From an uncultured virus (IMG/VR IMGVR_UViG_3300031867_000012) (lineage: Duplodnaviria; Heunggongvirae; Uroviricota; Caudoviricetes): 64,000 nucleotides of DNA. Numbering within the stretch: position 1 is the stretch's first letter; every line of letters starts with the position of its first letter. The position numbers and the translations under genes were made by a program. This document shows positions 1 through 64,000 of this stretch, piece by piece. A model generated the notes under the pieces. That model searched no databases, was not told where the DNA came from, and saw only the letters and a list, made by a program, of their open reading frames with translations. Where the stretch lies: the IMG/VR virus record IMGVR_UViG_3300031867_000012; one strand, 5' to 3'.

Positions 1-120
1 CCAGAAAAATATGTTCGTTATGAACATATGTGTAAGTTTATGAATGATATGATATGGGTAATGATATTCATTAATTTATTAGTAGTAGCATTTAAAGGAA
101 ATTTAACAATTAATTAATAT

Positions 121-549
121 ATGTTTGTAGATTATACACAAATACCAGATGTAGATTATTCAAAGCTTTATAAGACTTTTAATGATTTGGAGACAAATGA
201 TGAGATTTATGAGATTGATTTTATAGAATTGAAACTAATACCTATAAAAGTTGAGATAGTAGAGAAAAAGAGATCATCTTATAGAATTCATGATTTAAAT
301 AGATATGAAGTCTTATTTAATATTATTGATGAGAAAAATAGTATAACAAGAGTTAATGATGGAAATCAATATTTAAGTATTGCCAATATTAATTATAAAG
401 AAAGATTTTTTTGTACTGATAAAAGAATTGGAGAAGTTGTATTAGATATATTAAGACATAGAAATTCTTACCAATGGAGTTGTTTTTCTAATATATTTGG
501 TAATCCACTTGCAGGTAAGTTTGAACCTGCTCATATAAAATTATGCTAA
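121..549 (+). CDS. hypothetical protein
   Basis: 142-aa ORF, tightly packed with neighbours. Confidence 0.7.
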   Translation: MFVDYTQIPDVDYSKLYKTFNDLETNDEIYEIDFIELKLIPIKVEIVEKKRSSYRIHDLNRYEVLFNIIDEKNSITRVNDGNQYLSIANINYKERFFCTDKRIGEVVLDILRHRNSYQWSCFSNIFGNPLAGKFEPAHIKLC

Positions 550-555
550 TAAAAT

Positions 556-810
556 ATGAAGAAAATTTATTGTATTGAAAAATGGTGGTTAGAAGACCAG
601 GATATTCATAATAAGTTTAATAATAATTGTGAATTTTGGAATTGTATCGAAGAACCTTGGAAAATAGGCTGTTGGGATTTTGTAGAAGAATATGATGATG
701 AAGAAAGATTTAAAAATGATATTTTAAATACTATTAATAGAGGAGGAATTATTGGTAAAGTTTGGATTAAAGAAGAACCGGATAATTATAAAACATCAAT
801 AAAATTATGA
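556..810 (+). CDS. hypothetical protein
   Basis: 84-aa ORF, ATGA overlap with the next gene. Confidence 0.7.
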   Translation: MKKIYCIEKWWLEDQDIHNKFNNNCEFWNCIEEPWKIGCWDFVEEYDDEERFKNDILNTINRGGIIGKVWIKEEPDNYKTSIKL

Positions 811-1577
811 TAGAATCCGCACAAAAATATTATGATAGTTTAAATGGCAGTAAAGTTATTGCTGTTGATTTTGACAATACAGTATGTTTAGATGAATGGC
901 CTGAAGTTGGACCATTATTTGAAGATGCAATTAAAGTGTTGAAAGAATTAGTAAAAAATGGACATAAATTAATTCTTTATACACAACGAGGTGAACGATA
1001 TCCAATATGTTGTCCAGAATTAAAACAATTTCTTAAAGATCACCCAGAAAGAGATCATGTAAATGATACAGGATTTGTATTAAAACATGAAGCAGATATA
1101 TTAACAGATGCGATTAATATATTTAAAGATAATGGTATAGAAGTTTTTGATATAAATAGAAATTTAAAATGGGAGCAAACAACAGGTGATGATTCTCGTA
1201 AATTATTTGCAGATTATTTTATAGATGATCATAATGTTGGTATGAAATATAAAGTAATTGTCAATAAGAATAATGAATATTGTAAAGTATGTGATTGGGA
1301 ATTTATTGATAATTGGTTTGTTGAAGAAGGTCTTTATAAAGAAAGAGTATTGCGTAAAGATAATCAGATTTGGGCTTTAGGAAAAATATATAATTGTGTT
1401 TGTATTAAAGATAATTTCATGATGGCAAATGTAAATGTTTATCATAAAGTTGGTGATCAAACACGATGTCAAGAAATATTAAATAAAAATAATGAAGTCA
1501 TAGGTTACTATATTAAATATGATATATTTAGATATAGGTGTTTTGACTTTAATGAATATTATAGAATTATAAATTAA
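807..1577 (+). CDS. HAD-superfamily phosphatase
   Basis: HAD motif I IAVDFDNT, motif II LILYT, motif IV FIDD. Confidence 0.8.
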   Translation: MIESAQKYYDSLNGSKVIAVDFDNTVCLDEWPEVGPLFEDAIKVLKELVKNGHKLILYTQRGERYPICCPELKQFLKDHPERDHVNDTGFVLKHEADILTDAINIFKDNGIEVFDINRNLKWEQTTGDDSRKLFADYFIDDHNVGMKYKVIVNKNNEYCKVCDWEFIDNWFVEEGLYKERVLRKDNQIWALGKIYNCVCIKDNFMMANVNVYHKVGDQTRCQEILNKNNEVIGYYIKYDIFRYRCFDFNEYYRIIN

Positions 1578-1579
1578 TT

Positions 1580-2164
1580 ATGGGTAATACAGCATCTATT
1601 GTTGCTAGTGCTGTTGGTGGAAGTATAAGTGCTAATTTGTGTGGTTATATGTTACATGAAGATGATCAACATTACCAATCTATTCCACAAACATGCTATA
1701 TTAAACATTTCCCTGATAGAATATTATTTGATTTATATTATTTAGATACCCATACTAAATTTTGTGTTGGTGAATATAATTATGGATATTATGGTAAACG
1801 ATTAGCATTATATATGTATATCAGAGAATCTAATCCATTTTCATTCTTTAGAAAATATAATAAACACCGGCATATTGAAAGAGAAATTGACCAAGAATAT
1901 TGTAAAGAATATCCTGAATTTATTATAAATGAAAATAAAAGATTAGAACAAGAGGAAAGAAATTAGAAGAACAAGGAAAAAATAGAGCAAATTTTTATGT
2001 CATATAATATAAATAATTATCGATTAGTTAAATTTGAGCCAATACATGATAAAGATATGATAGGTGGTTGGCAATGTGATTTTACAAAATCAATAAGAAA
2101 ACTTCGAGAACAACAAAAATATGATGAGGTTTGGCAATTAATTAAAGAGAAAAATAATTGGTAA
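1580..2164 (+). CDS. hypothetical protein; standard-code stop at TAG 1964-1966, but the frame stays open to TAA 2162-2164
   Basis: 65 further sense codons follow the TAG and end just before the next ATG at 2170. Confidence 0.55.
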
Positions 2165-2169
2165 TAATT

Positions 2170-2376
2170 ATGGAAATAGATTTAGATAGGCCACAAACTG
2201 TTTATATTGTAAGAAATTTAGATGGTAGATATTGTTTACATTTTGATGAACCACATTTAGAAGAAAATGGTAGATTTCATTCGGCATCTGGACAATGGTC
2301 GGATTTGGAAGATTTTAGATGGTTTTTACATGGATTAAATAAAGGAGAATATTTGAAATATACATTAAATAATTAA
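2170..2376 (+). CDS. hypothetical protein
   Basis: ATG at 2170 preferred over the TTG at 2158. Confidence 0.6.
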   Translation: MEIDLDRPQTVYIVRNLDGRYCLHFDEPHLEENGRFHSASGQWSDLEDFRWFLHGLNKGEYLKYTLNN

Positions 2377-2380
2377 TAAT

Positions 2381-3175
2381 ATGGAATCAGTTAATAAAAT
2401 TTTAAAAGATATTCAATTTTGGGTATTTCAATTTAATCCTTATTGGGAAGATCCTGTAACTGAAAGTGAATTAGTAAAGAATTCATTAGAGACTTGTGAT
2501 TTAATTATTGCTTATTGTAATATTATTAAAGCTAAAAAGAATAAGCTTGGTAAGAAATATGATGAACACCCAAAGGATGTACAAGAAGCAATATCAAAAA
2601 TAATATCATTAGTATCTGATGGACGTGATTTATGGCATAAAGTGACTTATAAAAATGTTGGTGGTAATATGTTTGATAAAGATAAAACTCCTTATACAAG
2701 AGAATTTGATCACCATGTAAATAAGACCGGTTATCTTAGTTTTGAAGATACACCTATGATAAGATGCCAAGATATAATTGATGATTGTGAAAAATTAAAA
2801 GAAGCTATTAATTCACAAAAAGAAACAAAAAGGTTTAATAAATTTGTTGATAAAATTCTTTATTGGGAAAATTATGAATCAGGATCATGTGCAATTAGAA
2901 TAGATAAAATCAATAAAAATAAAGATGGAAAATATACTTTTGATGGTATATTAATAACATATGAAACAGTTAATGGTTCTTGTGGGGGTGATGGTTATAT
3001 AATATCAGAAGTAAATGATTATCCGTTTAAAGATCTTCCTTATTGTTATAAAGATTGGGATACCGAAGAAGATGTATATGAATCTTTAGATTGTGCAGAA
3101 ATAAAGAAACCAGAAGATTTATATAAAGATTTATGTAATATAACTGAAAATCTTTTTGAAAATTATTTTAATTAA
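2381..3175 (+). CDS. hypothetical protein
   Basis: 264-aa ORF. Confidence 0.8.
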   Translation: MESVNKILKDIQFWVFQFNPYWEDPVTESELVKNSLETCDLIIAYCNIIKAKKNKLGKKYDEHPKDVQEAISKIISLVSDGRDLWHKVTYKNVGGNMFDKDKTPYTREFDHHVNKTGYLSFEDTPMIRCQDIIDDCEKLKEAINSQKETKRFNKFVDKILYWENYESGSCAIRIDKINKNKDGKYTFDGILITYETVNGSCGGDGYIISEVNDYPFKDLPYCYKDWDTEEDVYESLDCAEIKKPEDLYKDLCNITENLFENYFN

Positions 3176-3323
3176 AGAATTAAGATGAATAAAGTAACAG
3201 AACAACAAAAATTAGAAGAAAGAATTAAAGAATATAAATCTATTATAGGGGATTTATATGAAGAAATACAATTATATGAAGGTTGGTTATCTGAAGCCAA
3301 AGAAGAATTAAATAATTTAAAAA

Positions 3324-3521
3324 ATGAGAACTAATTGTAGTAATTGTCCATATGGTGGATATGATTCATGTTCTGATATTTGTGATGGATGTATGGGAGA
3401 TCCTAATACTGGATTTGGTGGATTTTATGATCATAGAATAAATAAAGATTTTATGTCAGAAGAAGAACAAAATAAATATTATAGAGAAAATGAATACACA
3501 GAAGATGAATACGATGAATAA
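3324..3521 (+). CDS. small Cys-rich protein
   Basis: CxxC...C...CxxC pattern, 65 aa. Confidence 0.6.
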   Translation: MRTNCSNCPYGGYDSCSDICDGCMGDPNTGFGGFYDHRINKDFMSEEEQNKYYRENEYTEDEYDE

Positions 3522-3722
3522 AAATCCTCAACAAAGAATAAGTGGTATGTCTTGTCCTAATTGCCAAAATTTATACCAATATCTATGTATCAATTAATGA
3601 GTATGAATAGTATTTTTTGTCCGGTTTGTGGATTAAAATTAGATATGAATAAAAAATCATCTGAAAGGGCTAGAGAAATATTAAGAAAATTAGAAGAAGC
3701 AAAAAAAGAAATTAGAAAATAA
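3514..3722 (+). pseudogene. frameshifted zinc-ribbon protein (CPNC...CPVC)
   Basis: Frame 0 MNKNPQQRISGMSCPNCQN continues in the -1 frame as FIPISMYQLMSMNSIFCPVCGLKLDMN...IRK*; the junction is A AAT TTA at 3567-3573. Confidence 0.65.
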
Positions 3723-3728
3723 ATAATT

Positions 3729-3974
3729 ATGATTGATAAATATGTAATTATTAAATTAGAAGAAAAAGAATATGCAAAATCTTATGATGATATTAAAGAA
3801 GATAAATATCTCCATGCATTTAAATTATTAGATGGAAATCCATATCCATATAAAGATTGGACATATTCTTTAGATAGAGCTATTAAATTCCTTAGTAAAG
3901 ATGATGCCAAGTGTGTTTGTAATTTATTAAAGGTTAATACACCATACCCATTAAGAATTGAATTAATAAAATGA
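3729..3974 (+). CDS. hypothetical protein
   Basis: 81-aa ORF. Confidence 0.65.
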   Translation: MIDKYVIIKLEEKEYAKSYDDIKEDKYLHAFKLLDGNPYPYKDWTYSLDRAIKFLSKDDAKCVCNLLKVNTPYPLRIELIK

Positions 3975-4163
3975 TTAATTACTAAACTAAATTATATTTT
4001 TATATAAATATTAAATATAGTTTATATAATTTATGAATAAGATTATGGATGAGAAAATAGAATGGACTGATTATCCTTATATAGGATTAGGCGAGAAGCC
4101 AATAAATAAAAGTGGTCATATTATTACAGATGATCATTTAGAAAAATTATCTTATTAAATTGA

Positions 4164-4487
4164 ATGAAATCAATAATAGAATATTTAAATAAAGAATATT
4201 TAGAAGAACGTGGGGTTTTAGATATTATAGTAGAACAAAAGGGTGATGATATTGATGAACAATGGTTAAATGACGAAAAACCAGTAATGACAAAAGATGG
4301 TCGTCAAGTCATTATTACAAAAATAGATTATGATAAAGTTCCAAACATAATTAAAGGAAAAGTTAAATGGAATGAAAAATTATTAGATTATGAATGGAAT
4401 GATGAAGGAATTTGTACAAAAGCTTTAGATAGATTAGGTAATCCAAAGAAAGCAGATGAAGCAGATAAATTAGTAAAAGCACAATAA
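4164..4487 (+). CDS. hypothetical protein with CTS-like N-terminus
   Basis: Starts MKSIIEYLNKE; contains TKDGRQV motif. Confidence 0.7.
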   Translation: MKSIIEYLNKEYLEERGVLDIIVEQKGDDIDEQWLNDEKPVMTKDGRQVIITKIDYDKVPNIIKGKVKWNEKLLDYEWNDEGICTKALDRLGNPKKADEADKLVKAQ

Positions 4488-4489
4488 TT

Positions 4490-4843
4490 ATGAAATATGT
4501 AGATTTAAATGATTTACAATTAGCGTCATATAATGAACTAATTAGGTTAGAATTCTTAGAAAATAAAAGTAAAGAAGAATTAACTAAACATGAAAAAGAA
4601 TTGATTAGTGATAAGATATATGAAAGACTTGGTGATACATATTTATCGGAAGTATTAACATATGATGAAAATACTGGTAAAATGAAAGGCATATCATTTA
4701 ATTTTACTGAAGTAAATGCATTTAAAGAATTGATATTATTATTTGCATTATGTTATGTAAATGATATGAATTTTAATGAATATTTTAATTTAAAAATACG
4801 AGATAGAATGGATGAAATTAATAAATATAAATCAGATATCTAA
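4490..4843 (+). CDS. hypothetical protein
   Basis: 117-aa ORF. Confidence 0.7.
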   Translation: MKYVDLNDLQLASYNELIRLEFLENKSKEELTKHEKELISDKIYERLGDTYLSEVLTYDENTGKMKGISFNFTEVNAFKELILLFALCYVNDMNFNEYFNLKIRDRMDEINKYKSDI

Positions 4844-5028
4844 AACATTTGCAGAAAAATATTATAATAACTCATTTGATGATGTTATATATGATATTAT
4901 GGATTTTAATAGAAAATTAAGATCACCAGAAGAAATGGATGATTATGATGCTATAAAAGCATTTAAAGCAATACTTTCTTATTGTGGAATAAAACACGTA
5001 GATTTGAATAAATTTATTAAATTAAAAG

Positions 5029-5058
5029 TTGAATAAATTAACAAGTATATACTATATT
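5029..5058 (+). promoter_or_regulatory. putative phage promoter (TTGAAT-N18-TATATT)
   Basis: Recurrent motif, here upstream of the S1-like gene. Confidence 0.5.
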
Positions 5059-5126
5059 TAAAATATATTAATAAATAAAGAGATTTAATTAACATTTTTT
5101 ATTAACTTTTAAAAACTTAAAAATAC

Positions 5127-6230
5127 ATGAAGAATAATAAAAATACATCAACTAAGTTACTAAAGTATGAAGACATTGAAGGAAATATTTTTAATACAAT
5201 GTCAGATAAGGAAAGAATTCAGTATACAAAACGTGCTTATGCCCATATGAGTTTGGCTAAAGCAATGTCAGTATATTATGGAGAAGAAATTAGTAATGAA
5301 GTTAAAAATTCACCAACAGTTAATAATGTGGTTACTATAGAGTTAGGACAAGTATATGTTGGTGAAGTAGAAAAATTTAATAAAACATCTATTATATTTA
5401 CAATCCCAGGAGTAAAAGAAGAACTTTATTGTAATGAAAACTTTACATCATGTTCAGATGCTATTAATCAATATTTGGTAACACATAATAATAAGATGGC
5501 ATTTGAAGTTCGTGAAAAGAAAGATAATCGTTATTATGTAAGTGTTATTCATGGTTATTATAAACTTTGGTATGATAAGATCACGAAGATGATTGAAAGA
5601 ATGCAACCAATTAATGTTCATATTGATGAATTAGTTAAAGGTGGATATATTTGCCATACTAATATTGATGAACTTAATTCATTAACTGGTCGAAATTATA
5701 CACATTCAGTATTTATTCCTGGTTCTCATATCGTTCTTAATATTGAACATGATTTTGAAAAGTGGATTGGTGAAAATGTAGATATGATTCCACAGAAGTT
5801 TGTAGATTTCAAAACAATTGGATATGGTACTAATAAATTGATTGAGAAATCATTAGTAGGTTCACGTAAACTTGTACTTCAGAATATTGGTAATAAGAAT
5901 TTGTATGATATGTATAATGATCTACAAATGAAGTTGAAGTTAATAGAAAGTGGCAAGAATGTAAATATTGAAGATATAATTTATGATGGTACTGTAACAG
6001 GTATTATTAATTCTTCTAAGAAGACTGGTGCATTTGTTGAAATTGAAGGTAAGTATATTACTGGTCTTATGCCTACTGATTCAATGGATATATTTAATTA
6101 TAAGCCAGGAGATCATATAAAGATTAAGATTAAAGAATTTGAAGTACAGGAAGGAAAAGATGCCTTTATAGTTAATAAGAAAGGAAATATTATTAAGTGT
6201 AATACAAGACCGGTATTTGAATTGGCATAA
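5127..6230 (+). CDS. ribosomal protein S1-like multi-OB-fold RNA-binding protein
   Basis: Three S1-like repeats: VYVGEVEKF, LVKGGYI...VFIPGSHI...LVGSRK, YDGTVTGI...GAFVEIEG...GLMP. Confidence 0.7.
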   Translation: MKNNKNTSTKLLKYEDIEGNIFNTMSDKERIQYTKRAYAHMSLAKAMSVYYGEEISNEVKNSPTVNNVVTIELGQVYVGEVEKFNKTSIIFTIPGVKEELYCNENFTSCSDAINQYLVTHNNKMAFEVREKKDNRYYVSVIHGYYKLWYDKITKMIERMQPINVHIDELVKGGYICHTNIDELNSLTGRNYTHSVFIPGSHIVLNIEHDFEKWIGENVDMIPQKFVDFKTIGYGTNKLIEKSLVGSRKLVLQNIGNKNLYDMYNDLQMKLKLIESGKNVNIEDIIYDGTVTGIINSSKKTGAFVEIEGKYITGLMPTDSMDIFNYKPGDHIKIKIKEFEVQEGKDAFIVNKKGNIIKCNTRPVFELA

Positions 6231-6279
6231 ATACTTACAAAAATATAAGGACATTAGCCATATAATTATATATGGTATT

Positions 6280-6310
6280 TGGGAATCATTAATTTGGTTC
6301 CCATTTTTTA
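6280..6310 (+). terminator. intrinsic terminator
   Basis: TGGGAAT.../...GTTCCCA hairpin plus T tract after the S1-like gene. Confidence 0.6.
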
Positions 6311-6319
6311 TTTTAAAAA

Positions 6320-6347
6320 TTGAATTTTTGAATATATTGTCTATATT
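6320..6347 (+). promoter_or_regulatory. putative phage promoter (TTGAAT-N16-TATATT)
   Basis: Conserved motif repeated upstream of many operons. Confidence 0.7.
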
Positions 6348-6375
6348 AATATTGTAATTAATAATTCATTAAAAT

Positions 6376-6852
6376 ATGCATAACAATACAAAAATAACAC
6401 CGTTATCAAAATTTCCTACAGAAGTTATTCTTCATTTTTATCGTAAGAATAGACATTGCTTAACTAACTATAGAGCATTTGTTAAAAGATATAATTGGAA
6501 TACTAAAAAGAAAGAATTTTGGATTCCTTTTTATGGACCATTTGAAAAAGATGGCTATAAAGTAAACCATATGATAATTGGCTATACAAAATCTACTGGG
6601 GAGGAATGTCATAAATTGTTTACAAAAATTATGAGTAAACAAGATGCTCACTGGGATGAGGATGGATATTATTATGGATATAGTGAATGGCAATATGGAG
6701 ATGAAATGAATTTTAGATTTGAAGGAATGTATTGGGAAGGTACAATCAAACAAATCAAAGATGAATTAGATAAACGTGAGCATGTAGGTATCTTTAATAA
6801 TAAAGATTATCGAAAGTGGTTGATTAATTATAGAAAAAATAAGAAGAACTAA
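6376..6852 (+). CDS. hypothetical protein
   Basis: 158-aa ORF directly after a promoter. Confidence 0.7.
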   Translation: MHNNTKITPLSKFPTEVILHFYRKNRHCLTNYRAFVKRYNWNTKKKEFWIPFYGPFEKDGYKVNHMIIGYTKSTGEECHKLFTKIMSKQDAHWDEDGYYYGYSEWQYGDEMNFRFEGMYWEGTIKQIKDELDKREHVGIFNNKDYRKWLINYRKNKKN

Positions 6853-7346
6853 TGAAACAAGGTAATTCAATAGAAGAATATAATGATGCTTTCAGAAAGA
6901 ATTTTAAAGATAATTGGGAATCTGAAGTAAAACAATGTCAAAATTGGCTTGATGGGCATCGTAGCTATTTTAAAGTTGGATGGCTTGAAAGAATTGATGA
7001 TGAAAAATATGTTAAAGAACGATTAGAATATGCCCAAAAGATGTTGGATAACATAGAATATTATGTTCAGAGTCATTCTTACAGTTACAAGAAGTCACAA
7101 CCACAAAAAGATAATGATTTGAGTTTTATTGGTCATAGTCAAAGTTGGGCATATAGTTCAAAGATTAGAGTTCCAAAACTTAAACGTAAAACTGCATGGA
7201 AAAGATTTTATAAGATGTTTCCTGATTTGAAAGGAATGAAAGTTATTTCTGGAAAATCTTCATGTTATGCACCAGATAAAAATGGAGACATGAAACAAAC
7301 AATACAACATAAAAGTACAATTAAATTAAAGAAAGTAAAGAAATGA
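6852..7346 (+). CDS. hypothetical basic protein
   Basis: 164-aa ORF, overlapping stop/start with both neighbours. Confidence 0.7.
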   Translation: MKQGNSIEEYNDAFRKNFKDNWESEVKQCQNWLDGHRSYFKVGWLERIDDEKYVKERLEYAQKMLDNIEYYVQSHSYSYKKSQPQKDNDLSFIGHSQSWAYSSKIRVPKLKRKTAWKRFYKMFPDLKGMKVISGKSSCYAPDKNGDMKQTIQHKSTIKLKKVKK

Positions 7347-7612
7347 GACCACGTATAAACAAATTCGGAAAAATAACAAGAAAAGAACTTGATAGTTTTT
7401 TGATTGAAAATAAAGTATATGGATTTGTTGTTACTGTTGGTAAAGATGAAATAATATATACATATCATATAATGTTTCGCCATAATAAAAAAGACCCAGA
7501 AATGTTATATATTAAAGTATCATCAACATCTAAATTAGTTTTAGAGGCATGGATTAATAATGGTAAGAAATTTAATAATATTGATGAATTAAAAGAATAT
7601 ATAAAGATATGA
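7343..7612 (+). CDS. hypothetical protein
   Basis: 89-aa ORF, ATGA coupling. Confidence 0.65.
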   Translation: MRPRINKFGKITRKELDSFLIENKVYGFVVTVGKDEIIYTYHIMFRHNKKDPEMLYIKVSSTSKLVLEAWINNGKKFNNIDELKEYIKI

Positions 7613-7860
7613 GTAAAACTTATAGAAAACAGTATACTAAGAGTTTATTTCATAATGGTGAACATGGTCCTCATAATACTCTTTTAAGAGAATTTAAAGG
7701 TTTACGATGTGGTACTGTCAAAGCTGCACGTAATTTACTTGATAGACGTGATTACGAATCAGATCGTTTAGGAGGTTGGAGACGAATATCAAATAAAATT
7801 CGTCGTAATCATATCAAGAATGAAGTAAGAAATATTATTAATGAAGAACTAAATAATTAA
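7609..7860 (+). CDS. small Arg/Lys-rich protein
   Basis: Starts MSKTYRK; very basic, 83 aa. Confidence 0.65.
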   Translation: MSKTYRKQYTKSLFHNGEHGPHNTLLREFKGLRCGTVKAARNLLDRRDYESDRLGGWRRISNKIRRNHIKNEVRNIINEELNN

Positions 7861-7880
7861 AAATATAAAGATAAAGAATA

Positions 7881-8390
7881 ATGATGAATAATATTTATAA
7901 TACAAAAGTTAAACTCATTCGTGATATTTTTGATACTATTATGAGTGATGGTTATTTTGAATCAAAAGAAGATGCTATTAGTGTTTATACTAAAGATAAA
8001 TTTAAATATCAGATTTTTGTAAAGAAACTTGACATTAATAGAGATTTTCCAGATTTTAATGGTAATATTTTTATTGATTCTGTAGCTATTACACATGATG
8101 ATTATCATTTTGATGGGTGTTGTGATGCTGATGTTCGGGTGGCTATTCAGGATAGAAATATTGGTAAACGTATTGTATGTTGGGTTAATGAATTGAATTA
8201 TAAAGTTCTTCAAAGTCTTCATGATTATATTTTGGAAACATTTGAACCGGATTTAGATATTAAATATTATAATAAGCTAATTAGTGAAAGAAATAGTAAT
8301 TCTAATGGCGGTTCAAATATTAATGTTTCAAAAGATGCATTAGATTATATTTTAAAACAATTTAAAAGAGAAATTATAGATAAGAAGTGA
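7881..8390 (+). CDS. hypothetical protein
   Basis: 169-aa ORF. Confidence 0.7.
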   Translation: MMNNIYNTKVKLIRDIFDTIMSDGYFESKEDAISVYTKDKFKYQIFVKKLDINRDFPDFNGNIFIDSVAITHDDYHFDGCCDADVRVAIQDRNIGKRIVCWVNELNYKVLQSLHDYILETFEPDLDIKYYNKLISERNSNSNGGSNINVSKDALDYILKQFKREIIDKK

Positions 8391-8391
8391 T

Positions 8392-8637
8392 ATGAGTTGG
8401 AGTGTTAAGGAATTAGATAAGAATAAGACAGAACAAGCTATATCTAATGAAGAAATTAGATTAAATCAATGTAGAGTTAAGCTTCAGAGATTATCTGATG
8501 AATATGAAAAGATGAAAATACATCATCTTATTTTACAAGGAAGTTTAGAAGATCAAATTACTGGTATTCGTTTATCTATTGAAAGTGGAGAAAATTTTGT
8601 AAATGACTGTAAGGAACACCTAAAAGATTTTGATTAA
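8392..8637 (+). CDS. hypothetical coiled-coil protein
   Basis: 81-aa ORF with heptad-like pattern. Confidence 0.6.
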   Translation: MSWSVKELDKNKTEQAISNEEIRLNQCRVKLQRLSDEYEKMKIHHLILQGSLEDQITGIRLSIESGENFVNDCKEHLKDFD

Positions 8638-8638
8638 T

Positions 8639-9073
8639 ATGGAATATATTAAAGAAAGTTTGGTTAAAGATATGATGGATAAGTATGGTATGACCCAAAC
8701 CCAATTGGAGGAATTGAATGAAGTAATTAAAAAATACCATAATACAAAACTAGAAAATCCCAAATATTTTGAAGAACAAGAAGAAATTCATAAAGAAACT
8801 AATTGGTTGATCTATAAATATAATCAACTATTACAAGATGATAATATAAAAGAGAAAAATCAAGTACGTGAGTGGTTTTATGCTATGACCCAACCATTGA
8901 TTATTAATGGAGTACAATCATATAATTTTTTATATTGTGAAAGTATATTACCAGCAGAAAATTTAAAGGAGTTATATCATATTTCAGATGAAGATGATAA
9001 GAAATATAGGGAAAAATATAAGAATTTAGATTGGTTTGATATGATTAAAACTTCTTATTATGGAATTGATTAA
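8639..9073 (+). CDS. hypothetical protein
   Basis: ATG at 8639 directly after the previous stop. Confidence 0.65.
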   Translation: MEYIKESLVKDMMDKYGMTQTQLEELNEVIKKYHNTKLENPKYFEEQEEIHKETNWLIYKYNQLLQDDNIKEKNQVREWFYAMTQPLIINGVQSYNFLYCESILPAENLKELYHISDEDDKKYREKYKNLDWFDMIKTSYYGID

Positions 9074-9278
9074 AGCAAATTTAGATTATAAACCGGAAGT
9101 ATGGATAACTAAATGTAGAACTTGTGGATCAGAAATTGGATTTACTATGAACGATACACATTTGTATATTCATGGTGTAAATTGTGAAAAAGAATATTAT
9201 ATTCAATGCCCTTATTGTGGTGATTGGATAAAAACATATGTAAAACCAATTAAATATGATCCTTTAACTAAAAAGTAA
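9060..9278 (+). CDS. zinc-ribbon protein
   Basis: CRTC...CPYC. Confidence 0.65.
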   Translation: MELIKANLDYKPEVWITKCRTCGSEIGFTMNDTHLYIHGVNCEKEYYIQCPYCGDWIKTYVKPIKYDPLTKK

Positions 9279-9283
9279 TTATT

Positions 9284-9517
9284 ATGGGACTTAATTATGA
9301 AAATAAATTAGGATTTAAAGATCGTAATGGTGCGGATCTTAAATATGGTGATAAAGTCCTTGTAAGAGGATGGAATAGATTTTCAATAGCTCAGATTGTT
9401 GGGTTTACTGATAATTTTGTAGTATTAGTTTATTGTATAGGTTGTGGACAAAATTTTTGTAGAGCACCACATAATGTTGTAAAAGTAAAAGATATTGAAA
9501 CTTGGAAATATCTTTAA
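9284..9517 (+). CDS. small SH3/YopX-like protein
   Basis: DRNGADLKYGDKV motif. Confidence 0.55.
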   Translation: MGLNYENKLGFKDRNGADLKYGDKVLVRGWNRFSIAQIVGFTDNFVVLVYCIGCGQNFCRAPHNVVKVKDIETWKYL

Positions 9518-9523
9518 AATAAA

Positions 9524-9551
9524 TTGAATTTTTTAATCAATGTTCTATATT
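9524..9551 (+). promoter_or_regulatory. putative phage promoter (TTGAAT-N16-TATATT)
   Basis: Recurrent motif. Confidence 0.7.
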
Positions 9552-9579
9552 ATTAATGTAATTATTAAACATTAAAAAT

Positions 9580-9990
9580 ATGAGAAATTCAATTCACTAC
9601 AATGAGGTAAATGAAGTAATGAACTGTAAAGTTTCAGTAAAGAATCATATTGTTTCTGGTATGGGTGCAACAATGTATTGTGGTTCTGATAGTTATGCAA
9701 TGGTTGTTACTGATGTTGTTTCTCCTAAAACTATTAAAGTTGCCCATGTATATGATTGTGATGAAAATGTTTTCATTAATAAAGATGGTATTGATGTAAT
9801 GCCAGAGGTAACTTTGGAAAAGTATAAGAATATGAAAGACTGGTATCCTTGTTGTGGGCAGACATTTGGAGTAAAACTTCTATATACTCTTCGTAAGAAT
9901 GGTCGATGGATGCCTAAAGGTAAAGGAATGTGGGAGACTTGTTCTATTCATATTGGTTGTGCAGAAAACTTTAGAGATCCTTCTTTCTAA
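9580..9990 (+). CDS. hypothetical protein
   Basis: 136-aa ORF ending DPSF, with a hairpin over the stop. Confidence 0.75.
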   Translation: MRNSIHYNEVNEVMNCKVSVKNHIVSGMGATMYCGSDSYAMVVTDVVSPKTIKVAHVYDCDENVFINKDGIDVMPEVTLEKYKNMKDWYPCCGQTFGVKLLYTLRKNGRWMPKGKGMWETCSIHIGCAENFRDPSF

Positions 9991-10015
9991 AGGATCTCTT
10001 ATTTAATTATATATT

Positions 10016-10273
10016 ATGAAAGCAAGAGTAATTGAAACCGGAAAAATAATAGATGTCAAATATTGGGGATGTCCTACATATGCAACATTTGATTGTAATA
10101 GTAAAATAAAAGAAATTTATGATGCAGATGAATTAGAATTTGAACCAGGTCCTAAAATGGTATCTCTCGATAATGTTTGTGAATGGTTAAAAGAACATAT
10201 TAATGAATATCATAATCCTAAATGTATTGCTGATTTGTTATTAATTAATGATTTAAGAAAAAATTTTGAATAA
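10016..10273 (+). CDS. hypothetical protein
   Basis: 85-aa ORF. Confidence 0.65.
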   Translation: MKARVIETGKIIDVKYWGCPTYATFDCNSKIKEIYDADELEFEPGPKMVSLDNVCEWLKEHINEYHNPKCIADLLLINDLRKNFE

Positions 10274-10479
10274 TGAAAGGTTTAACATTAAGAGAACTAA
10301 TTAATCGTCTCGAAGAGCTTTCTCGTAATGGACTAAATGATGGTATGCCAGTTGAAATTTCAGATCCGGATTTTAGTAATTATATAATTAAGGGAGCTTT
10401 TATTGGCCAATTTAATAATGCTGGTACATTTGATGAATCATCTGATTCATATGAATATGTTAGTTTAGTTATAGGTTAA
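10273..10479 (+). CDS. hypothetical protein
   Basis: 68 aa, LTLRELINRL N-terminus of a type common in small phage proteins. Confidence 0.65.
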   Translation: MKGLTLRELINRLEELSRNGLNDGMPVEISDPDFSNYIIKGAFIGQFNNAGTFDESSDSYEYVSLVIG

Positions 10480-10642
10480 AATTATGGTAACAAGAGAAGA
10501 AGTTAAACAGGTTCGTAATTTTTTGAATAAGGCATGTCCTGGCAAACCAATTACTATTTCAGCATCACTATTGAATGCAATTGATAGTATGTGTGCAGAT
10601 TATGAGTTTCAATATTCCAGAAGTTATTAAAATTATTAAATT

Positions 10643-10915
10643 ATGAATGCAAAAGAATTTAGAAGTGTACTATTTTATTTTTGTAATAGATGGTCACAAG
10701 ATGAAAGTAATCTAATTTTTAATGGTAAAGATTTTGACATAAATAATTGGAAATATAGTATGGGTGAATATATGTGGAATAAATGGATTAATGCATGTGA
10801 AAACCATAATGGCCCAATAGATTGTATTTCATCATATATTTTTGATATCGATAATAATTGTTTACAGAAATTTATAAATAGAACTGAAGAAATTTATGGA
10901 ACAGAAGCAAATTAG
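10643..10915 (+). CDS. hypothetical protein (TAG stop)
   Basis: 90-aa ORF. Confidence 0.65.
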   Translation: MNAKEFRSVLFYFCNRWSQDESNLIFNGKDFDINNWKYSMGEYMWNKWINACENHNGPIDCISSYIFDIDNNCLQKFINRTEEIYGTEAN

Positions 10916-11162
10916 TACAGAGTATATTACAAAATTCAAGAATGCTCTTCATAAGCGTATTGTAGAATTTAAGTATAATAAAAAGAATGGAGATGTTAGA
11001 ACTGCCCATGGTACATTGAATATTGAATTGATGGGAGAAGAAAATGCTCCTCGTGGTGTTGATGGGTATAATTCACCAGATAATCAAATTCGTTATTATG
11101 ATACTGATTCAAATGGTTGGCGTTCATTTTTAGTTGAGAATTTTATTGATTGGATAGATTAA
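10896..11162 (+). CDS. SH3 beta-barrel (WYL_2/DUF2693-like) protein
   Basis: VEFKYNKKNGDVRTAHGTL...YYDTDSNGWRSF signature. Confidence 0.75.
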   Translation: MEQKQISTEYITKFKNALHKRIVEFKYNKKNGDVRTAHGTLNIELMGEENAPRGVDGYNSPDNQIRYYDTDSNGWRSFLVENFIDWID

Positions 11163-11175
11163 ATTTTAATTAAAT

Positions 11176-11442
11176 ATGTATGATCAAATTACCGAAAATA
11201 TAAAAAATAATTTTTTAAATAAAGGTTATTTGTATACATGTGGATATGATAAAAATGGTATTATTGATAAACTTATCGAAAATAGTATATTTGATACCAA
11301 TTATGATTATAAACATGATATATTAAATATGAATCTAGGTGATAATATTAATATTAAATTTGATTTTATTTGGGAACAAACTTTATATACAACTAAATAT
11401 AATAAAGAAATACAACATTATAGATTAATTGAAATTAGATGA
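11176..11442 (+). CDS. hypothetical protein
   Basis: 88-aa ORF. Confidence 0.6.
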   Translation: MYDQITENIKNNFLNKGYLYTCGYDKNGIIDKLIENSIFDTNYDYKHDILNMNLGDNINIKFDFIWEQTLYTTKYNKEIQHYRLIEIR

Positions 11443-12521
11443 AAACACAGAATGAATTTTTAATAAAACTTTTATATACTCATACACCTTCTGGGTATGA
11501 GCGTTTATGTGGAATAGATCAATTACAAATGTATGTAAATACTCCTAATATTACAAATGTCGATAAAATTTGGAATCAATATTTTCGAAAGGGATATGAT
11601 GGAGAAGATGCATTGAATGTATTTATTTCTGCTCATTATGATGAGAATGCATTACAAGTAGTAAATATTACTAAGGAAGGAATGCTTCATATTATAAATC
11701 TTGGTGGTCTTGATCGTAAAACTATTGAAGGTTCTTGGGTTTATGTAATTTCTGATAATTGGGATGATGTAGATACCACTACTAAGAAATTAATTCCAGG
11801 AATTATTGGGAAGAAGCCTATTCATAAAGAGTCAGAAGATGAAAGAAAAACTGTTGATGAATATGATAAGATAATAGTAGATATTGGTGCTAATAGTGCT
11901 GATGAAGTTAAAGAGCTTGGTATTCATGTTGGATCAGTAATTGTATTCAAGAAAGAAGTTAATTGTCATTTTGGTATAGATCAGAAGAAAATTGTAGCTA
12001 ATGCCCTTGATGATAAGATTGGTATTTATTGTGTAACAGAAGCTTTTAATCAAATTAATGAGGATTATCTTAAAGAACATAAGATTTGCCTTACTCTTGG
12101 TTGGTTGACTCAGGAAGAAGTAGGTTTGCGTGGTGCTACTATAGCTGGTAAACTAAATCCTGATATTTCTATAGATGTCGATGTTACATTTGATACTTCT
12201 AAATGCACAGCAATTTCAAAAGAAAAATGTGGAAATATTGAACTTGGTAAAGGTGTTGTTCTTGAATATGGTCCTCATGGACAATATGTTCTTATGAATG
12301 ATCTTAAAGATATAGCTAATAAATTTGCTATTTCGTATCAAGAAGCAGTAGCTAAACCTGGTGGAAATAATTGTCATGCTATCCAAATGAATGCAAAAGA
12401 TTGTGCCACTGCTCATCTTGGAATTCCACAACGTAATATGCATACCCAAGTAGAAATGTGTCATTGGGATGATGTTTTGAATTGTATTGATTTGATTAAG
12501 AACTATATAGAAACTCTTTAA
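11439..12521 (+). CDS. M42-family (TET) metallo-aminopeptidase
   Basis: PSGYE, AHYDE, ALDDKIG, QEEVGLRGA, DVT and RNMHTQVE motifs. Confidence 0.9.
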   Translation: MKTQNEFLIKLLYTHTPSGYERLCGIDQLQMYVNTPNITNVDKIWNQYFRKGYDGEDALNVFISAHYDENALQVVNITKEGMLHIINLGGLDRKTIEGSWVYVISDNWDDVDTTTKKLIPGIIGKKPIHKESEDERKTVDEYDKIIVDIGANSADEVKELGIHVGSVIVFKKEVNCHFGIDQKKIVANALDDKIGIYCVTEAFNQINEDYLKEHKICLTLGWLTQEEVGLRGATIAGKLNPDISIDVDVTFDTSKCTAISKEKCGNIELGKGVVLEYGPHGQYVLMNDLKDIANKFAISYQEAVAKPGGNNCHAIQMNAKDCATAHLGIPQRNMHTQVEMCHWDDVLNCIDLIKNYIETL

Positions 12522-12546
12522 AATTTAAATTATTCATTATAAAATT

Positions 12547-12584
12547 AACCCGAGAATTGAATTTTTCTCGGGTTTTACTATATT
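12547..12584 (+). promoter_or_regulatory. terminator hairpin overlapping a phage promoter
   Basis: AACCCGAGAA/TTCTCGGGTT stem whose loop is TTGAATTT (the -35 box); TATATT at 12579-12584. Confidence 0.65.
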
Positions 12585-12608
12585 GATAATGTAATTAATT
12601 TAAATGAT

Positions 12609-12872
12609 ATGGGAAAATTTATTTCAGACGAACAAAAGAAAATCAATGAGCTTAAGCACCTTTATGAAAATCAAAAGAATAAGGTGTTTAACTATTCTAT
12701 TGACGATTTTGAAATTTATGATTCTCAATGGAAACATAAAGATTGGAAAACTTGGTATAAAGGATGTGGTCGTTATGATCATACAAAGAAGTTAGTTGAA
12801 CGATATATTGAGGAATGCAAGAAGCCTTATGGACAACGAGATCTTTCACAGTTTCATTTAGTTTCAGATTAA
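12609..12872 (+). CDS. hypothetical protein
   Basis: 87-aa ORF after a promoter. Confidence 0.65.
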   Translation: MGKFISDEQKKINELKHLYENQKNKVFNYSIDDFEIYDSQWKHKDWKTWYKGCGRYDHTKKLVERYIEECKKPYGQRDLSQFHLVSD

Positions 12873-13037
12873 TATGACAGTAACAGAAAAACTTATCGAT
12901 ATTATCAAGACAATGATTGAATATGGTATGCTTGATAGAAATAGAATTAATGATGTTGATTATGTAACTGAAAGAGTTAAAATCTATCTCGAAGCTAAAA
13001 AGTTTGTAAATGAAAATTTTAAAGGAATGTTTTAATT

Positions 13038-13421
13038 ATGGATAGAATTCTAAGTTATTTACCAGAAAATGTACATGTTCGATTTGGTTGGGATAGTGAA
13101 CCTTGGTGTGGAACCCATTTATTTGACCACGTAACATATAGAGTTATTAAAATTCCTAAGATTTGGTTGAAACATGGTGAACGCGGTCATTATGATGAAT
13201 GGTCTATTAAAGAGACATATAAGAAAAAGTTGGCTAGAGAATTTGGTGATGAATATCTTCATAAAACTGAAAGACTTGAGGTTCTTGAATGGAATCAGCT
13301 AGAAAATACCGCTTATATGTTAATGAAAGCTAAGAAGATTGGATTTGATAATCTTTTTGAAATTGCAAAAACTGTTAATTTGGCAGATGTAAAATATACA
13401 CATAGTAGTGGAGAAATTTAA
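13038..13421 (+). CDS. hypothetical protein
   Basis: 127-aa ORF. Confidence 0.7.
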   Translation: MDRILSYLPENVHVRFGWDSEPWCGTHLFDHVTYRVIKIPKIWLKHGERGHYDEWSIKETYKKKLAREFGDEYLHKTERLEVLEWNQLENTAYMLMKAKKIGFDNLFEIAKTVNLADVKYTHSSGEI

Positions 13422-13943
13422 ACTAATAAAATTATGTATAAGATTAATGAATTTGAAGTATTAGAAATTATAGATAAGGCCGTTAAGTTTGGTGTTGAAT
13501 CATTTGGACAACAATCAGCTATGGCCCTCCAAATAGCTGCATTTTGGTTAGAAGGATATATTGAAGGTAGAAAAAATGAAATTACTGAAGATGATATTAA
13601 GTCACTTCGAGCAACAATGAAAAATTATTTCTTTATTTAATATGATTATAAAATTTTTAAAAGGAAAGAGAAATCATTATAATTATAAATTTCCTATAGG
13701 CATTTATATTTCTAAAGTTCCTATATATCCTTTAATTAATGGTAAGGTTGAAAATTATCATAAAGGTATGAGAACAATAAATTTTAGATTTAAGAATAAT
13801 GTTTATACAATATTTATAAATTTATATAAAAATGACTAAAAATGAAATTGTAGATGCATTACAAGATGATAAATTGGTTGATTATATTCAACCTTGGTTA
13901 TTAAAATATATTGTAGATTTTGTAATTGAAAATTATAAAGAAA

Positions 13944-15107
13944 ATGAGTAAGATAGCTTTATTACTTTCCGGTGGTGTTGACTCTTCGGTTGCATTGCAT
14001 ATGCTTTGTCAAACTGGGGAGAAGCCTGATTGTTTTTATATACATATTGGTCCTGATGAGAAGGATTCATATAGTTGTACTTCAGAGGAGGATATTGAGA
14101 TGGCTTCTGCAGTTGCAGCAAAGTATGGATGTAAGTTTGATATTATAGATCTTCATAAGGAGTATTGGGATGGTGTTGTAAAATATACTATGGACACTAT
14201 CAAGAAAGGTTATACACCAAATCCTGATGTTATGTGTAACACACTTATTAAGTTTGGTGCATTTTATAAGAAGGTTGGGCATAATTATGATTATATTGCA
14301 ACCGGACATTATGCAACTAGAGTAGGATATGCTAGTAATGGTCCAGAAGTTAATTTTCCAGGTACTTCAATTCCGGTTACTTGTGAGTATTGGAATCCTA
14401 CCGAGGAGTGGTGGATTTGTCCAGCTAAGGATCCAGTAAAGGACCAAGTAGATTTTATTGCTAATATCGATACTTTTGTTATACCTATAAAGAAGCTTAT
14501 ATTTCCTGTTGGTAATTTAATGAAGGATGAGGTTAGAAAAATTGCTGAAGAGAATCATCTTGTAAATGCAAAGCGTAAGGATTCTCAAGGTATTTGTTTC
14601 TTAGGTAAAATTAATTATAATGATTATATCAAGAAGTATCTTGGTGAGAAAGATGGCGATATTGTAGATATTGATACATGTAAGGTTCTTGGTAAACATC
14701 ATGGATATTGGTTCCATACAATTGGTCAGAGAAAAGGCCTGGGACTCTCTGATGGGCCTTGGTTTGTAGTTGGTAAGGATATTAAACAAAATATTGTTTA
14801 TGTCTCTAAAGACCAAAATAGAAATGCCGTATCAAAGTTTATAATTGGAAATATTAATTGGCTAACTCGTAATCTTATTAATGATTATAATAATCTTAAT
14901 GATAAAGATAGTGATATTATCTGTAATATAACATTTAAAATTCGTCATACACCAGAAAAGTATTCTGGTAAGTTAATGTATATAGGAGATGATAATAGAT
15001 TAGCAGTTATTCCTGATGAGCCAATAACAATTGCACCAGGTCAATATTGTATTCTTTATGATGATGCTTATTATCACTGTTATGGGTGTGGAGAAATAAT
15101 GATATGA
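13944..15107 (+). CDS. mnmA: tRNA U34 2-thiouridylase MnmA
   Basis: SGGVDS PP-loop, NPDVMCN, ATGHYA, KDSQGICF, TIGQRKG, PGQ; start placed at ATG 13944. Confidence 0.95.
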   Translation: MSKIALLLSGGVDSSVALHMLCQTGEKPDCFYIHIGPDEKDSYSCTSEEDIEMASAVAAKYGCKFDIIDLHKEYWDGVVKYTMDTIKKGYTPNPDVMCNTLIKFGAFYKKVGHNYDYIATGHYATRVGYASNGPEVNFPGTSIPVTCEYWNPTEEWWICPAKDPVKDQVDFIANIDTFVIPIKKLIFPVGNLMKDEVRKIAEENHLVNAKRKDSQGICFLGKINYNDYIKKYLGEKDGDIVDIDTCKVLGKHHGYWFHTIGQRKGLGLSDGPWFVVGKDIKQNIVYVSKDQNRNAVSKFIIGNINWLTRNLINDYNNLNDKDSDIICNITFKIRHTPEKYSGKLMYIGDDNRLAVIPDEPITIAPGQYCILYDDAYYHCYGCGEIMI

Positions 15108-15475
15108 AGACATTAAAAGATAAAAGGAAATTTGGTTGGAATAAAATACCAAAAAACCGTAATTGTAAAAAATTTGGTATTCAACGTGGTGGTATTTATA
15201 AATATCGAAATGCTTTACATATTTTGCTATTTCATAGTGAAGGCTGGGATCGTCCAATAGAACATGGTCATTTTGATGAATTATATTGGACTATTAAAGA
15301 TATTAAGAATTATTATGAACATTATAAAAATGGAGAAAATCTTTTTGAATATATAACAAGATATGAATATAATCCTGAAGCATTTTGGAAAACAACTTAT
15401 GGGAGATATTATCATACATTATGTGAGCATATTGAAGAATTATATAATACATTAAAATTAAGAGGAGATGTATGA
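15104..15475 (+). CDS. hypothetical protein
   Basis: ATGA-coupled to mnmA. Confidence 0.6.
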   Translation: MKTLKDKRKFGWNKIPKNRNCKKFGIQRGGIYKYRNALHILLFHSEGWDRPIEHGHFDELYWTIKDIKNYYEHYKNGENLFEYITRYEYNPEAFWKTTYGRYYHTLCEHIEELYNTLKLRGDV

Positions 15476-15721
15476 TCCTATGATATAATGAAGATATATT
15501 TAATTAATTATGACAAAAGAAAAAATAATTGAATTAATTAATCAGAGAATTAAAGATACTAAAGAAGAATTTAAAAGACAAGAAAATCTTTATAATACTT
15601 CAAAAAAATATTCTTCTCCTGATTATACTTGGTATGATACTAGAATTAAAACTTTTAAAGAGTCATTAGAGTTAATTGGAATGTTAGATAGTTCAAATAA
15701 GTAAATTTATATGTAAAAATT

Positions 15722-15745
15722 TGAGACTAAGAATTCTTAGTCTCA
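15722..15745. terminator. bidirectional terminator
   Basis: Perfect TGAGACTAAG/CTTAGTCTCA stem between convergent genes. Confidence 0.75.
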
Positions 15746-15997
15746 TTTATATACAAATTTATCAAAATCTTCTTCTAAATATTCTAATCTATATCTAAAT
15801 AATCTTCTATTTGGACAATTATGATTATATGGAAAATTAGACCAATATGTAGGTGGTCTTGAGAATTTATCTGGAATCCAAGGACATCTACCAGTATCTC
15901 TTCCCCAAAACATACAATTCCAACAAATTCTAAACGTCTTATCTATACCTAATTTAGATTTTGGAAATATTTCAGATTTTTTAAGTTTAGTAGCCAT
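15743..15997 (-). CDS. small Cys-containing protein
   Basis: CWNC...C...C; start placed at ATG 15997. Confidence 0.55.
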   Translation of the reverse strand: MATKLKKSEIFPKSKLGIDKTFRICWNCMFWGRDTGRCPWIPDKFSRPPTYWSNFPYNHNCPNRRLFRYRLEYLEEDFDKFVYK

Positions 15998-16599
15998 TAA
16001 ACTGATATAATACCCGGTTGTGGGAGCCATCTATTATGTATTTGTTTAGCCTGGGGCTTTATATGGTTCTCAAAATTAATTTCTTGTTCTTTATCATATT
16101 GTTTATAGTAAAATCCATGAAATGTCCCCTGTGTGCTCTCTTTTAAATTAAATAATACTAGATCTTTCTTATATTGTTTACATAATTCTAAATCATGTTT
16201 AGTACCATGTGATTCACCATCCCAAATAGCTAAACAAATATCACAGTTCTTTATAATATCTTCATTACGAATAAATCCGGCTTTTTTCCCATATTGAGCC
16301 CAATTTGGTCTAAATACTTGTAATTCTATATTATTTATATTTGCAAATTCATCTGCAAAAGAATCTACACCTCTTGCACCGCCAGAAATAATCTTAGTAG
16401 GTTTACCAAAAATATAAACAAAATAATCAAATAATGTTTTAACAAAAAAATGATCAGTAATAGAACGACTACCTACTATAGCTACTTTCATTTCATCATT
16501 ATTTGTATTCTTATTTATAATATATTTTTGGTCATTTTCAAATATATAAATTTGAATTGAATCATCATCTTGTTCATTAATATAAAATTTATGTTCCAT
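15997..16599 (-). CDS. SLOG-family (YspA/DUF2493-like) nucleotide-binding protein
   Basis: VAIVGSR, SGGARGVD, AGFIRN, WDGESHGT. Confidence 0.85.
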   Translation of the reverse strand: MEHKFYINEQDDDSIQIYIFENDQKYIINKNTNNDEMKVAIVGSRSITDHFFVKTLFDYFVYIFGKPTKIISGGARGVDSFADEFANINNIELQVFRPNWAQYGKKAGFIRNEDIIKNCDICLAIWDGESHGTKHDLELCKQYKKDLVLFNLKESTQGTFHGFYYKQYDKEQEINFENHIKPQAKQIHNRWLPQPGIISV

Positions 16600-16761
16600 A
16601 TTTTATTCTTTCTATAATATTTTGATCAATTTCTTGTGATATTTGTTCAATCATTGCTTCACACCACATATCTTCTATTTTCCTATTTGTTACTAATAAT
16701 TCCATAATAATGACAATATTGTCCTATAAAATCATAAAGAAATTATAGGACAAATATATTT

Positions 16762-17295
16762 TTATTCACTACGTACTTCTACAGGAGCAGTGCCATTTTC
16801 ATTAGCTTTTTGTGGATCTAAAAGTTGAATTCGATCACAAATAATATTATGTTTAGCTGCATTATCCCAAATTTCTTGTGTCAATTCAGCATATTCATCA
16901 CGAATATCTTTGAAATAATCATTGATTGCAACTACATATTTCCATTCTTGATAACCTTTAAACTTAAGTTCACCTAATGTACGAAGTGTTCCATCAAACA
17001 TAGGATAAAGAACTGTCTTAGGATTCTTTGAAGGATTCCAGAATTCATACATAGTAATCATACCAACAGTAAATTGCCATGTTACTGATTGTTGATCTAA
17101 GAAATAACGAATAGCTTCAGCTGCTTCCTTATATCCTTTATTAGCTAATTTAAATTCATACTTTTGAATCTTTTCATTAATAGCATCTGCATCTTTTACA
17201 ATTTCCTTTTCAATTTCAAGTACTTCTTCTAATGTTTTAGAGTCAATCAATCTCTTATAGACTTCTAACTCCTTTTGTTTTTCTAATTGATTCAT
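16762..17295 (-). CDS. hypothetical protein
   Basis: 177-aa ORF. Confidence 0.75.
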   Translation of the reverse strand: MNQLEKQKELEVYKRLIDSKTLEEVLEIEKEIVKDADAINEKIQKYEFKLANKGYKEAAEAIRYFLDQQSVTWQFTVGMITMYEFWNPSKNPKTVLYPMFDGTLRTLGELKFKGYQEWKYVVAINDYFKDIRDEYAELTQEIWDNAAKHNIICDRIQLLDPQKANENGTAPVEVRSE

Positions 17296-17324
17296 TAAAT
17301 TAAATATATATATTTAGTTATTCG

Positions 17325-17834
17325 TTAGACGAATATTAATATAGCTCCTATAATTATTCCGTATACTACACTATGCCAAAACATTCTTTTAAAACAATAT
17401 GACATATATTTACGTGAAGTAATATCAAATACTAAAAGATAATTATCATGATTTTCTGGTCCAACATGCTTAATATCTAATGTAATATAATCATATAACT
17501 TCTCTATTTTGAATAATGAACTTATTAATGACATTTGACGATATATCCAATTTTTAACATATTCTTCATTATTTGTTTGATAATCATCTATTTCAATTAT
17601 CATAGAAGTTATATCTAAATTTCCATTAATATCAATATTAGGATTAACTATTCCGTATAGTCTTCCTAACCAATCTTTATCTAATTCACATTTAAGATAC
17701 TTCATAATAACCATATTAAATTGTCTACTATATAAAGTATCTGATATTAATCGGTAATCTTTAATATATGAAAAAATACTTTGAATAAATTCAAATATTT
17801 TATATATTAAAAAATTAGAGAAAAATTTTTTCAT
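17325..17834 (-). CDS. hypothetical protein with C-terminal transmembrane segment
   Basis: Ends SVVYGIIIGAILIFV. Confidence 0.7.
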   Translation of the reverse strand: MKKFFSNFLIYKIFEFIQSIFSYIKDYRLISDTLYSRQFNMVIMKYLKCELDKDWLGRLYGIVNPNIDINGNLDITSMIIEIDDYQTNNEEYVKNWIYRQMSLISSLFKIEKLYDYITLDIKHVGPENHDNYLLVFDITSRKYMSYCFKRMFWHSVVYGIIIGAILIFV

Positions 17835-17939
17835 GAATATTTTAATTAAATTTATTTTTAATAAAATTAATATAATTTAATATAGAATTAAGAATTATAT
17901 CATTTCAATTAAAAAATATATTTTTTTCTTATATTTTTA

Positions 17940-17967
17940 TTGAATTTTTTAAGAATAATTCTATTTT
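17940..17967 (+). promoter_or_regulatory. putative phage promoter upstream of the sigma gene
   Basis: TTGAAT-N16-TATTTT. Confidence 0.6.
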
Positions 17968-18041
17968 TATTATGTCAAATGTACTTTGGTACATTCTATA
18001 TTGGTGAATATATAATAAATAATTAATATAAATAATAATTT

Positions 18042-19247
18042 ATGAAAAAATTTTCACAATTTAATGAGGCTAAAAAAGCCGAAGAGCTAAACATTCAGGA
18101 TGACACTATTAATTATATTAGTGTTGAAGACCTTAAAAGTTATTTGACAATTGCCAATAAATATCTTTCTCCAGAAACAAAAGAGATTATTGATTGGCTT
18201 ATTGTAAATAATAAAACTTATCTCCACGATTTGGATCCAAAGGGTGAGGCTGATAATGCATTGGCATCATTCTATAATAAGGGTGTTCCAAATGAGGAGG
18301 ATTTGAAGGAATTGTATAAATGTATTGGAAAGGTTAAATTAGCAGACCGTCTTCTAGAAATTCCAGTATTCCAAACAAAGGAACAATTTCAGGATATTAT
18401 TGATAAGAAGATTTCTCCTGATGAAGTACTTCTTGATTTAAAGACTGAAAAGGGTAGAAATAAGATTATTCAACAGTATACTCCACTTATTCATAAGATT
18501 ATTCGTCAATGGGTTGGTAAATCTAATCTTGGTGTTGATGATTTGTTATCATCAGCATATGAATCTATTACTTATGCTATGAATAGATTTGGTAAACGTA
18601 AAGTTCGTGATGAAAATGGTAAATGGGTAGAAGCAGAAAAGGATGATAAGACTTCTAAATATTCATTTACACAATATGCCGCATATTGTATTGATAATGG
18701 TATTCGTGAGGAAATTAAACATAATTCTCACCTTGTTCGTGTTCCTGCATCTCAACAGTCTAAAGAGCGCCAAGAAAAAGGACATAATACTAAGAAGTAT
18801 GCTGTAAGTGGTGATGTTGGTATTGGAAAGAATGATAATGGTAATACCCGTACATTGTTTGATATTCTTGATACTGGTGAGAATGGATATAAAAGTGTAA
18901 ATAGTGAAGATCTTGATAAGCTTTGGAATATGGTTTATAAGAAGCTTGGTGAGAACTTTAAGGAACGTGACCTTGAAATCTTCTATTCATCATTTGGTTT
19001 GAATGGATATAAGAAGATTAAAGGTAAAGAACTTGCTAAGAAATATAATATTGGTGCTTCTGCTATTACACCTATTAAGATTAAGATTATTAACTTTATT
19101 AAGAAAGACAAGACTCTTTGGAGTGCATTTAATGAAATTCTTGATATTGTTGGTGAAGCAAAGCAAGATAAATATAATGAAGACGATCAATATCTTGAAG
19201 AACATTCAACAAGAGGTCTTAAAATAAATACAAATGAAGATGAATAA
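18042..19247 (+). CDS. sigma70-family RNA polymerase sigma factor with N-terminal extension
   Basis: Region 2 (RNKIIQQYTPLIHKI...DDLLSSA...FTQYAAYCI...LVRVP) and region 4 HTH (ERDLEIF...FGLNG...KELAKKYNIGASAI). Confidence 0.85.
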   Translation: MKKFSQFNEAKKAEELNIQDDTINYISVEDLKSYLTIANKYLSPETKEIIDWLIVNNKTYLHDLDPKGEADNALASFYNKGVPNEEDLKELYKCIGKVKLADRLLEIPVFQTKEQFQDIIDKKISPDEVLLDLKTEKGRNKIIQQYTPLIHKIIRQWVGKSNLGVDDLLSSAYESITYAMNRFGKRKVRDENGKWVEAEKDDKTSKYSFTQYAAYCIDNGIREEIKHNSHLVRVPASQQSKERQEKGHNTKKYAVSGDVGIGKNDNGNTRTLFDILDTGENGYKSVNSEDLDKLWNMVYKKLGENFKERDLEIFYSSFGLNGYKKIKGKELAKKYNIGASAITPIKIKIINFIKKDKTLWSAFNEILDIVGEAKQDKYNEDDQYLEEHSTRGLKINTNEDE

Positions 19248-19751
19248 ATGAAAAACATTACAGAAATCATAGATACTATTAATGAGGCTAGACTTAGTAA
19301 TGATACTCCAAAGCCATTTGAAACAAAAGAAGAATTAATGGCATTTATTGATGAAGTGGAAAAAACTAAACTCATTATTAAGAAATATGAAGATGAAGCT
19401 CAGAAATATTGGAATGAAATGTCTAAGAATCAAGCTAAAGCCGAAAAGGAATTCAACTCATTAAAAATACCATTTAATGACCCGGAATGGGATACAAAAT
19501 ATGATGAGATTCAAAAGAAATATCAAATTGATGAATTAATGAAAAAGGCTTCTTCAATAACTGAAGCTCCTGAATGTAAAGAAGCAAATCATAAACTTTA
19601 TGGAGAACTCCAACAAAGAGCTTTAGATTCATTATCACCAAAAGAACAAAAGAATATTGGTAAGCGAGGTGGTCGTATGTATAATATTCTTGCTGAAGTA
19701 CTTAAGAAATATACTCATTGGGATTATAAGAAAAATAAACCTGTTGAATAA
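19248..19751 (+). CDS. putative virion internal protein
   Basis: N-terminus MKNITEIIDTINE. Confidence 0.6.
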   Translation: MKNITEIIDTINEARLSNDTPKPFETKEELMAFIDEVEKTKLIIKKYEDEAQKYWNEMSKNQAKAEKEFNSLKIPFNDPEWDTKYDEIQKKYQIDELMKKASSITEAPECKEANHKLYGELQQRALDSLSPKEQKNIGKRGGRMYNILAEVLKKYTHWDYKKNKPVE

Positions 19752-19981
19752 TGAAAGATATTACAAATTTTATAATTGAAGGGCAATTTTCTGAATGGTG
19801 GTCTGTTAAGTGTAAAAAAGAACATCAAACTAAACATCAAACATTTAAACCTGGTGATGAATATGAAGCATCAAAAATTAATGATAATTGGTGGTTAATT
19901 GATACAGTTGGGGTAAATAAAGATGATTTTGCCAAATGTTTTGATAAAATTGAAAAAATAGATATTAAAGCTGAAGAATGA
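19751..19981 (+). CDS. putative virion internal protein
   Basis: N-terminus MKDITNFIIE. Confidence 0.6.
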   Translation: MKDITNFIIEGQFSEWWSVKCKKEHQTKHQTFKPGDEYEASKINDNWWLIDTVGVNKDDFAKCFDKIEKIDIKAEE

Positions 19982-20217
19982 AAACTATAAATAATTTTAT
20001 TAATGAAAATCAATCATTATCTGCATTATATCTAAAAAATGAAGATAGTGATACATGGACAATATCAGATAAAGGAAAAACTATTAAAGATATTGGTGGA
20101 ATTCAAATAGCTTGGGATCCATATGCAGGTATTTATTTTATTGGAACATATGAAAAATTGCAAATGTTTCAAAAGGCTATTAAAGAAGAAACTATTATAG
20201 AAAAAGATGCACTTTAA
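19978..20217 (+). CDS. putative virion internal protein
   Basis: N-terminus MKTINNFINE. Confidence 0.6.
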   Translation: MKTINNFINENQSLSALYLKNEDSDTWTISDKGKTIKDIGGIQIAWDPYAGIYFIGTYEKLQMFQKAIKEETIIEKDAL

Positions 20218-20222
20218 TTAAC

Positions 20223-20747
20223 ATGAAATCACTTCAACAATTCATATTAGAAGAATATAAAGATTATCGTGTTAAAAATCTAGAAGTTCCTTATATTGTT
20301 AATCCTGATAAAGATTATATAGTATTCAAAATACCAGAAATTTGGTCTGAAGATGATTTTCAAATTTACATCCAAGATAGGTATTTGAATGATATGCCTG
20401 GTGGTGAAGATTATACAGAAGATTTCTTTGGTACAAATGCAGAAAATATTTTTGATGTAGTTTTTGAATATGAGACTTATGAAAAATCAGAAGAAACTGA
20501 TGAGAAGGATTTTGTAGATTTTGATACTAATTATGATAATAAGGTAAAAGATGATGCAAAGTTTGTTTATGTAAAGTTAGAGAAATTAAGATATATTATT
20601 AAGTTTGATGAATTTGATTTAAAAGATGAATCTATTGATGATATAAATCAAACTTTAATAGAAATATTTAAACGATGTGAATCATCAAAAGAAAATGAAT
20701 GGCCTTTAGAAATCATTTTAGATGAGAAAAATATTAAATATAAATGA
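20223..20747 (+). CDS. acidic putative virion internal protein
   Basis: N-terminus MKSLQQFILE; Asp/Glu-rich. Confidence 0.6.
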   Translation: MKSLQQFILEEYKDYRVKNLEVPYIVNPDKDYIVFKIPEIWSEDDFQIYIQDRYLNDMPGGEDYTEDFFGTNAENIFDVVFEYETYEKSEETDEKDFVDFDTNYDNKVKDDAKFVYVKLEKLRYIIKFDEFDLKDESIDDINQTLIEIFKRCESSKENEWPLEIILDEKNIKYK

Positions 20748-20770
20748 GGTATGTAGTTACCTCATTTTTT
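20742..20770 (+). terminator. intrinsic terminator
   Basis: AAATGAGGTA/TACCTCATTT plus T run. Confidence 0.7.
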
Positions 20771-20817
20771 ATTTTTATATAATTTTAACTATATTAATAA
20801 AAATATGATCAAAATAA

Positions 20818-22158
20818 ATGAAATTTAACAAACACACAATTTACATTGGCCTTTTTGCCATTTTGTATTTAATCGTTGCATTTAGTTCATTTTGGCATGC
20901 TGTTGCTTTCTTTGGATTAGCTAATAATTCATGGATGTCAGTTATATTAGCATTTGCATTTGAGGTAGGTCAAGCTGCAGTATTATTTTCTTTGTTAACA
21001 TCTAAGAAAGATCGAGGAAGAATAATGCCATGGGTACTTATGTCAATGTTTACTTTAGTTCAGGTTATTGGTAATGTTTATAGTTCATATAAATATATTA
21101 TTACCAATTCAGTTGATAATTTAAGATATTTTAAAGAGCCAATATTTATTTGGACTGATTTACCAAATGACCAAGCAAATGTTATTATTGTTTATCTTGT
21201 AGGTGCATTACTTCCTATTGCCGCTCTTCTATTAACATCAATGATTACCAATTATTTAACGGATGTAGAAGAAGATAAGAATACATCTTTAATGGATAAA
21301 GAAAACCAAGAAAAATTTGAAAAGGTTTTAGATGAAGCACCAGAAGCACCAATGGTTCTTAATGAAGGAGATTCTTTATTAAATCAAAATTCTATGCTTC
21401 ATATGGAAAATCAAGGATTAACAGAATCTAATCAAAAGAAAGATGAAGAAATAGAACAACTAAAAGAACAATTACACCAAACTGAAGAAGATCATGATAA
21501 AATGGTAAATGAAAAATTTGCTACAGAAAAAAAATTTGATGAGTTATTACATGATTATACTGAACAAAATAAAGAATTTCACCAATTAAAAGAAGAATTA
21601 AAATCTAAACAAGAATTAATTGATTCACAAAATCAAAAAATAAATGATTTAGATAAAGAAAATCAAGAATTAGTTAAAGAAAAATTTGATAAAGAACCTA
21701 AAGAAGATGAATATTTAGAAAAACATAATTCATTAAAAGAATATGATAACGAAGAAGAAATTCGAGAGGATGGTTTGGAAGAAAATGGACAAATTAATGA
21801 GGAAGGAATTGAAGGAGATGAAAGAAAAGAAGATGAATCAAATAATATTAGACCTGAATCCTCAGAAAAAATAATTGATGGAGAAGATGATCGAAAAGAA
21901 GATAAATTGGATAATGAAGGACAAAGACCTTTGGAAACAACAGATAAACAAACAGAAGAGACAGTTTCAGAAATTCCAAATACAAATGATGAAGGATCAA
22001 TTAAAGAAGAAGATACAAAATCTAATGGATTAGTTGGAGACAAAGGAGATATGGATATAATAGATGAGAATTTAAAAGTTGCTGATGCTTTAATGGGAGG
22101 AAATATTTTAAGTAGATCTAAAAAATATTCACATTTCATAAATAATAACAAAAAATAA
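20818..22158 (+). CDS. membrane protein with coiled coil and acidic tail
   Basis: About four hydrophobic N-terminal helices, then a Glu/Lys coiled coil. Confidence 0.75.
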   Translation: MKFNKHTIYIGLFAILYLIVAFSSFWHAVAFFGLANNSWMSVILAFAFEVGQAAVLFSLLTSKKDRGRIMPWVLMSMFTLVQVIGNVYSSYKYIITNSVDNLRYFKEPIFIWTDLPNDQANVIIVYLVGALLPIAALLLTSMITNYLTDVEEDKNTSLMDKENQEKFEKVLDEAPEAPMVLNEGDSLLNQNSMLHMENQGLTESNQKKDEEIEQLKEQLHQTEEDHDKMVNEKFATEKKFDELLHDYTEQNKEFHQLKEELKSKQELIDSQNQKINDLDKENQELVKEKFDKEPKEDEYLEKHNSLKEYDNEEEIREDGLEENGQINEEGIEGDERKEDESNNIRPESSEKIIDGEDDRKEDKLDNEGQRPLETTDKQTEETVSEIPNTNDEGSIKEEDTKSNGLVGDKGDMDIIDENLKVADALMGGNILSRSKKYSHFINNNKK

Positions 22159-22161
22159 TTT

Positions 22162-22192
22162 AAAAGGAGTTAACTTATGTTAATTCCTTTTT
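22162..22192 (+). terminator. intrinsic terminator
   Basis: AAAAGGAGTTAAC/GTTAATTCCTTTT. Confidence 0.65.
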
Positions 22193-22324
22193 TATTTTTA
22201 ACTATATTAAAATAGATAAGTAGTATTGTTTTAGTATTGAGGAATTAAAAAATCCTTTTGAGTGTTAATTTCAAAGACACAATAATATTAAAACATAGTG
22301 TAATAAAAATATAAAACTAAAACT

Positions 22325-23272
22325 ATGAACAAGACAATTAATGAACAATTGGCTAAAATTGCCGTAAACAAATCTCTTCTTAAAGAATATTCAAATTCTT
22401 CCAATGATCGTATCGTCTATATGAATGATGGTACTGAATTCCAAATTCAAATTTTTAATCCTTATTCTTATACTATTGGTATATCATTTTCTTTTAATGA
22501 AAAAAATGGTAGTTATAGTTCGTGGGGAGAACAACTTTTAGTAGTTAAACCTGGTCAACGTGTTTGGTTAGAAAGATACTTAAATGATGAAGCTAAATTA
22601 TTATTTAGTACTTATGAAGTTGGGAATTCTAAAGCAGTTAAAGAAGCTATTAAAGATAATGGTACATTAACTATTAAATTCTATAAAGAAAAGGAAAAAA
22701 TTAAGTATCAACCGGTAACAACTATTTGGTATGATAATAGAAATTATATTGATTATTGTGATACTATTCAAGGAACTTCTGCTATAAATTATTGTGATGC
22801 TTCTGTAGATTCTATTAAATTATGTAATTGTAATACTGGTAATGCCACAACTAATGCAGTGTATAATTCAGCATCAACTTTAGGATTTGATATGGCAAAA
22901 TCAGAAACTAGAGCAATGGGTAAATCAATTGAAACTGGTCGTATTGATAAAGGTAGTCATTCTTCACAGAAATTTAATAGTATTAATATTGATTTTGAAT
23001 ATTATCCATTTTCTACAGAAATAATTAAAATATTACCAACTTCACAAAAACCAATAACATCACAAGATTTACAAAAAATATATTGTCCTAATTGTGGTAG
23101 AAAACTTAATACTAAATATAAGTTTTGTCCATATTGTGGTACTAAAGTAGATTATTGTCCAAATAATAACAACCAAAATAGAGGATATATAATAGAAAAA
23201 TGTCCTAATTGTGGTAGAAATGTAAGAAGTAATATGATGGAATGCCCACATTGTGGAGAAATATTAAGATAA
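22325..23272 (+). CDS. protein with C-terminal double zinc ribbons
   Basis: CPNC...CPYC and CPNC...CPHC. Confidence 0.8.
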   Translation: MNKTINEQLAKIAVNKSLLKEYSNSSNDRIVYMNDGTEFQIQIFNPYSYTIGISFSFNEKNGSYSSWGEQLLVVKPGQRVWLERYLNDEAKLLFSTYEVGNSKAVKEAIKDNGTLTIKFYKEKEKIKYQPVTTIWYDNRNYIDYCDTIQGTSAINYCDASVDSIKLCNCNTGNATTNAVYNSASTLGFDMAKSETRAMGKSIETGRIDKGSHSSQKFNSINIDFEYYPFSTEIIKILPTSQKPITSQDLQKIYCPNCGRKLNTKYKFCPYCGTKVDYCPNNNNQNRGYIIEKCPNCGRNVRSNMMECPHCGEILR

Positions 23273-23296
23273 GAATTTAATAAATATATATTCAAG

Positions 23297-23323
23297 AGGA
23301 TAGGTTTGTACCTATCCTTTTTT
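23297..23323 (+). terminator. intrinsic terminator
   Basis: AGGATAGGT/ACCTATCCT plus T run. Confidence 0.7.
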
Positions 23324-23359
23324 ATTTTTAATAAACAAATTTATTCAAAACAATTTAAT

Positions 23360-26300
23360 ATGTTCAAAGCATTATTGAAAACATTACCAAGCTTATCAGG
23401 TAATATGAAGCTTAGTTGTTTTATTAGTGATTATAAGAAAATTAATAAATTATATTATTGTAATGTTAAAGTAGCAAAACTTTTACCAATTGCCCATACA
23501 TTATATGATAAGAATATATATGTTAATTTAAAAAATAATAGTTTTGAATATGATGTAAAGAATTTTTATAAGAATTATTATGATGTTTTTTATAAATCAA
23601 ATTATAATTATTCTCAAATAAATATTCCAGTTATTGATTTTACTAGTAATTTACCAGATGAAAATGAAGATTTTTTATTTGGATGTAAACGTATTTCTTA
23701 TAGTAAGTATAATAATCAAATAGCATTTTTTGCTCCTATTTATATTGAAGGAATAGAAGATATTAAAGATAAATATTTTAAGATTACATGTACATTTAAT
23801 AAAATTAGTAAAGTTAAAAAAGAATTAATAATTGATATTTATAATAATGAAGATGGTGAAAACTATTTAGCCGATTATTTAAAACGTTATTCTAATAAGA
23901 TTGATGATAAAGTAATATATATGTCAAGTACTTATAAGAATATTTATTATGGTATTGATTTATTACATGGAGGATTTATTCATATAGAAGATAATATTAG
24001 TAAGAATCTTTATAAACAATATTATACAATTAATGATTTTGATGCAATAATTAATTTTGGTTATAAAAGAAATAATATGATGATGAAACAAATTATCCCA
24101 TTATCTTTTTATTTCAATCCACAAGATTTATTGACACCATATGAAAAAAGTATTTATAAAGATGCAAAAATAACAATATCAGGAGAGTGGTATACCAAAG
24201 GAAAAAATACACCAGAAAAATTCTATAATTTTTCAGATAATTATACTTATTATAATGAAGCAATTTATCAATTATTCTCATCTAATATATTTGCTTATAC
24301 TGATAGTTATAAAAATATTTTAGATATGGGCTATCCTGCATTTAAAGAAGCATCTTCTGAAAATTATAAATATATTAATACAATAGTTAAGAATTATAAT
24401 AGATGGAAATTAAAATATTCATCTGATGAATACCCATATATTATAAATAATAGTTTTGCATTTTCTAATAATCAAAATTCATTATATAGTTATAAAGAAT
24501 TTCCTTTAAATTATAAACCAAAAGATGCAATATGTAAATTTAAAGGAGAAAACTATAATATGTTTTTTGATTTGAATGATATATATAATGATGCTGGTAA
24601 TTTATTAAATATCAAATCAGATTATTATGATTATTTCAATAAGAATTATATTACTAATTTCTATAATTTACTTATAAAGAAAAATGATAATACTTATGAT
24701 AATATATTTACTAATGATAGTTATTGGACTTCTATAAATCAAGATAATAAATTATATTATAAAGGTGTTTTATATGATTTCAATATCATATATTCACAAT
24801 ATAAAGATATGCCTAAGATTGATAAATTTAGTATATTTGTCAATCCAGAGATGATGTCATCTATATCCAATTGGGATTATAATATAACATATAATTCAGT
24901 AAAATATACAATACATTCAAATAATACATTAGAAAGTTTTAATCAATTATCTGAAAAAGTTTTAGAAAAACCAATTGATACAATTTCTAGTTATATTTAT
25001 AAATATGATTTTATTAATTCTAATAATTCATATATTACAAATAATACAATTGTATATAATGAACCATGTGATTTTGTAAATGATAAATCTGGGGATTATG
25101 TTGATATTAATGCATATTTTATGAATTATCAAGAAAATGATAAATTACATTATTCTGATCAAAACTTATATGTTGATGTTAAAGAAGTATTAATGTATTC
25201 TAATTTGTTTATAAATGAATATAATCAAACATTATATGATAAAATATATAATAATTATGAATTAAATATTATTAATGGATATAAAATTATTGATATTAAA
25301 TATAAGAATAATATCATTAGTGAAATATATAGTAAATTATTAACTCTTTATCCTGATAAAACATATCAATTTAATAATGATAATTTAATTTATAGTGAAC
25401 ATAAATTCTTAGAAAATGATGATATATATTGGGCATTTGATTATTTATATTTTTCAATATACCCTAATAAGATAAAATATAAATTATTGGATAACTATCA
25501 ATTATTATCACAATCATCTTATGATACAAAAATAACAATATACTTTAAGACAGATTTTATATTAATAAATGATTTAAAGAAATTATATAATTATATAGAA
25601 GATCCTAATTTTGGGTTATTAAATAAATATTATATTTCTAATACATTATATGATAAAGATGATAAACAACCATATAGTGATATATGCTTTATTAAATTAA
25701 AAGAAAAGGATAATCATTATGGAAAATATACCCAATATGATTTTCCAGAAAATAATGGGGCAGAATTAGATAATTTCTATGAAAATGTATTATTTATTGA
25801 TCCATATAATTTAAATAGATTCTATTTAGAATATTTTAAAGAAGAAAATATTAATACATTCAAGTTCTATCATGTAAAAGATTGTTATTGTAATTTTTTG
25901 AATATAGAACATGTTCATAAATATTTTTCTAATCTTTATAATGATGAAGATTTAAATTTATTTAAAAAAGATTCAAATAATCATACAATATCTAATGAAG
26001 AACGTTTAATTTTAATTCAAAATACAATATATATAAAATTACATTTATTAAATAATGTAGTTGTTGATTATGATAATAAATCTGGAATTAATTTTATTAA
26101 TACTACAACAATACATATTCCATTAAATGAATTCTTTAAAAAAGGAAATAATACATCACCAATTAATTTATATCAACTATTAGATTATATTGGATATGAT
26201 GATAATGGATATTTCTATTTCACAAATAATTATTTTGTAGATTATAAAAAGTATTTAAAAAATTTACCTTATAATATACATAATTTTGAATTATGTTTTA

Positions 26301-27820
26301 AAAAGACTATGGGTGTAGTTAATACAAAACTTTATAATCTTATCATGCAATTAAACTCACATAATTTATTTAAAGATTTATATCTTTATAGATTATATAA
26401 TTATAATGATTATAAGTTTGAATATGTATTAAATAACCAAAAACTAAATACAACAGCATTTAATTATGCTTCTGATAATATTAATTTAAGAAATGAAAGA
26501 GATAAAGAATGGGAAGCTACAAAGATTTATGATACCCAAGAATTAGAACTTTATCCTTATTTTAATGATATTTATAATGAAGAAAAAATTCATACTAAAA
26601 TTTATAATGATACATTCTTAAATAATATTATCAAATCAGAAAATAGTGATACATATAAACATGCAGTATATAATATAGATACCCTCGTTTATTTACCAAG
26701 GGACCCAGAAAATCCTAATTTAGGTTTATGCTCATATAGATATTCATTATATACAAAATACAATAATTGTATTATAAATTCATACAATTTTATAAATAAA
26801 TATATGGATTATAATAATGAAAATTCATATAATAGTGCATATACTGAATGGTATAAAGATTATGGTAAGATGATTACTTATAATTGTAATGGTACAACTT
26901 ATGGATTTTATATTATTCATGAAGAATTTGATAATACAAGAAATACATTAAATTTATTAAGTGAGAATTTTAATAAGATAAATGTAGCATCATACATTAA
27001 TGGAATTGAATCTAATAAGATATTCAATAATCAATATACTTATTTGACACAATATTATCATAATTTAGTTCCATATATTAATAATTCAAATATTGTAAAA
27101 GATTTTTTAAATAATGTAAATATTGTCATTAAACCTAATAAATATACTTTAACAAATATTTATCAACAATATCCTAATAATGACGAAAATAATGGTACAA
27201 GTTATTCTTATAATATTATATTAAAAGGAAAGACTAATTTACAATTATTAAGATATTTTGATAATATTACTCCATATATATATGAATCTAATAATGTAAC
27301 ATCATATCATCTTTATTATAAGAATACTGATAGATTTGTTGAAAATGATTTATATGTTAAAAAATTCTCATATATAATGTATCATCAAACACATAATATT
27401 TATGATGATAAATCAATATCTTATTTTGATAATTTGAATTATCAAAACCAAAATTTAGGATATTTAGATATAACAATATCACATTTTACACCAGTTGAAT
27501 ATAAAAATTATAATAACAATAAATTCTATAATTTAGAAACATCATTTTCTGTAAATCCTCAATCTAATAATTCAGATAATAAAAATTTATTTACTAAAAA
27601 AGAAATTGATATATTGGAAAATGATAAAAATTATGTTTATAATTTATTTAGACAACATTTATTAAATGAAAATAAGATGTTATCAGAAAATGATATTTTA
27701 TTTTTATATAAGAAATATGATGTTAAATTTTCTCATAATATAAAATCTTTCCATAAGAATTCTAATGGTGATAGAGATTATGACTTATATACATTAACAA
27801 TTAAATATACTTTATTCTAA
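23360..27820 (+). CDS. large Asn/Tyr-rich hypothetical protein, possibly structural
   Basis: About 1490-aa uninterrupted ORF; ATG 23360 lies after the terminator. Confidence 0.75.
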   Translation: MFKALLKTLPSLSGNMKLSCFISDYKKINKLYYCNVKVAKLLPIAHTLYDKNIYVNLKNNSFEYDVKNFYKNYYDVFYKSNYNYSQINIPVIDFTSNLPDENEDFLFGCKRISYSKYNNQIAFFAPIYIEGIEDIKDKYFKITCTFNKISKVKKELIIDIYNNEDGENYLADYLKRYSNKIDDKVIYMSSTYKNIYYGIDLLHGGFIHIEDNISKNLYKQYYTINDFDAIINFGYKRNNMMMKQIIPLSFYFNPQDLLTPYEKSIYKDAKITISGEWYTKGKNTPEKFYNFSDNYTYYNEAIYQLFSSNIFAYTDSYKNILDMGYPAFKEASSENYKYINTIVKNYNRWKLKYSSDEYPYIINNSFAFSNNQNSLYSYKEFPLNYKPKDAICKFKGENYNMFFDLNDIYNDAGNLLNIKSDYYDYFNKNYITNFYNLLIKKNDNTYDNIFTNDSYWTSINQDNKLYYKGVLYDFNIIYSQYKDMPKIDKFSIFVNPEMMSSISNWDYNITYNSVKYTIHSNNTLESFNQLSEKVLEKPIDTISSYIYKYDFINSNNSYITNNTIVYNEPCDFVNDKSGDYVDINAYFMNYQENDKLHYSDQNLYVDVKEVLMYSNLFINEYNQTLYDKIYNNYELNIINGYKIIDIKYKNNIISEIYSKLLTLYPDKTYQFNNDNLIYSEHKFLENDDIYWAFDYLYFSIYPNKIKYKLLDNYQLLSQSSYDTKITIYFKTDFILINDLKKLYNYIEDPNFGLLNKYYISNTLYDKDDKQPYSDICFIKLKEKDNHYGKYTQYDFPENNGAELDNFYENVLFIDPYNLNRFYLEYFKEENINTFKFYHVKDCYCNFLNIEHVHKYFSNLYNDEDLNLFKKDSNNHTISNEERLILIQNTIYIKLHLLNNVVVDYDNKSGINFINTTTIHIPLNEFFKKGNNTSPINLYQLLDYIGYDDNGYFYFTNNYFVDYKKYLKNLPYNIHNFELCFKKTMGVVNTKLYNLIMQLNSHNLFKDLYLYRLYNYNDYKFEYVLNNQKLNTTAFNYASDNINLRNERDKEWEATKIYDTQELELYPYFNDIYNEEKIHTKIYNDTFLNNIIKSENSDTYKHAVYNIDTLVYLPRDPENPNLGLCSYRYSLYTKYNNCIINSYNFINKYMDYNNENSYNSAYTEWYKDYGKMITYNCNGTTYGFYIIHEEFDNTRNTLNLLSENFNKINVASYINGIESNKIFNNQYTYLTQYYHNLVPYINNSNIVKDFLNNVNIVIKPNKYTLTNIYQQYPNNDENNGTSYSYNIILKGKTNLQLLRYFDNITPYIYESNNVTSYHLYYKNTDRFVENDLYVKKFSYIMYHQTHNIYDDKSISYFDNLNYQNQNLGYLDITISHFTPVEYKNYNNNKFYNLETSFSVNPQSNNSDNKNLFTKKEIDILENDKNYVYNLFRQHLLNENKMLSENDILFLYKKYDVKFSHNIKSFHKNSNGDRDYDLYTLTIKYTLF

Positions 27821-27821
27821 A

Positions 27822-30509
27822 ATGCCTATACAAAACATCCAAGGATTGGTTGATAAAAAAGGATTATCATATATACCTAATTTTACAAGAGAGTATTATG
27901 AAGAAGGTTTGGCCAACTTAGGTCAAAGAAATACTAATGACTCAATATTAGAAAGTATAACATTTACAATTAATGATGTATTTTCTGAATTAAATAATTA
28001 TCTCCAAAATCAAAATCCTAATCCTTATTTATATGTAATTTATTATAATCCAGTTCCAAATAGTATTGGTTCTTTTTATACATTAAATGCAGAAAATATT
28101 AAATCAAAATTAAATTTGGTAACTGAAATTGATGATAATATAGAAAATTTACAAAATACTATTGAATATTTACAATCAACTTCTATAGATGATTTAATTG
28201 AAGATGGTTGTATTAGTAAATTAGTAATATCTGGTGTTAATTTAGGATCTACTGATAATACATATATTATATTAAATAAAAAACTTAATATTATTTCTGA
28301 ATTATTTGATTATATTAATAATCCTATAGATAATAATGGTGATCCTTTACAAGATGAAAATAATGTGGATATTCATCCAATTAGAAATAATAAGATTTTT
28401 ATCCCATTAAATTATGAATTTGGATATATAGCTAATGGCATTAGTAAATCAATACTTTATCATAGTTTTAAAGATATTTATGTTAATGTTCTTCCAGAAG
28501 GATTTAATAATAAAGAAGATGATTATGAATTAGAATCAATTGATCTTTATTTAAACAATAATATATTTTATTTTTCAGATCAATCATTTATTAAAACAGA
28601 TATTTATGAATATGTATTTAAGATAGAAGATGATGATGAAAAAATAATATGTTCTAAGAAATTTACTTTACCTTATGTTAATAGTGATGATTATTGGGTA
28701 ATTAATGGCCAAAAAACTAGTATTCAAGCAAAAGCCCATGATGCAATTAACCTTAATATTATTTTAGCTTACTATTACAAGAATGGTGATATTGTAAATT
28801 ATAAATATTTATCTGGATTAAATAATAATTTTATAATTGATAGAATAGGGTACCAAGAACAACCTACTGAATTTAAAATAAAGAATGAAAAGGATGTAAT
28901 TAATTGTGCAATAAAAACACCAAAAATTAAAGAAACTGCTTTATCAACTAAAGATGGTAAAAAATTACAAACAATATTACAAAATTCAACATTAATTGTT
29001 GTTTCTAAAATTACTGATATATTAGTTGGAAATAATAATAATATAGATAAGTTTGGTGATGGGTTTGTAACAACTATGTGGAATTATGTATATACTGATG
29101 AAAATGATAAAGATGGCCATTTTGAATGTATATGTATAGATGAAGATATTGCATTAGATTTTAATCAATTAACAAATTTTGATAATCTTTTAAAATATGA
29201 GATTCAATATGTTAATCAAATAAAGCCAGATAATTATCTATATCGTCATTTAATATTTGATCAAATTTATCAACAATTAAAACAAGATAATAACCAAACA
29301 ATTTATTCTTATCCGGTTTTACAAAATATTAAAGGTTCTCAATATAATAACAAATATTCAAATAATATGAACTTCTCATTGAAATATGTCAATTATATTT
29401 CAGGAGAAATTGGAAAGGATATTAAAGGAGTTTCAAAAAATTCAGATACTAAATATTTAAAAAATAATGCAAATACTTCCAATGTTACCAATGTTGTAAC
29501 AAATGCATTATATCAATATGTTGTAAATAATAAAGTAAATTATTATAATGAATATGTTCCAAATTATAATGTTCCATTATTTGATGTTTCTGAAATTCTT
29601 ATAAAAGACTTTAATGTATTAAATAAAACAAATATTATTTCTTTAGATTATGATGGTACAATGTATTATAGTTATATTGGTACAACACATCAATCATCTA
29701 AAAATATTCTTACTATTGGTTCATCAAATTTAAATATTAATTTAGGAGAAACTACTTTAACAGATTATAATACAAAAACACATTTTAGTAAACAACAATC
29801 ATTAAATATTGATTTTGATAATATTAATGCCAATGGTAAATTAAAAGTTACAAATGATTTTGAAGTTGATGGAAATATTATATTAAATAATAAATTTGAA
29901 TGGACTAAATCAACAATTAATGACATTGAAATACAAAGTACATCATTTATTCCACAATTTAAATATTATAGTTTTAATAATACACTAACAAATAGTACTA
30001 ATATTTATAAAATATTAAATTTAGATACTTTAGAGACAGATATTAAAAATTTATCTACATTGGCATCTAATAATGGATTAGGATATGGTACTGATGCTGC
30101 TAAACAATATTTATATATAAGTCCAATTATTTCAGTGAAGCATTCATTGGAAAATCAAATGAGATATTATTATAAATATAATGATTTATTAATTTTACCA
30201 AACTTAGTAAAATATTTAGGATTTGATCCAAATATTATTGTAAATTTTGAATCTAATACAAATGATATTATAACTGTAGGAGGAAAAGCTTTATATTTAG
30301 TTTCATCAAATAATATATTAGCAGATTCTATTTCTATTGTTAGTTCTACAGATACTGGTGTTACTATTGATACGTTAAACACTAAAGAATTTTATTTAGG
30401 TAATACTTTATATATAACTTATATAGAATCACAAAATAAATTAATTGTGAATGAAATACAATCCAATAAGATTAAATCTATTTGGAAGATTCCAACAAAA
30501 ATAAATTAA
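27822..30509 (+). CDS. large hypothetical protein, possibly tail/baseplate-associated
   Basis: 895-aa ORF with PYVNSDDYWVING motif; lies upstream of the fibre gene. Confidence 0.7.
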   Translation: MPIQNIQGLVDKKGLSYIPNFTREYYEEGLANLGQRNTNDSILESITFTINDVFSELNNYLQNQNPNPYLYVIYYNPVPNSIGSFYTLNAENIKSKLNLVTEIDDNIENLQNTIEYLQSTSIDDLIEDGCISKLVISGVNLGSTDNTYIILNKKLNIISELFDYINNPIDNNGDPLQDENNVDIHPIRNNKIFIPLNYEFGYIANGISKSILYHSFKDIYVNVLPEGFNNKEDDYELESIDLYLNNNIFYFSDQSFIKTDIYEYVFKIEDDDEKIICSKKFTLPYVNSDDYWVINGQKTSIQAKAHDAINLNIILAYYYKNGDIVNYKYLSGLNNNFIIDRIGYQEQPTEFKIKNEKDVINCAIKTPKIKETALSTKDGKKLQTILQNSTLIVVSKITDILVGNNNNIDKFGDGFVTTMWNYVYTDENDKDGHFECICIDEDIALDFNQLTNFDNLLKYEIQYVNQIKPDNYLYRHLIFDQIYQQLKQDNNQTIYSYPVLQNIKGSQYNNKYSNNMNFSLKYVNYISGEIGKDIKGVSKNSDTKYLKNNANTSNVTNVVTNALYQYVVNNKVNYYNEYVPNYNVPLFDVSEILIKDFNVLNKTNIISLDYDGTMYYSYIGTTHQSSKNILTIGSSNLNINLGETTLTDYNTKTHFSKQQSLNIDFDNINANGKLKVTNDFEVDGNIILNNKFEWTKSTINDIEIQSTSFIPQFKYYSFNNTLTNSTNIYKILNLDTLETDIKNLSTLASNNGLGYGTDAAKQYLYISPIISVKHSLENQMRYYYKYNDLLILPNLVKYLGFDPNIIVNFESNTNDIITVGGKALYLVSSNNILADSISIVSSTDTGVTIDTLNTKEFYLGNTLYITYIESQNKLIVNEIQSNKIKSIWKIPTKIN

Positions 30510-30518
30510 TATAATTAG

Positions 30519-31049
30519 ATGCTAAAATTTTTAATAATAGGAGAAAATTCAATTGATAAAATATCTTTAATTAATTTGTTATTAAAAAATGAAAATCTTT
30601 TTAAAGTTGCAAAAATATTTGTTACAGAAGAAAATAAAGTAGATAATTTTCATTATTTAATATCAAATGAAGAATTAAATAGATGTTATAAAAATAATGC
30701 CATATTATATGTAAAAACCATCATTAATGAAAGCTATGGCATAACTTTAGATTCATTTTATGAAAATAATCTAATATTTATGAATACTGAAGATTTTAAT
30801 AATATTTCTAATAAAATATTTTTATCAAATAATGAATTAGTTATTGTGTGGTTAGATACAAAAAATCATGATAAAAATAGAATTAAAAAAGAAATTAAAG
30901 AATCACAATATATAATTGAAAAAATTAATTCTGATAATTTAAATTATCTTTATTTTTTGGATAAAGATAATATAGAAGTAATGGATATAATAGTTGAATA
31001 TTTACTTAATAAAGAAAAAAGACAAGAATTATTGGAAATTTATTCATAA
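30519..31049 (+). CDS. degenerate guanylate-kinase-like protein
   Basis: IIGENSIDKISL (decayed P-loop), HYLISNEE, YGIT. Confidence 0.5.
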   Translation: MLKFLIIGENSIDKISLINLLLKNENLFKVAKIFVTEENKVDNFHYLISNEELNRCYKNNAILYVKTIINESYGITLDSFYENNLIFMNTEDFNNISNKIFLSNNELVIVWLDTKNHDKNRIKKEIKESQYIIEKINSDNLNYLYFLDKDNIEVMDIIVEYLLNKEKRQELLEIYS

Positions 31050-31051
31050 TT

Positions 31052-31081
31052 TTGAATTTTTTATTTTAATATTTCTATATT
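31052..31081 (+). promoter_or_regulatory. putative phage promoter
   Basis: TTGAAT-N18-TATATT. Confidence 0.55.
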
Positions 31082-31120
31082 TTAATATATGTTAAATAAA
31101 AATATGTTAAAATATATTAA

Positions 31121-31687
31121 ATGAATGAACACGGATCAGGCATGATTCCTCCTGGTAAATGGGTAAATACTCAAACTGGTGAAGAAGTTTATGTACGAGA
31201 TAGTTTAATTGATGGTGATAAAATGGTTGTTATTACCAATAAAGGTCAATTATCGATGGATGAATTTTCTAAATATATTCAATGTGAAGAAGGAGAAATT
31301 GTTCCAACATTAGCAGATTTATATGGTAAAAAAGATCCATCATTAATGGCTAGAATTAATCAAGGTATAGATGCAGAAGATAGAATAAAAATATCAGACC
31401 CAACCATACAAACAAGTGTTAATATAGCATCTACTTTTAAAAAAGTTGAAGAAAACCCTAATTATGATTTAATTAAAAAAGTTTTTGATAAATATCAAAT
31501 TGAAAGAACAATTAAATTTGAAATAGTTGAAAATGAATGGCCATTTAAAGAGTTTAATATGTTAGTCAATGTATTAGACGTGCCGCTTAAAGATATATGT
31601 GATTATGTTATTGATAATTTCTTAGATAAAGATCATTTATCTGAAAGCTTGTCTAAGTATTTTGAAGAACATATTAGTGAGTGTTAA
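31121..31687 (+). CDS. hypothetical protein
   Basis: 188-aa ORF. Confidence 0.75.
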   Translation: MNEHGSGMIPPGKWVNTQTGEEVYVRDSLIDGDKMVVITNKGQLSMDEFSKYIQCEEGEIVPTLADLYGKKDPSLMARINQGIDAEDRIKISDPTIQTSVNIASTFKKVEENPNYDLIKKVFDKYQIERTIKFEIVENEWPFKEFNMLVNVLDVPLKDICDYVIDNFLDKDHLSESLSKYFEEHISEC

Positions 31688-31711
31688 GAAATATAATGTT
31701 TAACTTTTAAA

Positions 31712-31948
31712 ATGGATCGAAATGAGTATGAATTTGCAAAAGAAATTGTTAATATAGATTATAAGATAGATAAAGCTTTAGAATATGTACAAGAAAATTT
31801 TGGAGTAAAAGCAGAATATGATGAAGAAAATTCAATAATCAATCTATCTACATCTAATGTTAATGAAGGATTACAATTAATTGCAGCAAATAATTATATT
31901 AAAGAAAATTTAGATTCTTCATTTGTTACAACAAATATTGAAGAATAA
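31712..31948 (+). CDS. hypothetical protein
   Basis: 78-aa ORF followed by a terminator. Confidence 0.65.
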   Translation: MDRNEYEFAKEIVNIDYKIDKALEYVQENFGVKAEYDEENSIINLSTSNVNEGLQLIAANNYIKENLDSSFVTTNIEE

Positions 31949-31957
31949 TTTAAATAT

Positions 31958-31987
31958 AAGGTTACTAATATATTAGTAACCTTTTTT
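31958..31987 (+). terminator. intrinsic terminator
   Basis: AAGGTTACTAAT/ATTAGTAACCTT plus T run. Confidence 0.7.
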
Positions 31988-32025
31988 ATTTTTAATAAAT
32001 GAAATAAAATGTTTGTATATATTAA

Positions 32026-35000
32026 ATGTTTAAGATAGATGAAAATTTGTTTGGGTATATCAGTAAAAGTAATGAATTAACTGAAGATATTATCCAAAGG
32101 TATAAAAATAGTTTAATATTTATTGGAGATGAAAGACAAATATATATTCCAACAACTAATTCTTATGTAGGTGTTGGAATGTCAACAATAGAAAATATTC
32201 ATATTTCTAATTCGAGTTCCGATAGAATATATATTTCTGATGTTGCTAATAGTAGTGCAACAAATCCTAACACAACATATTATTTTCCTGTTATTAGTAA
32301 TGTGGCACCTCATTCATATTACTATACATATGTAGCGCAAAATGTTGGTGTTAATCCTATTACTGGAAAATTTATTGGTGGATTACAAGGTACTGCGGAT
32401 TATTCAACAGTATCTAATTTAACATATAAGAATGAAACTAAATCTACTAGTAATAATTCATCATATTATATAACATTTGCTAATAAAATGAATGGTGAAT
32501 CATATTCATATGTTAATAACAAATTATTATATAATCCACATAAAGAAATATTAACAAGTACATATTTTAGTGGATATTTACTTGGTTGGGCTTCTTATGC
32601 TTCTTATACCATATATTCATCATATTCATCATATACATCATATTCATTATTTAATAGTTATCAAAGTATTCATAATACTAATGATAATAATATTTATCAT
32701 ATTACATTTGGTAAGAATTCTTCTTATAGTTTAAGTTATGTTAATAGTCAATTCTATTATAATCCTGCATTAAATTGTGTATATTTTGGTACTGCTTATG
32801 GTAATATTTATGGTAATGCTGAGACTCTTGATGGATTTAATGCTAATGAATTATTTCAAGAATTTAAAAATGCAGGTAGCCAATATACATATATAAGAAT
32901 TGGTAATACTGATAAAAAATTAAAGATTGATGCTGATAAATTAGATGGTAAACATTTAAATGAAATATTCCAAGAATTTAGAAATGGTGATAATAATTGT
33001 GCATATATTAAAATAGGTAATACTGAAAAATATGTACAACTAAATTCTTATACTTTAGAAGGTTTAAAGAAAGAAGATCTATTTACATTTTTTGGTAATG
33101 ATAATGAGCAAACCAAAATTATAATTGGTGGTACAACTAAAACACATTATATCAATTCTGCTTATCTACAAGGTTATCATGTATCCGAGTTGTTAGAATT
33201 ATTTAGTGATGGTACAATATCTTCTTCTGGTAACATATTAACACAAAAAGCACATAAGATTAAGATTGGTGGAACAGAAAAATCTGCCGGTCAATCAAAT
33301 AATGTTAAGATAATAAATTCAGCTGAATGGTCATATGTTGGCTCAACTCCATGCATATCTAATACTACATATAATTTAGTTTTAAGATATAAAGTAAATG
33401 GAATAAATTCAACTTATGCTTATTTACCTAAACTTTATGCTTATAGTGCAACTTATATTGATGGACTTAGCACTAAAGATCTATTTACATTTTTTGGTAA
33501 TGATAATGAGCAAACCAAAATTATAATTGGTGGTACAACTAAAACACATTATATCAATTCTGCTTATCTACAAGGTTATCATGCATCTGAGTTGTTAGAA
33601 TTATTTAGTGATGGTACAATATCTTCTTCTGGTAACATATTAACACAAAAAGCACATAAGATTAAGATTGGTGGAACAGAAAAATCTGCTGGTCAATCAA
33701 ATAATGTTAAGATAATAAATTCAGCTGAATGGTCATATGTTGGTTCAACTCCATGCATATCTAATACTACATATAATTTAGTTTTAAGATATAAAATAAA
33801 TGGAATAAATTCAACTTATGCTTATTTACCTAAACTTTATGCTTATAGTGCAACTTATATTGATGGACTTAGCACTAAAGATCTATTTACATTTTTTGGT
33901 AATGATAATGAGCAAACCAAAATTATAATTGGTGGTACAACTAAAACACATTATATCAATTCTGCTTATCTACAAGGTTATCATGCATCTGAGTTGTTAG
34001 AATTATTTAGTGATGGTACAATATCTTCTTCTGGTAACATATTAACACAAAAAGCACATAAGATTAAGATTGGTGGAACAGAAAAATCTGCTGGTCAATC
34101 AAATAATGTTAAGATAATAAATTCAGCTGAATGGTCATATGTTGGTTCAACTCCATGCATATCTAATACTACATATAATTTAGTTTTAAGATATAAAATA
34201 AATGGAATAAATTCAACTTATGCTTATTTACCTAAACTTTATGCTTATAGTGCAACAATAGCAGATAAATTAGGTACATCTACGGTGGGTGAACCATTAA
34301 TACCAATTTATTTAAATAATGGTATACCAACTGCATTTACAAATAATGTTGGTAATGGTGCTAAACCTATATATTTATATGCAGGTAAAATTACAGCTAG
34401 TACTGCTAATATTGGTAGTGGAACAAAACCTATATTTATGTCTAGTGGTACTTTAACCGAATCATCTAGTACAGTAGGTTCTTCTTCACAACCAGTATAT
34501 TTAAATGCCGGTGTTATAACTGCTTGTACTAATGTAGCTAATTCATCACATACTCATAAAATTAAATTAGGTAATACAGAAATAACAATACCAGCCCCAG
34601 GTACAACACCAACGGCTACAACAAATATATCTGGGCCTTTTGCAATTGATACTAATGCTGATAGTTCAAAAGCTTTCTCAATTAGAAGAAGTTCTGATGC
34701 AGAAGGTGTTAAACATTGGGTTGATGATGCTGAATATCATATTGATTACACAAATGACGAAAAATCTAGTTCAATACATTGGAGAATAATTAATACTGAT
34801 ACAGAATCCCCAGCTTCTCCACCACAAACAACTGATTTTCATGTATATTTGACTTCTAATGGAGAATTTAGACCAGGTACAAATAATACTGGTAGTATAG
34901 GTACATCTTCATATAAATGGAAATATATTTATGGAACAAATATATATGGTAATTTAACAGGAAATGTTACTGGTAATGTTACTGGTAATTTGACTGGTAT

Positions 35001-38000
35001 TGCTGATTGGGCTAAATTATTAAGACCTATTTCAAATACAACAACTGCATCGGCTTCTACGTGGAATATTCCTTCTGGGTGTAAACAAGTATGGGGTGAA
35101 AGATTTACTGATAGTACTTTACAATATACTCCTTCTGGTGGATCTGCAACTACTATAACAGATAGTGGTGATTGGGTTATATGGTTAGCCCCAAGTGCAA
35201 CATCTAATGTAGCCACTTTAAATATGCGTATAGATGGTACATTCTATGGTTCATTTGCAGGTAATTTGACAGGTAATGCAAGTACAGCTACTAAATTAGG
35301 TACATCAACAATAGGTAGTACTACTAAAGGTATTTATCTTGATGGTGGTACACCTAAAGCAATGACATATGAATTAAAAGCTACTGTTAATAGTGGTACA
35401 TCAGGTAAGTTAGCTTATTATAGTGGAGATACTGCTATAAGTGTATATAATAGTTCTGTTGGTAATAGTGCTAAACCTATTTACATGTATGCTGGTATTC
35501 CAACAGCTAGTACTGCTAATATTGGTAGTGGAACTAAACCTATATTTATGTCTAGTGGTACTTTAACAGAATCATCTAGTACAGTAGGTAGTGGAACTAA
35601 ACCTATATTTATGTCTAGTGGTACTTTAACTGCATTTAGTGCTACTATAGGTTCTTCATCACAACCAGTATATTTGAATGCCGGTGTTATAACTGCTTGT
35701 TCTAGTATGGCTTTATCTGGTCATACACATACATTTGCGCAAATTACCAATAAAATTACTGATGGAGATGAATTTAATTTTGTAGATGCAGAAAAAGCTG
35801 CTATATGGTTTAATTATCGTAGAGCTTCAACTTCCGCAGCTACAACACCTACTACACAATTCAATTTTGGACAAGGTACAGCAACAGAAGCATATGCTAA
35901 TATAAAAGCACAAGGTTTTATTAAAAATGGATCATCTAATAATTACTTATTAAGAGGTGGTGGAGGACATATTGCTTTTGGTAACTCAAATGGTAATATA
36001 CCAATATCTAATGGTACTGTAAATACTAATTTGAATGCAGATTTATTAGATGGTTATCATGCAAGTAATTTATATACTTCAATTGGGGACTGGATAAGTA
36101 AGGTAGGTAATACAAAAACAGTAACTGTAGGAGGTGATTCAAATACATATTACCCAGTTGTAATAAGTTCTACTTCTGATAAAACTTCTATAAATATTAT
36201 ATCTATTTGGAAAAATCTAGGAAGTCCTACAGCATCTTATTCAGGTAATCATTCTAATGGAACTTCATCAATGTGGTTAATATTTGAAGGAAGATCATGT
36301 ACTTGGGATGGTAATGGAGGTTATTATAGAACTATTTATAAATCACAACCATATGCAACATTAATATCTGAAGCTAATATAGTAGATAGTTCAGTTAGTG
36401 TACTATGTGTATATTTAAGAGGAGGAGGTACTGAATATAATATAAGTACTACTTATCCAGCTTCTGTTACAGTTTATTTATCTGCAACTAATATTGGATC
36501 AAGTACTTATCCAGCAAATGTTATACCAAGAACAGATATAGGTAATGGCGGTATCATAAATGGAACATTTTATGGTAATATTACTGGTAATGCAAATACC
36601 GCTAATACAGCTACTAAATTAGGTACATCAACAATAGGTAGTACAACTAAAGGTATTTATCTTGATGGTGGTACACCTAAAGCAATGACATATGAATTAA
36701 AAGCTACTGTTAATGCTGGTAAATCAGGTAAGTTAGCTTATTATAGTGGAGATGCTACTATAAGTGTATATAATAGTTCTGTTGGTAATGGTGCAAAACC
36801 TATTTATATGTATGCTGGTGTTCCAACAGCTAGTACTGCTAATATTGGTAGTGGAACTAAACCTATATTTATGTCTAGTGGTACTTTAACAGAATCATCT
36901 AGTACAGTGGGTAGTGGAACTAAACCTATATTTATGTCTAGTGGTACTTTAACTGCATTTAGCGCTACTATAGGTTCTTCGTCACAACCAGTATATTTAA
37001 ATGCCGGAGTTATAACTGCTTGTTCTAGTATGGCTTTATCTGGTCATACACATACATTTGCACAAATTACCAATAAATTAACTCATGGGGCTGAATTTAA
37101 TTTTGTAGATCAAGAAAAGGCTACAGTATGGTTTAATTATCGCCGTGCTTCTGATTCTGCAGCAACAACACCTACTACACAATTCAATTTCGGTCAAGGT
37201 ACAGCATCAGAAACATATGCTAATATAAAAGCACAAGGTTTTATAAAAAATGGATCATCTGATAATTACTTATTGAGAGGTGCTGGAGGACATATTGCTT
37301 GGGGTAATGGGTCTAGCCAAATTCCATATTCAAATGGTACAGTAAATACTAATTTGAATGCAGATTTATTAGATGGGTATCATGCTCTTGGTATAACTAA
37401 TACTTCAAATTATTTGATTAAACAAAGCTATATTAATCCAGGAGCTGATGAAAATAATGATCATTGGTATAGAATTGCAACTATTAAACCTGTAGGAAGT
37501 AGTAATTATAAAGTATTATTATATATTTCTACAAATTATCCTAATAGACAATCTGCTTTAGTTGAAATTACTTATAGAACTAACAGCGGTGTTGAATATC
37601 ATGAAGTAACAGGATATGTTGGTACTATTCCAGCAGCTAATATAAGATTATATTATGATACAACAAATTATTCTACAGTATCAGCTGAATTATGTATTTT
37701 TATAGCAAAAAGCTCAACTGGTAGTAGAACAGTTAATACAAGAGTTATAGCAGAAGTTCAACGTGGTGTACAATTCCCAAATATTATAACATTAGATAAT
37801 AATGTTTTAATTGAAGCATCATTGTCATCATATACAGCAATGACTTATGCTAATTTCTTAGGTAATGCAAGTACAGCTACTAAATTAGGTACATCAACAA
37901 TAGGTAGTACAACTAAAGGTATTTATCTCGATGGTGGTACACCTAAAGCAATGACATATGAATTAAAAGCTACTGTTAATGCTGGTACATCAGGTAAGTT

Positions 38001-41000
38001 AGCTTATTATAGTGGAGATACTGCTATAAGTGTATATAATAGTTCTGTTGGTAATGGTGCTAAACCTATTTATATGTATGCTGGTGTTCCAACCGCTAGT
38101 ACTACTAATATTGGTAGTGGAACTAAACCTATATTTATGTCTAGTGGTACTTTAACAGAATCATCTAGTACAGTGGGTAGTGGAACAAAACCTATATTTA
38201 TGTCTAGTGGTACTTTAACTGCATTTAGCGCTACTATAGGTTCTTCTTCACAACCAGTATATTTAAATGCTGGTGTTATAACAGCTTGTACTAATGTAGC
38301 TAATTCTTCACATACTCATACATTTGCACAAATTACTAATAAATTAACCCATGGAGATGAATTTAATTTTGTAGATCAAGAAAAAGTTACAGTATGGTTT
38401 AATTATCGTCGTGCTTCTGATTCTGCAGCAACAACACCTACTACACAATTCAATTTCGGTCAAGGTACAGCAACAGGAACTTATGCTTATTTAATGGCTG
38501 AAGGATTCAAAAAGAATGGATCATCTGATAATTACTTATTAAGAGGTGGTGGAGGACATATTGCCTGGGGTAATGGTTCTGGTCAAATTCCATATTCAAA
38601 TGGTACAGTAAATACTAATTTGAATGCAGATTTATTAGATGGGTATCATGCTGGTGTACAAAATGGGCAGGTTAGTATATTTGTTCCATGGCCTAGTATA
38701 GCTACCATGAAATCAGAAGGTTTATTGACAACTAATTATGGTACAAGTGGATATGGTCATCCGGATGAAGTATATTTACAAGCTATATGTAAATGGGCAA
38801 TTGCACATTATACAAATTTAGGTGATGTTACATTAATTGGTTCAATCGCTCCTAACTCATCAGGTACTGTTATAATGCATTTATATTCTTCATCTGGTAA
38901 AGATTCAACAACATTATTACCTAGATATTGTGCTTCTACATACCAAAATTTAAGTGGTTATATATATGAATTTGGTTGTGTGAATTATGTTTGGTATTAT
39001 AGAAGACTTTCTGCCGGTAATGCAGATATTGCAACTAGATTAGGTACATCAACAATAGGTAGTACAACTAAAGGTATTTATCTTGATGGTGGTACACCTA
39101 AAGCGATGACATATGAATTAAAAGCTACTGTTAATAGTGGTACATCAGGTAAGTTAGCTTATTATAGTGGAGATGCTGCTATAAGTGTATATAATAGTTC
39201 TGTTGGTAATGGTGCTAAACCTATTTATATGTATGCTGGTGTTCCAACAGCTAGTACTGCTAATATTGGTAGTGGAACTAAACCTATATTTATGTCTAGT
39301 GGTACTTTAACAGAATCATCTAGTACAGTGGGTAGTGGAACAAAACCTATATTTATGTCCAGTGGTACTTTAACTGCATTTAGCGCTACTATAGGTTCTT
39401 CATCACAACCGGTATATTTAAATGCTGGTGTTATAACAGCTTGTACTAATGTAGCTAATTCTTCACATACTCATACATTTGCACAAATTACTACTAAAAT
39501 TACAAATACAAATGAATTTAATTTTGTAGATGCAGAACAAGCTACTATATGGTTTAATTATCGTAGAGCTTCTAATTCTGCCGCTACAACTGCTACTACA
39601 CAATTCAATTTCGGACGAGGTACTGCAACAGAAGCATATGCTAATATAAAAGCACAAGGTTTTATTAAAAATGGATCATCTGATAATTACTTATTAAGAG
39701 GTGGTGGAGGACATATTGCTTATGGTAATTCAAGTGGATATGTACCTTTATCTAATGGTACTATAAATACCAATTTGAATGCAGATTTATTAGATGGTAC
39801 CCATAAAGCAGATTTATTAACTGCTGCATCTTTAGGAGCTAGTGGAAATAATACAACTTTATCTGTAACTGTTGGTGGAACAACTAAGACAGGAAGTGTT
39901 ACTGTACCTTATTCTACTAAGACAAAAACTGTTATTGCACACCATACAATAACAGGTTCAGGTCCTAATAATGCCCAAGGTAAATGGATTAAGTTTGCCA
40001 CAATTGATTTATCATCTGGTAACTGGACCTCATTTGATGAAACATGGATATTTGGATCTACAGAAAGCCCATCTGCTACACCAAGAGGTATATTAAAACT
40101 TAATGGTAATAGAGCAGGTAATAACGATACGATAAGTGCTGTATCACTTAAATGGTTAACATTAGAGAATATTTGGTATAAAGATAAAGTTGTATTATAT
40201 AAAAGAGCAGCTAATACATATGATGTATATATATCTAACTATGGTACATATGAAACAATGAATGTAGTTAGATTAACTGGTTATTATGATAATGTAACAT
40301 TTGGTAATGGTACATGGGGTGATTTACCAGGTACAGCATTATATACATCATCTTTAGGTGGTAATGTTAGTAATGCTGATTATGCAAGTAATGCTGATAA
40401 ATTAGATGGTTATCATGCTAATGGTTTATTTACTGTATTTGGTGCATCAGGTAATGCGTTATCATTAACAATTGGTGGAACAACACGTACATATACTCCA
40501 CCTTATGCAAGTAATGCAGATACTGTTGATGGTTATCACGCTAGTGGTTTATTTACTACATTTGGGAATTCAGGAAATAATATAACAGCAACTATAGGTA
40601 GTACTACTAAAACATTTACTGTTAATTACGCTACTAATTCTACTTCAACAGAATATCTTAATAATTATACTATTTCAGATCCTAATACAGCAAAAAAAGA
40701 TAATAAAGTAAAATGGTTTGCACAAATTAATTCATCATCAGGATATGCAGGTAATAATTATGGATTCCCAGTATCTAATAATGCAAATGGTATACTTTAT
40801 TTAGGAACACATCCAGGAGAATATGGACACCAATTAGGGTTTTCATCAAATGGTAGTATTTATCGTAGATACCAAAATGGTTCAGCTTTCCCAACAACTG
40901 CTAATGGAGGTTCATGGTTAAGAATATTAGATAGTGGAAACTCATCAGTATCAGGAGGAGGATCTTCTTTTGGTAGTTCTATTACTGTTACTATAAATGG

Positions 41001-42288
41001 TATAACTAAAACATTAACTATTCCTTCAAATCCAAATACTGATTATAGAGTAACACAAAATTCAGATAGTGCTAATACCGAATATAGAGTATTATTTAAG
41101 TATACTGCTAATGATACTAATGAAACAAATACAGTAAAATATAATACTAAATTTAGATATAATCCTTCAACAGGTAATATATTTAATAATGGTAATTTCT
41201 ATATAGACACAGGAGATAATGATAGATTTATACAATTTAGATATAATTCAAATAATTATGCTGGTGCTGCATGGAGATTAATTTCTAGAGGATCCGGAAG
41301 TGGAGATACTAATTATTTTGATATTGAGACAGGTGGAAGTGATGCAAGTTCTAATACATGGTATAGAGTAATCCGTCTTACAATGGATAATCGTAGAGTT
41401 GGTATAGGAACTGATTCACCATCTGATAAATTAGATGTTGGTGGTTATATAAGAAGTAGTGCTAATTCTAGATATTTACAAATAGGTCCACAAAATACAT
41501 CATGGGCTCATTATAATACAAATGCAGATACAGGACATTGGTTTAATAAACGTGTAGATGTTAATGGAGATATCCGACTTCATAGTGGAAATGGTCATCT
41601 TCTTTCAACAGGTCAAATGTATGCTAAAGGTTATCATTTTATAGGTAATGATAATAATAATTATGTATTATTAGCCGGTGGAAGTTATAAACAATGGACA
41701 AATAATAGTACTGCAAATGCTTTAGTTTCAAGAAATGGAAGTGGAGATATATATGTACGTTATGCATTTGCTACACTTTTCAATTCTAGTACAGGTGATG
41801 AAAATCCTACAATAGGTTCAGTTTATATCAGAAACACATCTGATAACTATATAAGAAGAATGAGTATTAGTAATTTCATTTCACAAATTACTCCATTAGT
41901 AGATTCTAATGATACTGTTTCATTTACAAAATCATTAACTGTTACAGAAGCTTGGATGGACACCGGAATTGTTGTTAATACTACCAATTTCCCTAAAGGA
42001 TCTGGTACATATGCAATTCAAATTTCACATAGTACTTTAACTACTCCTGGTGATAATGGATATGCTTCATTATATTCTGGAATAATATCTATTTATACTG
42101 ATGGAACAAATTCAACTACCGATAGTGAAGAAGTAATATTACATAGAGCAGGTCATGCATGGGTACGAAGAATATATATTAGAACAATGCCTGTTGCTTC
42201 TACTGGTAATTGTAAGATACAAATAGCTGCAAGTAAAACATGGACAGCCGCTTCAAATGTAACATTCAAATTTAGAAAACTTATTTAA
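32026..42288 (+). CDS. giant modular tail fibre / receptor-binding protein
   Basis: 3420 aa, Ser/Thr/Gly/Asn-rich, with GNLTGNA shaft motifs, repeated NADxLDGxHA motifs, VGIGTDSP motif and large internal repeats. Confidence 0.8.
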   Translation: MFKIDENLFGYISKSNELTEDIIQRYKNSLIFIGDERQIYIPTTNSYVGVGMSTIENIHISNSSSDRIYISDVANSSATNPNTTYYFPVISNVAPHSYYYTYVAQNVGVNPITGKFIGGLQGTADYSTVSNLTYKNETKSTSNNSSYYITFANKMNGESYSYVNNKLLYNPHKEILTSTYFSGYLLGWASYASYTIYSSYSSYTSYSLFNSYQSIHNTNDNNIYHITFGKNSSYSLSYVNSQFYYNPALNCVYFGTAYGNIYGNAETLDGFNANELFQEFKNAGSQYTYIRIGNTDKKLKIDADKLDGKHLNEIFQEFRNGDNNCAYIKIGNTEKYVQLNSYTLEGLKKEDLFTFFGNDNEQTKIIIGGTTKTHYINSAYLQGYHVSELLELFSDGTISSSGNILTQKAHKIKIGGTEKSAGQSNNVKIINSAEWSYVGSTPCISNTTYNLVLRYKVNGINSTYAYLPKLYAYSATYIDGLSTKDLFTFFGNDNEQTKIIIGGTTKTHYINSAYLQGYHASELLELFSDGTISSSGNILTQKAHKIKIGGTEKSAGQSNNVKIINSAEWSYVGSTPCISNTTYNLVLRYKINGINSTYAYLPKLYAYSATYIDGLSTKDLFTFFGNDNEQTKIIIGGTTKTHYINSAYLQGYHASELLELFSDGTISSSGNILTQKAHKIKIGGTEKSAGQSNNVKIINSAEWSYVGSTPCISNTTYNLVLRYKINGINSTYAYLPKLYAYSATIADKLGTSTVGEPLIPIYLNNGIPTAFTNNVGNGAKPIYLYAGKITASTANIGSGTKPIFMSSGTLTESSSTVGSSSQPVYLNAGVITACTNVANSSHTHKIKLGNTEITIPAPGTTPTATTNISGPFAIDTNADSSKAFSIRRSSDAEGVKHWVDDAEYHIDYTNDEKSSSIHWRIINTDTESPASPPQTTDFHVYLTSNGEFRPGTNNTGSIGTSSYKWKYIYGTNIYGNLTGNVTGNVTGNLTGIADWAKLLRPISNTTTASASTWNIPSGCKQVWGERFTDSTLQYTPSGGSATTITDSGDWVIWLAPSATSNVATLNMRIDGTFYGSFAGNLTGNASTATKLGTSTIGSTTKGIYLDGGTPKAMTYELKATVNSGTSGKLAYYSGDTAISVYNSSVGNSAKPIYMYAGIPTASTANIGSGTKPIFMSSGTLTESSSTVGSGTKPIFMSSGTLTAFSATIGSSSQPVYLNAGVITACSSMALSGHTHTFAQITNKITDGDEFNFVDAEKAAIWFNYRRASTSAATTPTTQFNFGQGTATEAYANIKAQGFIKNGSSNNYLLRGGGGHIAFGNSNGNIPISNGTVNTNLNADLLDGYHASNLYTSIGDWISKVGNTKTVTVGGDSNTYYPVVISSTSDKTSINIISIWKNLGSPTASYSGNHSNGTSSMWLIFEGRSCTWDGNGGYYRTIYKSQPYATLISEANIVDSSVSVLCVYLRGGGTEYNISTTYPASVTVYLSATNIGSSTYPANVIPRTDIGNGGIINGTFYGNITGNANTANTATKLGTSTIGSTTKGIYLDGGTPKAMTYELKATVNAGKSGKLAYYSGDATISVYNSSVGNGAKPIYMYAGVPTASTANIGSGTKPIFMSSGTLTESSSTVGSGTKPIFMSSGTLTAFSATIGSSSQPVYLNAGVITACSSMALSGHTHTFAQITNKLTHGAEFNFVDQEKATVWFNYRRASDSAATTPTTQFNFGQGTASETYANIKAQGFIKNGSSDNYLLRGAGGHIAWGNGSSQIPYSNGTVNTNLNADLLDGYHALGITNTSNYLIKQSYINPGADENNDHWYRIATIKPVGSSNYKVLLYISTNYPNRQSALVEITYRTNSGVEYHEVTGYVGTIPAANIRLYYDTTNYSTVSAELCIFIAKSSTGSRTVNTRVIAEVQRGVQFPNIITLDNNVLIEASLSSYTAMTYANFLGNASTATKLGTSTIGSTTKGIYLDGGTPKAMTYELKATVNAGTSGKLAYYSGDTAISVYNSSVGNGAKPIYMYAGVPTASTTNIGSGTKPIFMSSGTLTESSSTVGSGTKPIFMSSGTLTAFSATIGSSSQPVYLNAGVITACTNVANSSHTHTFAQITNKLTHGDEFNFVDQEKVTVWFNYRRASDSAATTPTTQFNFGQGTATGTYAYLMAEGFKKNGSSDNYLLRGGGGHIAWGNGSGQIPYSNGTVNTNLNADLLDGYHAGVQNGQVSIFVPWPSIATMKSEGLLTTNYGTSGYGHPDEVYLQAICKWAIAHYTNLGDVTLIGSIAPNSSGTVIMHLYSSSGKDSTTLLPRYCASTYQNLSGYIYEFGCVNYVWYYRRLSAGNADIATRLGTSTIGSTTKGIYLDGGTPKAMTYELKATVNSGTSGKLAYYSGDAAISVYNSSVGNGAKPIYMYAGVPTASTANIGSGTKPIFMSSGTLTESSSTVGSGTKPIFMSSGTLTAFSATIGSSSQPVYLNAGVITACTNVANSSHTHTFAQITTKITNTNEFNFVDAEQATIWFNYRRASNSAATTATTQFNFGRGTATEAYANIKAQGFIKNGSSDNYLLRGGGGHIAYGNSSGYVPLSNGTINTNLNADLLDGTHKADLLTAASLGASGNNTTLSVTVGGTTKTGSVTVPYSTKTKTVIAHHTITGSGPNNAQGKWIKFATIDLSSGNWTSFDETWIFGSTESPSATPRGILKLNGNRAGNNDTISAVSLKWLTLENIWYKDKVVLYKRAANTYDVYISNYGTYETMNVVRLTGYYDNVTFGNGTWGDLPGTALYTSSLGGNVSNADYASNADKLDGYHANGLFTVFGASGNALSLTIGGTTRTYTPPYASNADTVDGYHASGLFTTFGNSGNNITATIGSTTKTFTVNYATNSTSTEYLNNYTISDPNTAKKDNKVKWFAQINSSSGYAGNNYGFPVSNNANGILYLGTHPGEYGHQLGFSSNGSIYRRYQNGSAFPTTANGGSWLRILDSGNSSVSGGGSSFGSSITVTINGITKTLTIPSNPNTDYRVTQNSDSANTEYRVLFKYTANDTNETNTVKYNTKFRYNPSTGNIFNNGNFYIDTGDNDRFIQFRYNSNNYAGAAWRLISRGSGSGDTNYFDIETGGSDASSNTWYRVIRLTMDNRRVGIGTDSPSDKLDVGGYIRSSANSRYLQIGPQNTSWAHYNTNADTGHWFNKRVDVNGDIRLHSGNGHLLSTGQMYAKGYHFIGNDNNNYVLLAGGSYKQWTNNSTANALVSRNGSGDIYVRYAFATLFNSSTGDENPTIGSVYIRNTSDNYIRRMSISNFISQITPLVDSNDTVSFTKSLTVTEAWMDTGIVVNTTNFPKGSGTYAIQISHSTLTTPGDNGYASLYSGIISIYTDGTNSTTDSEEVILHRAGHAWVRRIYIRTMPVASTGNCKIQIAASKTWTAASNVTFKFRKLI
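33076..34256 (+). repeat. three near-identical 402-nt (134-aa) tandem repeats
   Basis: GATCTATTTACATTTTTTGGT starts at 33076, 33478 and 33880. Confidence 0.95.
35283..39797 (+). repeat. four dispersed copies of a ~0.78-kb module (LGTSTIGSTTKG...NLNADLLDG)
   Basis: Copies at about 35283-36062, 36606-37385, 37872-38651 and 39040-39797, each followed by a unique segment. Confidence 0.9.
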
Positions 42289-42320
42289 ACAAACATTTAT
42301 ATACAAACATTTATTAATAG

Positions 42321-42355
42321 AAAGGGGGTTACCGTATTGTTAGTAACCCTCTTTT
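42321..42355. terminator. bidirectional terminator at the strand switch
   Basis: AAAGGGGGTTAC/GTAACCCTCTTT between convergent genes. Confidence 0.7.
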
Positions 42356-42633
42356 ATTTTTTCTTCTAATATATTTTTAAGTAAATTATATATATAATCT
42401 TCATAAGTTCCCCAATCTTTTATTTTATTTGGTACAACATCAAATTTTTCTTGAATATGATTTCTAATTGTCATACCATAAAGTAAATTGGTACTAATAG
42501 GAATTCCATCTTCTACAAGTAATGGAAATACTCTTCCTTTATCTTTATACCATCTAATCATCATTTTAAGACCATCTTCTTGTATAAAGTTTAATATTTC
42601 TTGCCTTACTTCTTCATTGTTTAAAGTATTCAT
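42340..42633 (-). CDS. hypothetical protein
   Basis: 97-aa ORF. Confidence 0.65.
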   Translation of the reverse strand: MNTLNNEEVRQEILNFIQEDGLKMMIRWYKDKGRVFPLLVEDGIPISTNLLYGMTIRNHIQEKFDVVPNKIKDWGTYEDYIYNLLKNILEEKIKEGY

Positions 42634-43021
42634 ATATATTACTAAAATATTTTGGTTTAATTATTTTTTCATAAATTCCTGATTTATCAGAAACATGTTG
42701 TTCTAATTGGTAACATAATTTATCCCATTCCTTAAATCGTTTATATTCTTCAAGATGATCATTAGGACAATTAGGAACATACATGTAAGTTCCCCATTTA
42801 TGATAATCTTCACAATCTTTACCTAAGATCATTGTATTATCAATATCTCTAAACATACGATTATCAGAAAAATAACCTTTATTAGGCTTACTATCAAATT
42901 CAGGATAATTTGTTATATTATATTGGTGAATCTTCATTTGAGGAAAACAACAATAATCACCATCCCAAAAACAAAAATTCTCACAATTAATACAACAATC
43001 TTTATTTCTAAAATCTTTCAT
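42614..43021 (-). CDS. Cys-rich hypothetical protein
   Basis: CCINC...YCC...CEDY. Confidence 0.65.
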   Translation of the reverse strand: MKDFRNKDCCINCENFCFWDGDYCCFPQMKIHQYNITNYPEFDSKPNKGYFSDNRMFRDIDNTMILGKDCEDYHKWGTYMYVPNCPNDHLEEYKRFKEWDKLCYQLEQHVSDKSGIYEKIIKPKYFSNIYEYFKQ

Positions 43022-43186
43022 TACATTTCTTTAATATAATTTTTTAATTCTGCTAAAGTATCTAATGATCCACTGAAATAATTTTTATCACAACTTTCAA
43101 TACTTGACTTTAATTGTTTTCTTGTTATATCAATTGAATCATTAATATAATCTAATAATTGATTTTTAAATAATTCTTTATATTCT

Positions 43187-43936
43187 TTAATTAAATTCGT
43201 CATTAAATTCTTCTGGATTTTTTTGTATATAATTATAAGCAGCTGTTGCAATTGCTAATTCTTTTTCATCTAATGTCATCATTCCATTTTTCTTCAAAAA
43301 TGTTGGGAGTGATAAAGTAATATTACCATTTTTTGCTGCTCTCAATGAAAAATTAAATGTAGATAAATCATTCCAATTATATTCCTTTAAATCAATTGCA
43401 TAAATTGTAGGCATAAACAATACATCTTCAATATATCCTTTTTTATTATAATACATATAAAGAATAAATGACATATAAAAACTATTATATTCACCTTTAT
43501 AAAAATCAAGAATATTCTTTGCTGCTAAATATGCTTGACCACAACCATTGTTATAAACAACTAATGGGTTATCTGTGTCATTTGATTTACGGGGAATATA
43601 TGCAACACATTTAGCATCAACATGAACATTTTTATAATTATCAATATCTATAATATAATCTGGCCATTTCATTTTTCCATTAGGCTCAATATTTGTATTA
43701 AAAAAATGACCTGCAAATTCTTCTGCTAAACCTGGAACATCTAATCTATATATACAATTCTTTTTAGTATATAATTTAATAAAAGGTTCTAATTCGCTAT
43801 TAATATATGTCTTAATAGATTTTTCCCAAGATACTAATATATTATATACATTACTATCATAATATCTATTACAAAAATCTTCAAGAATATAATGTGGACG
43901 ATGTTTTCTATCACCAAAAATATTTGAATATTCCAT
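43187..43936 (-). CDS. putative PD-(D/E)XK (restriction-endonuclease-like) nuclease
   Basis: AEE...WPDYII...HVDAKC spacing. Confidence 0.55.
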   Translation of the reverse strand: MEYSNIFGDRKHRPHYILEDFCNRYYDSNVYNILVSWEKSIKTYINSELEPFIKLYTKKNCIYRLDVPGLAEEFAGHFFNTNIEPNGKMKWPDYIIDIDNYKNVHVDAKCVAYIPRKSNDTDNPLVVYNNGCGQAYLAAKNILDFYKGEYNSFYMSFILYMYYNKKGYIEDVLFMPTIYAIDLKEYNWNDLSTFNFSLRAAKNGNITLSLPTFLKKNGMMTLDEKELAIATAAYNYIQKNPEEFNDEFN

Positions 43937-43940
43937 TTAT

Positions 43941-44180
43941 TTAACTTAATTTATCTTCTACCCATTCATTAATAGCAAGTATTCCACCTACTATCAAAAA
44001 TGCAATTATAACAAATATACCTAACCATGAAAACCACCCATTCCAAAATGCTCGCCATGCATGAACTTTTTTTGATACTTGACGATCTCTATCAATAACA
44101 ACTTTATAAATAAAATATCCTATTGATAATAATACCCAACCTAATGCCCAAAATAAAATGGCAATCAAATCATTACTCAT
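43941..44180 (-). CDS. small two-TM membrane protein
   Basis: Two hydrophobic helices. Confidence 0.65.
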   Translation of the reverse strand: MSNDLIAILFWALGWVLLSIGYFIYKVVIDRDRQVSKKVHAWRAFWNGWFSWLGIFVIIAFLIVGGILAINEWVEDKLS

Positions 44181-44243
44181 TTCTATTATCTATAATAAAT
44201 GTTACACAATGTATAATAAATAAATTCAACTAATCTATAATAA

Positions 44244-46130
44244 TTAATATAGTTCAATTTTAATATTCTTTTCACGAGCTTTCTTCATCTTACCGGTATT
44301 TGAATCCAATGAATTAGTAAATACAATTTGTACTTCCTTCCAAGAAGTTGTATTACGATATTGTGGATTTAATTTCAAGAATTCTCCCTTAGACTTATAA
44401 TTATTAGGTTCTCCAGTAAGAATAACAGGAATTTGATTTGAAGCAGTTTTGGTAGCTTCCTGATGACGTACTTTAAAATCATCAAATGTCTTACCAAGAT
44501 GATTCAAAATTTCTTTTACTTCTTGATATTGTTCTGAATTTTCATTATAAATCCAATTAAATCCTTCTGAAGCAAGATGTGAGAAATCAGGATCTTCACC
44601 AAGGAAATATTTTACAACTTGTTCTGTAACTTTATCTCCACAGAACTTAAAGTTACATGATTTAATAATATCATTAAGAGTAAGATTATCAAGAATTTCT
44701 TTAAATGCCTTTTCAGCATTCTTACCTGATTTACCGGCACCAACACCAAAGAACATATCTTCAGGAGAAATTAGAAGAACATTAAATGGAAGATCTTTCT
44801 TTTCCTCACCAAAGAAATCCATTGTTGTTTCATCTGATTCTCTTTCAATAAATTCAAATATCTCTTTAGCTGTTTGTCCACCTACAGTAGGAATATTTAA
44901 AGCAGCAATAGAATTAATAAACTTATATCTACGTCTATCATTTTCAGAAAGAACAGCCATCAAATGAATATCATCTTCATAATATTCATGATTTGTTGGC
45001 ATTGGAATTTCTCCGTCTTTATTTTCTTGAGTTACTTTATACATGAAAGGAATAATATCACCAGCAAGACTCATAATAATTTTTGCTCCAATTGTAATTC
45101 CTTTTTCTCTCAAATAACCAAGATTATGGCCAGAACATTTAGCAACCATTCTACCATCCATTTCTACTGGTTTTACCCAAATAATAGGAGTATATTCACC
45201 GGTCTTACCAAGATTCCAAGTGATATTAGTTACTTCAGTCTCCTCAAGCATTGGAATGAACTTAATAGCTACACAATCGGAAGGACGACGTTCTGTAGTA
45301 TTATTAATTCTTTCTTTAGCAATTGGTTTAATTACAATGCCATCAAGAGCAAACTCACAATTATGTCGATAATTAGAAAAATCTTCATAAACTTTTGCAA
45401 AATATTTTGGTGTTTCAATTTTATCATTCTTTCTGTAAAATCCAGGGAATGGTTCACCACAAAATCCTATTTCTGTAAAATCATAATCTATCCATTCACC
45501 ATCTTCAAATCTACGATAATCATAAATAACTAAAGATAGATCATTAAGCATACTCATAAAATTTTCATCTTTAGAATCAAAATCTCTATTGAGTATTCCA
45601 GAAACAAATGAACGTGGATTAGTAAATTGATCTGAATATTTCTTTTCAAAAATATCCTTCTTAATCAATACTTCGCCACGTAAAGTATAATGTCCACCAA
45701 ATTCTGTTAATTCTTGTGGAATAAATTCAACTAAATGATCATATAAATCTCTTCCCCATGATCCATCACCACGAGAAGAAATTGATTGGATTATATCTTC
45801 ATCAATATCAACTTCAAATGAACACCCATCATACTTTGGAGTAATAATAAGATGTTTATTACCAAAGTACTTACGTGCTTCAGTGAAATATTTGTTCCAA
45901 TCAATATTTCCTTTCTTATCTTTATGAATTTGAACCTTAGAAATGGAACCCATTACAAAAGGATGTTTGACTGTATAAGATGGGTTATGTTTTGTTCCAA
46001 CTTCTGCCTTGTTTTCCAACCCAAGTTCCTTTTCGAGAGTGTCAAACTCAAAGTCAGTCATAATTTCCTGACCATTATAATAAGCTTCCTTAGCTCTGTA
46101 ATAAAGTTCAAGCTTTTCTTTCTTTGTCAT
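44244..46130 (-). CDS. ligA: NAD+-dependent DNA ligase
   Basis: AYY...MTDFEFD, HPFVMGSISK, KYDG adenylation motif, RGE, NPRS, DGIVIK, AIKF, GDIIP, C-terminal BRCT-like KMKKA. Confidence 0.92.
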   Translation of the reverse strand: MTKKEKLELYYRAKEAYYNGQEIMTDFEFDTLEKELGLENKAEVGTKHNPSYTVKHPFVMGSISKVQIHKDKKGNIDWNKYFTEARKYFGNKHLIITPKYDGCSFEVDIDEDIIQSISSRGDGSWGRDLYDHLVEFIPQELTEFGGHYTLRGEVLIKKDIFEKKYSDQFTNPRSFVSGILNRDFDSKDENFMSMLNDLSLVIYDYRRFEDGEWIDYDFTEIGFCGEPFPGFYRKNDKIETPKYFAKVYEDFSNYRHNCEFALDGIVIKPIAKERINNTTERRPSDCVAIKFIPMLEETEVTNITWNLGKTGEYTPIIWVKPVEMDGRMVAKCSGHNLGYLREKGITIGAKIIMSLAGDIIPFMYKVTQENKDGEIPMPTNHEYYEDDIHLMAVLSENDRRRYKFINSIAALNIPTVGGQTAKEIFEFIERESDETTMDFFGEEKKDLPFNVLLISPEDMFFGVGAGKSGKNAEKAFKEILDNLTLNDIIKSCNFKFCGDKVTEQVVKYFLGEDPDFSHLASEGFNWIYNENSEQYQEVKEILNHLGKTFDDFKVRHQEATKTASNQIPVILTGEPNNYKSKGEFLKLNPQYRNTTSWKEVQIVFTNSLDSNTGKMKKAREKNIKIELY

Positions 46131-46332
46131 ATTATATATTTTTAATATTTACTCAGTATAATATGTATCAATAATTTGTTGGTCCATTACTATTTCAACG
46201 GTATCATCATCGATTTTTGGTATATTTCTATATTTATGATCAAGATAACCACAAAATAATATAATTGAAATTATTAAAATGATTCTCCAAATTAAATTCT
46301 TCATATTATATTGTTTATTTAATTACATAATT

Positions 46333-46360
46333 AAAATAGACAATAAATTAAAAAATTCAA
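46333..46360 (-). promoter_or_regulatory. putative phage promoter
   Basis: TTGAAT-N16-TATTTT on the minus strand. Confidence 0.6.
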
Positions 46361-46391
46361 TTTATTTTTAATTAAATAAAATTTAAATAAA

Positions 46392-46907
46392 ATGAAAAGT
46401 GTTTCTGAATATATCGATGAATCCTTTAAATCATCCATTATGAATTTTTTTAGTAAATTATTTAAAAAAGAAAATAAAGATGATAATAAAACAAAAGAAA
46501 ATGAATATGAAATAAAAATTAAAGGATCTTTAGATAATCAAACAATTAAATTAAATAAAGATGAATTATATAATAGTATAAAGAAATTATCAGAAACTAA
46601 TAATATCAAAAACTTTATTTTTATTCTTTGTGAAATGGAAACTGCTGATGATGTTTCAAGACCATATGTATATAAATATAAAGAAATGAAAAATAAAGAA
46701 ATTATATTATCTAAATGGGATTGTAAAAATTTGAATGAAATAAAAAATAATATTGATCAATTCATAAAAGATTTAGAAAATATTAAAGAAGAAGAATTAA
46801 TCATAAATATTAATAAAGAAGCTTATAGATTTAATGATTCTAAAGTTGTATTAGAACGTTTTAATATGACAGATTTTGTTTGTGTATTAGTAAGTTTCTT
46901 TGTATAA
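46392..46907 (+). CDS. putative virion internal protein; lone plus-strand gene in this block
   Basis: N-terminus MKSVSEYIDE; has its own terminator. Confidence 0.6.
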   Translation: MKSVSEYIDESFKSSIMNFFSKLFKKENKDDNKTKENEYEIKIKGSLDNQTIKLNKDELYNSIKKLSETNNIKNFIFILCEMETADDVSRPYVYKYKEMKNKEIILSKWDCKNLNEIKNNIDQFIKDLENIKEEELIININKEAYRFNDSKVVLERFNMTDFVCVLVSFFV

Positions 46908-46917
46908 ACATAAAAAT

Positions 46918-46940
46918 GGAGAGGTTTGCACCTCTCCTTT
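46918..46940. terminator. terminator between convergent genes
   Basis: GGAGAGGT/ACCTCTCC. Confidence 0.7.
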
Positions 46941-46966
46941 ATTCATTATTTATGTATTTACTTTGA

Positions 46967-47440
46967 TTATGATTTAACAATCCAATCGGCTGCACTAGTT
47001 ACAAGTGGACAAAGTGTCTTATATCGAACTTCATAACCCATACTTTCAACCCAACCTTTAGCAGTTTGATAAACCTCATTTGATTTAAACTTTGGGTTTG
47101 GATTAATATCAATATCAATATAATTAATTCTATTGATACCTGCATTTTTTAGATTTTCCGCAATCTCAAGACTCATTTCTACCTCATGAAGAAGACGAAT
47201 ACTTCTTATTGTTTCTTTCTTTTCGTGCCACTTCCTATAAATACAATGTGCACCATGACCAGGATTATACATTGCAATTACTGTTGAATATGTTGTCTTA
47301 CGGCCTTTATTTTGTGAGTCAGTACCTATTATAAGCTCAATATTATCATTTTTATGTTTGTCAAGGTAATCCTTAACATATGTTGTTACATCACTAAGAA
47401 TTTCTGAATTAAACTTCTTAAACTGTATATCTGCAATCAT
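46967..47440 (-). CDS. RNase H-like YkuK/DUF458 family protein
   Basis: IIGTDSQ, RLLHEVEMS, DIDIN, SAAD. Confidence 0.85.
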   Translation of the reverse strand: MIADIQFKKFNSEILSDVTTYVKDYLDKHKNDNIELIIGTDSQNKGRKTTYSTVIAMYNPGHGAHCIYRKWHEKKETIRSIRLLHEVEMSLEIAENLKNAGINRINYIDIDINPNPKFKSNEVYQTAKGWVESMGYEVRYKTLCPLVTSAADWIVKS

Positions 47441-47826
47441 TTTTAAATGTTATTTATTAATATTTTTGTTATTAAAAATGCTATCATTATGATAACTATA
47501 ATAATTTTTATCCATTCTATTTTTGGATTATCAGGAAAATTTACTATATTTCCCGTCTTTAAATCACGAACTGCTAAATTTCCCATTGTCTATCTTTTTA
47601 TCTATTTTTTCATTATATCTTATATCCCATTCAGAGAGATTTCTCCATTTATCTATAATAAGATAATTCTTGCACCACTCTTTGTAAGAAACTAACCATT
47701 TATGATTTTTCCCATCATTAAGTTCTACCTTATTTATATTACAAGCAAAACTATAATTAAAATACTTGTCATTAATTAAATTCTTACAAATCATAATTAT
47801 ATTATCTCTTATTTAAATACATAAAT

Positions 47827-47854
47827 AATATAGTAAATCAAATAAAAAATTCAA
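47827..47854 (-). promoter_or_regulatory. putative phage promoter
   Basis: TTGAAT-N16-TATATT; near-identical to the copy at 50633-50660. Confidence 0.7.
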
Positions 47855-47882
47855 TTTATATTTAATAAAAATGGAGAACTTT

Positions 47883-48434
47883 TTATTGTTCTCCAGATTT
47901 CATACTTTCTAATTTCTTTAATATAATTGGAATCATTTTATCTACTGCATCTCTTGATTCCACTTCTATATATTCTAAATTATATTTATTATACGTTTCT
48001 TTTATAATTTTATCTAATTCTTTAGATTGTTTCAAATTATGTATTCTCCCATAATCCTCAAATTCAATATTTCCACGTTTAATAAAAAAATCTAAATTAA
48101 CAAATTTCTTATATTCTGAAATTATTAATGTATCAAATTCTGGATTTTCTCCTTGTTTATATATAATATTATTGATAAAAGATCCATCATGAACAATACA
48201 ATCCACTTTTCCTAATTTATTTGAAATTGAATAATGTTCCATACCAAAAATAGGTATTTGATTGATCGGCATTGTTTGATTTTCTTCATATATACGTTCT
48301 TTAATATATTCCGAAACTAATTCACAATGTACTCCCATTTTCTTAAGTCTTGCAAACAATTCAGCCGCTACTGTGGATTTTCCACTACAGGGCCCACCAA
48401 TTAAATTAATAACTAAAGTGCTATTATAATCCAT
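47883..48434 (-). CDS. P-loop kinase/ATPase (AAA_28/NadR-like)
   Basis: GGPCSGKST Walker A; IVHD. Confidence 0.8.
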   Translation of the reverse strand: MDYNSTLVINLIGGPCSGKSTVAAELFARLKKMGVHCELVSEYIKERIYEENQTMPINQIPIFGMEHYSISNKLGKVDCIVHDGSFINNIIYKQGENPEFDTLIISEYKKFVNLDFFIKRGNIEFEDYGRIHNLKQSKELDKIIKETYNKYNLEYIEVESRDAVDKMIPIILKKLESMKSGEQ

Positions 48435-48457
48435 TTCATCTCTATATCATATTTTTA

Positions 48458-48814
48458 TTATTCATTAATATAATTAACTTTTACGAAAAACATATTTTTA
48501 ATTTTTTCAAATGTATTAATAACTCTATTATAATATCCTTGTGCAAAATTAGATCTAATACCCGGAAAATATTTAACAATTTCTTTCTTTACCTTCTGAG
48601 GAACAAACAAATCAAATGTCTTACTATTTATTAAATCAAACATCTGATTCATATATACTTCTACAATATACTTAATCTCATCTTTACTATAATAACCATT
48701 CATTTTCTCATAAATCTTATTGTATTTAATAAGACCGTTTAATGATAAATCATAATCATGAGTTAATTGATTATATATCGATAAATTGAATATATTTAAA
48801 GTATTTTTACTCAT
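48458..48814 (-). CDS. hypothetical protein
   Basis: 118-aa ORF. Confidence 0.65.
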   Translation of the reverse strand: MSKNTLNIFNLSIYNQLTHDYDLSLNGLIKYNKIYEKMNGYYSKDEIKYIVEVYMNQMFDLINSKTFDLFVPQKVKKEIVKYFPGIRSNFAQGYYNRVINTFEKIKNMFFVKVNYINE

Positions 48815-48825
48815 ACAGAAATTAA

Positions 48826-48926
48826 CACAGGGACATTTATTTGTTAATAAGTATATAATTTTATTAATTATCTATAAAAATTAACCTGAGTGTCCCAGGC
48901 GACTTCCTGTGATAATCAGGTTAATT
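48826..48926 (-). ncRNA. candidate pseudoknotted RNA element
   Basis: 11-bp stem AATTAACCTGA/TCAGGTTAATT; loop CACAGG and GGGACA are complementary to downstream TGTCCCTGTG. Confidence 0.5.
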
Positions 48927-49170
48927 ATTCTTACTGGTATATTCTGAAAATTTCTTTAAATGGTACTGAATAGGTTCATTTACATAAATTCTATCTTGAA
49001 ATTCAGGACAATAATTATTTTGTGAAGCTTTATTCAATTTCCACATCTTACCATCACATCCTTTATTGAATTTCTGACAAAAATTACAAATATCATTAGT
49101 TTGGTATTTGTTTAGATAATTCATAAAAGTTAAAATATATTAATTTAATATAGAATTTTATAATAATAAA

Positions 49171-49800
49171 TTATAAATCTTCATATAATAAAGTAATATG
49201 ATTCTTTTTTATTTCTGGGGCATCTAAACCTTGTTCAATACATAAATTCTCAAATTTTATTGTATTGAATGGGTGAGTAATAATATGTACACCTGATTTT
49301 GTTGGCAAACATATTACAATTACCTTTTCAAATTTACTATCACAAGATTCAATGAATTCACAATATTTTTTTAATCTTTCATCATCAATATTCATTTCAT
49401 CTACATCAAGAATCCATCTCTTCTCTTTACCATCAAGACCGCCATTAACTGAGTCACAAAACCTCCATGGTTTCTTGAATTCTCCTGTGGCTACCATCTC
49501 AGCATATTTCAAAAGGGTCTTTTTTGAAAGTTCAATCTTTGATTTTGCATTTACACTAATATAAGCACGCAAACCAAATAGCTTACAACATGTCTTGATT
49601 TCATCAATATATCTATCAAATAACTCAATAGAATCTATATAATATTGTTTGAATGTATAGTTAGCTGCAGGAAGATTTGGATGGTCCTTGCCTCTACGTA
49701 CTAAAGATACATCAAAATACAAATCTTTCCTATACATTTGCTTGACAGGAATACCTAGATCAAGCATATATTGTCTCATTGTTAAAATATTATCTGTCAT
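49171..49800 (-). CDS. AEP (primase-polymerase)-like fold protein
   Basis: WILDVD (DxD) and TKSGVH motifs. Confidence 0.45.
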   Translation of the reverse strand: MTDNILTMRQYMLDLGIPVKQMYRKDLYFDVSLVRRGKDHPNLPAANYTFKQYYIDSIELFDRYIDEIKTCCKLFGLRAYISVNAKSKIELSKKTLLKYAEMVATGEFKKPWRFCDSVNGGLDGKEKRWILDVDEMNIDDERLKKYCEFIESCDSKFEKVIVICLPTKSGVHIITHPFNTIKFENLCIEQGLDAPEIKKNHITLLYEDL

Positions 49801-49804
49801 ATAT

Positions 49805-50107
49805 TTAATAATTTAATATATTTTGTTTAAACAATACAATATCAGAATTGCTTCTCCAAGCTTTAGTTAATTTCTTGGTAAAAGTAAGTTTATCTCCATT
49901 TTTTTGTTCCCATTTTTTCTTGTTACAATAAAGTCTACCATCCCAATATTCTACAAGAACTTCACAATGAAAATAATCACCACGTTGCCATGCATCTCTA
50001 AAATCCTTGACAACTGCTTTACGATATGATGCATCTGTCTTTGGTACTAAAACCAATATCTCATCACCAACTTCAATCTTATTACCTACATTATCAAAAT
50101 ATTCCAT
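49805..50107 (-). CDS. small SH3-like protein
   Basis: DNVGNKIEVGD motif. Confidence 0.6.
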   Translation of the reverse strand: MEYFDNVGNKIEVGDEILVLVPKTDASYRKAVVKDFRDAWQRGDYFHCEVLVEYWDGRLYCNKKKWEQKNGDKLTFTKKLTKAWRSNSDIVLFKQNILNY

Positions 50108-50110
50108 AAT

Positions 50111-50362
50111 TTAATATTCTGTACTTAATTTAACATTATCATATTCTTTAATAAATTCATCTGCTGACATCCTATCCATATCCCAATCACCAGGATATAA
50201 ATTACCATCTTCGTCTTCATAATCACCAAGAAAATGCCAATATTCAATTATATTAGAATAAGAACCCCATATTACATAGTTACCATATTCATCAACATAT
50301 AATCTTTTATCAGGATTATTTACCAACCAGTTAAGAGCTTCTTTTGAATTATTAAATTTCAT
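50111..50362 (-). CDS. hypothetical protein
   Basis: 83-aa ORF. Confidence 0.65.
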   Translation of the reverse strand: MKFNNSKEALNWLVNNPDKRLYVDEYGNYVIWGSYSNIIEYWHFLGDYEDEDGNLYPGDWDMDRMSADEFIKEYDNVKLSTEY

Positions 50363-50610
50363 TTTTTATTAACTTTAATCAAATAAACATTCTTCCAATT
50401 AATTTTATAAGACTTTTTAAGTTTAATCTCTTTATTTGATCTATAACCAATATCAGGGATTATTACTATCTTATCATCACCTTTCTTATCTTTATTGAAC
50501 CCAACAACGTGCCCATAAATTCGACATTGAGAAGTCAAACATAATACAGTTGAACCTAATACCAATTCATGTCCAAGACTATCATAGTAATTTTCAAATA
50601 AAGTACTCAT
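50359..50610 (-). CDS. small SH3-like protein
   Basis: DSLGHELVLG motif. Confidence 0.6.
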   Translation of the reverse strand: MSTLFENYYDSLGHELVLGSTVLCLTSQCRIYGHVVGFNKDKKGDDKIVIIPDIGYRSNKEIKLKKSYKINWKNVYLIKVNKK

Positions 50611-50632
50611 ATCTTTCTTAATTTACATAAAT

Positions 50633-50660
50633 AATATAGTAAATCAAATTAAAAATTCAA
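50633..50660 (-). promoter_or_regulatory. putative phage promoter
   Basis: TTGAAT-N16-TATATT. Confidence 0.7.
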
Positions 50661-50729
50661 TTTATATATAACAAAAAATCCACCTACTTTCACAAGCAAG
50701 TGGATCTATTATAAAATAACCCCTAATTT

Positions 50730-51578
50730 TTATTTTTGATAATTCTCATTCTTAGGTTGATCAACCTTTTCATCAGTACCATAAACATTACGATACTTCT
50801 GAAAATCTTCATACTTAACCTTTACAATAAGTCGCTTACCCATACGATTACGAAGACCTAAATCAGTACGAAGAACAAGACCTTCAGCCATCTTTGCATT
50901 CGGATTCTCGGCAACCTTAGAACGGAAGCCCTTACGAACAAAATCAATTGCTTCATCAAGAGTAAAGTAACCAATCAATGGTACAATAGGTGCCCCAAGC
51001 TTAGTTGCAATCTCATCACGAGCAGAAGTCAAAAGATAAATGTCATTTACTTTAACATCAAATACAATAAACTCATTTCCATCTTTGATATACCAACTAC
51101 CAGACTGGATTCCTGCTCCATAACCTTCACCATAAATAGTATAAATATTAGGTATAACATCATAATTAGGTGTTACCCCATCTTCCATAACCCACTTATG
51201 ATCAACAAACTCTTCTACAGGAATAAACTCTTTAAGACCAAGTGATGCAAGTACTTTTTCATTTGGGTACTTCTCTTGCATATGCTTAAGCAAATTCTTT
51301 GGAATCTGGGCATTATCTGTCTTTCCAGCAATACGTACATTAAACTGTACACCAATAAGTTTTACTTCAGGATTATCCTCATAAATTGGCTGCTTAGTAA
51401 CCTCAATACGGATATTTGTTCCGTCCACTTTTTCTTCCCCGCGCCACTTCAAACCACGAAGATAGTTGAACTCAGGCTCAACAAATGGCTCATAAGGCAT
51501 AATGACATTCTTTGCATCACGCATGAAGATAGTGTTAATCTTCTGATAAGTGTTCTCGCTTCTTTTCTGTTTTCCCAT
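50730..51578 (-). CDS. ATP-dependent RNA ligase (Rnl2-like nucleotidyltransferase)
   Basis: YQKI, EKVDGTN (motif I), YGEGYG (III), FDVKV (IIIa), EGLVLR (IV), KVK (V). Confidence 0.85.
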   Translation of the reverse strand: MGKQKRSENTYQKINTIFMRDAKNVIMPYEPFVEPEFNYLRGLKWRGEEKVDGTNIRIEVTKQPIYEDNPEVKLIGVQFNVRIAGKTDNAQIPKNLLKHMQEKYPNEKVLASLGLKEFIPVEEFVDHKWVMEDGVTPNYDVIPNIYTIYGEGYGAGIQSGSWYIKDGNEFIVFDVKVNDIYLLTSARDEIATKLGAPIVPLIGYFTLDEAIDFVRKGFRSKVAENPNAKMAEGLVLRTDLGLRNRMGKRLIVKVKYEDFQKYRNVYGTDEKVDQPKNENYQK

Positions 51579-51922
51579 AATTTTTAATTTTTTAATGTTT
51601 TTACTACTAATTTGTTTTCGATCCTATATAGCTCAGTAGCAGAACATTATTTATTGTTAATAACTTTCACACATTTCAGTATAACATTCAATAGAATAAA
51701 TAGAAGGCCAAAATCCTTGATATTTTCTATACCACTTTGCATACAAGAAACAATGTGCCATATCACCTTCATAAAGGATTTTTGTAGTACTATCAAAAAC
51801 TACATATTTACCTGACTTAGATTCCAACTGAAGTTCAAAATCATCTTCTATCAAAGTTTCAAAAAACTTATCTGAATTATTTGAAGGATTAAACATATTA
51901 TTTATTTATTAGTTACATAAAT

Positions 51923-51950
51923 AATATAGACATATTTTTAAAAAATTCAA
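51923..51950 (-). promoter_or_regulatory. putative phage promoter
   Basis: TTGAAT-N16-TATATT. Confidence 0.7.
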
Positions 51951-51951
51951 T

Positions 51952-52434
51952 TCAAGTTGGATAAATTTGTGCTGATTGTTTCCAAGTTAACTTATCATAG
52001 AAGAAAAGTATTCTCTTAGTTGGTGCATTTTCAAAAGCTGATACTTTGGCAAATCCTAAATGTTTCATTGCAAAATATTCTTCTTGGAAAGTACCTTGTG
52101 GTTTATGATCATAGAATGAGGCAGGCACTTTCAAATATTCATCAAGATATTCCTTCAATACAATTTGCCTGATAATTCCTTCGTGCTCACATTGGTTGCA
52201 GGAATAAACTTTTCCATCTATATCTATATATCCAACCCATGGAAACTTTTCACTTAATTCATTTTGATTAGGAATATCAAAGAAATTATTAAATTTATAT
52301 GCTAGTTCATTATATTTCCTTTCCCATTCATCTGCTTTATCTTGATAATAAGGTAAATAATCACTATCATCATAAGGTACATTAAAATGCAACTCATGTT
52401 GATGATTAAGCAGTCTTTCTAATTTTGTAATCAT
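51952..52434 (-). CDS. hypothetical protein
   Basis: 160-aa ORF. Confidence 0.7.
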   Translation of the reverse strand: MITKLERLLNHQHELHFNVPYDDSDYLPYYQDKADEWERKYNELAYKFNNFFDIPNQNELSEKFPWVGYIDIDGKVYSCNQCEHEGIIRQIVLKEYLDEYLKVPASFYDHKPQGTFQEEYFAMKHLGFAKVSAFENAPTKRILFFYDKLTWKQSAQIYPT

Positions 52435-52739
52435 AACTCAAAACTTTCGATAATTTCACATTTACATTTATTGCCATAATTAACTTCATGCCAATCTTTG
52501 ATATACTTTTTCATTTCATCTAAAGTATGTGTTGTATGTTGGATTCTTTCTCCTTCATAACCATATTCATGTCCTACTTTATGCCAGAATCCAAATATAC
52601 GACCTTTACGTTTTACTTCATACCATTCACTTTGTTCAATTGAAGTAGATTCTGGTACATATTGTCTACTAATTGGAAATTTACCTGAAGGTATAACCTT
52701 TAAGGATTTAGAATATTTTTTAATTATTTTATATTTCAT
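52431..52739 (-). CDS. hypothetical protein
   Basis: Start placed at ATG 52739. Confidence 0.6.
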   Translation of the reverse strand: MKYKIIKKYSKSLKVIPSGKFPISRQYVPESTSIEQSEWYEVKRKGRIFGFWHKVGHEYGYEGERIQHTTHTLDEMKKYIKDWHEVNYGNKCKCEIIESFEL

Positions 52740-53046
52740 AATCTTTATCTTCAAAAAATATTTCTTCAATTATTATTATGCCTTTACAATTTTGAAGTGT
52801 TTCTTCATCTTCCCATGCTTTTATATTAAATATAATTTGACTATTATCTATTGTTCTTATCAAATTTTCTGGGATGATATTAAGTGATGGGTCTTGAAGA
52901 TTACACCATTTTGTTATATCTTCAAGAATTATTTCCATTCTTTCTTGACCTTTATCTTTTGAGTGATAATAGAAAGGGCCCCATGTAAGCATTGTCTCAT
53001 TTGGGTAAATTATATTTCCTTCTACTTTATAGTTTCTTTTATTCAT
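52729..53046 (-). CDS. hypothetical protein
   Basis: 105-aa ORF. Confidence 0.65.
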   Translation of the reverse strand: MNKRNYKVEGNIIYPNETMLTWGPFYYHSKDKGQERMEIILEDITKWCNLQDPSLNIIPENLIRTIDNSQIIFNIKAWEDEETLQNCKGIIIIEEIFFEDKDYEI

Positions 53047-53056
53047 ATAATTATCT

Positions 53057-53329
53057 TTATGATTGAATATAATTAATTAATTTATTATAATTATCTAACC
53101 ATTCTTGAGATTCTTGATAAGATTTAAGTATATCATTAAATTCTGGATCTGTCTCGTCTAATATCCACTCCTTTTTATAAATACTACTTAATGAAAAATG
53201 AGAACCTTTCATATGGTTTTCAGTTTCATCTTGAATATTATCAATTTCTTCAGCACTAGTACCTATATATTCTTGAGTAATATCCGAATAATATGGATCA
53301 ATTGCAATGTATTTTATAATTCTTTTCAT
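53057..53329 (-). CDS. hypothetical protein
   Basis: 90-aa ORF. Confidence 0.65.
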   Translation of the reverse strand: MKRIIKYIAIDPYYSDITQEYIGTSAEEIDNIQDETENHMKGSHFSLSSIYKKEWILDETDPEFNDILKSYQESQEWLDNYNKLINYIQS

Positions 53330-53781
53330 ATCTCTTCTACTTTTAATCTAACTGTCATTCGATGCCTATCACCTTTTTTATGTATAACTATTTCTTCAAG
53401 AGTTTTATTGTCAAATGAAGTAAAATCTTCATTAAAGAATCTATAATTATCTATAACATATGGGAAACACATATTATATAATTTAATATTATGTTGTATA
53501 CATCCTATTCTTAATGATCCATCATCTTCCCATGTAATTACACCAAAATAATCTATACAATTCTCGTCATAATTCTTATCTTTAAATTTATCTTTTAAAA
53601 GAACATCTTCTTCTATAATAGTTAATTTACAATTAATAACATTTTCTGGTTTCTCCCCATATATATTAGCATGTTTTTTAGATATCCCAAATGCCCTATA
53701 ATAAACTTCACCTGTTTTTGATAACCGTTTTGCACATGTTGTTATTAATGTTGTTCCTATTCTATAATTATCAATCTTCAT
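53326..53781 (-). CDS. hypothetical protein
   Basis: 151-aa ORF. Confidence 0.7.
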   Translation of the reverse strand: MKIDNYRIGTTLITTCAKRLSKTGEVYYRAFGISKKHANIYGEKPENVINCKLTIIEEDVLLKDKFKDKNYDENCIDYFGVITWEDDGSLRIGCIQHNIKLYNMCFPYVIDNYRFFNEDFTSFDNKTLEEIVIHKKGDRHRMTVRLKVEEI

Positions 53782-54367
53782 ACCTATAATGGAAATCTTG
53801 TTTTAAATTATTATATTTATGTAATTCTTCCGATTTATTTGGGAGTTCTTGACATTTTTTAATCCATTCATTTCTTAATGTAAAATTTAATCCTAGACAA
53901 TTAAATATATATAACCCATTAAGTATTTTAATTGCATAAATAGTTTCTGATTCTCCAATACCGTGTTCATAATTAGTTTGAACAAAATGATATAATTGTT
54001 CATCTAACATATCGGCATCATCATCTATTATAACATAGTTTTCTACTTCAGGGTGTTCATTTAGCCATGTTTGTATTTCACCACCTCTACCAGTTCCATA
54101 ATATTTTTTATCTGAAAACCAAGGAGTTACATCATAAAGATTATCAACAAACCATTGTAATATTTTATTTTTTGAACATTTTTTATTTTCATCTAATATA
54201 AACTCTTTTGTGTGTTCAACAGTATTACAACGCCAAGATGATGAAACAACAATCTTAGCTCCTGTTTCATCTACAATTTTTTTAACCCATTTTAATTTCT
54301 TTAGATTAATATACCACTTTGGTGGAATTGTTATAACTCCATCAAAATCAAGAAATATTACTTTCAT
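53771..54367 (-). CDS. HAD phosphatase, Swiss-army-knife RNA-repair-like family (HAD_SAK_2)
   Basis: FLDFDGVI, IVVSSSWR, RGGEIQTWL, YVIIDD. Confidence 0.85.
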   Translation of the reverse strand: MKVIFLDFDGVITIPPKWYINLKKLKWVKKIVDETGAKIVVSSSWRCNTVEHTKEFILDENKKCSKNKILQWFVDNLYDVTPWFSDKKYYGTGRGGEIQTWLNEHPEVENYVIIDDDADMLDEQLYHFVQTNYEHGIGESETIYAIKILNGLYIFNCLGLNFTLRNEWIKKCQELPNKSEELHKYNNLKQDFHYRYED

Positions 54368-54699
54368 AATTGTTTTGCTAATCTATATAAATATTTATTT
54401 CTATATTTATCTTTAATGAATCCTTTACGTTTATACCAATCAAATACAAATGAATCTTTCTCAGCGGTTAAATATATTTTTTGTAATTTAAGATCTTTAG
54501 CCAAGTTTTCGCATTCTTTAAGTAATCTATTACCTAATCCTTTCTTTCTTGCTTTATCAAATACACTTAAATTACTAATCCACCCAAAAGTCTTGTTATC
54601 ATTATCGATCTGTAATGTAATCATACCATTACCATTATCTAATATAATATAGTATGATTCTCCCCAATACCAATAATTATGATGTATTACTTTTTGCAT
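54364..54699 (-). CDS. GNAT-family acetyltransferase
   Basis: LSV...RKKGLGNRLL (motif A), WYKRKGF. Confidence 0.85.
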   Translation of the reverse strand: MQKVIHHNYWYWGESYYIILDNGNGMITLQIDNDNKTFGWISNLSVFDKARKKGLGNRLLKECENLAKDLKLQKIYLTAEKDSFVFDWYKRKGFIKDKYRNKYLYRLAKQL

Positions 54700-54980
54700 T
54701 TCTTAGACCAATAATAAGGGCAATATGGAGTTTTTCTTAAAGCATCTTTATACATTTCAAAAGCTTCTGAAACATTCTCTACTTTATCAAAATATTGATT
54801 TAATGATTCTACAAATTTCTTTTCTGCACTATCTTCAGTTAAATACCAAATATCAACCCAAATATCAGTTTCATACCCAGTACTTGCAGTAATATGAAAC
54901 TTATCAGGTTCTGAATATCCTGTACCACAACTACAATTAGGTACTAAATGCTCTAATAATTCAATTTTTATTATCTTCAT
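54687..54980 (-). CDS. hypothetical protein
   Basis: 97-aa ORF. Confidence 0.6.
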   Translation of the reverse strand: MKIIKIELLEHLVPNCSCGTGYSEPDKFHITASTGYETDIWVDIWYLTEDSAEKKFVESLNQYFDKVENVSEAFEMYKDALRKTPYCPYYWSKKCKK

Positions 54981-55142
54981 AATCTAATTCTTTAGGGTAT
55001 AAATCATATTTTTTCAAACTTTCAAAATATTCTTCTACAGTAGGCCCAACATTATTCCATTTCTTAAGTTCTTCCCATTCTGCATCTAATTCTTCTTGGG
55101 ACATCGAATCAAGGTTTTTCTTAAATTCTTCTAACAATTTAT

Positions 55143-55484
55143 TCATATATTTTCTTCAGTATATGTTATCTTAATCTCTTTTACAATAGCATTAAACTGT
55201 CCATATTCATTTACATATTTTGCATTTCTATCTGCATATTCCTTAATTTGCCATTTCTTTGCAAATCTTTTCTGACGAGTAAATGGCAAATATGAACTTG
55301 ACCAACCTTGATATGGATTCTTGTCCTTACCATATCCTACATACATTTCATTAGCCGATGCCTTAGGATTAAAATAGACTATATCCCCTTTATGAAATAC
55401 TGTTATTTGATCTTCACTCCACCCGGTTTTGAATTCTATATCATCTTTGGCTGTACATTCAATAAAATAAAGTGACTTATTCAT
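55143..55484 (-). CDS. hypothetical protein
   Basis: 113-aa ORF. Confidence 0.65.
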   Translation of the reverse strand: MNKSLYFIECTAKDDIEFKTGWSEDQITVFHKGDIVYFNPKASANEMYVGYGKDKNPYQGWSSSYLPFTRQKRFAKKWQIKEYADRNAKYVNEYGQFNAIVKEIKITYTEENI

Positions 55485-55830
55485 AATTTAATAAAATATT
55501 TAAAATTTTCTTAGCATCTTTAATTGGAAATGAATCACAAAGTTTATTATATAGATAATCTTGTACTTCCTTTTGTGAAATATAATCAGAAATCTCTTTA
55601 ATTTTCTTTTCAGCTTGTTCTTTTTTGAAATTCTTAACTTCATCAGAATCCGGATCCAAAATATCTTCTTCAGTAACAAATTCTCCACCACCATTTTCAG
55701 TAACATATGTAAAGAACATTGTTTCTAAATCTGAATTGTCTTCCTCCTCAATTTTAAGACAAATCTCTTCATGAATAATACCATCAAGATCTTTCCAATA
55801 AAAATTTTCGCCTACTTTTGGTAATTTCAT
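55477..55830 (-). CDS. hypothetical protein
   Basis: 117-aa ORF. Confidence 0.65.
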   Translation of the reverse strand: MKLPKVGENFYWKDLDGIIHEEICLKIEEEDNSDLETMFFTYVTENGGGEFVTEEDILDPDSDEVKNFKKEQAEKKIKEISDYISQKEVQDYLYNKLCDSFPIKDAKKILNILLNYE

Positions 55831-55831
55831 A

Positions 55832-56260
55832 TTATATATTATTTAAATCTTCATCGTTTGGTTCTCTAATATCATCAACAAGATCTTTAAGATATTCAAT
55901 TGTCTTATTTGCCCATAACTTAGTTATATTCAAATCTCCTTTTCGAATAGAATGTTCAGCACCAATAATTGCCATATAATTCAATGTTTGATAATAAAGT
56001 GTTCCCCATGTTGTTGAATTAGGAGAATCATCATCTAAATTAAGTTTATAAATCTTAGGCAATTGAACTTCCTTAAGCCAATTAATAGCTTCAAGAGCCA
56101 GTGATTTTGCTTGGTCTACATTAAAATTCTCTAAATCATATAATGTATGGATATTATTATGATCCCGAGCATATTTATTAAATCTAAGATAGTCATAAAT
56201 AGTATAAAATAAATCTCCATCTATGACAAAATTATAAAATACCTTATTCTGCTTTAACAT
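55832..56260 (-). CDS. hypothetical protein
   Basis: 142-aa ORF. Confidence 0.7.
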   Translation of the reverse strand: MLKQNKVFYNFVIDGDLFYTIYDYLRFNKYARDHNNIHTLYDLENFNVDQAKSLALEAINWLKEVQLPKIYKLNLDDDSPNSTTWGTLYYQTLNYMAIIGAEHSIRKGDLNITKLWANKTIEYLKDLVDDIREPNDEDLNNI

Positions 56261-56860
56261 ATTTATTTTAATATTTTAAAACTTTAAATTGATTAAAATA
56301 CTTACTATAATTATTTATAATTTCAAAATACTCATCTTCAGTCAAATGTGCATCATTCATTGCCGCTTTAGCCTCCATAATCATATTATATCGACCACTC
56401 ATTTGAACTCTATAATAAGAGAAAAATTTTGCTTTTGTAATCATAATTTATTTATCGTTTAAAGGTGAAAGAAGTTCTCTAATTAAATCAAATGTATCAA
56501 ACACTCCTAAATTTCTATAAACATCTTTAATATGATTAGGATTATAGTTTGATATAACAGTAATCTCAAAATCTGTATGAGGATATTTAGAAATCAAAAG
56601 AGAAATATACTTTCCTTCTTCTTTCCAAAAGAATGAATTTTTACTTTCATATATTTCTTGGAGTCTTTCTAATGTAATCATAATCTATTATATAACCTTA
56701 TGATAAACAATTCTTGAATTACATACAGGACAATCAATAGCCCTATTCAAATTACCAAAGCCGACAGCATAAGTATCTTCTTTATCAAATGAAAACTTAC
56801 AACCACACGTTTCACATTTAATAACGAAATTTGGTTTCTTTAATATTTTTATTGCCATAT

Positions 56861-57205
56861 TTAATCCTCCTTAATGATTATCAATTTTACAAACTTACCA
56901 TCATCTTGTGGTTGGCAACCCATAGATAAGCATTTGATACGTAAGTAATCATCTCCATTCTCTAACTGACCATCAACAGCCTCTTTCATTATTTGCTTTT
57001 CCTTCCAGTTAGCACCTTTCTTAAAACCATCCATAAATGTATCATTTGGTTCATAATACTGATGTGCCACCTCTTCTAAATTATCGCTTACCGGCTCTTC
57101 TTGCAAGGAGTCAATAAATTCAGCAACCATCAATAGATAATAATTTTTTGGGTATTTTTCCAATAACTTATCTATATATGCCATTATTTTCTCTTTTTCT
57201 GCCAT
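56861..57205 (-). CDS. hypothetical protein
   Basis: IDSLQEEPVS...GANW motif; start placed at ATG 57205. Confidence 0.65.
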   Translation of the reverse strand: MAEKEKIMAYIDKLLEKYPKNYYLLMVAEFIDSLQEEPVSDNLEEVAHQYYEPNDTFMDGFKKGANWKEKQIMKEAVDGQLENGDDYLRIKCLSMGCQPQDDGKFVKLIIIKED

Positions 57206-57386
57206 ACCTCTTCTCAATATCTAATACTATAAAATAACCAAAATCCTAAATCAAATACTACATTAATTCCAAATGCTATAGATAATGGAATACCTAACAA
57301 ATGTAGAATAAACCAAAGTGAAAACATTAAGATAGTAACAGGTGCAGCCCACCATATATAATCATCTTTCTTTTGTTTCATTATCT

Positions 57387-57734
57387 TTATATTTCTTCAA
57401 CTTTGAAAAATTTAATCCAATCAATATTTCCACACCCATAAGGAGTAAAACGAAGGAAGAATTCTTTAACTAAATTCACATCTTCAACTTTGTAACCAAA
57501 ATTTTCATCCATTTGTTTGCAAAGTTTCCATGTATCAAGAACATAATGATTACCATCCCATTTATCGGGAAGTCTATCAAACCAATTCCAAGGTTTATTA
57601 CCAGAATTCTTATTAATCATTTCAGCAAGATTTGAAAACTTAGTAAGGTCATTCAATGTAATATCATTTGTAATTATAGGAGATCCACCTTCCCAATTAC
57701 TTGTCTTAATTTGGATTTGAAATTTTGTATTCAT
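57387..57734 (-). CDS. hypothetical protein
   Basis: 115-aa ORF after a promoter. Confidence 0.7.
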   Translation of the reverse strand: MNTKFQIQIKTSNWEGGSPIITNDITLNDLTKFSNLAEMINKNSGNKPWNWFDRLPDKWDGNHYVLDTWKLCKQMDENFGYKVEDVNLVKEFFLRFTPYGCGNIDWIKFFKVEEI

Positions 57735-57756
57735 ATTATCTAATTTTTACATTATA

Positions 57757-57784
57757 AATATAGTATATTATATAAAAAATTCAA
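57757..57784 (-). promoter_or_regulatory. putative phage promoter
   Basis: TTGAAT-N16-TATATT. Confidence 0.7.
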
Positions 57785-57800
57785 TATTTTATAAACAAAA

Positions 57801-57834
57801 AATGAGACTTCTAAAATAAATTAGAAATCTCATT
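57801..57834 (-). terminator. terminator ending the tRNA array
   Basis: AATGAGATTTCTAA/TTAGAAGTCTCATT plus T run on the minus strand. Confidence 0.65.
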
Positions 57835-57837
57835 ATG

Positions 57838-57912
57838 AGCGGGCAACGGGATTCCAACCCGCCTTATTTCACATTGGAAGTGTGATGCCATAAGCAACTA
57901 GGCGATGCCCGC
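57838..57912 (-). tRNA. tRNA-Gly(TCC)
   Basis: GCGGGCA/TGCCCGC acceptor, TCACA-CT TCC AA-TGTGA arm; T-loop is TTGGAAT (non-canonical C56G). Confidence 0.85.
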
Positions 57913-57937
57913 ATTTACTGATACAACAAAATTAAAG

Positions 57938-58016
57938 TGGATGCAATAGGATTCGAACCTATGTTTATTTCTTTTATAAAAAAAGACTATACCCAAAGTA
58001 TACCTTACACGCATCC
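57938..58016 (-). tRNA. non-canonical tRNA-like RNA with TTA at the anticodon position
   Basis: GGATGCG/TGCATCC acceptor, ATAGG-TTCGAAT-CCTAT T arm, TCTTT-TT TTA TA-AAAGA arm, aberrant D region. Confidence 0.6.
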
Positions 58017-58028
58017 ATTAAAAAATAA

Positions 58029-58170
58029 AACTAAAGAATATTTATAAACAGCTAAATTTATAATAAAACATTTCAAGTGTTTCGCGTATACCATTTCGCC
58101 ATTCGGGGAACATCCCCAAATCTGGAATCGAACCAGAATATCGATGAAACTGTTTATATGACTATTAGTT
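58029..58170 (-). ncRNA. circularly permuted tRNA-like RNA (UGA anticodon) enclosed by a conserved stem module
   Basis: 5'->3' order: T arm, acceptor 3' strand TTTGGGGA, TGTT linker, CCCCGAA, D arm GCG-AAATGGTATA-CGC, AAACA-CT TGA AA-TGTTT; flanks pair with each other. Confidence 0.8.
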
Positions 58171-58213
58171 TTTTACCATTTGATAATTTTATATTATCAA
58201 TAAAATTATTTAG

Positions 58214-58353
58214 TGGCCGAGGCTGGACTTGAACCAACAATCTTTAATTTCCAAATAATTAACGTGTTTACCTTCGAAGTACCTCTACATCATGACTACG
58301 TTTTAACGAGGAAGTAGACGAGAGCTAATTTCTTTTAATTTCACTACTCGGCC
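58214..58353 (-). tRNA. tRNA with TTG (Gln) anticodon and a ~63-nt insertion in the D-loop
   Basis: GGCCGAG/CTCGGCC acceptor, GTG-AAATT[insert]GGTAAA-CAC, TAATT-AT TTG GA-AATTA, GTTGG-TTCAAGT-CCAGC. Confidence 0.75.
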
Positions 58354-58361
58354 AAATTTAA

Positions 58362-58802
58362 TTACTTAATATTTTCTTTTTCAAAAATATACTTAATAAC
58401 TGAATCCCAATTTGGGAATTTATTTGAATGAATCTGAATATGTTCTCCAGTAAAATTACCAGCTCCATTCTTTATAGAATCATCAATCAAATAATCACCA
58501 ATATTAAGATCTTTATGGTGGCTAAAAATAACATTCTTATATGCATTAGGCAAATATCTCTTAACCCATACAAGTTTTTCCATCAAAGCATTAGGATTAC
58601 TCCAAGGAGAAGTTGAAAGAATATAAACATCAAAATATTTCTCCAATTCATTATAAGATTCAATAGCACCTTCCATAGGTTTCAAATCTCTAAAAAATCC
58701 AATAATGTGTTTTGCATCTTTTGGGTCAACATTAAGTTCTTTAGCAGCACCCAAATAATCGGACATTGTATTGTCCAAATCAATATAAATTATTTTCTTC
58801 AT
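58362..58802 (-). CDS. 5'(3')-deoxyribonucleotidase (NT5C, HAD)
   Basis: YIDLDNT, FFRDLKPMEGA, EKLVW, GDYLIDD. Confidence 0.88.
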   Translation of the reverse strand: MKKIIYIDLDNTMSDYLGAAKELNVDPKDAKHIIGFFRDLKPMEGAIESYNELEKYFDVYILSTSPWSNPNALMEKLVWVKRYLPNAYKNVIFSHHKDLNIGDYLIDDSIKNGAGNFTGEHIQIHSNKFPNWDSVIKYIFEKENIK

Positions 58803-58810
58803 ACAAATAT

Positions 58811-58838
58811 AATATAGTAAATTGAATTAAAAATTCAA
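58811..58838 (-). promoter_or_regulatory. putative phage promoter
   Basis: TTGAAT-N16-TATATT. Confidence 0.7.
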
Positions 58839-58911
58839 TTGTACAGATGTAAATTTTACATTTACAATAGACATTATCTATAAAAATTCAATAATAAATA
58901 AAAATAATTTA

Positions 58912-60009
58912 TTATTTAATAAATTCTAAAAATTTATCTATTTTTTCTTTCATTTTTAAAGAACCTTGTTTAGAATTAATTTCATTCCAATCGATTCTAT
59001 AAACTTCAATTCCATTTTCTTTTATATATTGATCTCTTATAATATCCTTTTCTTTACGATCTTTATATTTATGTTGTTTACCATCAATTTCAAGATCAAT
59101 TTTTCTATTATTAATTTCAATATAAAAATCTAAAAAATATCTTTCACCTTTACCTAAATTACCATATTCAAATACTTTTTCTCTAATATAAGGTATATTA
59201 TTATTATCTAAAACTTGTTTCCAAAATTTTTCAGCATAACTTGTAATATTTCTGGATTTCCATCCTTGAAATCTACCTTCTTTAATTACTTTATTTATAG
59301 ATTCTTTTGATTTTATTGATATAAGTTTTTTATGACATTCATCACAACAAGTAGTACCTCCACCAACTTTACCAGATTTAATTATTCTTGCATAAAATTC
59401 TTTATTACAAATAGCACAATTATGTTTATGCAAATGAATAATATTAATTAATTCATCTTTATAATCATAATTATCTAAATTTAAAATTTTACCAGCATTA
59501 ATTAATTCAGAAATTAATTTATAATTTTTTTTATTAAAATAATTTAATTTTTCTTCTTCTGATAAATATTTAGATTTAGATATATATTGTTCTTTATTTT
59601 TTCCTGTATATTGGTTATGTGGAATATATGTACCATTTTTTAAAGATTTATATATTCCTTGTGAAATTTTTTCTTTTGTTTCTTGAGAATGTACTCTTGA
59701 ATGAGCACATTTACTTGAGCAACATTTAGGATATAAACCTTTATTAAATTGATTATCCGTTAAATCCAATATATATTCTTTTCCACATTTTTTACAAATC
59801 AATTTTCTAAGTTTTTTAGATTTTTCATCAATTTTATTTAATTGTTTAGATTTATCAATACGATTTTTTGTAGCTCTTTCTGAAGCTAATTTTTGTATTG
59901 ATTTATCTCTTTCTTCATTATAATTTGGATTTAATTTACAATGACTCATATGACCCATTAATCCAAATTGATTATTAAATTCCTTTCCACAATATTTACA
60001 ACAACACAT
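58912..60009 (-). CDS. free-standing homing-endonuclease-like protein (zinc fingers, NUMOD3, DUF559/Vsr-like nuclease)
   Basis: CKYC...H...HC, HSQETKEKIS, SYAEK...YFLDFY...EIDGKQH...RD...YRI. Confidence 0.8.
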   Translation of the reverse strand: MCCCKYCGKEFNNQFGLMGHMSHCKLNPNYNEERDKSIQKLASERATKNRIDKSKQLNKIDEKSKKLRKLICKKCGKEYILDLTDNQFNKGLYPKCCSSKCAHSRVHSQETKEKISQGIYKSLKNGTYIPHNQYTGKNKEQYISKSKYLSEEEKLNYFNKKNYKLISELINAGKILNLDNYDYKDELINIIHLHKHNCAICNKEFYARIIKSGKVGGGTTCCDECHKKLISIKSKESINKVIKEGRFQGWKSRNITSYAEKFWKQVLDNNNIPYIREKVFEYGNLGKGERYFLDFYIEINNRKIDLEIDGKQHKYKDRKEKDIIRDQYIKENGIEVYRIDWNEINSKQGSLKMKEKIDKFLEFIK

Positions 60010-60085
60010 ATTAATATTATTATCTTTATTTAAAAATAAACATTTTGTGTAGGAATAGATAAATTTGAACCAACAAAAATTTACG

Positions 60086-60158
60086 TCGGGGTAACCGTAC
60101 TCGAAACGATTCCACTTGGTCCCAAACCAAGTATGCTACCATTAAACACCATACCCCG
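60086..60158 (-). tRNA. tRNA-Pro(TGG)
   Basis: CGGGGTA/TACCCCG acceptor, CTTGG-TT TGG GA-CCAAG. Confidence 0.9.
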
Positions 60159-60161
60159 AGT

Positions 60162-60257
60162 TATTTCAAAGAAAATGTTAATACTAAAAATCTTAAATGT
60201 TAAAAAATCCTTATTTATCAAAATTATCGAAGTAAGTATTAACTGACTATTGAAATA
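60162..60257 (-). ncRNA. free-standing copy of the conserved stem module
   Basis: TATTTCAA-TAGTCA-GTTAATACT-TACTTCGA...AGTATTAAC-ATTTTCT-TTGAAATA. Confidence 0.7.
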
Positions 60258-60269
60258 TATTTATAATTT

Positions 60270-60299
60270 AATATAGTATATAATAATAAAATTATTCAA
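60270..60299 (-). promoter_or_regulatory. putative phage promoter driving the module and tRNA-Pro
   Basis: TTGAAT-N18-TATATT. Confidence 0.55.
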
Positions 60300-60322
60300 T
60301 ATTAATATTATATTAAATTTTG

Positions 60323-60403
60323 TACCCCGCATGGGACTCGAACCCACACCTCCGAAGAGCTAGATCCTTAATCTAGTGCGTATACCCATTCCGCCAACGG
60401 GGT
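60323..60403 (-). tRNA. tRNA-Leu(AAG)
   Basis: ACCCCGT/GCGGGGT acceptor, CTAGA-TT AAG GA-TCTAG, long variable arm, A73. Confidence 0.9.
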
Positions 60404-60408
60404 GTAAT

Positions 60409-60591
60409 ATCTCTTAATTCTAACCAATTGAATAATGCTTGTGCACCGGCACTAATCAATGTTTATGGTCCTACTTAAATTGAATAATGTTGCCAGCACA
60501 TGGTCATTATCCTAATTTGTTTCAGCTTGATGAGATCCTTGGTTTAATTGGTAACGATAACTTCCAATCATCAAGTCATTGAATAAGAGAT
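60409..60591 (-). ncRNA. unknown ~183-nt multi-stem RNA
   Basis: Closing stem ATCTCTTA/TAAGAGAT; internal CTTGATGA/TCATCAAG, GGATAATG/CATTATTC, TGTGC-TGGCA/TGCCG-GCACA. Confidence 0.5.
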
Positions 60592-60702
60592 CAATTTGCA
60601 TAGTTATTTTTGTTTTACTAAGTGACGTACGATCTTAATAAAATCTAAATGTAACACTACATTTACGGATCAAACTATTGCATAAACTACGTATCGTATT
60701 TG

Positions 60703-60775
60703 TGGGGCCACCCAGATTCGAACTGGGGTGATGACCTTGTAAGGGTCACATACTCAACCACTATATGATGTCCCC
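60703..60775 (-). tRNA. tRNA-Val(TAC)
   Basis: TGACC-CT TAC AA-GGTCA, CCCAG-TTCGAAT-CTGGG; one acceptor mismatch. Confidence 0.85.
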
Positions 60776-60786
60776 AAATAATTATG

Positions 60787-60867
60787 TGCCCCATGTGGGA
60801 CTCGAACCCACACCCAATTAAGGATAGCTTCTAAGGCTACTGACTATACCAGTTCGTCTAACGGGGC
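60787..60867 (-). tRNA. tRNA-Leu(TAG)
   Basis: GCCCCGT/ATGGGGC acceptor, GTAGC-CT TAG AA-GCTAT, long variable arm. Confidence 0.9.
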
Positions 60868-60873
60868 AAATTG

Positions 60874-60942
60874 TCAGGGATGATTGAGTTAAACAACCGT
60901 CTCATAGTAAAATCCATGGCTCTATCGTTGAGCTAATCCCTG
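60874..60942 (-). tRNA. degenerate tRNA with 6-nt anticodon loop ATTTTA
   Basis: CAGGGAT/ATCCCTG and GCTC/GAGC stems intact; D-loop GG and T-loop TTC are mutated. Confidence 0.6.
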
Positions 60943-60945
60943 AAT

Positions 60946-61094
60946 ACACATGGCTCTTTCGGAGTTTTTGGGCTTCTAATCCTTCAAGTTGCTCCTCAAA
61001 CTAAAGGTATCACAGACCATGTACTTATGATACGAGACTTACGATTCTCCCTAAACCCGTAGCCTTAGGCTCTTTCGATTTGTAAACATGTATA
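60946..61094 (-). ncRNA. unknown structured intergenic RNA
   Basis: Relatively GC-rich, no ORF, duplicated CGAAAGAGCC, pairings TACATG/CATGTG and GTATCA/TGATAC. Confidence 0.4.
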
Positions 61095-61112
61095 CCTATT
61101 TACAACTATAGG

Positions 61113-61201
61113 CGGAGAGCAGAGGAATCGAACCTCATCCGGTTATTAGCCGAACGCATTGCTTAGCAGGCAACCGCTATCACCGTCAAGCGTTACTCTC
61201 C
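61113..61201 (-). tRNA. tRNA-Ser(GCT)
   Basis: GGAGAGT/GCTCTCC acceptor, G73, TTGC-CT GCT AA-GCAA, long variable arm. Confidence 0.9.
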
Positions 61202-61205
61202 AAAT

Positions 61206-61580
61206 TTATGATAAATTACTAAACCATTTGCATATATCATTAAAAGCATCATTAACAGAAGAATAATAAACAATAATATCATCTAATTTAAAATAATAAA
61301 ATGTTTCTCCAGCACCTTGATTACTTTCTTCTATTTCAGCAGTATCAAAAATTTCTTTAGGTATGATTTTTTTATAATAATCTAATTCATCTGTATCATC
61401 AGACATAACACAAAAATGGAATTTATGATCATTTTTAATATTTTCAAATTCTCCATATTGTCTTCCGAATTTTTGATATAATTTTTTAGCTAATTCATTA
61501 ATTTCTTCTTTACTAAAACCTATTTTAGTATTCTTATTTATGGTAAGTTTTTCATTTATAAAACAATTTAATTCTTTCAT
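61206..61580 (-). CDS. putative virion internal protein
   Basis: N-terminus MKELNCFINEKL. Confidence 0.6.
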   Translation of the reverse strand: MKELNCFINEKLTINKNTKIGFSKEEINELAKKLYQKFGRQYGEFENIKNDHKFHFCVMSDDTDELDYYKKIIPKEIFDTAEIEESNQGAGETFYYFKLDDIIVYYSSVNDAFNDICKWFSNLS

Positions 61581-61592
61581 TATTTAATTATT

Positions 61593-62261
61593 CTATTTCT
61601 TTGTTATTGCTTCTGCTGGAATATTTGAATATATAAATACTGATTCTTTTTCTTCCATATAATCATCTGTATAGAAATCAATATTATTTAATTTATCTTT
61701 ATCTATTTCAAATATAGTAACACCATATTCATCTATATCAAATTCATTAAGAATTTTCTTAATGAATTTTTCAATATTTTTATCATCATTAATATTCTTA
61801 GGTGTTATATTCTTATCTGTTGAATATAAATAAACTCTTTTAGGGAAATATCTATATTCACCATTCTTAGATCTTAAACCATTATTCAATATAGATTCCT
61901 CATTATTACCAGTTGTAAAATGGTAAAGATGTTTAGTTTTATTTACTTGTTCAGTTACCTTTTCTGAATATAATGGACTAACAACAAGTGAATCATAGAA
62001 TTCTTTTGTTATATAGTAATTATAGAATTGCAATAAACTAATGAATTTCTCATCATTCTTGATTTTATTCATATCAGAATAATTATCTAATTCAATTAAG
62101 AATGATTTATTATCATATCTATTCTTTAATGATTTCTTTTCTAATGTTGAATAAAAATCAAATCTATAATTTGGAAAATATTCTTTTATCTTTTTTTGTA
62201 GTTTATTTGCATCATGTGTTTTAAGATTTTCATTAACTACAAATGATTCTAATTTAATCAT
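61593..62261 (-). CDS. ADP-ribosyltransferase-fold protein (Tpt1/KptA- or DarT-like)
   Basis: LYHFT...ESILNNGL, RVYLY, FYTD...VF...NIP; CTS-like N-terminus; TAG stop. Confidence 0.55.
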   Translation of the reverse strand: MIKLESFVVNENLKTHDANKLQKKIKEYFPNYRFDFYSTLEKKSLKNRYDNKSFLIELDNYSDMNKIKNDEKFISLLQFYNYYITKEFYDSLVVSPLYSEKVTEQVNKTKHLYHFTTGNNEESILNNGLRSKNGEYRYFPKRVYLYSTDKNITPKNINDDKNIEKFIKKILNEFDIDEYGVTIFEIDKDKLNNIDFYTDDYMEEKESVFIYSNIPAEAITKK

Positions 62262-62286
62262 AAAAGGATATATTTAAATATATTTG

Positions 62287-62393
62287 TGGTGATATATTGG
62301 ATTCGAACCAACGTGGGATATCTTAGTTTCCTTAGATCCGAAAAAACTTAGTACTGTGTCTAGCCTCTGTACAATTGCCTTAATATACTCCCA
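62287..62393 (-). ncRNA. highly divergent tRNA-like element
   Basis: TTGG-TTCGAAT-CCAA T arm, imperfect acceptor, TAAGG after the acceptor as in 57938-58016. Confidence 0.45.
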
Positions 62394-62399
62394 TGATAA

Positions 62400-63464
62400 T
62401 TATTTAATAAATTCTTTATTTATGAAATCAAATAATTTTTCAAAATGTAATTTATTTTCTTTGTTAACATAAATTAATGTGTTTTGTGGTGTTCTATTTA
62501 TTTCAATAATTAAATTTCTACCATTTTTACAATGCATTAAATCAACCCCACACCATATCATTCCTGTAGCTTTAGCCGCTTTTAATGCTAATTCTTTTTG
62601 TTCGGGCGTTAATTCTATTTGGGATAAAGTTGCTCCTAAATGGGCATTACATCTAAAATCACCAGATATTTTATTTCTTTGAATACATATAAGTATTTCT
62701 TGATTATCATTATGAGTTAAAACTTCTATTCTAATATCTGCTTCACATTCTTCCTTTTCTTGTATAATAAATTTTTGATCTGGTTTTAATTTAAAACATG
62801 TTTGCATTATAGAATATATTTCTTCACCATTACACATAAATACCCCTATACCACATGAACCATCTGGAATTTTAACAACAAATTCATAATTATCTTTATT
62901 ATTTGGAGTTATGTCTTTATAAATATCTTTTAATTTTTTAAAAAATGTTTCTTTATCTTTAATATCTGATTTGGTTATTATACAAAATGCTGGCTGATCA
63001 ACATCATTTTTCTTTAATAATTCTGCAGTTTCACATTTATCAAATTTTCCTTCATCAGGTTTATTTATACATAAATAACCAATATCACTGATCTTTTTAG
63101 TAATTTCATTATTAGATTTATCAATTGATCTTATTAATACTAAACTTTCTTTTGATAAATTTTTATTAAATGTATGAGTTTTTCCATTAATATCGGTTAT
63201 TTCTGCTGATGTTTGATTTATTTTATATTTTAGGTTTTTAAAAGGAAATAAAACAACATCAATGTTTTTATATTGTTTAATAGCATTTAATTGAAACTTT
63301 TCCGGTTCTTCACCACCAAACATATATACTGTTTTAAACCAATAATCTTTATTATTTGATTTATCTTTATTTTTTATATCTATAACACTATCAACTTTTG
63401 TATTAAATTTTTTGTCATTATAAAGTGATGGATATTCTTTTAAGAGACTAGAAAATTTTTTCAT
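62400..63464 (-). CDS. RimK-like ATP-grasp ligase
   Basis: DKCET, VVKIPDGSCGIGV, IIQE, DIRI, FRCNAHLG, GVDL, IEIN. Confidence 0.85.
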   Translation of the reverse strand: MKKFSSLLKEYPSLYNDKKFNTKVDSVIDIKNKDKSNNKDYWFKTVYMFGGEEPEKFQLNAIKQYKNIDVVLFPFKNLKYKINQTSAEITDINGKTHTFNKNLSKESLVLIRSIDKSNNEITKKISDIGYLCINKPDEGKFDKCETAELLKKNDVDQPAFCIITKSDIKDKETFFKKLKDIYKDITPNNKDNYEFVVKIPDGSCGIGVFMCNGEEIYSIMQTCFKLKPDQKFIIQEKEECEADIRIEVLTHNDNQEILICIQRNKISGDFRCNAHLGATLSQIELTPEQKELALKAAKATGMIWCGVDLMHCKNGRNLIIEINRTPQNTLIYVNKENKLHFEKLFDFINKEFIK

Positions 63465-63465
63465 T

Positions 63466-64000
63466 TTAAAGATCTTCTTTATTTATTTGTATGCCTTTTT
63501 TATTATTTAGTTCATAACTAATAGAAGGATCTACTACTATGCCCATTTTGTTCATTGTTTCTCTATTTATTAAAATTTCAGTAGATTTAGTTCTATTATC
63601 AACTAATGCAAATTCAACATCTTTTAAATGTCTACTTCCAATAATTATTTCAGGAATTATAATTGTTTGTCTTGTTTCATGTGATTGACCAACAATTGCA
63701 TTAATTTGACCATGTCTATCAAAAACATATGTTTTATTTTTAATTTTCGCTTTAATTTTATTATTAGAAATATTTACTTCATCACATCCAATTGTTGATG
63801 CATATGTTCCATTTCCTGTATCAAATTTAGCAGTAAAATCGATAAATTCGTTCTTTAATTTTATTTTAATATTTTGTTCATATCCTATAGGGTATTTTAT
63901 TAAAGGCAAATTATTAATATCATTTATGTTATCTAATATTTCATCAAATAAATTGAATCCTAAAACTTTAGAAGCATCTTCAGTACCAGGAGATGCATTA
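63466..64000 (-). CDS. C-terminal part of a RimK-like ATP-grasp / retropepsin-like protease fusion (5' end outside the window)
   Basis: AKFDTGNG and LINR protease motifs; the frame is open upstream of 63909 to the window edge and reads NASPGTE, the ATP-grasp C-terminal motif. Confidence 0.75.
   Translation of the reverse strand, partial: NASPGTEDASKVLGFNLFDEILDNINDINNLPLIKYPIGYEQNIKIKLKNEFIDFTAKFDTGNGTYASTIGCDEVNISNNKIKAKIKNKTYVFDRHGQINAIVGQSHETRQTIIIPEIIIGSRHLKDVEFALVDNRTKSTEILINRETMNKMGIVVDPSISYELNNKKGIQINKEDL

Follow-up and report, generated by a model that had tools for sequence, protein, structure and literature searches.

The RNA module that recurs in the tRNA array of this viral genome is probably the stem by which a divergent family of phage Y RNAs binds Ro60 (Rsr/TROVE). 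The structure of the module, the covariation of its stems, an architecture shared with YrlA and linkage to Ro60 genes form the basis of this assignment, and comparison at the sequence level indicates that it is most likely a divergent form of the Ro60-binding stem of YrlA-type Y RNAs, and not a splice signal or a ribozyme. A preliminary description of the same DNA had put forward all of these readings; the one that is favoured by alignment to YrlA and by Ro60 linkage is that of a Ro60-type handle grafted onto tRNA mimics, while the splicing and ribozyme readings gained no support.

The window, meaning the whole 64-kb stretch of DNA that was analysed, has a G+C content of 26% and consists of phage-like DNA. 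The two public sequencing runs closest to it are bovine gut metagenomes. All three copies of the module, (a), (b) and (c), lie in one array.

57837..61201, minus strand: tRNA array carrying all three module copies, with Ser, Leu, Val, Leu, Pro and Gly tRNAs and two atypical genes (ARAGORN, Rfam)
58362..60009, minus strand: genes for a 5'-nucleotidase (NT5C) and a DUF559 endonuclease (Pfam)

The NT5C and DUF559 genes separate copy (c) and tRNA-Pro from copies (b) and (a), and some relatives lack them at this position, as seen from a 58358->60117 joint in one RNA run and from synteny with L615. The sequence bears out the three minus-strand copies where they had been placed. A descriptor scan of the window recovered (a) and (c), with 0 matches in 40/40 second-order Markov controls, and picked up (b) at looser thresholds only. 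A search of Rfam, proposed earlier as a check, found no family that covers the module, either in a gathering scan of the window or in an E-value scan of positions 57700-61400; the latter gave a partial match to the tRNA model within (a), at 58044-58101. Copy (a) consists of the paired element, here called the handle, around a rearranged tRNA-like cargo.

58029..58170, minus strand: copy (a), a handle around a tRNA mimic permuted at the variable loop (sequence, fold, descriptor match)
58170-58165/58034-58029, minus strand: P1 of (a)
58164-58159, minus strand: UAGUCA of (a)
58158-58150/58051-58043, minus strand: P2 of (a)
58148-58143, minus strand: UUCAUC of (a)
58042-58035, minus strand: 3' loop of (a), AAUAUUCU
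58062..58142, minus strand: cargo of (a) (read from sequence)
58137-58121, minus strand: T arm of the cargo
58120-58114, minus strand: 3' strand of the cargo acceptor stem, followed by A73 and the linker UGUU
58108-58102, minus strand: 5' strand of the cargo acceptor stem
58099-58084, minus strand: D arm of the cargo
58082-58066, minus strand: anticodon arm of the cargo, with loop CUUGAAA (UGA)

The cargo of (a) has no CCA. Copy (c) has the same handle around an AU-rich loop, and no strict anticodon stem-loop was found in its cargo.

60162..60257, minus strand: copy (c), a handle around a 43-nt AU-rich loop, a YrlB-like long hairpin (fold, descriptor match)
60257-60250/60169-60162, minus strand: P1 of (c)
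60249-60244, minus strand: UAGUCA of (c)
60243-60235/60185-60177, minus strand: P2 of (c)
60234-60229, minus strand: UACUUC of (c)

Both (a) and (c) fold as had been described (z -2.4 and -2.7, respectively). In copy (b), the handle is itself circularly permuted and sits in the D-loop of a collinear tRNA-like gene.

58214..58353, minus strand: host gene of (b), collinear and tRNA-like, acceptor GGCCGAG/CUCGGCC, A73, no CCA (sequence)
58257-58249, minus strand: anticodon loop of the host gene, 9 nt
58273..58336, minus strand: copy (b), a circularly permuted handle in the D-loop (alignment A2, pair counts)
58324-58317/58291-58283, minus strand: P2 of (b)
58315-58309, minus strand: loop ACUUCCU of (b)
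58308-58306/58301-58299, minus strand: P1 of (b)
58298-58293, minus strand: UAGUCA of (b)
58281-58276, minus strand: UACUUC of (b)

Alignment A2 and pair counts agree with the view of (b) as a permuted module inserted in a tRNA D-loop, and two details of its structure have been revised. The second stem had been drawn as UCUAC/GUAGA, and this five-pair helix is 28% paired; the correct helix, CUCU-CGUC/GAUG-U-AGAG, has ten pairs that are 89.5% paired across 13 insertion-type copies, with 7 of the 10 changed on both sides. P1 had been closed by a 2-nt loop, which is impossible, and is instead CGU/ACG closed by UAAA. Covariation, looked for as the preliminary description had suggested, reached 0.674 over the whole structure in the 13 insertion-type copies against 0.240 in shuffles, a control that does not amount to a probability because these copies are related.

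Pattern scans, together with a neighbouring protein, led to many further copies in the tRNA arrays of phage contigs of 100-410 kb. Of the 112 loci given by a first scan of viral contigs, only L051 and L052, which are the same contig, contained modules, and several further scans likewise yielded mostly chance matches. From 111 non-identical matches, four judged false by eye were removed (L540 twice, L583 and L609), leaving 95 copies that enclose a cargo and 12 that are insertions, the latter lying chiefly in the D-loop, like (b), with some in the anticodon stem. The handle has the consensus P1, UAGUCA, P2 of 9-12 nt, UACUUCG, cargo, P2', NNUUUCU and P1', in which the invariance of AGUC, part of the hexamer, UYCU and the pairing is built in because the scan required them. 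The triplet after P2 is U-A-C in 79% and U-U-C in 20% of the 95 enclosing copies, copy (a) having UUC. By automatic classification of the same 95, with errors mainly in the linear class, the permutation point is the variable loop in 25 cargos, as in (a), and lies between acceptor positions 4 and 5 in 12, while 6 have a T arm only, 29 lack a T arm, like (c), and 23 scored as linear, the last including anticodon-stem permutations. The handle's graft sites are the variable loop, the acceptor stem, the ends of the tRNA, the anticodon stem and the D-loop. Among the matches listed from bacterial genomes, at least 121, three gave weak descriptor hits and none of these lies beside a tRNA. The Lak A1 and LR756501 genomes showed no clear pattern enrichment, no insertion copy of the handle and no match to the Ro60 described below, the last in a search run without a positive control.

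Co-occurrence with Ro60, another check proposed at the outset, was found both from module to Ro60 and from Ro60 to module. A Ro60 gene lies nearby in 9 of the 10 module-bearing phage contigs checked (G001-G006, L354, L363 and L394); a 17.9-kb fragment (L398) has a module copy and gave no Ro60 match. The Pfam TROVE family matched in 4 of 5 genomes tested, TROVE proteins used as queries detected orthologues next to the G003, G006, L354, L363 and L394 clusters, and the aligned Ro60 proteins match Ro60 structures from phage and from Xenopus. Searching from Ro60, with 90 loci that include the best 80 of 174 found in metagenomes, gave module matches in 44 loci, or 43 after one false match was removed, and all 161 module matches are on the Ro60 strand, a linkage inflated by shared ancestry because module-bearing phages supplied most of the query and the loci are kin, some of them duplicates. 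The false matches L583 and L609 are excluded from the Ro60-locus counts. In the same set, with its best 80 of 174 metagenomic loci, modules occur in 22 of 45 Ro60 clusters at 90% identity and in 16 of the 21 clusters with at least 5 kb of flank, with up to seven copies per locus; the nearest copy is within 400 nt of Ro60 in 37 of the 43 loci, and a same-strand Ro60 is within about 4 kb in 40 of 43, flanks being limited to 10 kb. No module match was found in 19 of 58 tRNA-rich Ro60 loci from this set (again including the best 80 of 174), nor any pattern match in the Ro60-bearing G009 (169 kb, 89% complete), G010 and G011. Copies also lie about 11 kb (G002) and 20 kb (G012) from the Ro60 gene. 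The 64-kb window, of which 3.7 kb is visible upstream of (c), has no Ro60 gene or remnant, and the closest syntenic arrays, in L559 and L615, have Ro60 2-3.5 kb away.

The order of terminal helix, internal loop, second helix and YUAY that characterizes YrlA is also that of the module, according to model alignment and helix covariation. In the best relative (L362), nucleotides 2199-2324 cover the YrlA model end to end, from position 1 to 114, with 42.1 bits and E 7.9e-8; the score is 27 bits below the RF02553 gathering cut-off (69 bits), and the window region 57700-61400 gave no YrlA match up to E 10. In the L362 alignment, the 5' Ro-motif loop of YrlA is matched by UAGUCA, its CUAC by UUAC and its 3' loop by the U-rich 3' loop of the relative. 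The Ro motif of YrlA is given as GNCGAAN0-1G, together with a conserved YUAY at the place of its CUAC, in the accessible text of Chen 2014 (PMC4201824); the Ro motif is absent from the window copies and the aligned relatives, where AGUCA fills the loop. YrlA lacks an anticodon loop, according to the available part of 10.1101/312249. The YrlA layout (T arm, closed acceptor, D arm and Ro stem in place of the anticodon loop) was not seen in the window, where (a) keeps its anticodon arm, (b) is collinear and (c) has no tRNA arms; by eye, YrlA-like layouts occur in L217 (454-585) and L540 (about 6444), with a variant in L394. Judged by these alignments, the element appears to work like the Ro-binding stem of YrlA, yet it departs from the family in motif, layout and score. 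Probably, Ro60 would bind the UAGUCA loop and the handle would be retained on the RNA.

In archaea and red algae, a single bulge-helix-bulge (BHB) element can be an insertion or can surround a permuted tRNA, at several positions. A splicing or circularisation signal of this kind, recognised by a protein, cut by an endonuclease and sealed by an Rnl2 ligase or RtcB, would similarly explain one element serving insertions and permutations, and the window has genes for an Rnl2-type ligase and a repair phosphatase. Removal of the element from the D-loop copies restores a normal D-loop, and in 10 of these 12 UCGA stands at the 3' boundary, where a cut after UCGA is possible; this is the strongest argument in favour of splicing. 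Joining before UCG would yield 7/7 pairs in several acceptor-stem copies (by eye). Such a reading is nevertheless very unlikely, as no fixed cut fits all layouts. It had been claimed that tRNA sequence resumes directly after UCGA, and this is not general, copy (a) and the acceptor-stem copies departing from it: in (a) the GA of UCGA is already part of the variable-arm pairing GAUA/UAUU (by eye), and in 16/16 acceptor-stem copies the three bases past the T arm are paired to the UCG or UCU that comes after UAC or UUC, and this UCG or UCU supplies acceptor positions 5-7, four with a UCU/AGA change. The cut would have to fall before UCG in these 16 copies, 0-4 nt past the hexamer, at the D-loop GG, in the 12 D-loop copies, and 4-6 nt past it in the anticodon-stem copies (by eye), and the other boundary also lacks a common distance. 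A cut before UCG, suggested by L052, was considered and dropped, other classes needing other cuts. The 3-4-3 geometry of the BHB (two 3-nt bulges, a 4-bp helix and fixed junctions) was not seen by eye, the junctions here differing by class, and some cargos could not be rebuilt into a tRNA, being AU-rich loops or, in several acceptor-stem copies that lack pairs 1-4, a 3-pair stub. RtcB, also named for a co-occurrence check, is present in 2 of 5 genomes tested. RNA contigs of relatives (four runs of 6 listed, from two studies, at 85% identity with small word shares), which give neither ends nor strand and may include DNA, cover (a) and the inside of the (b) insertion, indicating that the insertion is retained; of 13 joints in these contigs none skips that insertion or closes (a), which is a weak test as contigs cannot prove absence.

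Theta ribozymes are reportedly RNA elements of gut-phage tRNA arrays that process the tRNA transcript. A small self-cleaving ribozyme acting in the same way would accord with the invariant unpaired bases in two loops, with the placement in tRNA arrays and with the little cargo of some copies, but the handle matches no Rfam ribozyme family, HDV-like ones included, and its conserved bases fall on the protein-binding loops of YrlA, making this a very improbable explanation. The motif also varies by Ro60 clade (AGUGUA, AGUGGUG or AGUAA; by eye), which fits a protein partner. In the cultured crAss001, the 900 nt that follow the TROVE gene (gp96) contain, by eye, five variants of the handle with AGUGUA or a similar motif, in an unannotated array at about 95960-96870 of MH675552. 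Two of the five were identified by covariance model R1, one inserted in a D-loop as in (b) (E 1.4e-6) and one in an anticodon stem (E 2.4e-4), both E-values being rough. R1 does not cover enclosing copies, whose alignment A3 is out of register. In csAssE-Sib (AGUGGUG) and LR745206 (AGUAA), variants are found directly before the Ro60 genes (by eye), and one of them gave a weak YrlA match. With its array directly behind the Ro60 gene, crAss001, which infects Bacteroides intestinalis, is an existing phage-host system for studies of binding, processing and counter-defence.

Most cargos retain a canonical anticodon loop. In the two cleanly classified groups, to which anticodon counts were restricted, a 7-nt Y-U-NNN-R loop is present in 34 of the 37 variable-loop and acceptor-stem cargos, the other three having been misread by the script, with a detector that requires a stem, favours 7-nt loops and ignores loop letters. 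Among 28 short cargos that lack a tRNA, only five have a strict anticodon stem-loop (shuffle mean 1.4; 6/1000 as high), and (c) is not one of these. The anticodon itself switches on the same tRNA body: the 12 orthologue-type copies of (a) have UGA (5), GCA (4) and UGU (2), one being misread, and the discriminator is not changed to match. The commonest anticodon is UGU (8/56), and AriB and P2-OLD have tRNA-Thr(UGU) among their targets according to the accessible parts of PMC12409363 and PMC12445682; this is a lead, and not evidence, because those enzymes were studied in E. coli.

With Ro60 bound to the handle, some cargos could still be working tRNAs, their acceptor loop opened by RNase P and CCA added, the handle joining a two-piece tRNA without splicing and D-loop genes like (b) being charged as they are. 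RNase P cleaves the YrlA of M. smegmatis, which also acquires CCA, in the available account of PMC4201824, the seven-pair acceptor stems covary across the 12 orthologue-type copies of (a), 3 of which end in UCCA, and the anticodon loops are canonical. The anticodon switches without a matching discriminator change, the reduction of several acceptor-stem copies to a 3-pair stub and the 9-nt loop of (b), which varies by 1-2 nt among strains (deletions at 58253-58254 in relatives' RNA contigs, 4/4 runs), nevertheless make this unlikely. Canonical loops, switching anticodons, the variable (b) loop and the stem-loops of short cargos suggest that loop shape is selected and decoding is not.

As a Ro60-binding element, the handle would comprise P1, the UAGUCA/NNUUUCU internal loop, a P2 of about one helical turn, and UUAC. 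RNAs bearing it would be cut from a polycistronic tRNA transcript and then bound by the phage Ro60 ring, the handle staying attached to its RNA and presenting a tRNA-shaped cargo, with the point of attachment setting which tRNA faces are exposed. The anticodon loop would be exposed in almost every layout, and a handle that moves while this loop stays exposed and canonical points to proteins that recognise anticodons. Mimics held by Ro60 may, at somewhat less than even odds, serve as stable baits or tethers for tRNA-recognising host enzymes, anticodon nucleases first, or alternatively as a tether for PNPase (RYPER-type). A PNPase tether is reported for a Thermus phage Ro60 in the accessible text of PMC12135203, and TROVE proteins are placed among phage RNA repair systems in the part of a jumbo-phage review that was available (PMC7824862). 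More tentatively, the system could be a modular Ro60 display, in which a portable handle grafted across the tRNA, with swappable anticodon loops or faces, soaks up or redirects tRNA-cleaving defences, some members perhaps being chargeable, unspliced two-piece tRNAs. The family accounts for unannotated, broken or interrupted tRNA genes of gut phages that are otherwise called introns, and is a natural experiment on what the tRNA-like domain of Y RNAs engages, a question left open in the accessible parts of PMC4201824 and 10.1101/312249.

Among known systems, the Lak megaphage tRNA introns (PMC6784885, as far as available) are similar in being odd RNA elements in gut-phage tRNA arrays, but a search of the Lak A1 genome with model R1 gave no copy. 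Thermus phage phiLo (PMC12135203; PDB 9KOP, 9L5Y) likewise has a phage Ro60 with its own Y-like RNAs, Yrl1 and Yrl2, and the Ro60 clade described here matches its chains 9KOP and 9L5Y (E 5.9e-13); these RNAs are two CGAA-motif hairpins upstream of the gene, and grafting onto tRNA genes is not described in the accessible text. Copy (c) resembles YrlB/Yrn2, as presented in the available sections of PMC4201824, in being a hairpin that is long and whose small loop is unstructured, beside a tRNA-like Y RNA, but it bears the AGUCA handle and an AU-rich loop of 43 nt, in place of which some relatives have an anticodon stem-loop. In the literature searched, with subscription papers mostly outside its scope, the handle, D-loop Ro stems and the crAss001 Y RNA array were undescribed. 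YrlA is the closest comparison (RF02553; PMC4201824 and 10.1101/312249, in their accessible parts): it has the terminal stem with internal loop, the second helix and YUAY, a tRNA-like domain with a closed acceptor loop and a position near Ro60 on the same strand, and it too occurs in phages, Table S2 of Chen 2014 (PMC4201824, as available) naming 22, of which 20 are mycobacteriophages and the others Bacillus phage G and CcrColossus. By the same sources, YrlA differs in that its Ro stem carries GNCGAAN0-1G and extends the anticodon stem, whereas the handle described here carries AGUCA, occurs at five other kinds of position with the loop kept, is also found inserted, in circularly permuted form, inside collinear tRNA genes, and reaches seven copies per locus. 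What is new relative to YrlA is the AGUCA motif, the multi-copy loci, the varied grafting sites and an exposed, canonical anticodon loop that is mostly kept.

The intergenic and unusual elements of the tRNA array, which also carries the handle (an RNA module with an AGUCA motif, likely the Ro60-binding stem of a divergent phage Y RNA), are as follows, all on the minus strand.

57937-58012, tRNA-like gene, anticodon UUA
58912-60009, gene for a DUF559 endonuclease, within the array
60410-60690, intergenic stretch
60873-60942, tRNA-like gene whose anticodon loop has 6 nt
60945-61110, intergenic stretch flanked by tRNA-Ser and the atypical tRNA

The stretch at 60945-61110, conserved in the related phage loci L113 (about 4530-4697) and L559 and covered by contigs of relatives from RNA-sequencing runs (which may include DNA), is a possible candidate for a non-coding RNA of unknown kind. 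An Rfam search of it gave no match, and its single-sequence fold was not significant (z -0.45). Contig depth in two of the RNA runs peaked at 60410-60690 (546 and 658), where two skipping joints were also seen, and Rfam returned no credible match to this stretch.

The UUA anticodon at 57937-58012 would read the UAA stop, and position 37 of this gene is U. Counterparts of the gene with the 6-nt loop occur in L113 (4698-4768) and L559. Lak phages match the DUF559 gene at the DNA level, and some relatives lack it at the same place in the array. An RNA repair and modification set is encoded elsewhere in the window.

13926-15107, MnmA-like thiouridylase
47883-48434, AAA_28 protein
50730-51578, Rnl2-type ligase
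53771-54367, HAD_SAK_2 phosphatase

Further unusual elements were found in relatives.

L217 (genome G002), 4697-4988 and 5101-5565, tRNA genes with insertions (ARAGORN prediction)
L363, 2580-2749, handle around a 112-nt multi-hairpin cargo
L635 (crAss001), 5810-6716, array of about five unannotated variant handles behind the TROVE (Ro60) gene

The L217 insertions, of 219 and 391 nt respectively by ARAGORN, are possibly group I introns. The L363 cargo does not resemble tRNA, and in crAss001 two of the variant handles sit inside tRNA-like genes.

Follow-up and report, generated by a model that had tools for sequence, protein, structure and literature searches.

A likely Y-RNA variant that keeps its anticodon arm, encoded in the tRNA cluster of a cattle-gut jumbo phage

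Two-piece (permuted) tmRNA is a bacterial RNA that is transcribed with a closed acceptor loop and opened by processing. A closed acceptor is also described for the YrlA RNAs (RF02553; PMC4201824; 10.1101/312249), in which T arm, closed acceptor and D arm follow one another in this order, accompanied by a Levitt pair, a terminal handle and an association with Ro60 (TROVE). YrlA has no anticodon loop and carries the terminal stem in its place, and the Ro60/TROVE gene usually lies no more than 4 kb away. RNase P opening and CCA addition have been shown for the YrlA of M. smegmatis (PMC4201824). Yrn1 of D. radiodurans is also bound by Ro60, and a structure with an anticodon-like arm can be drawn for it (PMC4201824). 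Finally, the permuted tRNA genes of algae and Thermofilum are described as having the 3' half first, an acceptor closed by an intervening sequence and all arms, with BHB junctions that are spliced and products that are aminoacylated (Soma, 2014; PMC3978253). The literature consulted here, comprising titles and abstract openings with few subscription papers, described no phage Y RNA or permuted tRNA that is permuted in the variable loop and bears an anticodon.

The window examined here is a stretch of 64,000 nt from an uncultured member of the Caudoviricetes (IMG/VR IMGVR_UViG_3300031867_000012). It belongs to a 126.5 kb viral contig of 25% GC, estimated to be 49% complete, and the two runs with the largest share of the stretch come from the bovine gut metagenome; genomes of GyrB relatives reach 376–435 kb, and the source is a cattle-gut jumbo phage. 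Two near-complete relatives recur below, G002 (GyrB 92%) and G011 (GyrB 55%; 410 kb), the second of which carries a direct ortholog (L161) of the element described here. The parts of the element (58172–58027) and the features that bear on it are as follows.

58027–58172, minus strand: whole RNA gene, ~146 nt, a handle plus a tRNA-shaped domain whose break lies in the variable loop; gene ends placed from the outer stem
58142–58172, minus strand: handle 5' strand, comprising outer stem (58172–58165), UAGUCA motif (58164–58159), inner stem (58158–58150) and conserved core (58149–58142)
58138–58141, minus strand: 5' linker, whose last base is U48, the Levitt partner of A15
58137–58121, minus strand: T arm, 5/5 bp
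58102–58120, minus strand: acceptor stem, 7/7 bp (3' strand 58120–58114, loop 58113–58109, 5' strand 58108–58102)
58101–58083, minus strand: D arm with a 3-bp stem, identical across all 8 aligned orthologs
58082–58066, minus strand: intact anticodon arm, 5/5 bp, loop CUUGAAA, UGA at 58075–58073
58027–58065, minus strand: 3' linker (14 nt) and handle 3' side (inner stem 58051–58043, internal loop, outer stem 58034–58027)
57801–57834, minus strand: terminator-like hairpin after tRNA-Gly, a consensus match only, at which transcription through the element would stop
58212–58353, minus strand: upstream neighbour, a normal-order tRNA whose D loop contains the handle in reversed-halves form (handle 5' strand 58298–58275)
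60165–60255, minus strand: third handle copy, around a short non-tRNA cargo (5' strand 60249–60228; limits approximate)
50730–51578: RNA ligase, 4–7 kb from the element together with the following gene
53771–54367: HAD_SAK_2 RNA-repair phosphatase

The order proposed in a preliminary description of this DNA (T arm, loop-closed acceptor, D arm, full anticodon arm) is confirmed, all of it on the minus strand, which that description had left unstated, and the anatomy likewise places the break in the variable region. The same description was right that the acceptor is closed by a short loop, but the loop is 5 nt long rather than 3–4 nt, beginning with A73, or 3 nt if an extra A-U pair forms. CCA is not encoded. 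Two enclosing stems complete the fold, 58172–58165 with 58034–58027 and 58158–58150 with 58051–58043. As had been predicted, the element escapes standard tRNA finders: ARAGORN does not call it in its native order, and Rfam gives a partial tRNA match of 21.9 bits. When it is re-permuted in silico, a canonical cloverleaf forms and ARAGORN calls a tRNA in 298 of 324 junction variants, 59 of the 60 listed variants being Ser(tga). The suggested comparison with the Rfam YrlA model returned no match at E≤10.

The folding energy is modest (z −2.78; 2 of 200 shuffles equally good), and a loose permutation scan gave 7 matches in 20 genome shuffles and one other match in the genome. A covariance model built from 19 elements of other phages, with the window genome and its orthologs excluded, nevertheless scores 58025–58174 at 88.4 bits (E 8e-13, E-values being rough). 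Contigs from four DNA runs were compared with the window: those of run X1, which may be the source sample, show no alternative letters in the acceptor, and runs X2 and X5, from other studies, differ from the window at 58108–58114. A single X5 contig spans 57837–58173, and the same order occurs at the same place in six metagenome contigs (NT5C 89–96% identical) among 80 loci with the upstream NT5C gene, so the misassembly that the preliminary description had named as a refutation is contradicted. An origin in which a deletion joined two neighbouring tRNAs and the product then decayed, related to the other refutation named there, is rejected as an account of the present state by the conserved flanks and the maintained acceptor pairing. 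The element is real and conserved.

Several other observations concern the surrounding genome. The contig contains a gene for a poly(A)-polymerase/CCA-family enzyme, no match to RtcB, and no tmRNA by ARAGORN. A phage-encoded MnmA-like tRNA thiouridylase lies at 13926–15107 (plus strand) of the window. Within the tRNA cluster, a homing-endonuclease-like ORF occupies 58912–60009 (minus strand), and some strain contigs skip 58211–60009. A degenerate tRNA at 58017–57937 (minus strand; Rfam 27.6 bits) has UUA where the anticodon would be and a D arm larger than usual, and contigs of runs X2 and X5 lack 4 bases at 57978. A tRNA-like gene at 60942–60874 (minus strand; Rfam 36.8 bits) is missed by ARAGORN at default settings and has a similar gene at L147 ~3698–3768. 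Long non-coding spacers at 61100–60945 and 60690–60410 (minus strand) do not reach the gathering cut-off of any Rfam family; in L147 (~3510–3695) conservation of the first is visible, and this spacer varies between strains. A lone perfect T arm at 62329–62296 (minus strand) sits in a short GC-richer intergenic stretch upstream of a 222-aa ORF. In a BLAST of 57800–58400 against annotated phages no record covered the element, and in relatives that share the downstream gene the tRNA cluster is absent within 6 kb. Promoter-like sites numbered 16 versus 8.8 in shuffles, a count that cannot be interpreted because such sites are too frequent in the AT-rich DNA here.

Eight copies could be aligned, namely the window, six metagenome loci and the G011 ortholog. 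Handle and T arm are nearly invariant among the seven closest copies. The acceptor stems of the orthologs are unrelated in sequence, with pairing preserved at 7/7 in five of six (the scan made no call for L284), and the anticodon is UGA in the window, GCA in four copies, GUA in two and UGU in G011. A search pattern tied to the window's acceptor sequence matched 0 viral stretches, the acceptor being the most variable part, and a generic T-then-D pattern, run on 5 of the 64 parts of the viral collection, found mostly tandem ordinary tRNAs. The D arm combined with UGA retrieved 18 viral loci, four of which contain six permuted elements; another six are ordinary Ser(tga) genes by ARAGORN with the same D-arm type, and the "Leu-like" D arm of the preliminary description is therefore not diagnostic.

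Reading of these loci revealed the repeated flank, or handle, and a pattern joining handle core and T arm found at least 121 loci in 17 of the 64 parts of the viral collection. From 79 unique loose matches, 38 with a closed acceptor and D arm were kept as the family; the 41 dropped were ordinary tRNAs matching the core by chance, other handle layouts and cut-off loci. Some of the 38 rows are near-duplicates, so the following counts are not independent. The anticodon arm is intact (7-nt loop, 5-bp stem, U33) in 35 of the 38, with a purine at 37 in 34 of these 35 and 20 different anticodons among them. The acceptor has 7 bp in 28 of the 38, and CCA is encoded after N73 in seven. A Levitt pair across the break, A15:U48 or G15:C48, occurs in 37 of the 38 and in 0 of 10,000 shuffles. 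For 19 members, picked by a scan in which three stems had to pair but the D stem and the Levitt pair did not, changes on both sides are seen at 16 of 21 named pairs, and 92.7% of cells are paired. All four tRNA stems and the 15:48 Levitt pair thus covary across the break. The window copy deviates from the core consensus at one position conserved in at least 90% of aligned members. Permuted tRNA-like RNAs with other repeated flanks were also seen (L124:270–600, L096:1–123, L091:245–400 and L007:1470–2110); their records, two of them complete, have no Pfam TROVE match.

The handle is not confined to this element. Its 5' motif occurs three times in the window genome versus 0 times for a reversed control, the other copies being the D-loop neighbour and the copy around a non-tRNA cargo listed above. 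In other phages it is placed at the variable loop, the D loop, the anticodon stem or the acceptor ends, or around bare hairpins that resemble anticodon arms; the automatic layout classes are crude, and the anticodon-stem and bare-hairpin forms were read by eye. G002 has a handle that was detected only with a looser pattern, and G104, an incomplete relative, has three. The close relative G001 has one handle element of another layout (L500:1480–1650, minus strand) between ordinary Ser(tga) and Cys genes, and two ordinary Ser(tga) genes lie beside it.

Handle-bearing phages usually encode TROVE. Among viral records with handles, 35 of 39 encode it, including 12 of 12 near-complete ones, compared with 5 of 49 control records bearing tRNAs (4 of 20 near-complete); the 39 were hand-picked (37 of the 59 handle-positive sequences plus two others) with kinship uncorrected, and do not include the window, L126, 14 weak or single-match loci, some of them real, or six loci whose records had been examined for TROVE before. 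One protein cluster, which is TROVE by its L136 member, lies inside the flank in 21 of 45 loci, and in L136 and L138 the elements directly precede a TROVE/vWA_Ro60 gene. Both near-complete relatives, G002 and G011, have TROVE together with handles; in G011 the element is ~11 kb from the gene, which lies at L156:736–2430. The 126.5 kb contig yielded no TROVE match by HMM, and tblastn with two phage TROVE proteins gave a best E of 0.57; TROVE is also absent in the incomplete relatives G104 (60% complete) and G105 (22% complete), an absence that carries no information at such completeness. Covariance-model scoring covered 150 of 484 candidates; G005 (complete) and G006 have model matches with a different flank and no Pfam TROVE match. 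Among bacterial loci found by pattern, 22 of 120 have a TROVE-like match within 2.5 kb, 7 of 13 with a strict handle and 15 of 107 without. Of the 12 TROVE-bearing bacterial loci with the core that were tested, 11 score 31.6–54.4 bits on Rfam YrlA, below its cut-off of 69.

The same handle core is present in the putative YrlA of Bacillus phage G, a sequence published by Chen et al. (2014; PMC4201824, Table S2), where by our reading the handle sits on a break in the anticodon stem. In that phage the published RNA (L516:590–753) seems to retain its anticodon loop. Some five further copies of the handle, each around a short cargo (L516:2060–2700), come before the gene for the TROVE protein, gp540. 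The preliminary description had set YrlA aside on the ground that YrlA replaces the anticodon arm; the arm is indeed retained here, but the flanking stems belong to a conserved module linked to Ro60/TROVE that the published putative YrlA also carries. The element shares with YrlA the order T arm, closed acceptor, D arm, and the phage family shares the Levitt pair, the terminal handle and the Ro60/TROVE association. It differs in its full anticodon arm and its break in the variable loop, in lying in a tRNA cluster, and in having no Rfam YrlA match. The family as a whole, unlike YrlA, places its handle at several tRNA positions; the motif GNCGAAN0-1G was found near the 5' end of 0 of 38 handles, and the members L136 and L138 score 32.4 and 28.7 bits on the Rfam model. 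One bacterial form, L441, has both the GNCGAA motif and the handle core. By Rfam score, motif and architecture the element is not a YrlA member. Yrn1 is oriented the opposite way, its loop has 6 nt and its D arm is partial, and it is nearer to the acceptor-end forms than to the window element. Judged from sequence comparison, the element is likely a Y-RNA variant that retains an anticodon arm absent from YrlA.

Our preferred explanation, which we consider fairly probable, is that the element is a tRNA-shaped Y RNA opened in the variable loop, whose handle docks the phage Ro60 (TROVE) and which does not decode, its anticodon loop being a predicted bait for host defence enzymes that cut tRNA. 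The bait role taken by itself is the most speculative part and stands somewhat below an even chance. The RNA would be transcribed together with the tRNA cluster, fold into an L shape with its acceptor closed, and dock through the handle on Ro60, whose gene would lie in the missing half of the window genome; the anticodon loop would then be displayed as a bait or competitive inhibitor of host tRNA nucleases. The decoy idea of the preliminary description accordingly survives as the best guess for function. Bait display is favoured because the canonical features of the anticodon loop are kept while the triplet changes, and because some handles bear only a hairpin. An RNA ligase, an RNA-repair phosphatase and a CCA-type enzyme occur in the same phage. 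YrlA has been suggested as a possible competitive inhibitor of an anticodon nuclease (Hughes et al., PMC7790460), and phage tRNAs are reported to counter anticodon nucleases (PMC11555353). Against bait display, the anticodon loop of the D-loop neighbour differs in length between orthologs, so variation in the loop may be drift under structural constraint rather than selection for bait.

The main rival to the bait is a Ro60-bound Y RNA that serves for tethering or elbow recognition, for example of Ro60 to PNPase for RNA decay or to a repair ligase, with the anticodon loop as a drifting leftover. Yrn1 and YrlA are described as acting with Rsr and PNPase (PMC4201824), the T and D arms are near-invariant in the orthologs while acceptor and anticodon change, a pattern of the kind that Wang et al. 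(10.1101/312249) read as elbow recognition, and 3 of the 38 members have no intact anticodon arm. We regard it as rather unlikely, since a 7-nt loop with U33 is kept in the other 35 and the handles with hairpin cargo only have no elbow to recognise. A handle that binds some other protein, or a lineage that has lost Ro60 and in which the RNA acts alone or decays, would fit the contig without a TROVE match and the divergent core of the window copy; it appears very improbable given that the contig is half complete and both near-complete relatives have TROVE, and decay is contradicted by acceptor pairing that persists through full sequence turnover in five of the six close orthologs. A true permuted tRNA-Ser gene is about equally improbable: a phage enzyme would excise the handle like an intron, ligation would produce a circle, and opening of the acceptor loop would follow. 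Acceptance of the re-permuted sequence by ARAGORN, the intron-like placement of the handle in D loops and the nearby ligase and repair phosphatase speak for it. In the 29 of 35 members whose inner stem is clear, however, the handle-to-body linkers sum to 14–24 nt, so that a cut at a position fixed by the handle would leave no constant variable loop. Scored against an E. coli-type discriminator table, 13 of 34 permuted elements have an N73 that matches their anticodon, which is chance level (shuffle mean 11.4, p 0.31); the figure is 104 of 118 for ordinary tRNAs from these loci and 7 of 18 for normal-order tRNAs with an acceptor-end handle. UGA is lost even in close orthologs, the element has A73, no long variable arm and no BHB-like motif visible by eye in the fold, and G001 already has its two ordinary Ser(tga) genes. 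The doubt about Ser charging voiced in the preliminary description is thereby upheld, and the circular intermediate that it proposed is disfavoured, as the anticodon changes independently of acceptor and discriminator, these two likewise of each other, and the linkers hold no fixed register. The element also departs from the permuted tRNAs of algae and Thermofilum in showing no BHB, no fixed register and identity elements uncoupled from the anticodon. Six close orthologs swap the acceptor and read GCA or GUA, yet keep the handle and the T and D arms, so decoding is unlikely, and the element is probably no precursor of a mature tRNA-Ser.

Opening of the acceptor loop by RNase P and 3' trimming, followed by CCA addition, could instead yield a handle-held two-piece tRNA-like RNA that might be charged. 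The 7-bp acceptor of the window and of most family members, the CCA encoded in seven of them, the CCA-family enzyme of the phage and the M. smegmatis YrlA precedent fit such a course, and opening as such is compatible with a Ro60-docked Y RNA. As an alternative to it we think it improbable, in that the window element has no CCA and its 5-nt loop would be a short leader, and identity elements that mismatch the anticodon would make charging arbitrary. Two-piece tmRNA differs from the window element, which has C-G at acceptor position 3-70 rather than a G3-U70 pair, no tag reading frame and a complete anticodon arm.

If the docked, non-decoding Y RNA is the right reading, the role of the tRNA-like domain of bacterial Y RNAs and that of jumbo-phage Ro60 are the questions that this family addresses. 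Large, lying below the Rfam threshold and combining a portable handle with a complete anticodon arm that changes fast, it points to anticodon-reading enzymes as partners, an idea made testable by Bacillus phage G, a cultured and harmless system in which this handle core also lies next to TROVE. A note of caution follows for annotation: some phage "tRNA" calls by ARAGORN, those of the acceptor-end forms with their low N73 fit, are probably non-decoders. More tentatively, and with less than an even chance, Ro60-encoding phages may carry a modular library of bait RNAs, in which one Ro60-docking handle is set on bare anticodon hairpins or, at no fewer than four positions, on tRNA bodies, and anticodons and acceptors are swapped rapidly between strains. 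The phage Ro60 would thereby present a changing panel of anticodon loops that absorb or block host anticodon nucleases. If true, such a library would be an RNA-based counter-defence and would give bacterial Y RNAs a testable function.

What the first reader, a model, noticed from the sequence alone, without database searches (positions are those of the whole stretch)
58214..58353. tRNA(UUG) with a short structured D-loop intron-like insert
Seen: a complete cloverleaf is restored by removing about 63 nt (58273-58336) between GUGAAAUU and GGUAAACAC, and GAAAUU recurs just inside the insert. Established: bacterial tRNA introns are usually group I/II introns of hundreds of nucleotides, while short D-loop introns are archaeal (BHB). 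This insert is too small for either self-splicing class and carries the shared module. The acceptor (G1-C72, A73) is not a typical bacterial Gln body, so the amino-acid identity is uncertain.
Basis: partly seen in the sequence, partly recalled or inferred. Interest (0 to 1): 0.8.

Follow-up and report, generated by a model that had tools for sequence, protein, structure and literature searches.

The report
Inside-out Y-RNA-like tRNA mimic
The supposed intron in this phage tRNA gene is most likely not cut out: it is a conserved folded module, found on many small RNAs beside a Ro60-like ring protein gene, and here it is grafted into the side loop of a tRNA body whose amino-acid end stays free, the reverse of the known Y RNA layout.

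Summary
The cloverleaf with a 64-nt D-loop insert is real (minus strand, 58353-58214). The intron reading is not supported. The insert is a conserved two-helix module (motifs TAGTCA and TACTTCG) that occurs twice more in the window and, in related large phages, sits on tRNA bodies at several positions or on no tRNA. I found 13 D-loop-type RNAs in 9 records. In the 7 closest, all helices covary but the anticodon loops all differ. No insert-less copy, shared splice boundary, BHB motif or Rfam intron match was found. All 8 related records first reached without reference to the protein encode a Ro60-like protein, and 24 of 32 viral Ro60-like loci carry the module. Best reading (0.68): an unspliced, Ro60-bound tRNA mimic working like YrlA Y RNAs but wired inside-out, with a free acceptor end. 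Weak points: binding is untested, and no Ro60-like gene lies in this 64-kb window. Earlier notes of this scan described such a 'handle' family on other DNA and led me to the Ro60 test; none I saw described the D-loop-grafted form.

The parts
58214..58353 (-). tRNA-shaped RNA gene with a handle module in its D loop (140 nt)
58347..58353 (-). acceptor stem, 5' strand
   Evidence: 7/7 pairs, 6 of 7 pairs change on both sides in homologues
58337..58344 (-). D stem 5' strand and positions 13-17 (A14, A15)
58273..58336 (-). 64-nt insert = A-rich linker plus handle module
58317..58324 (-). handle stem A, 5' strand (pairs with 58283-58291, one bulge)
   Evidence: helix 3: 91.9% paired, 6 of 9 pairs change on both sides
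58299..58312 (-). pyrimidine tract, conserved CT pair strand and short capped stem B
   Evidence: helix 4
58293..58298 (-). motif 1, TAGTCA (bulged U, two pairs, internal loop); candidate Ro60 contact strand
   Evidence: invariant in 7 of 7; role inferred
58283..58291 (-). handle stem A, 3' strand
58275..58281 (-). motif 2, TACTTCG
58264..58272 (-). G18-G19 and D stem 3' strand
58244..58262 (-). anticodon arm: 5-bp stem with 9-nt loop, or 6-bp stem with 7-nt loop (A32, UUG)
58222..58238 (-). T arm
58214..58221 (-). acceptor 3' strand and discriminator A73; CCA not encoded, as in the six ordinary tRNAs of the window
58028..58171 (-). second handle RNA: handle forms the ends and carries a circularly permuted tRNA body (T arm, loop-closed acceptor, D arm, anticodon arm), YrlA-like order
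60164..60256 (-). third handle RNA with an AT-rich cargo and no tRNA body
58362..58802 (-). NT5C-family nucleotidase gene directly upstream, probably same transcript
   Evidence: co-transcription inferred
58811..58838 (-). promoter-like site, member of a repeat family of the window
   Evidence: 16 promoter-like sites found against 9.5 expected: weak
57801..57834 (-). terminator-like hairpin closing the cluster after tRNA-Gly

Best explanation
The gene makes an unspliced ~140-nt non-coding RNA with two modules: a tRNA body and a protein-binding 'handle' (word taken from earlier scan notes). Shown here: the fold, the conservation of the handle, its reuse in many wirings, and its linkage to a Ro60-like gene in relatives. 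Inferred: (1) the RNA is cut from a polycistronic transcript by the enzymes that mature tRNAs (RNase P, 3' trimming, CCA addition), since its ends look like those of neighbouring tRNAs; (2) a phage Ro60-like ring binds the TAGTCA strand of the handle as Ro60 binds the conserved strand of Y RNA; (3) the tRNA body keeps its elbow (G18G19, T loop, A15:U48) and is displayed on the ring to engage tRNA-binding factors, most plausibly as tether or bait in tRNA damage and repair during infection; (4) it does not decode, because the anticodon loop drifts in length and sequence. It works like YrlA but is turned inside-out: the acceptor stem forms the ends and the handle is closed by a loop.
For: Handle helix is sequence-variable but self-matched: own partner strand is the best of 28 regions in 25 of 28 terminal-handle RNAs, mean -14.2 against -6.8 kcal/mol. 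Of 105 motif hits in fetched loci, 85 have the handle at the RNA ends (25 of them without a T arm), 10 inside a tRNA, 10 unsure. Strict motif counts per record: 7, 6, 3, 2, 6, 2, 1, 6 against 0-1 for the reversed pattern, and 0 in Lak-C1. 13 D-loop-type RNAs in 9 records. Joined bodies of the 7 closest get 7 different ARAGORN calls: Gln, Leu, His, undetermined, Asp, Arg, Pro. In 5 of 13 the G of the invariant TCG is itself the first G of the D-loop GG, so one splice boundary cannot serve all. Ro60-like gene in 8 of 8 records G001-G008, none in Lak-C1; nearest handle 31-1042 nt from the gene in 5 of the 8 Ro60-centred loci measured, 2.6-7.7 kb in 3. Reverse test: widened motif in 24 of 32 viral Ro60-like loci, 86 sense hits against 13 antisense and 8 and 6 reversed. 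The protein has Pfam TROVE and vWA_Ro60 hits, best PDB profile hits phiLo Ro60 (E 1e-22), vertebrate Ro60 and Rsr, and the listed Foldseek ranks 1-13 are all Ro60. Its invariant H198 aligns with human H187, a residue whose mutant lacks Y RNA binding (PMC11277228, one passage). No YrlA was found by Rfam in 6 such loci, so these RNAs fill that slot.
Against: No Ro60-like gene in the 64-kb window and no genome is held, so the partner is unproven for this phage. Binding was not testable. The YrlA motif GNCGAAN0-1G is absent (0 of 36). The widened motif was chosen after seeing hits in these loci, and both Ro60 genes and handles lie in tRNA clusters of related phages, so linkage is partly confounded. 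8 of 32 viral Ro60-like loci lack the motif in the DNA held (one at 62% identity), and the strict motif is in only 1 of 70 prokaryote-genome loci. For the 6 closest homologues, 17-41 of 42 trial excisions give an ARAGORN tRNA, and several loops look authentic (Leu GAG with G37, Arg CCU, Asp GUC with G73), which a pure scaffold would not need. The Ro60 model is of modest quality (pLDDT 64).
Confidence: 0.68

Rival explanations
1. The handle is a small intron removed by an undescribed protein route (endonuclease plus phage RNA ligase, perhaps with the Ro60-like ring as platform); terminal-handle genes would then be permuted forms yielding circular or two-piece tRNAs.
For: Excision restores a callable tRNA in the window and 6 close homologues. 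All 7 have the insert at the same place, after 14-16 and before G18. The window encodes an RNA ligase and a HAD repair-type protein. Lak phages have unexplained short tRNA introns, one with intron-less alleles, and Table S6 lists one D-loop insert as 'possible intron?' in another large phage.
Against: No insert-less copy in 315 records, 2.19 Mb. No joint skipping 58273-58336 listed in 2 RNA and 2 DNA runs, and one RNA contig spans both junctions (contigs only, weak). Nucleotides between TCG and GG vary from 0 to 3 and G004 lacks U at the 5' junction. No BHB in the window RNA. 5 of 6 distant homologues give no tRNA at default threshold under any of 42 excisions. Many handles carry no tRNA.
Confidence: 0.12
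2. An unspliced but working tRNA: the handle is a tolerated D-loop extension, and the RNA is charged and decodes, possibly protected by Ro60.
For: Perfect acceptor and T arms in 7 of 7, free 3' end like ordinary tRNAs, several authentic-looking loops.
Against: 3 of 7 loops can be read only as 8-9 nt or with A32; loop length varies among close strains; orthologues at the same body differ in anticodon (window against G001a; G001b against G005). From my knowledge of identity rules (recalled), G1-C72/A73 does not fit bacterial Gln, nor A73 His. A 64-nt domain at the elbow should hinder the ribosome (inference).
Confidence: 0.08
3. In this particular phage the RNA is an orphan: the Ro60-like gene is lost and the copy is drifting or works as a free tRNA decoy.
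For: No Ro60-like gene in the window; the window copy has the 9-nt loop, a weak stem B and a C in the pyrimidine tract where relatives have T; motif 2 of the neighbour at 58164 is a less common variant.
Against: All stems of the window copy pair; three handle RNAs are kept in the window; the contig continues past 64000 (an overlapping window is noted) where the rest of the tRNA cluster may lie; variant contigs show acceptor changes on both strands.
Confidence: 0.08
4. The module is a small self-cleaving or self-ligating ribozyme that processes the tRNA cluster.
For: Invariant single-stranded motifs around an internal loop, always in tRNA clusters; theta ribozymes show that gut phages place ribozymes beside tRNAs (PMC10879173, search listing only).
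Against: No ribozyme or intron family in Rfam at E up to 10; the HDV-like TCCTCG seen in the window is not conserved; motif 1 varies at two positions in distant members; tight linkage to a Ro60-like gene is unexplained.
Confidence: 0.04

Closest known systems
YrlA-type bacterial and phage Y RNAs with Ro60/Rsr (Rfam RF02553; Chen et al. 2014, PMC4201824: passages and section 6 read; Wang et al. 2018, 10.1101/312249: passages read)
   Same: Two modules, a bulged stem plus a tRNA-like domain with conserved T and D loops and Levitt pair; encoded near a Ro60 gene (in relatives); a YUAY-like motif follows the stem in 24 of 36 handles. The neighbour at 58028-58171 has the YrlA order of arms.
   Different: [quoted passage not shown] Here the acceptor stem forms the ends, the handle is internal in the D loop, and an anticodon arm is kept. 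The motif is TAGTCA, not GNCGAAN0-1G; no Rfam match.
Yrl1/Yrl2 and Ro60 of Thermus phage phiLo (Hu et al. 2025, PMC12135203: passages read)
   Same: Phage-encoded Ro60 with stem-bulge-stem RNAs; phiLo Ro60 is the best PDB match of the linked protein; the window RNA has CGAA after motif 2.
   Different: No tRNA body described for Yrl1/2 in the passages read; CGAA is in only 11 of 36 handles (CGAT in 14).
'Enigmatic' tRNA introns of Lak megaphages (Devoto et al. 2019, 10.1101/356790 passages; PMC6784885 Table S6 read)
   Same: Related phage group (RNA ligase 55-59% identical); short conserved inserts in tRNA genes with no known removal route.
   Different: Lak inserts listed lie in the anticodon loop, and one has intron-less alleles; Lak-C1 has neither the handle motif nor the Ro60-like gene.
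Archaeal non-canonical D-loop tRNA introns (BHB; recalled)
   Same: Position and size.
   Different: No BHB at the junctions of the window RNA; bacterial virus.

Membership tests
YrlA / Y RNA | Encoded near a Ro60 gene | tested here: inconclusive
   Met in 8 of 8 related records; not in the 64-kb window; rest of genome not held.
YrlA / Y RNA | Ro-binding stem formed by pairing of 5' and 3' ends | tested here: not met
   Internal in this RNA; terminal in 85 of 105 family hits.
YrlA / Y RNA | GNCGAAN0-1G motif near the 5' end | tested here: not met
   0 of 36 handles.
YrlA / Y RNA | YUAY after the stem; CGAA in the bulge | tested here: inconclusive
   YUAY 24 of 36 (window copy has a purine first); CGAA 11 of 36, present in the window copy.
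YrlA / Y RNA | tRNA-like elbow: T loop, D-loop GG, Levitt pair | tested here: met
   T stem 5/5 and A15:U48 in 7 of 7; lost in the distant G003 and G007 copies.
YrlA / Y RNA | No free acceptor end | tested here: not met
   Free acceptor with discriminator base.
YrlA / Y RNA | Match to Rfam RF02553 | tested here: not met
   window; 6 Ro60-like loci: 107 matches, all tRNA.
YrlA / Y RNA | Binds Ro60 | not testable with these tools
   The complex tool takes no RNA partner.
Group I / group II intron | Catalytic core (Rfam match), conserved 5' U and terminal G, or group II ends | tested here: not met
   No intron family at E up to 10; 5' U absent in G004; removing through the TCG would delete G18 in 5 of 13.
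Archaeal BHB tRNA intron | Bulge-helix-bulge at the junctions | tested here: not met
   None in window, G001a, G002a; candidates in the other 4 leave no proper D loop.
Lak 'enigmatic' introns | Anticodon-loop position; insert-less alleles | tested here: not met
   D-loop position; 0 junction-spanning hits in 2.19 Mb.
HDV-like / theta ribozyme | Nested double pseudoknot | tested here: inconclusive
   No Rfam hit and the loop-like hexamer is not conserved; no dedicated descriptor search was run.
tRNA-Gln(UUG) | Canonical 7-nt loop, conserved anticodon | tested here: not met
   A32 or 9-nt loop; orthologue in G001 reads GAG.

The most novel reading that the evidence does not exclude
These phages keep a modular kit of Ro60-tethered tRNA mimics, and the inside-out form is a Y-RNA-like molecule that is matured like a tRNA, receives CCA and can be aminoacylated while held on the ring, displaying fast-changing anticodon loops as baits for host anticodon nucleases next to the phage's RNA repair enzymes.
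Probability: 0.25. Interest if true: 0.85.

Novelty: new variant of a known kind. Interest (0 to 1): 0.62.

Why it matters
[quoted passage not shown] A natural series in which one handle is attached at the acceptor, variable loop, anticodon stem or D loop, with ends either at the handle or at the acceptor, makes that question testable: what stays constant (elbow, handle) and what is free (anticodon, wiring). It also shows that some 'short introns' in phage tRNA genes may be protein-binding modules, and that tRNA scanners miss or misname these genes. My 10 literature searches (open-access library only) listed no paper on this form; the supplement of the viral structured-RNA catalogue PMC10690425 was not examined and could hold the motif.

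Tried and rejected
Exact-motif scans from the window copy found nothing real: 55 chance matches, 0, 19 chance matches in metagenomes. blastn against GenBank phages gave only short or tRNA-arm hits. Of 78 stretches from the degenerate motif scan I kept 13 by eye for their tRNA context and dropped 65 without testing a partner strand. Three doubtful motif hits were dropped before the counts. The distance bins mislabel sites (its 'terminal D-loop' rows are acceptor-joined, two 'internal AC-arm' rows are D-loop type); only its terminal/internal totals are used. Model R1 scores ordinary tRNAs up to 53 bits, so the five weakest D-loop-type hits (43-59 bits) were accepted on inspection. A trans-spliced group I 3' fragment was considered because TAGTC resembles a recalled P7 strand; rejected since the motif varies to TAGCAA/TAGTAA in relatives and junctions are not conserved. 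Hammerhead, hairpin, twister, pistol and IS200/IS605-end resemblances were compared from recall only and not pursued. Depth in RNA runs was not used: contigs cannot give levels. A single-sequence PDB search with the Ro60-like protein found nothing; the profile did. The review PMC6047535 is not held. PMC7824862 (passages) only notes that a small subset of jumbo phages has TROVE proteins.

Full report
Setting. The window is 26% G+C and reads in the standard code. Its RNA ligase is 55-59% identical to those of Lak phages, and most runs holding the stretch are labelled bovine gut metagenome. I infer a large phage of Bacteroidales. No genome is held. The finding lies in a minus-strand cluster: nucleotidase gene, the RNA in question, a permuted tRNA-like gene, another tRNA-like gene, tRNA-Gly, terminator.

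Observation. The 140-nt gene has complete acceptor and T arms, a 3-bp D stem and a 64-nt insert between position 17 and G18. Standard scanners miss it. The UUG reading depends on register, and related contigs have loops 1-2 nt shorter.

Finding relatives. The neighbouring nucleotidase led to a 410-kb record, G001, which holds an orthologue at 80% identity with the insert kept and a different anticodon loop. Comparing them exposed the module: TAGTCA, about 10 variable bases, TACTTCG. A degenerate scan and record-wide searches found it 1-7 times in each of 8 records, on one strand per record, against 0-1 for the reversed pattern and 0 in Lak-C1.

What the module is. The variable bases pair with a partner strand, and a second stem lies beyond a conserved internal loop with a bulged U. 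In 25 of 28 cases a handle's own partner is its best match. Usually the handle forms the two ends of the RNA (85 of 105 hits) and carries a tRNA body joined at the acceptor, variable loop or anticodon stem, or no T arm at all (25). In a minority it is grafted into an intact tRNA and capped by a loop. One Phe-like body occurs both ways: handle inside with free acceptor in G002, and handle outside with the acceptor halves linked in other phages. So the position of the ends is interchangeable while both modules are kept, as expected of a two-domain RNA.

The D-loop form. Seven close members (window, G001 twice, G002 twice, G004, G005) keep every helix by compensatory change: 95.5% of cells paired, 23 of 32 pairs changed on both sides, 0 of 500 shuffles as high (related sequences and a structure drawn on them favour this). 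A model built on them found six more in G003, G007, G011 (three in tandem) and G012. Joined bodies of the seven are named Gln, Leu, His, undetermined, Asp, Arg and Pro. No insert-less body was found in 315 records. The gap between TCG and the D-loop GG varies, and in 5 of 13 the G of TCG is G18. There is no BHB in the window RNA and no Rfam intron or ribozyme match. In two RNA runs no joint skipping the insert is listed and one contig spans both junctions, which is weak because these are contigs. Against my reading: the six closest homologues give tRNA calls for 17-41 of 42 trial excisions, and some loops look authentic; but five of six distant ones give none.

The partner. Earlier scan notes naming YrlA prompted a TROVE search. 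Ro60-like genes lie in all 8 records G001-G008, seven of which were reached by the RNA motif and one by the nucleotidase. In five of eight loci measured the nearest handle is within about 1 kb. From the protein side, the strict motif was in 9 of 32 viral loci and 1 of 70 prokaryote-genome loci; a widened motif, chosen after seeing distant members, was in 24 of 32 viral loci with 86 sense hits against 13, 8 and 6 in controls. Pfam, a PDB profile search and Foldseek identify the protein as Ro60, with the histidine equivalent to human H187 invariant. Rfam finds no YrlA in six of these loci. The window itself has no such gene.

Mechanism. Shown: fold, conservation, modular reuse, linkage in relatives. 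Inferred: tRNA-like processing, Ro60 binding through the TAGTCA strand, display of a tRNA elbow and a drifting anticodon loop, no decoding. The window also encodes an RNA ligase, a HAD repair-type protein and a tRNA thiouridylase, which fits a role in tRNA damage and repair, as proposed for YrlA in the passages read. The target of the tRNA body is not known.

Comparison. It works like YrlA (Chen 2014; Wang 2018; Hu 2025) but is not a member: the 5' motif, the terminal Ro-binding stem and the sealed acceptor are all unmet. It differs from Lak introns in position and in lacking insert-less alleles. Earlier notes of this scan describe a handle family on other DNA; I could not see their sequences, so identity with this family is likely, not shown.

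Verdict. Real feature, intron reading disfavoured, new variant of Y-RNA-like tRNA mimics. Confidence 0.68, interest 0.62.

Noticed in passing
window 58028-58171 (-): Handle RNA with a circularly permuted tRNA body, acceptor closed by a short loop, anticodon arm kept (UGA here, UGU in the G001 orthologue).
   Followed up: partly
window 57938-58016 (-): tRNA-like gene with an extra hairpin in the D arm and a U-rich anticodon loop; contigs of three of four runs lack 4 nt there; Rfam 27.6 bits. No handle motif.
   Followed up: no
window 62288-62395 (-): Another tRNA-like element with a perfect T arm and an enlarged middle part, missed by ARAGORN.
   Followed up: no
window 60874-60942 (-): tRNA-like gene with a degenerate T loop, found by Rfam (36.8 bits) but not ARAGORN; a similar gene lies in G001 (L056 about 4698-4768).
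   Followed up: no
window 60404-60701 and 60945-61110 (-): Structured non-coding spacers without Rfam match; the second resembles a stretch of G001 near 6408.
   Followed up: no
window 58912-60009 (-): 365-aa ORF with cysteine pairs and a C-terminal DUF559 nuclease-like domain inside the tRNA cluster, like a homing endonuclease.
   Followed up: no
L177 1432-1572 (G002); L214 11682-11849 (G004): Handle grafted into the anticodon stem or arm of an intact tRNA body, a second inside-out wiring.
   Followed up: partly
L316 1204-1622 (G011): Three D-loop-type RNAs in tandem with weak D stems.
   Followed up: partly
L089 (G001): Several tRNAs with 190-390-nt introns called by ARAGORN; the Arg(TCT) one looks like a group I intron by eye.
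   Followed up: no
L247 2702: A handle RNA beside a Ro60-like gene on a contig binned as Anaeroplasmataceae; perhaps a mis-binned phage contig.
   Followed up: no
window 32026-42288 (+): 3420-aa repeat-rich ORF, probably a tail fibre.
   Followed up: no
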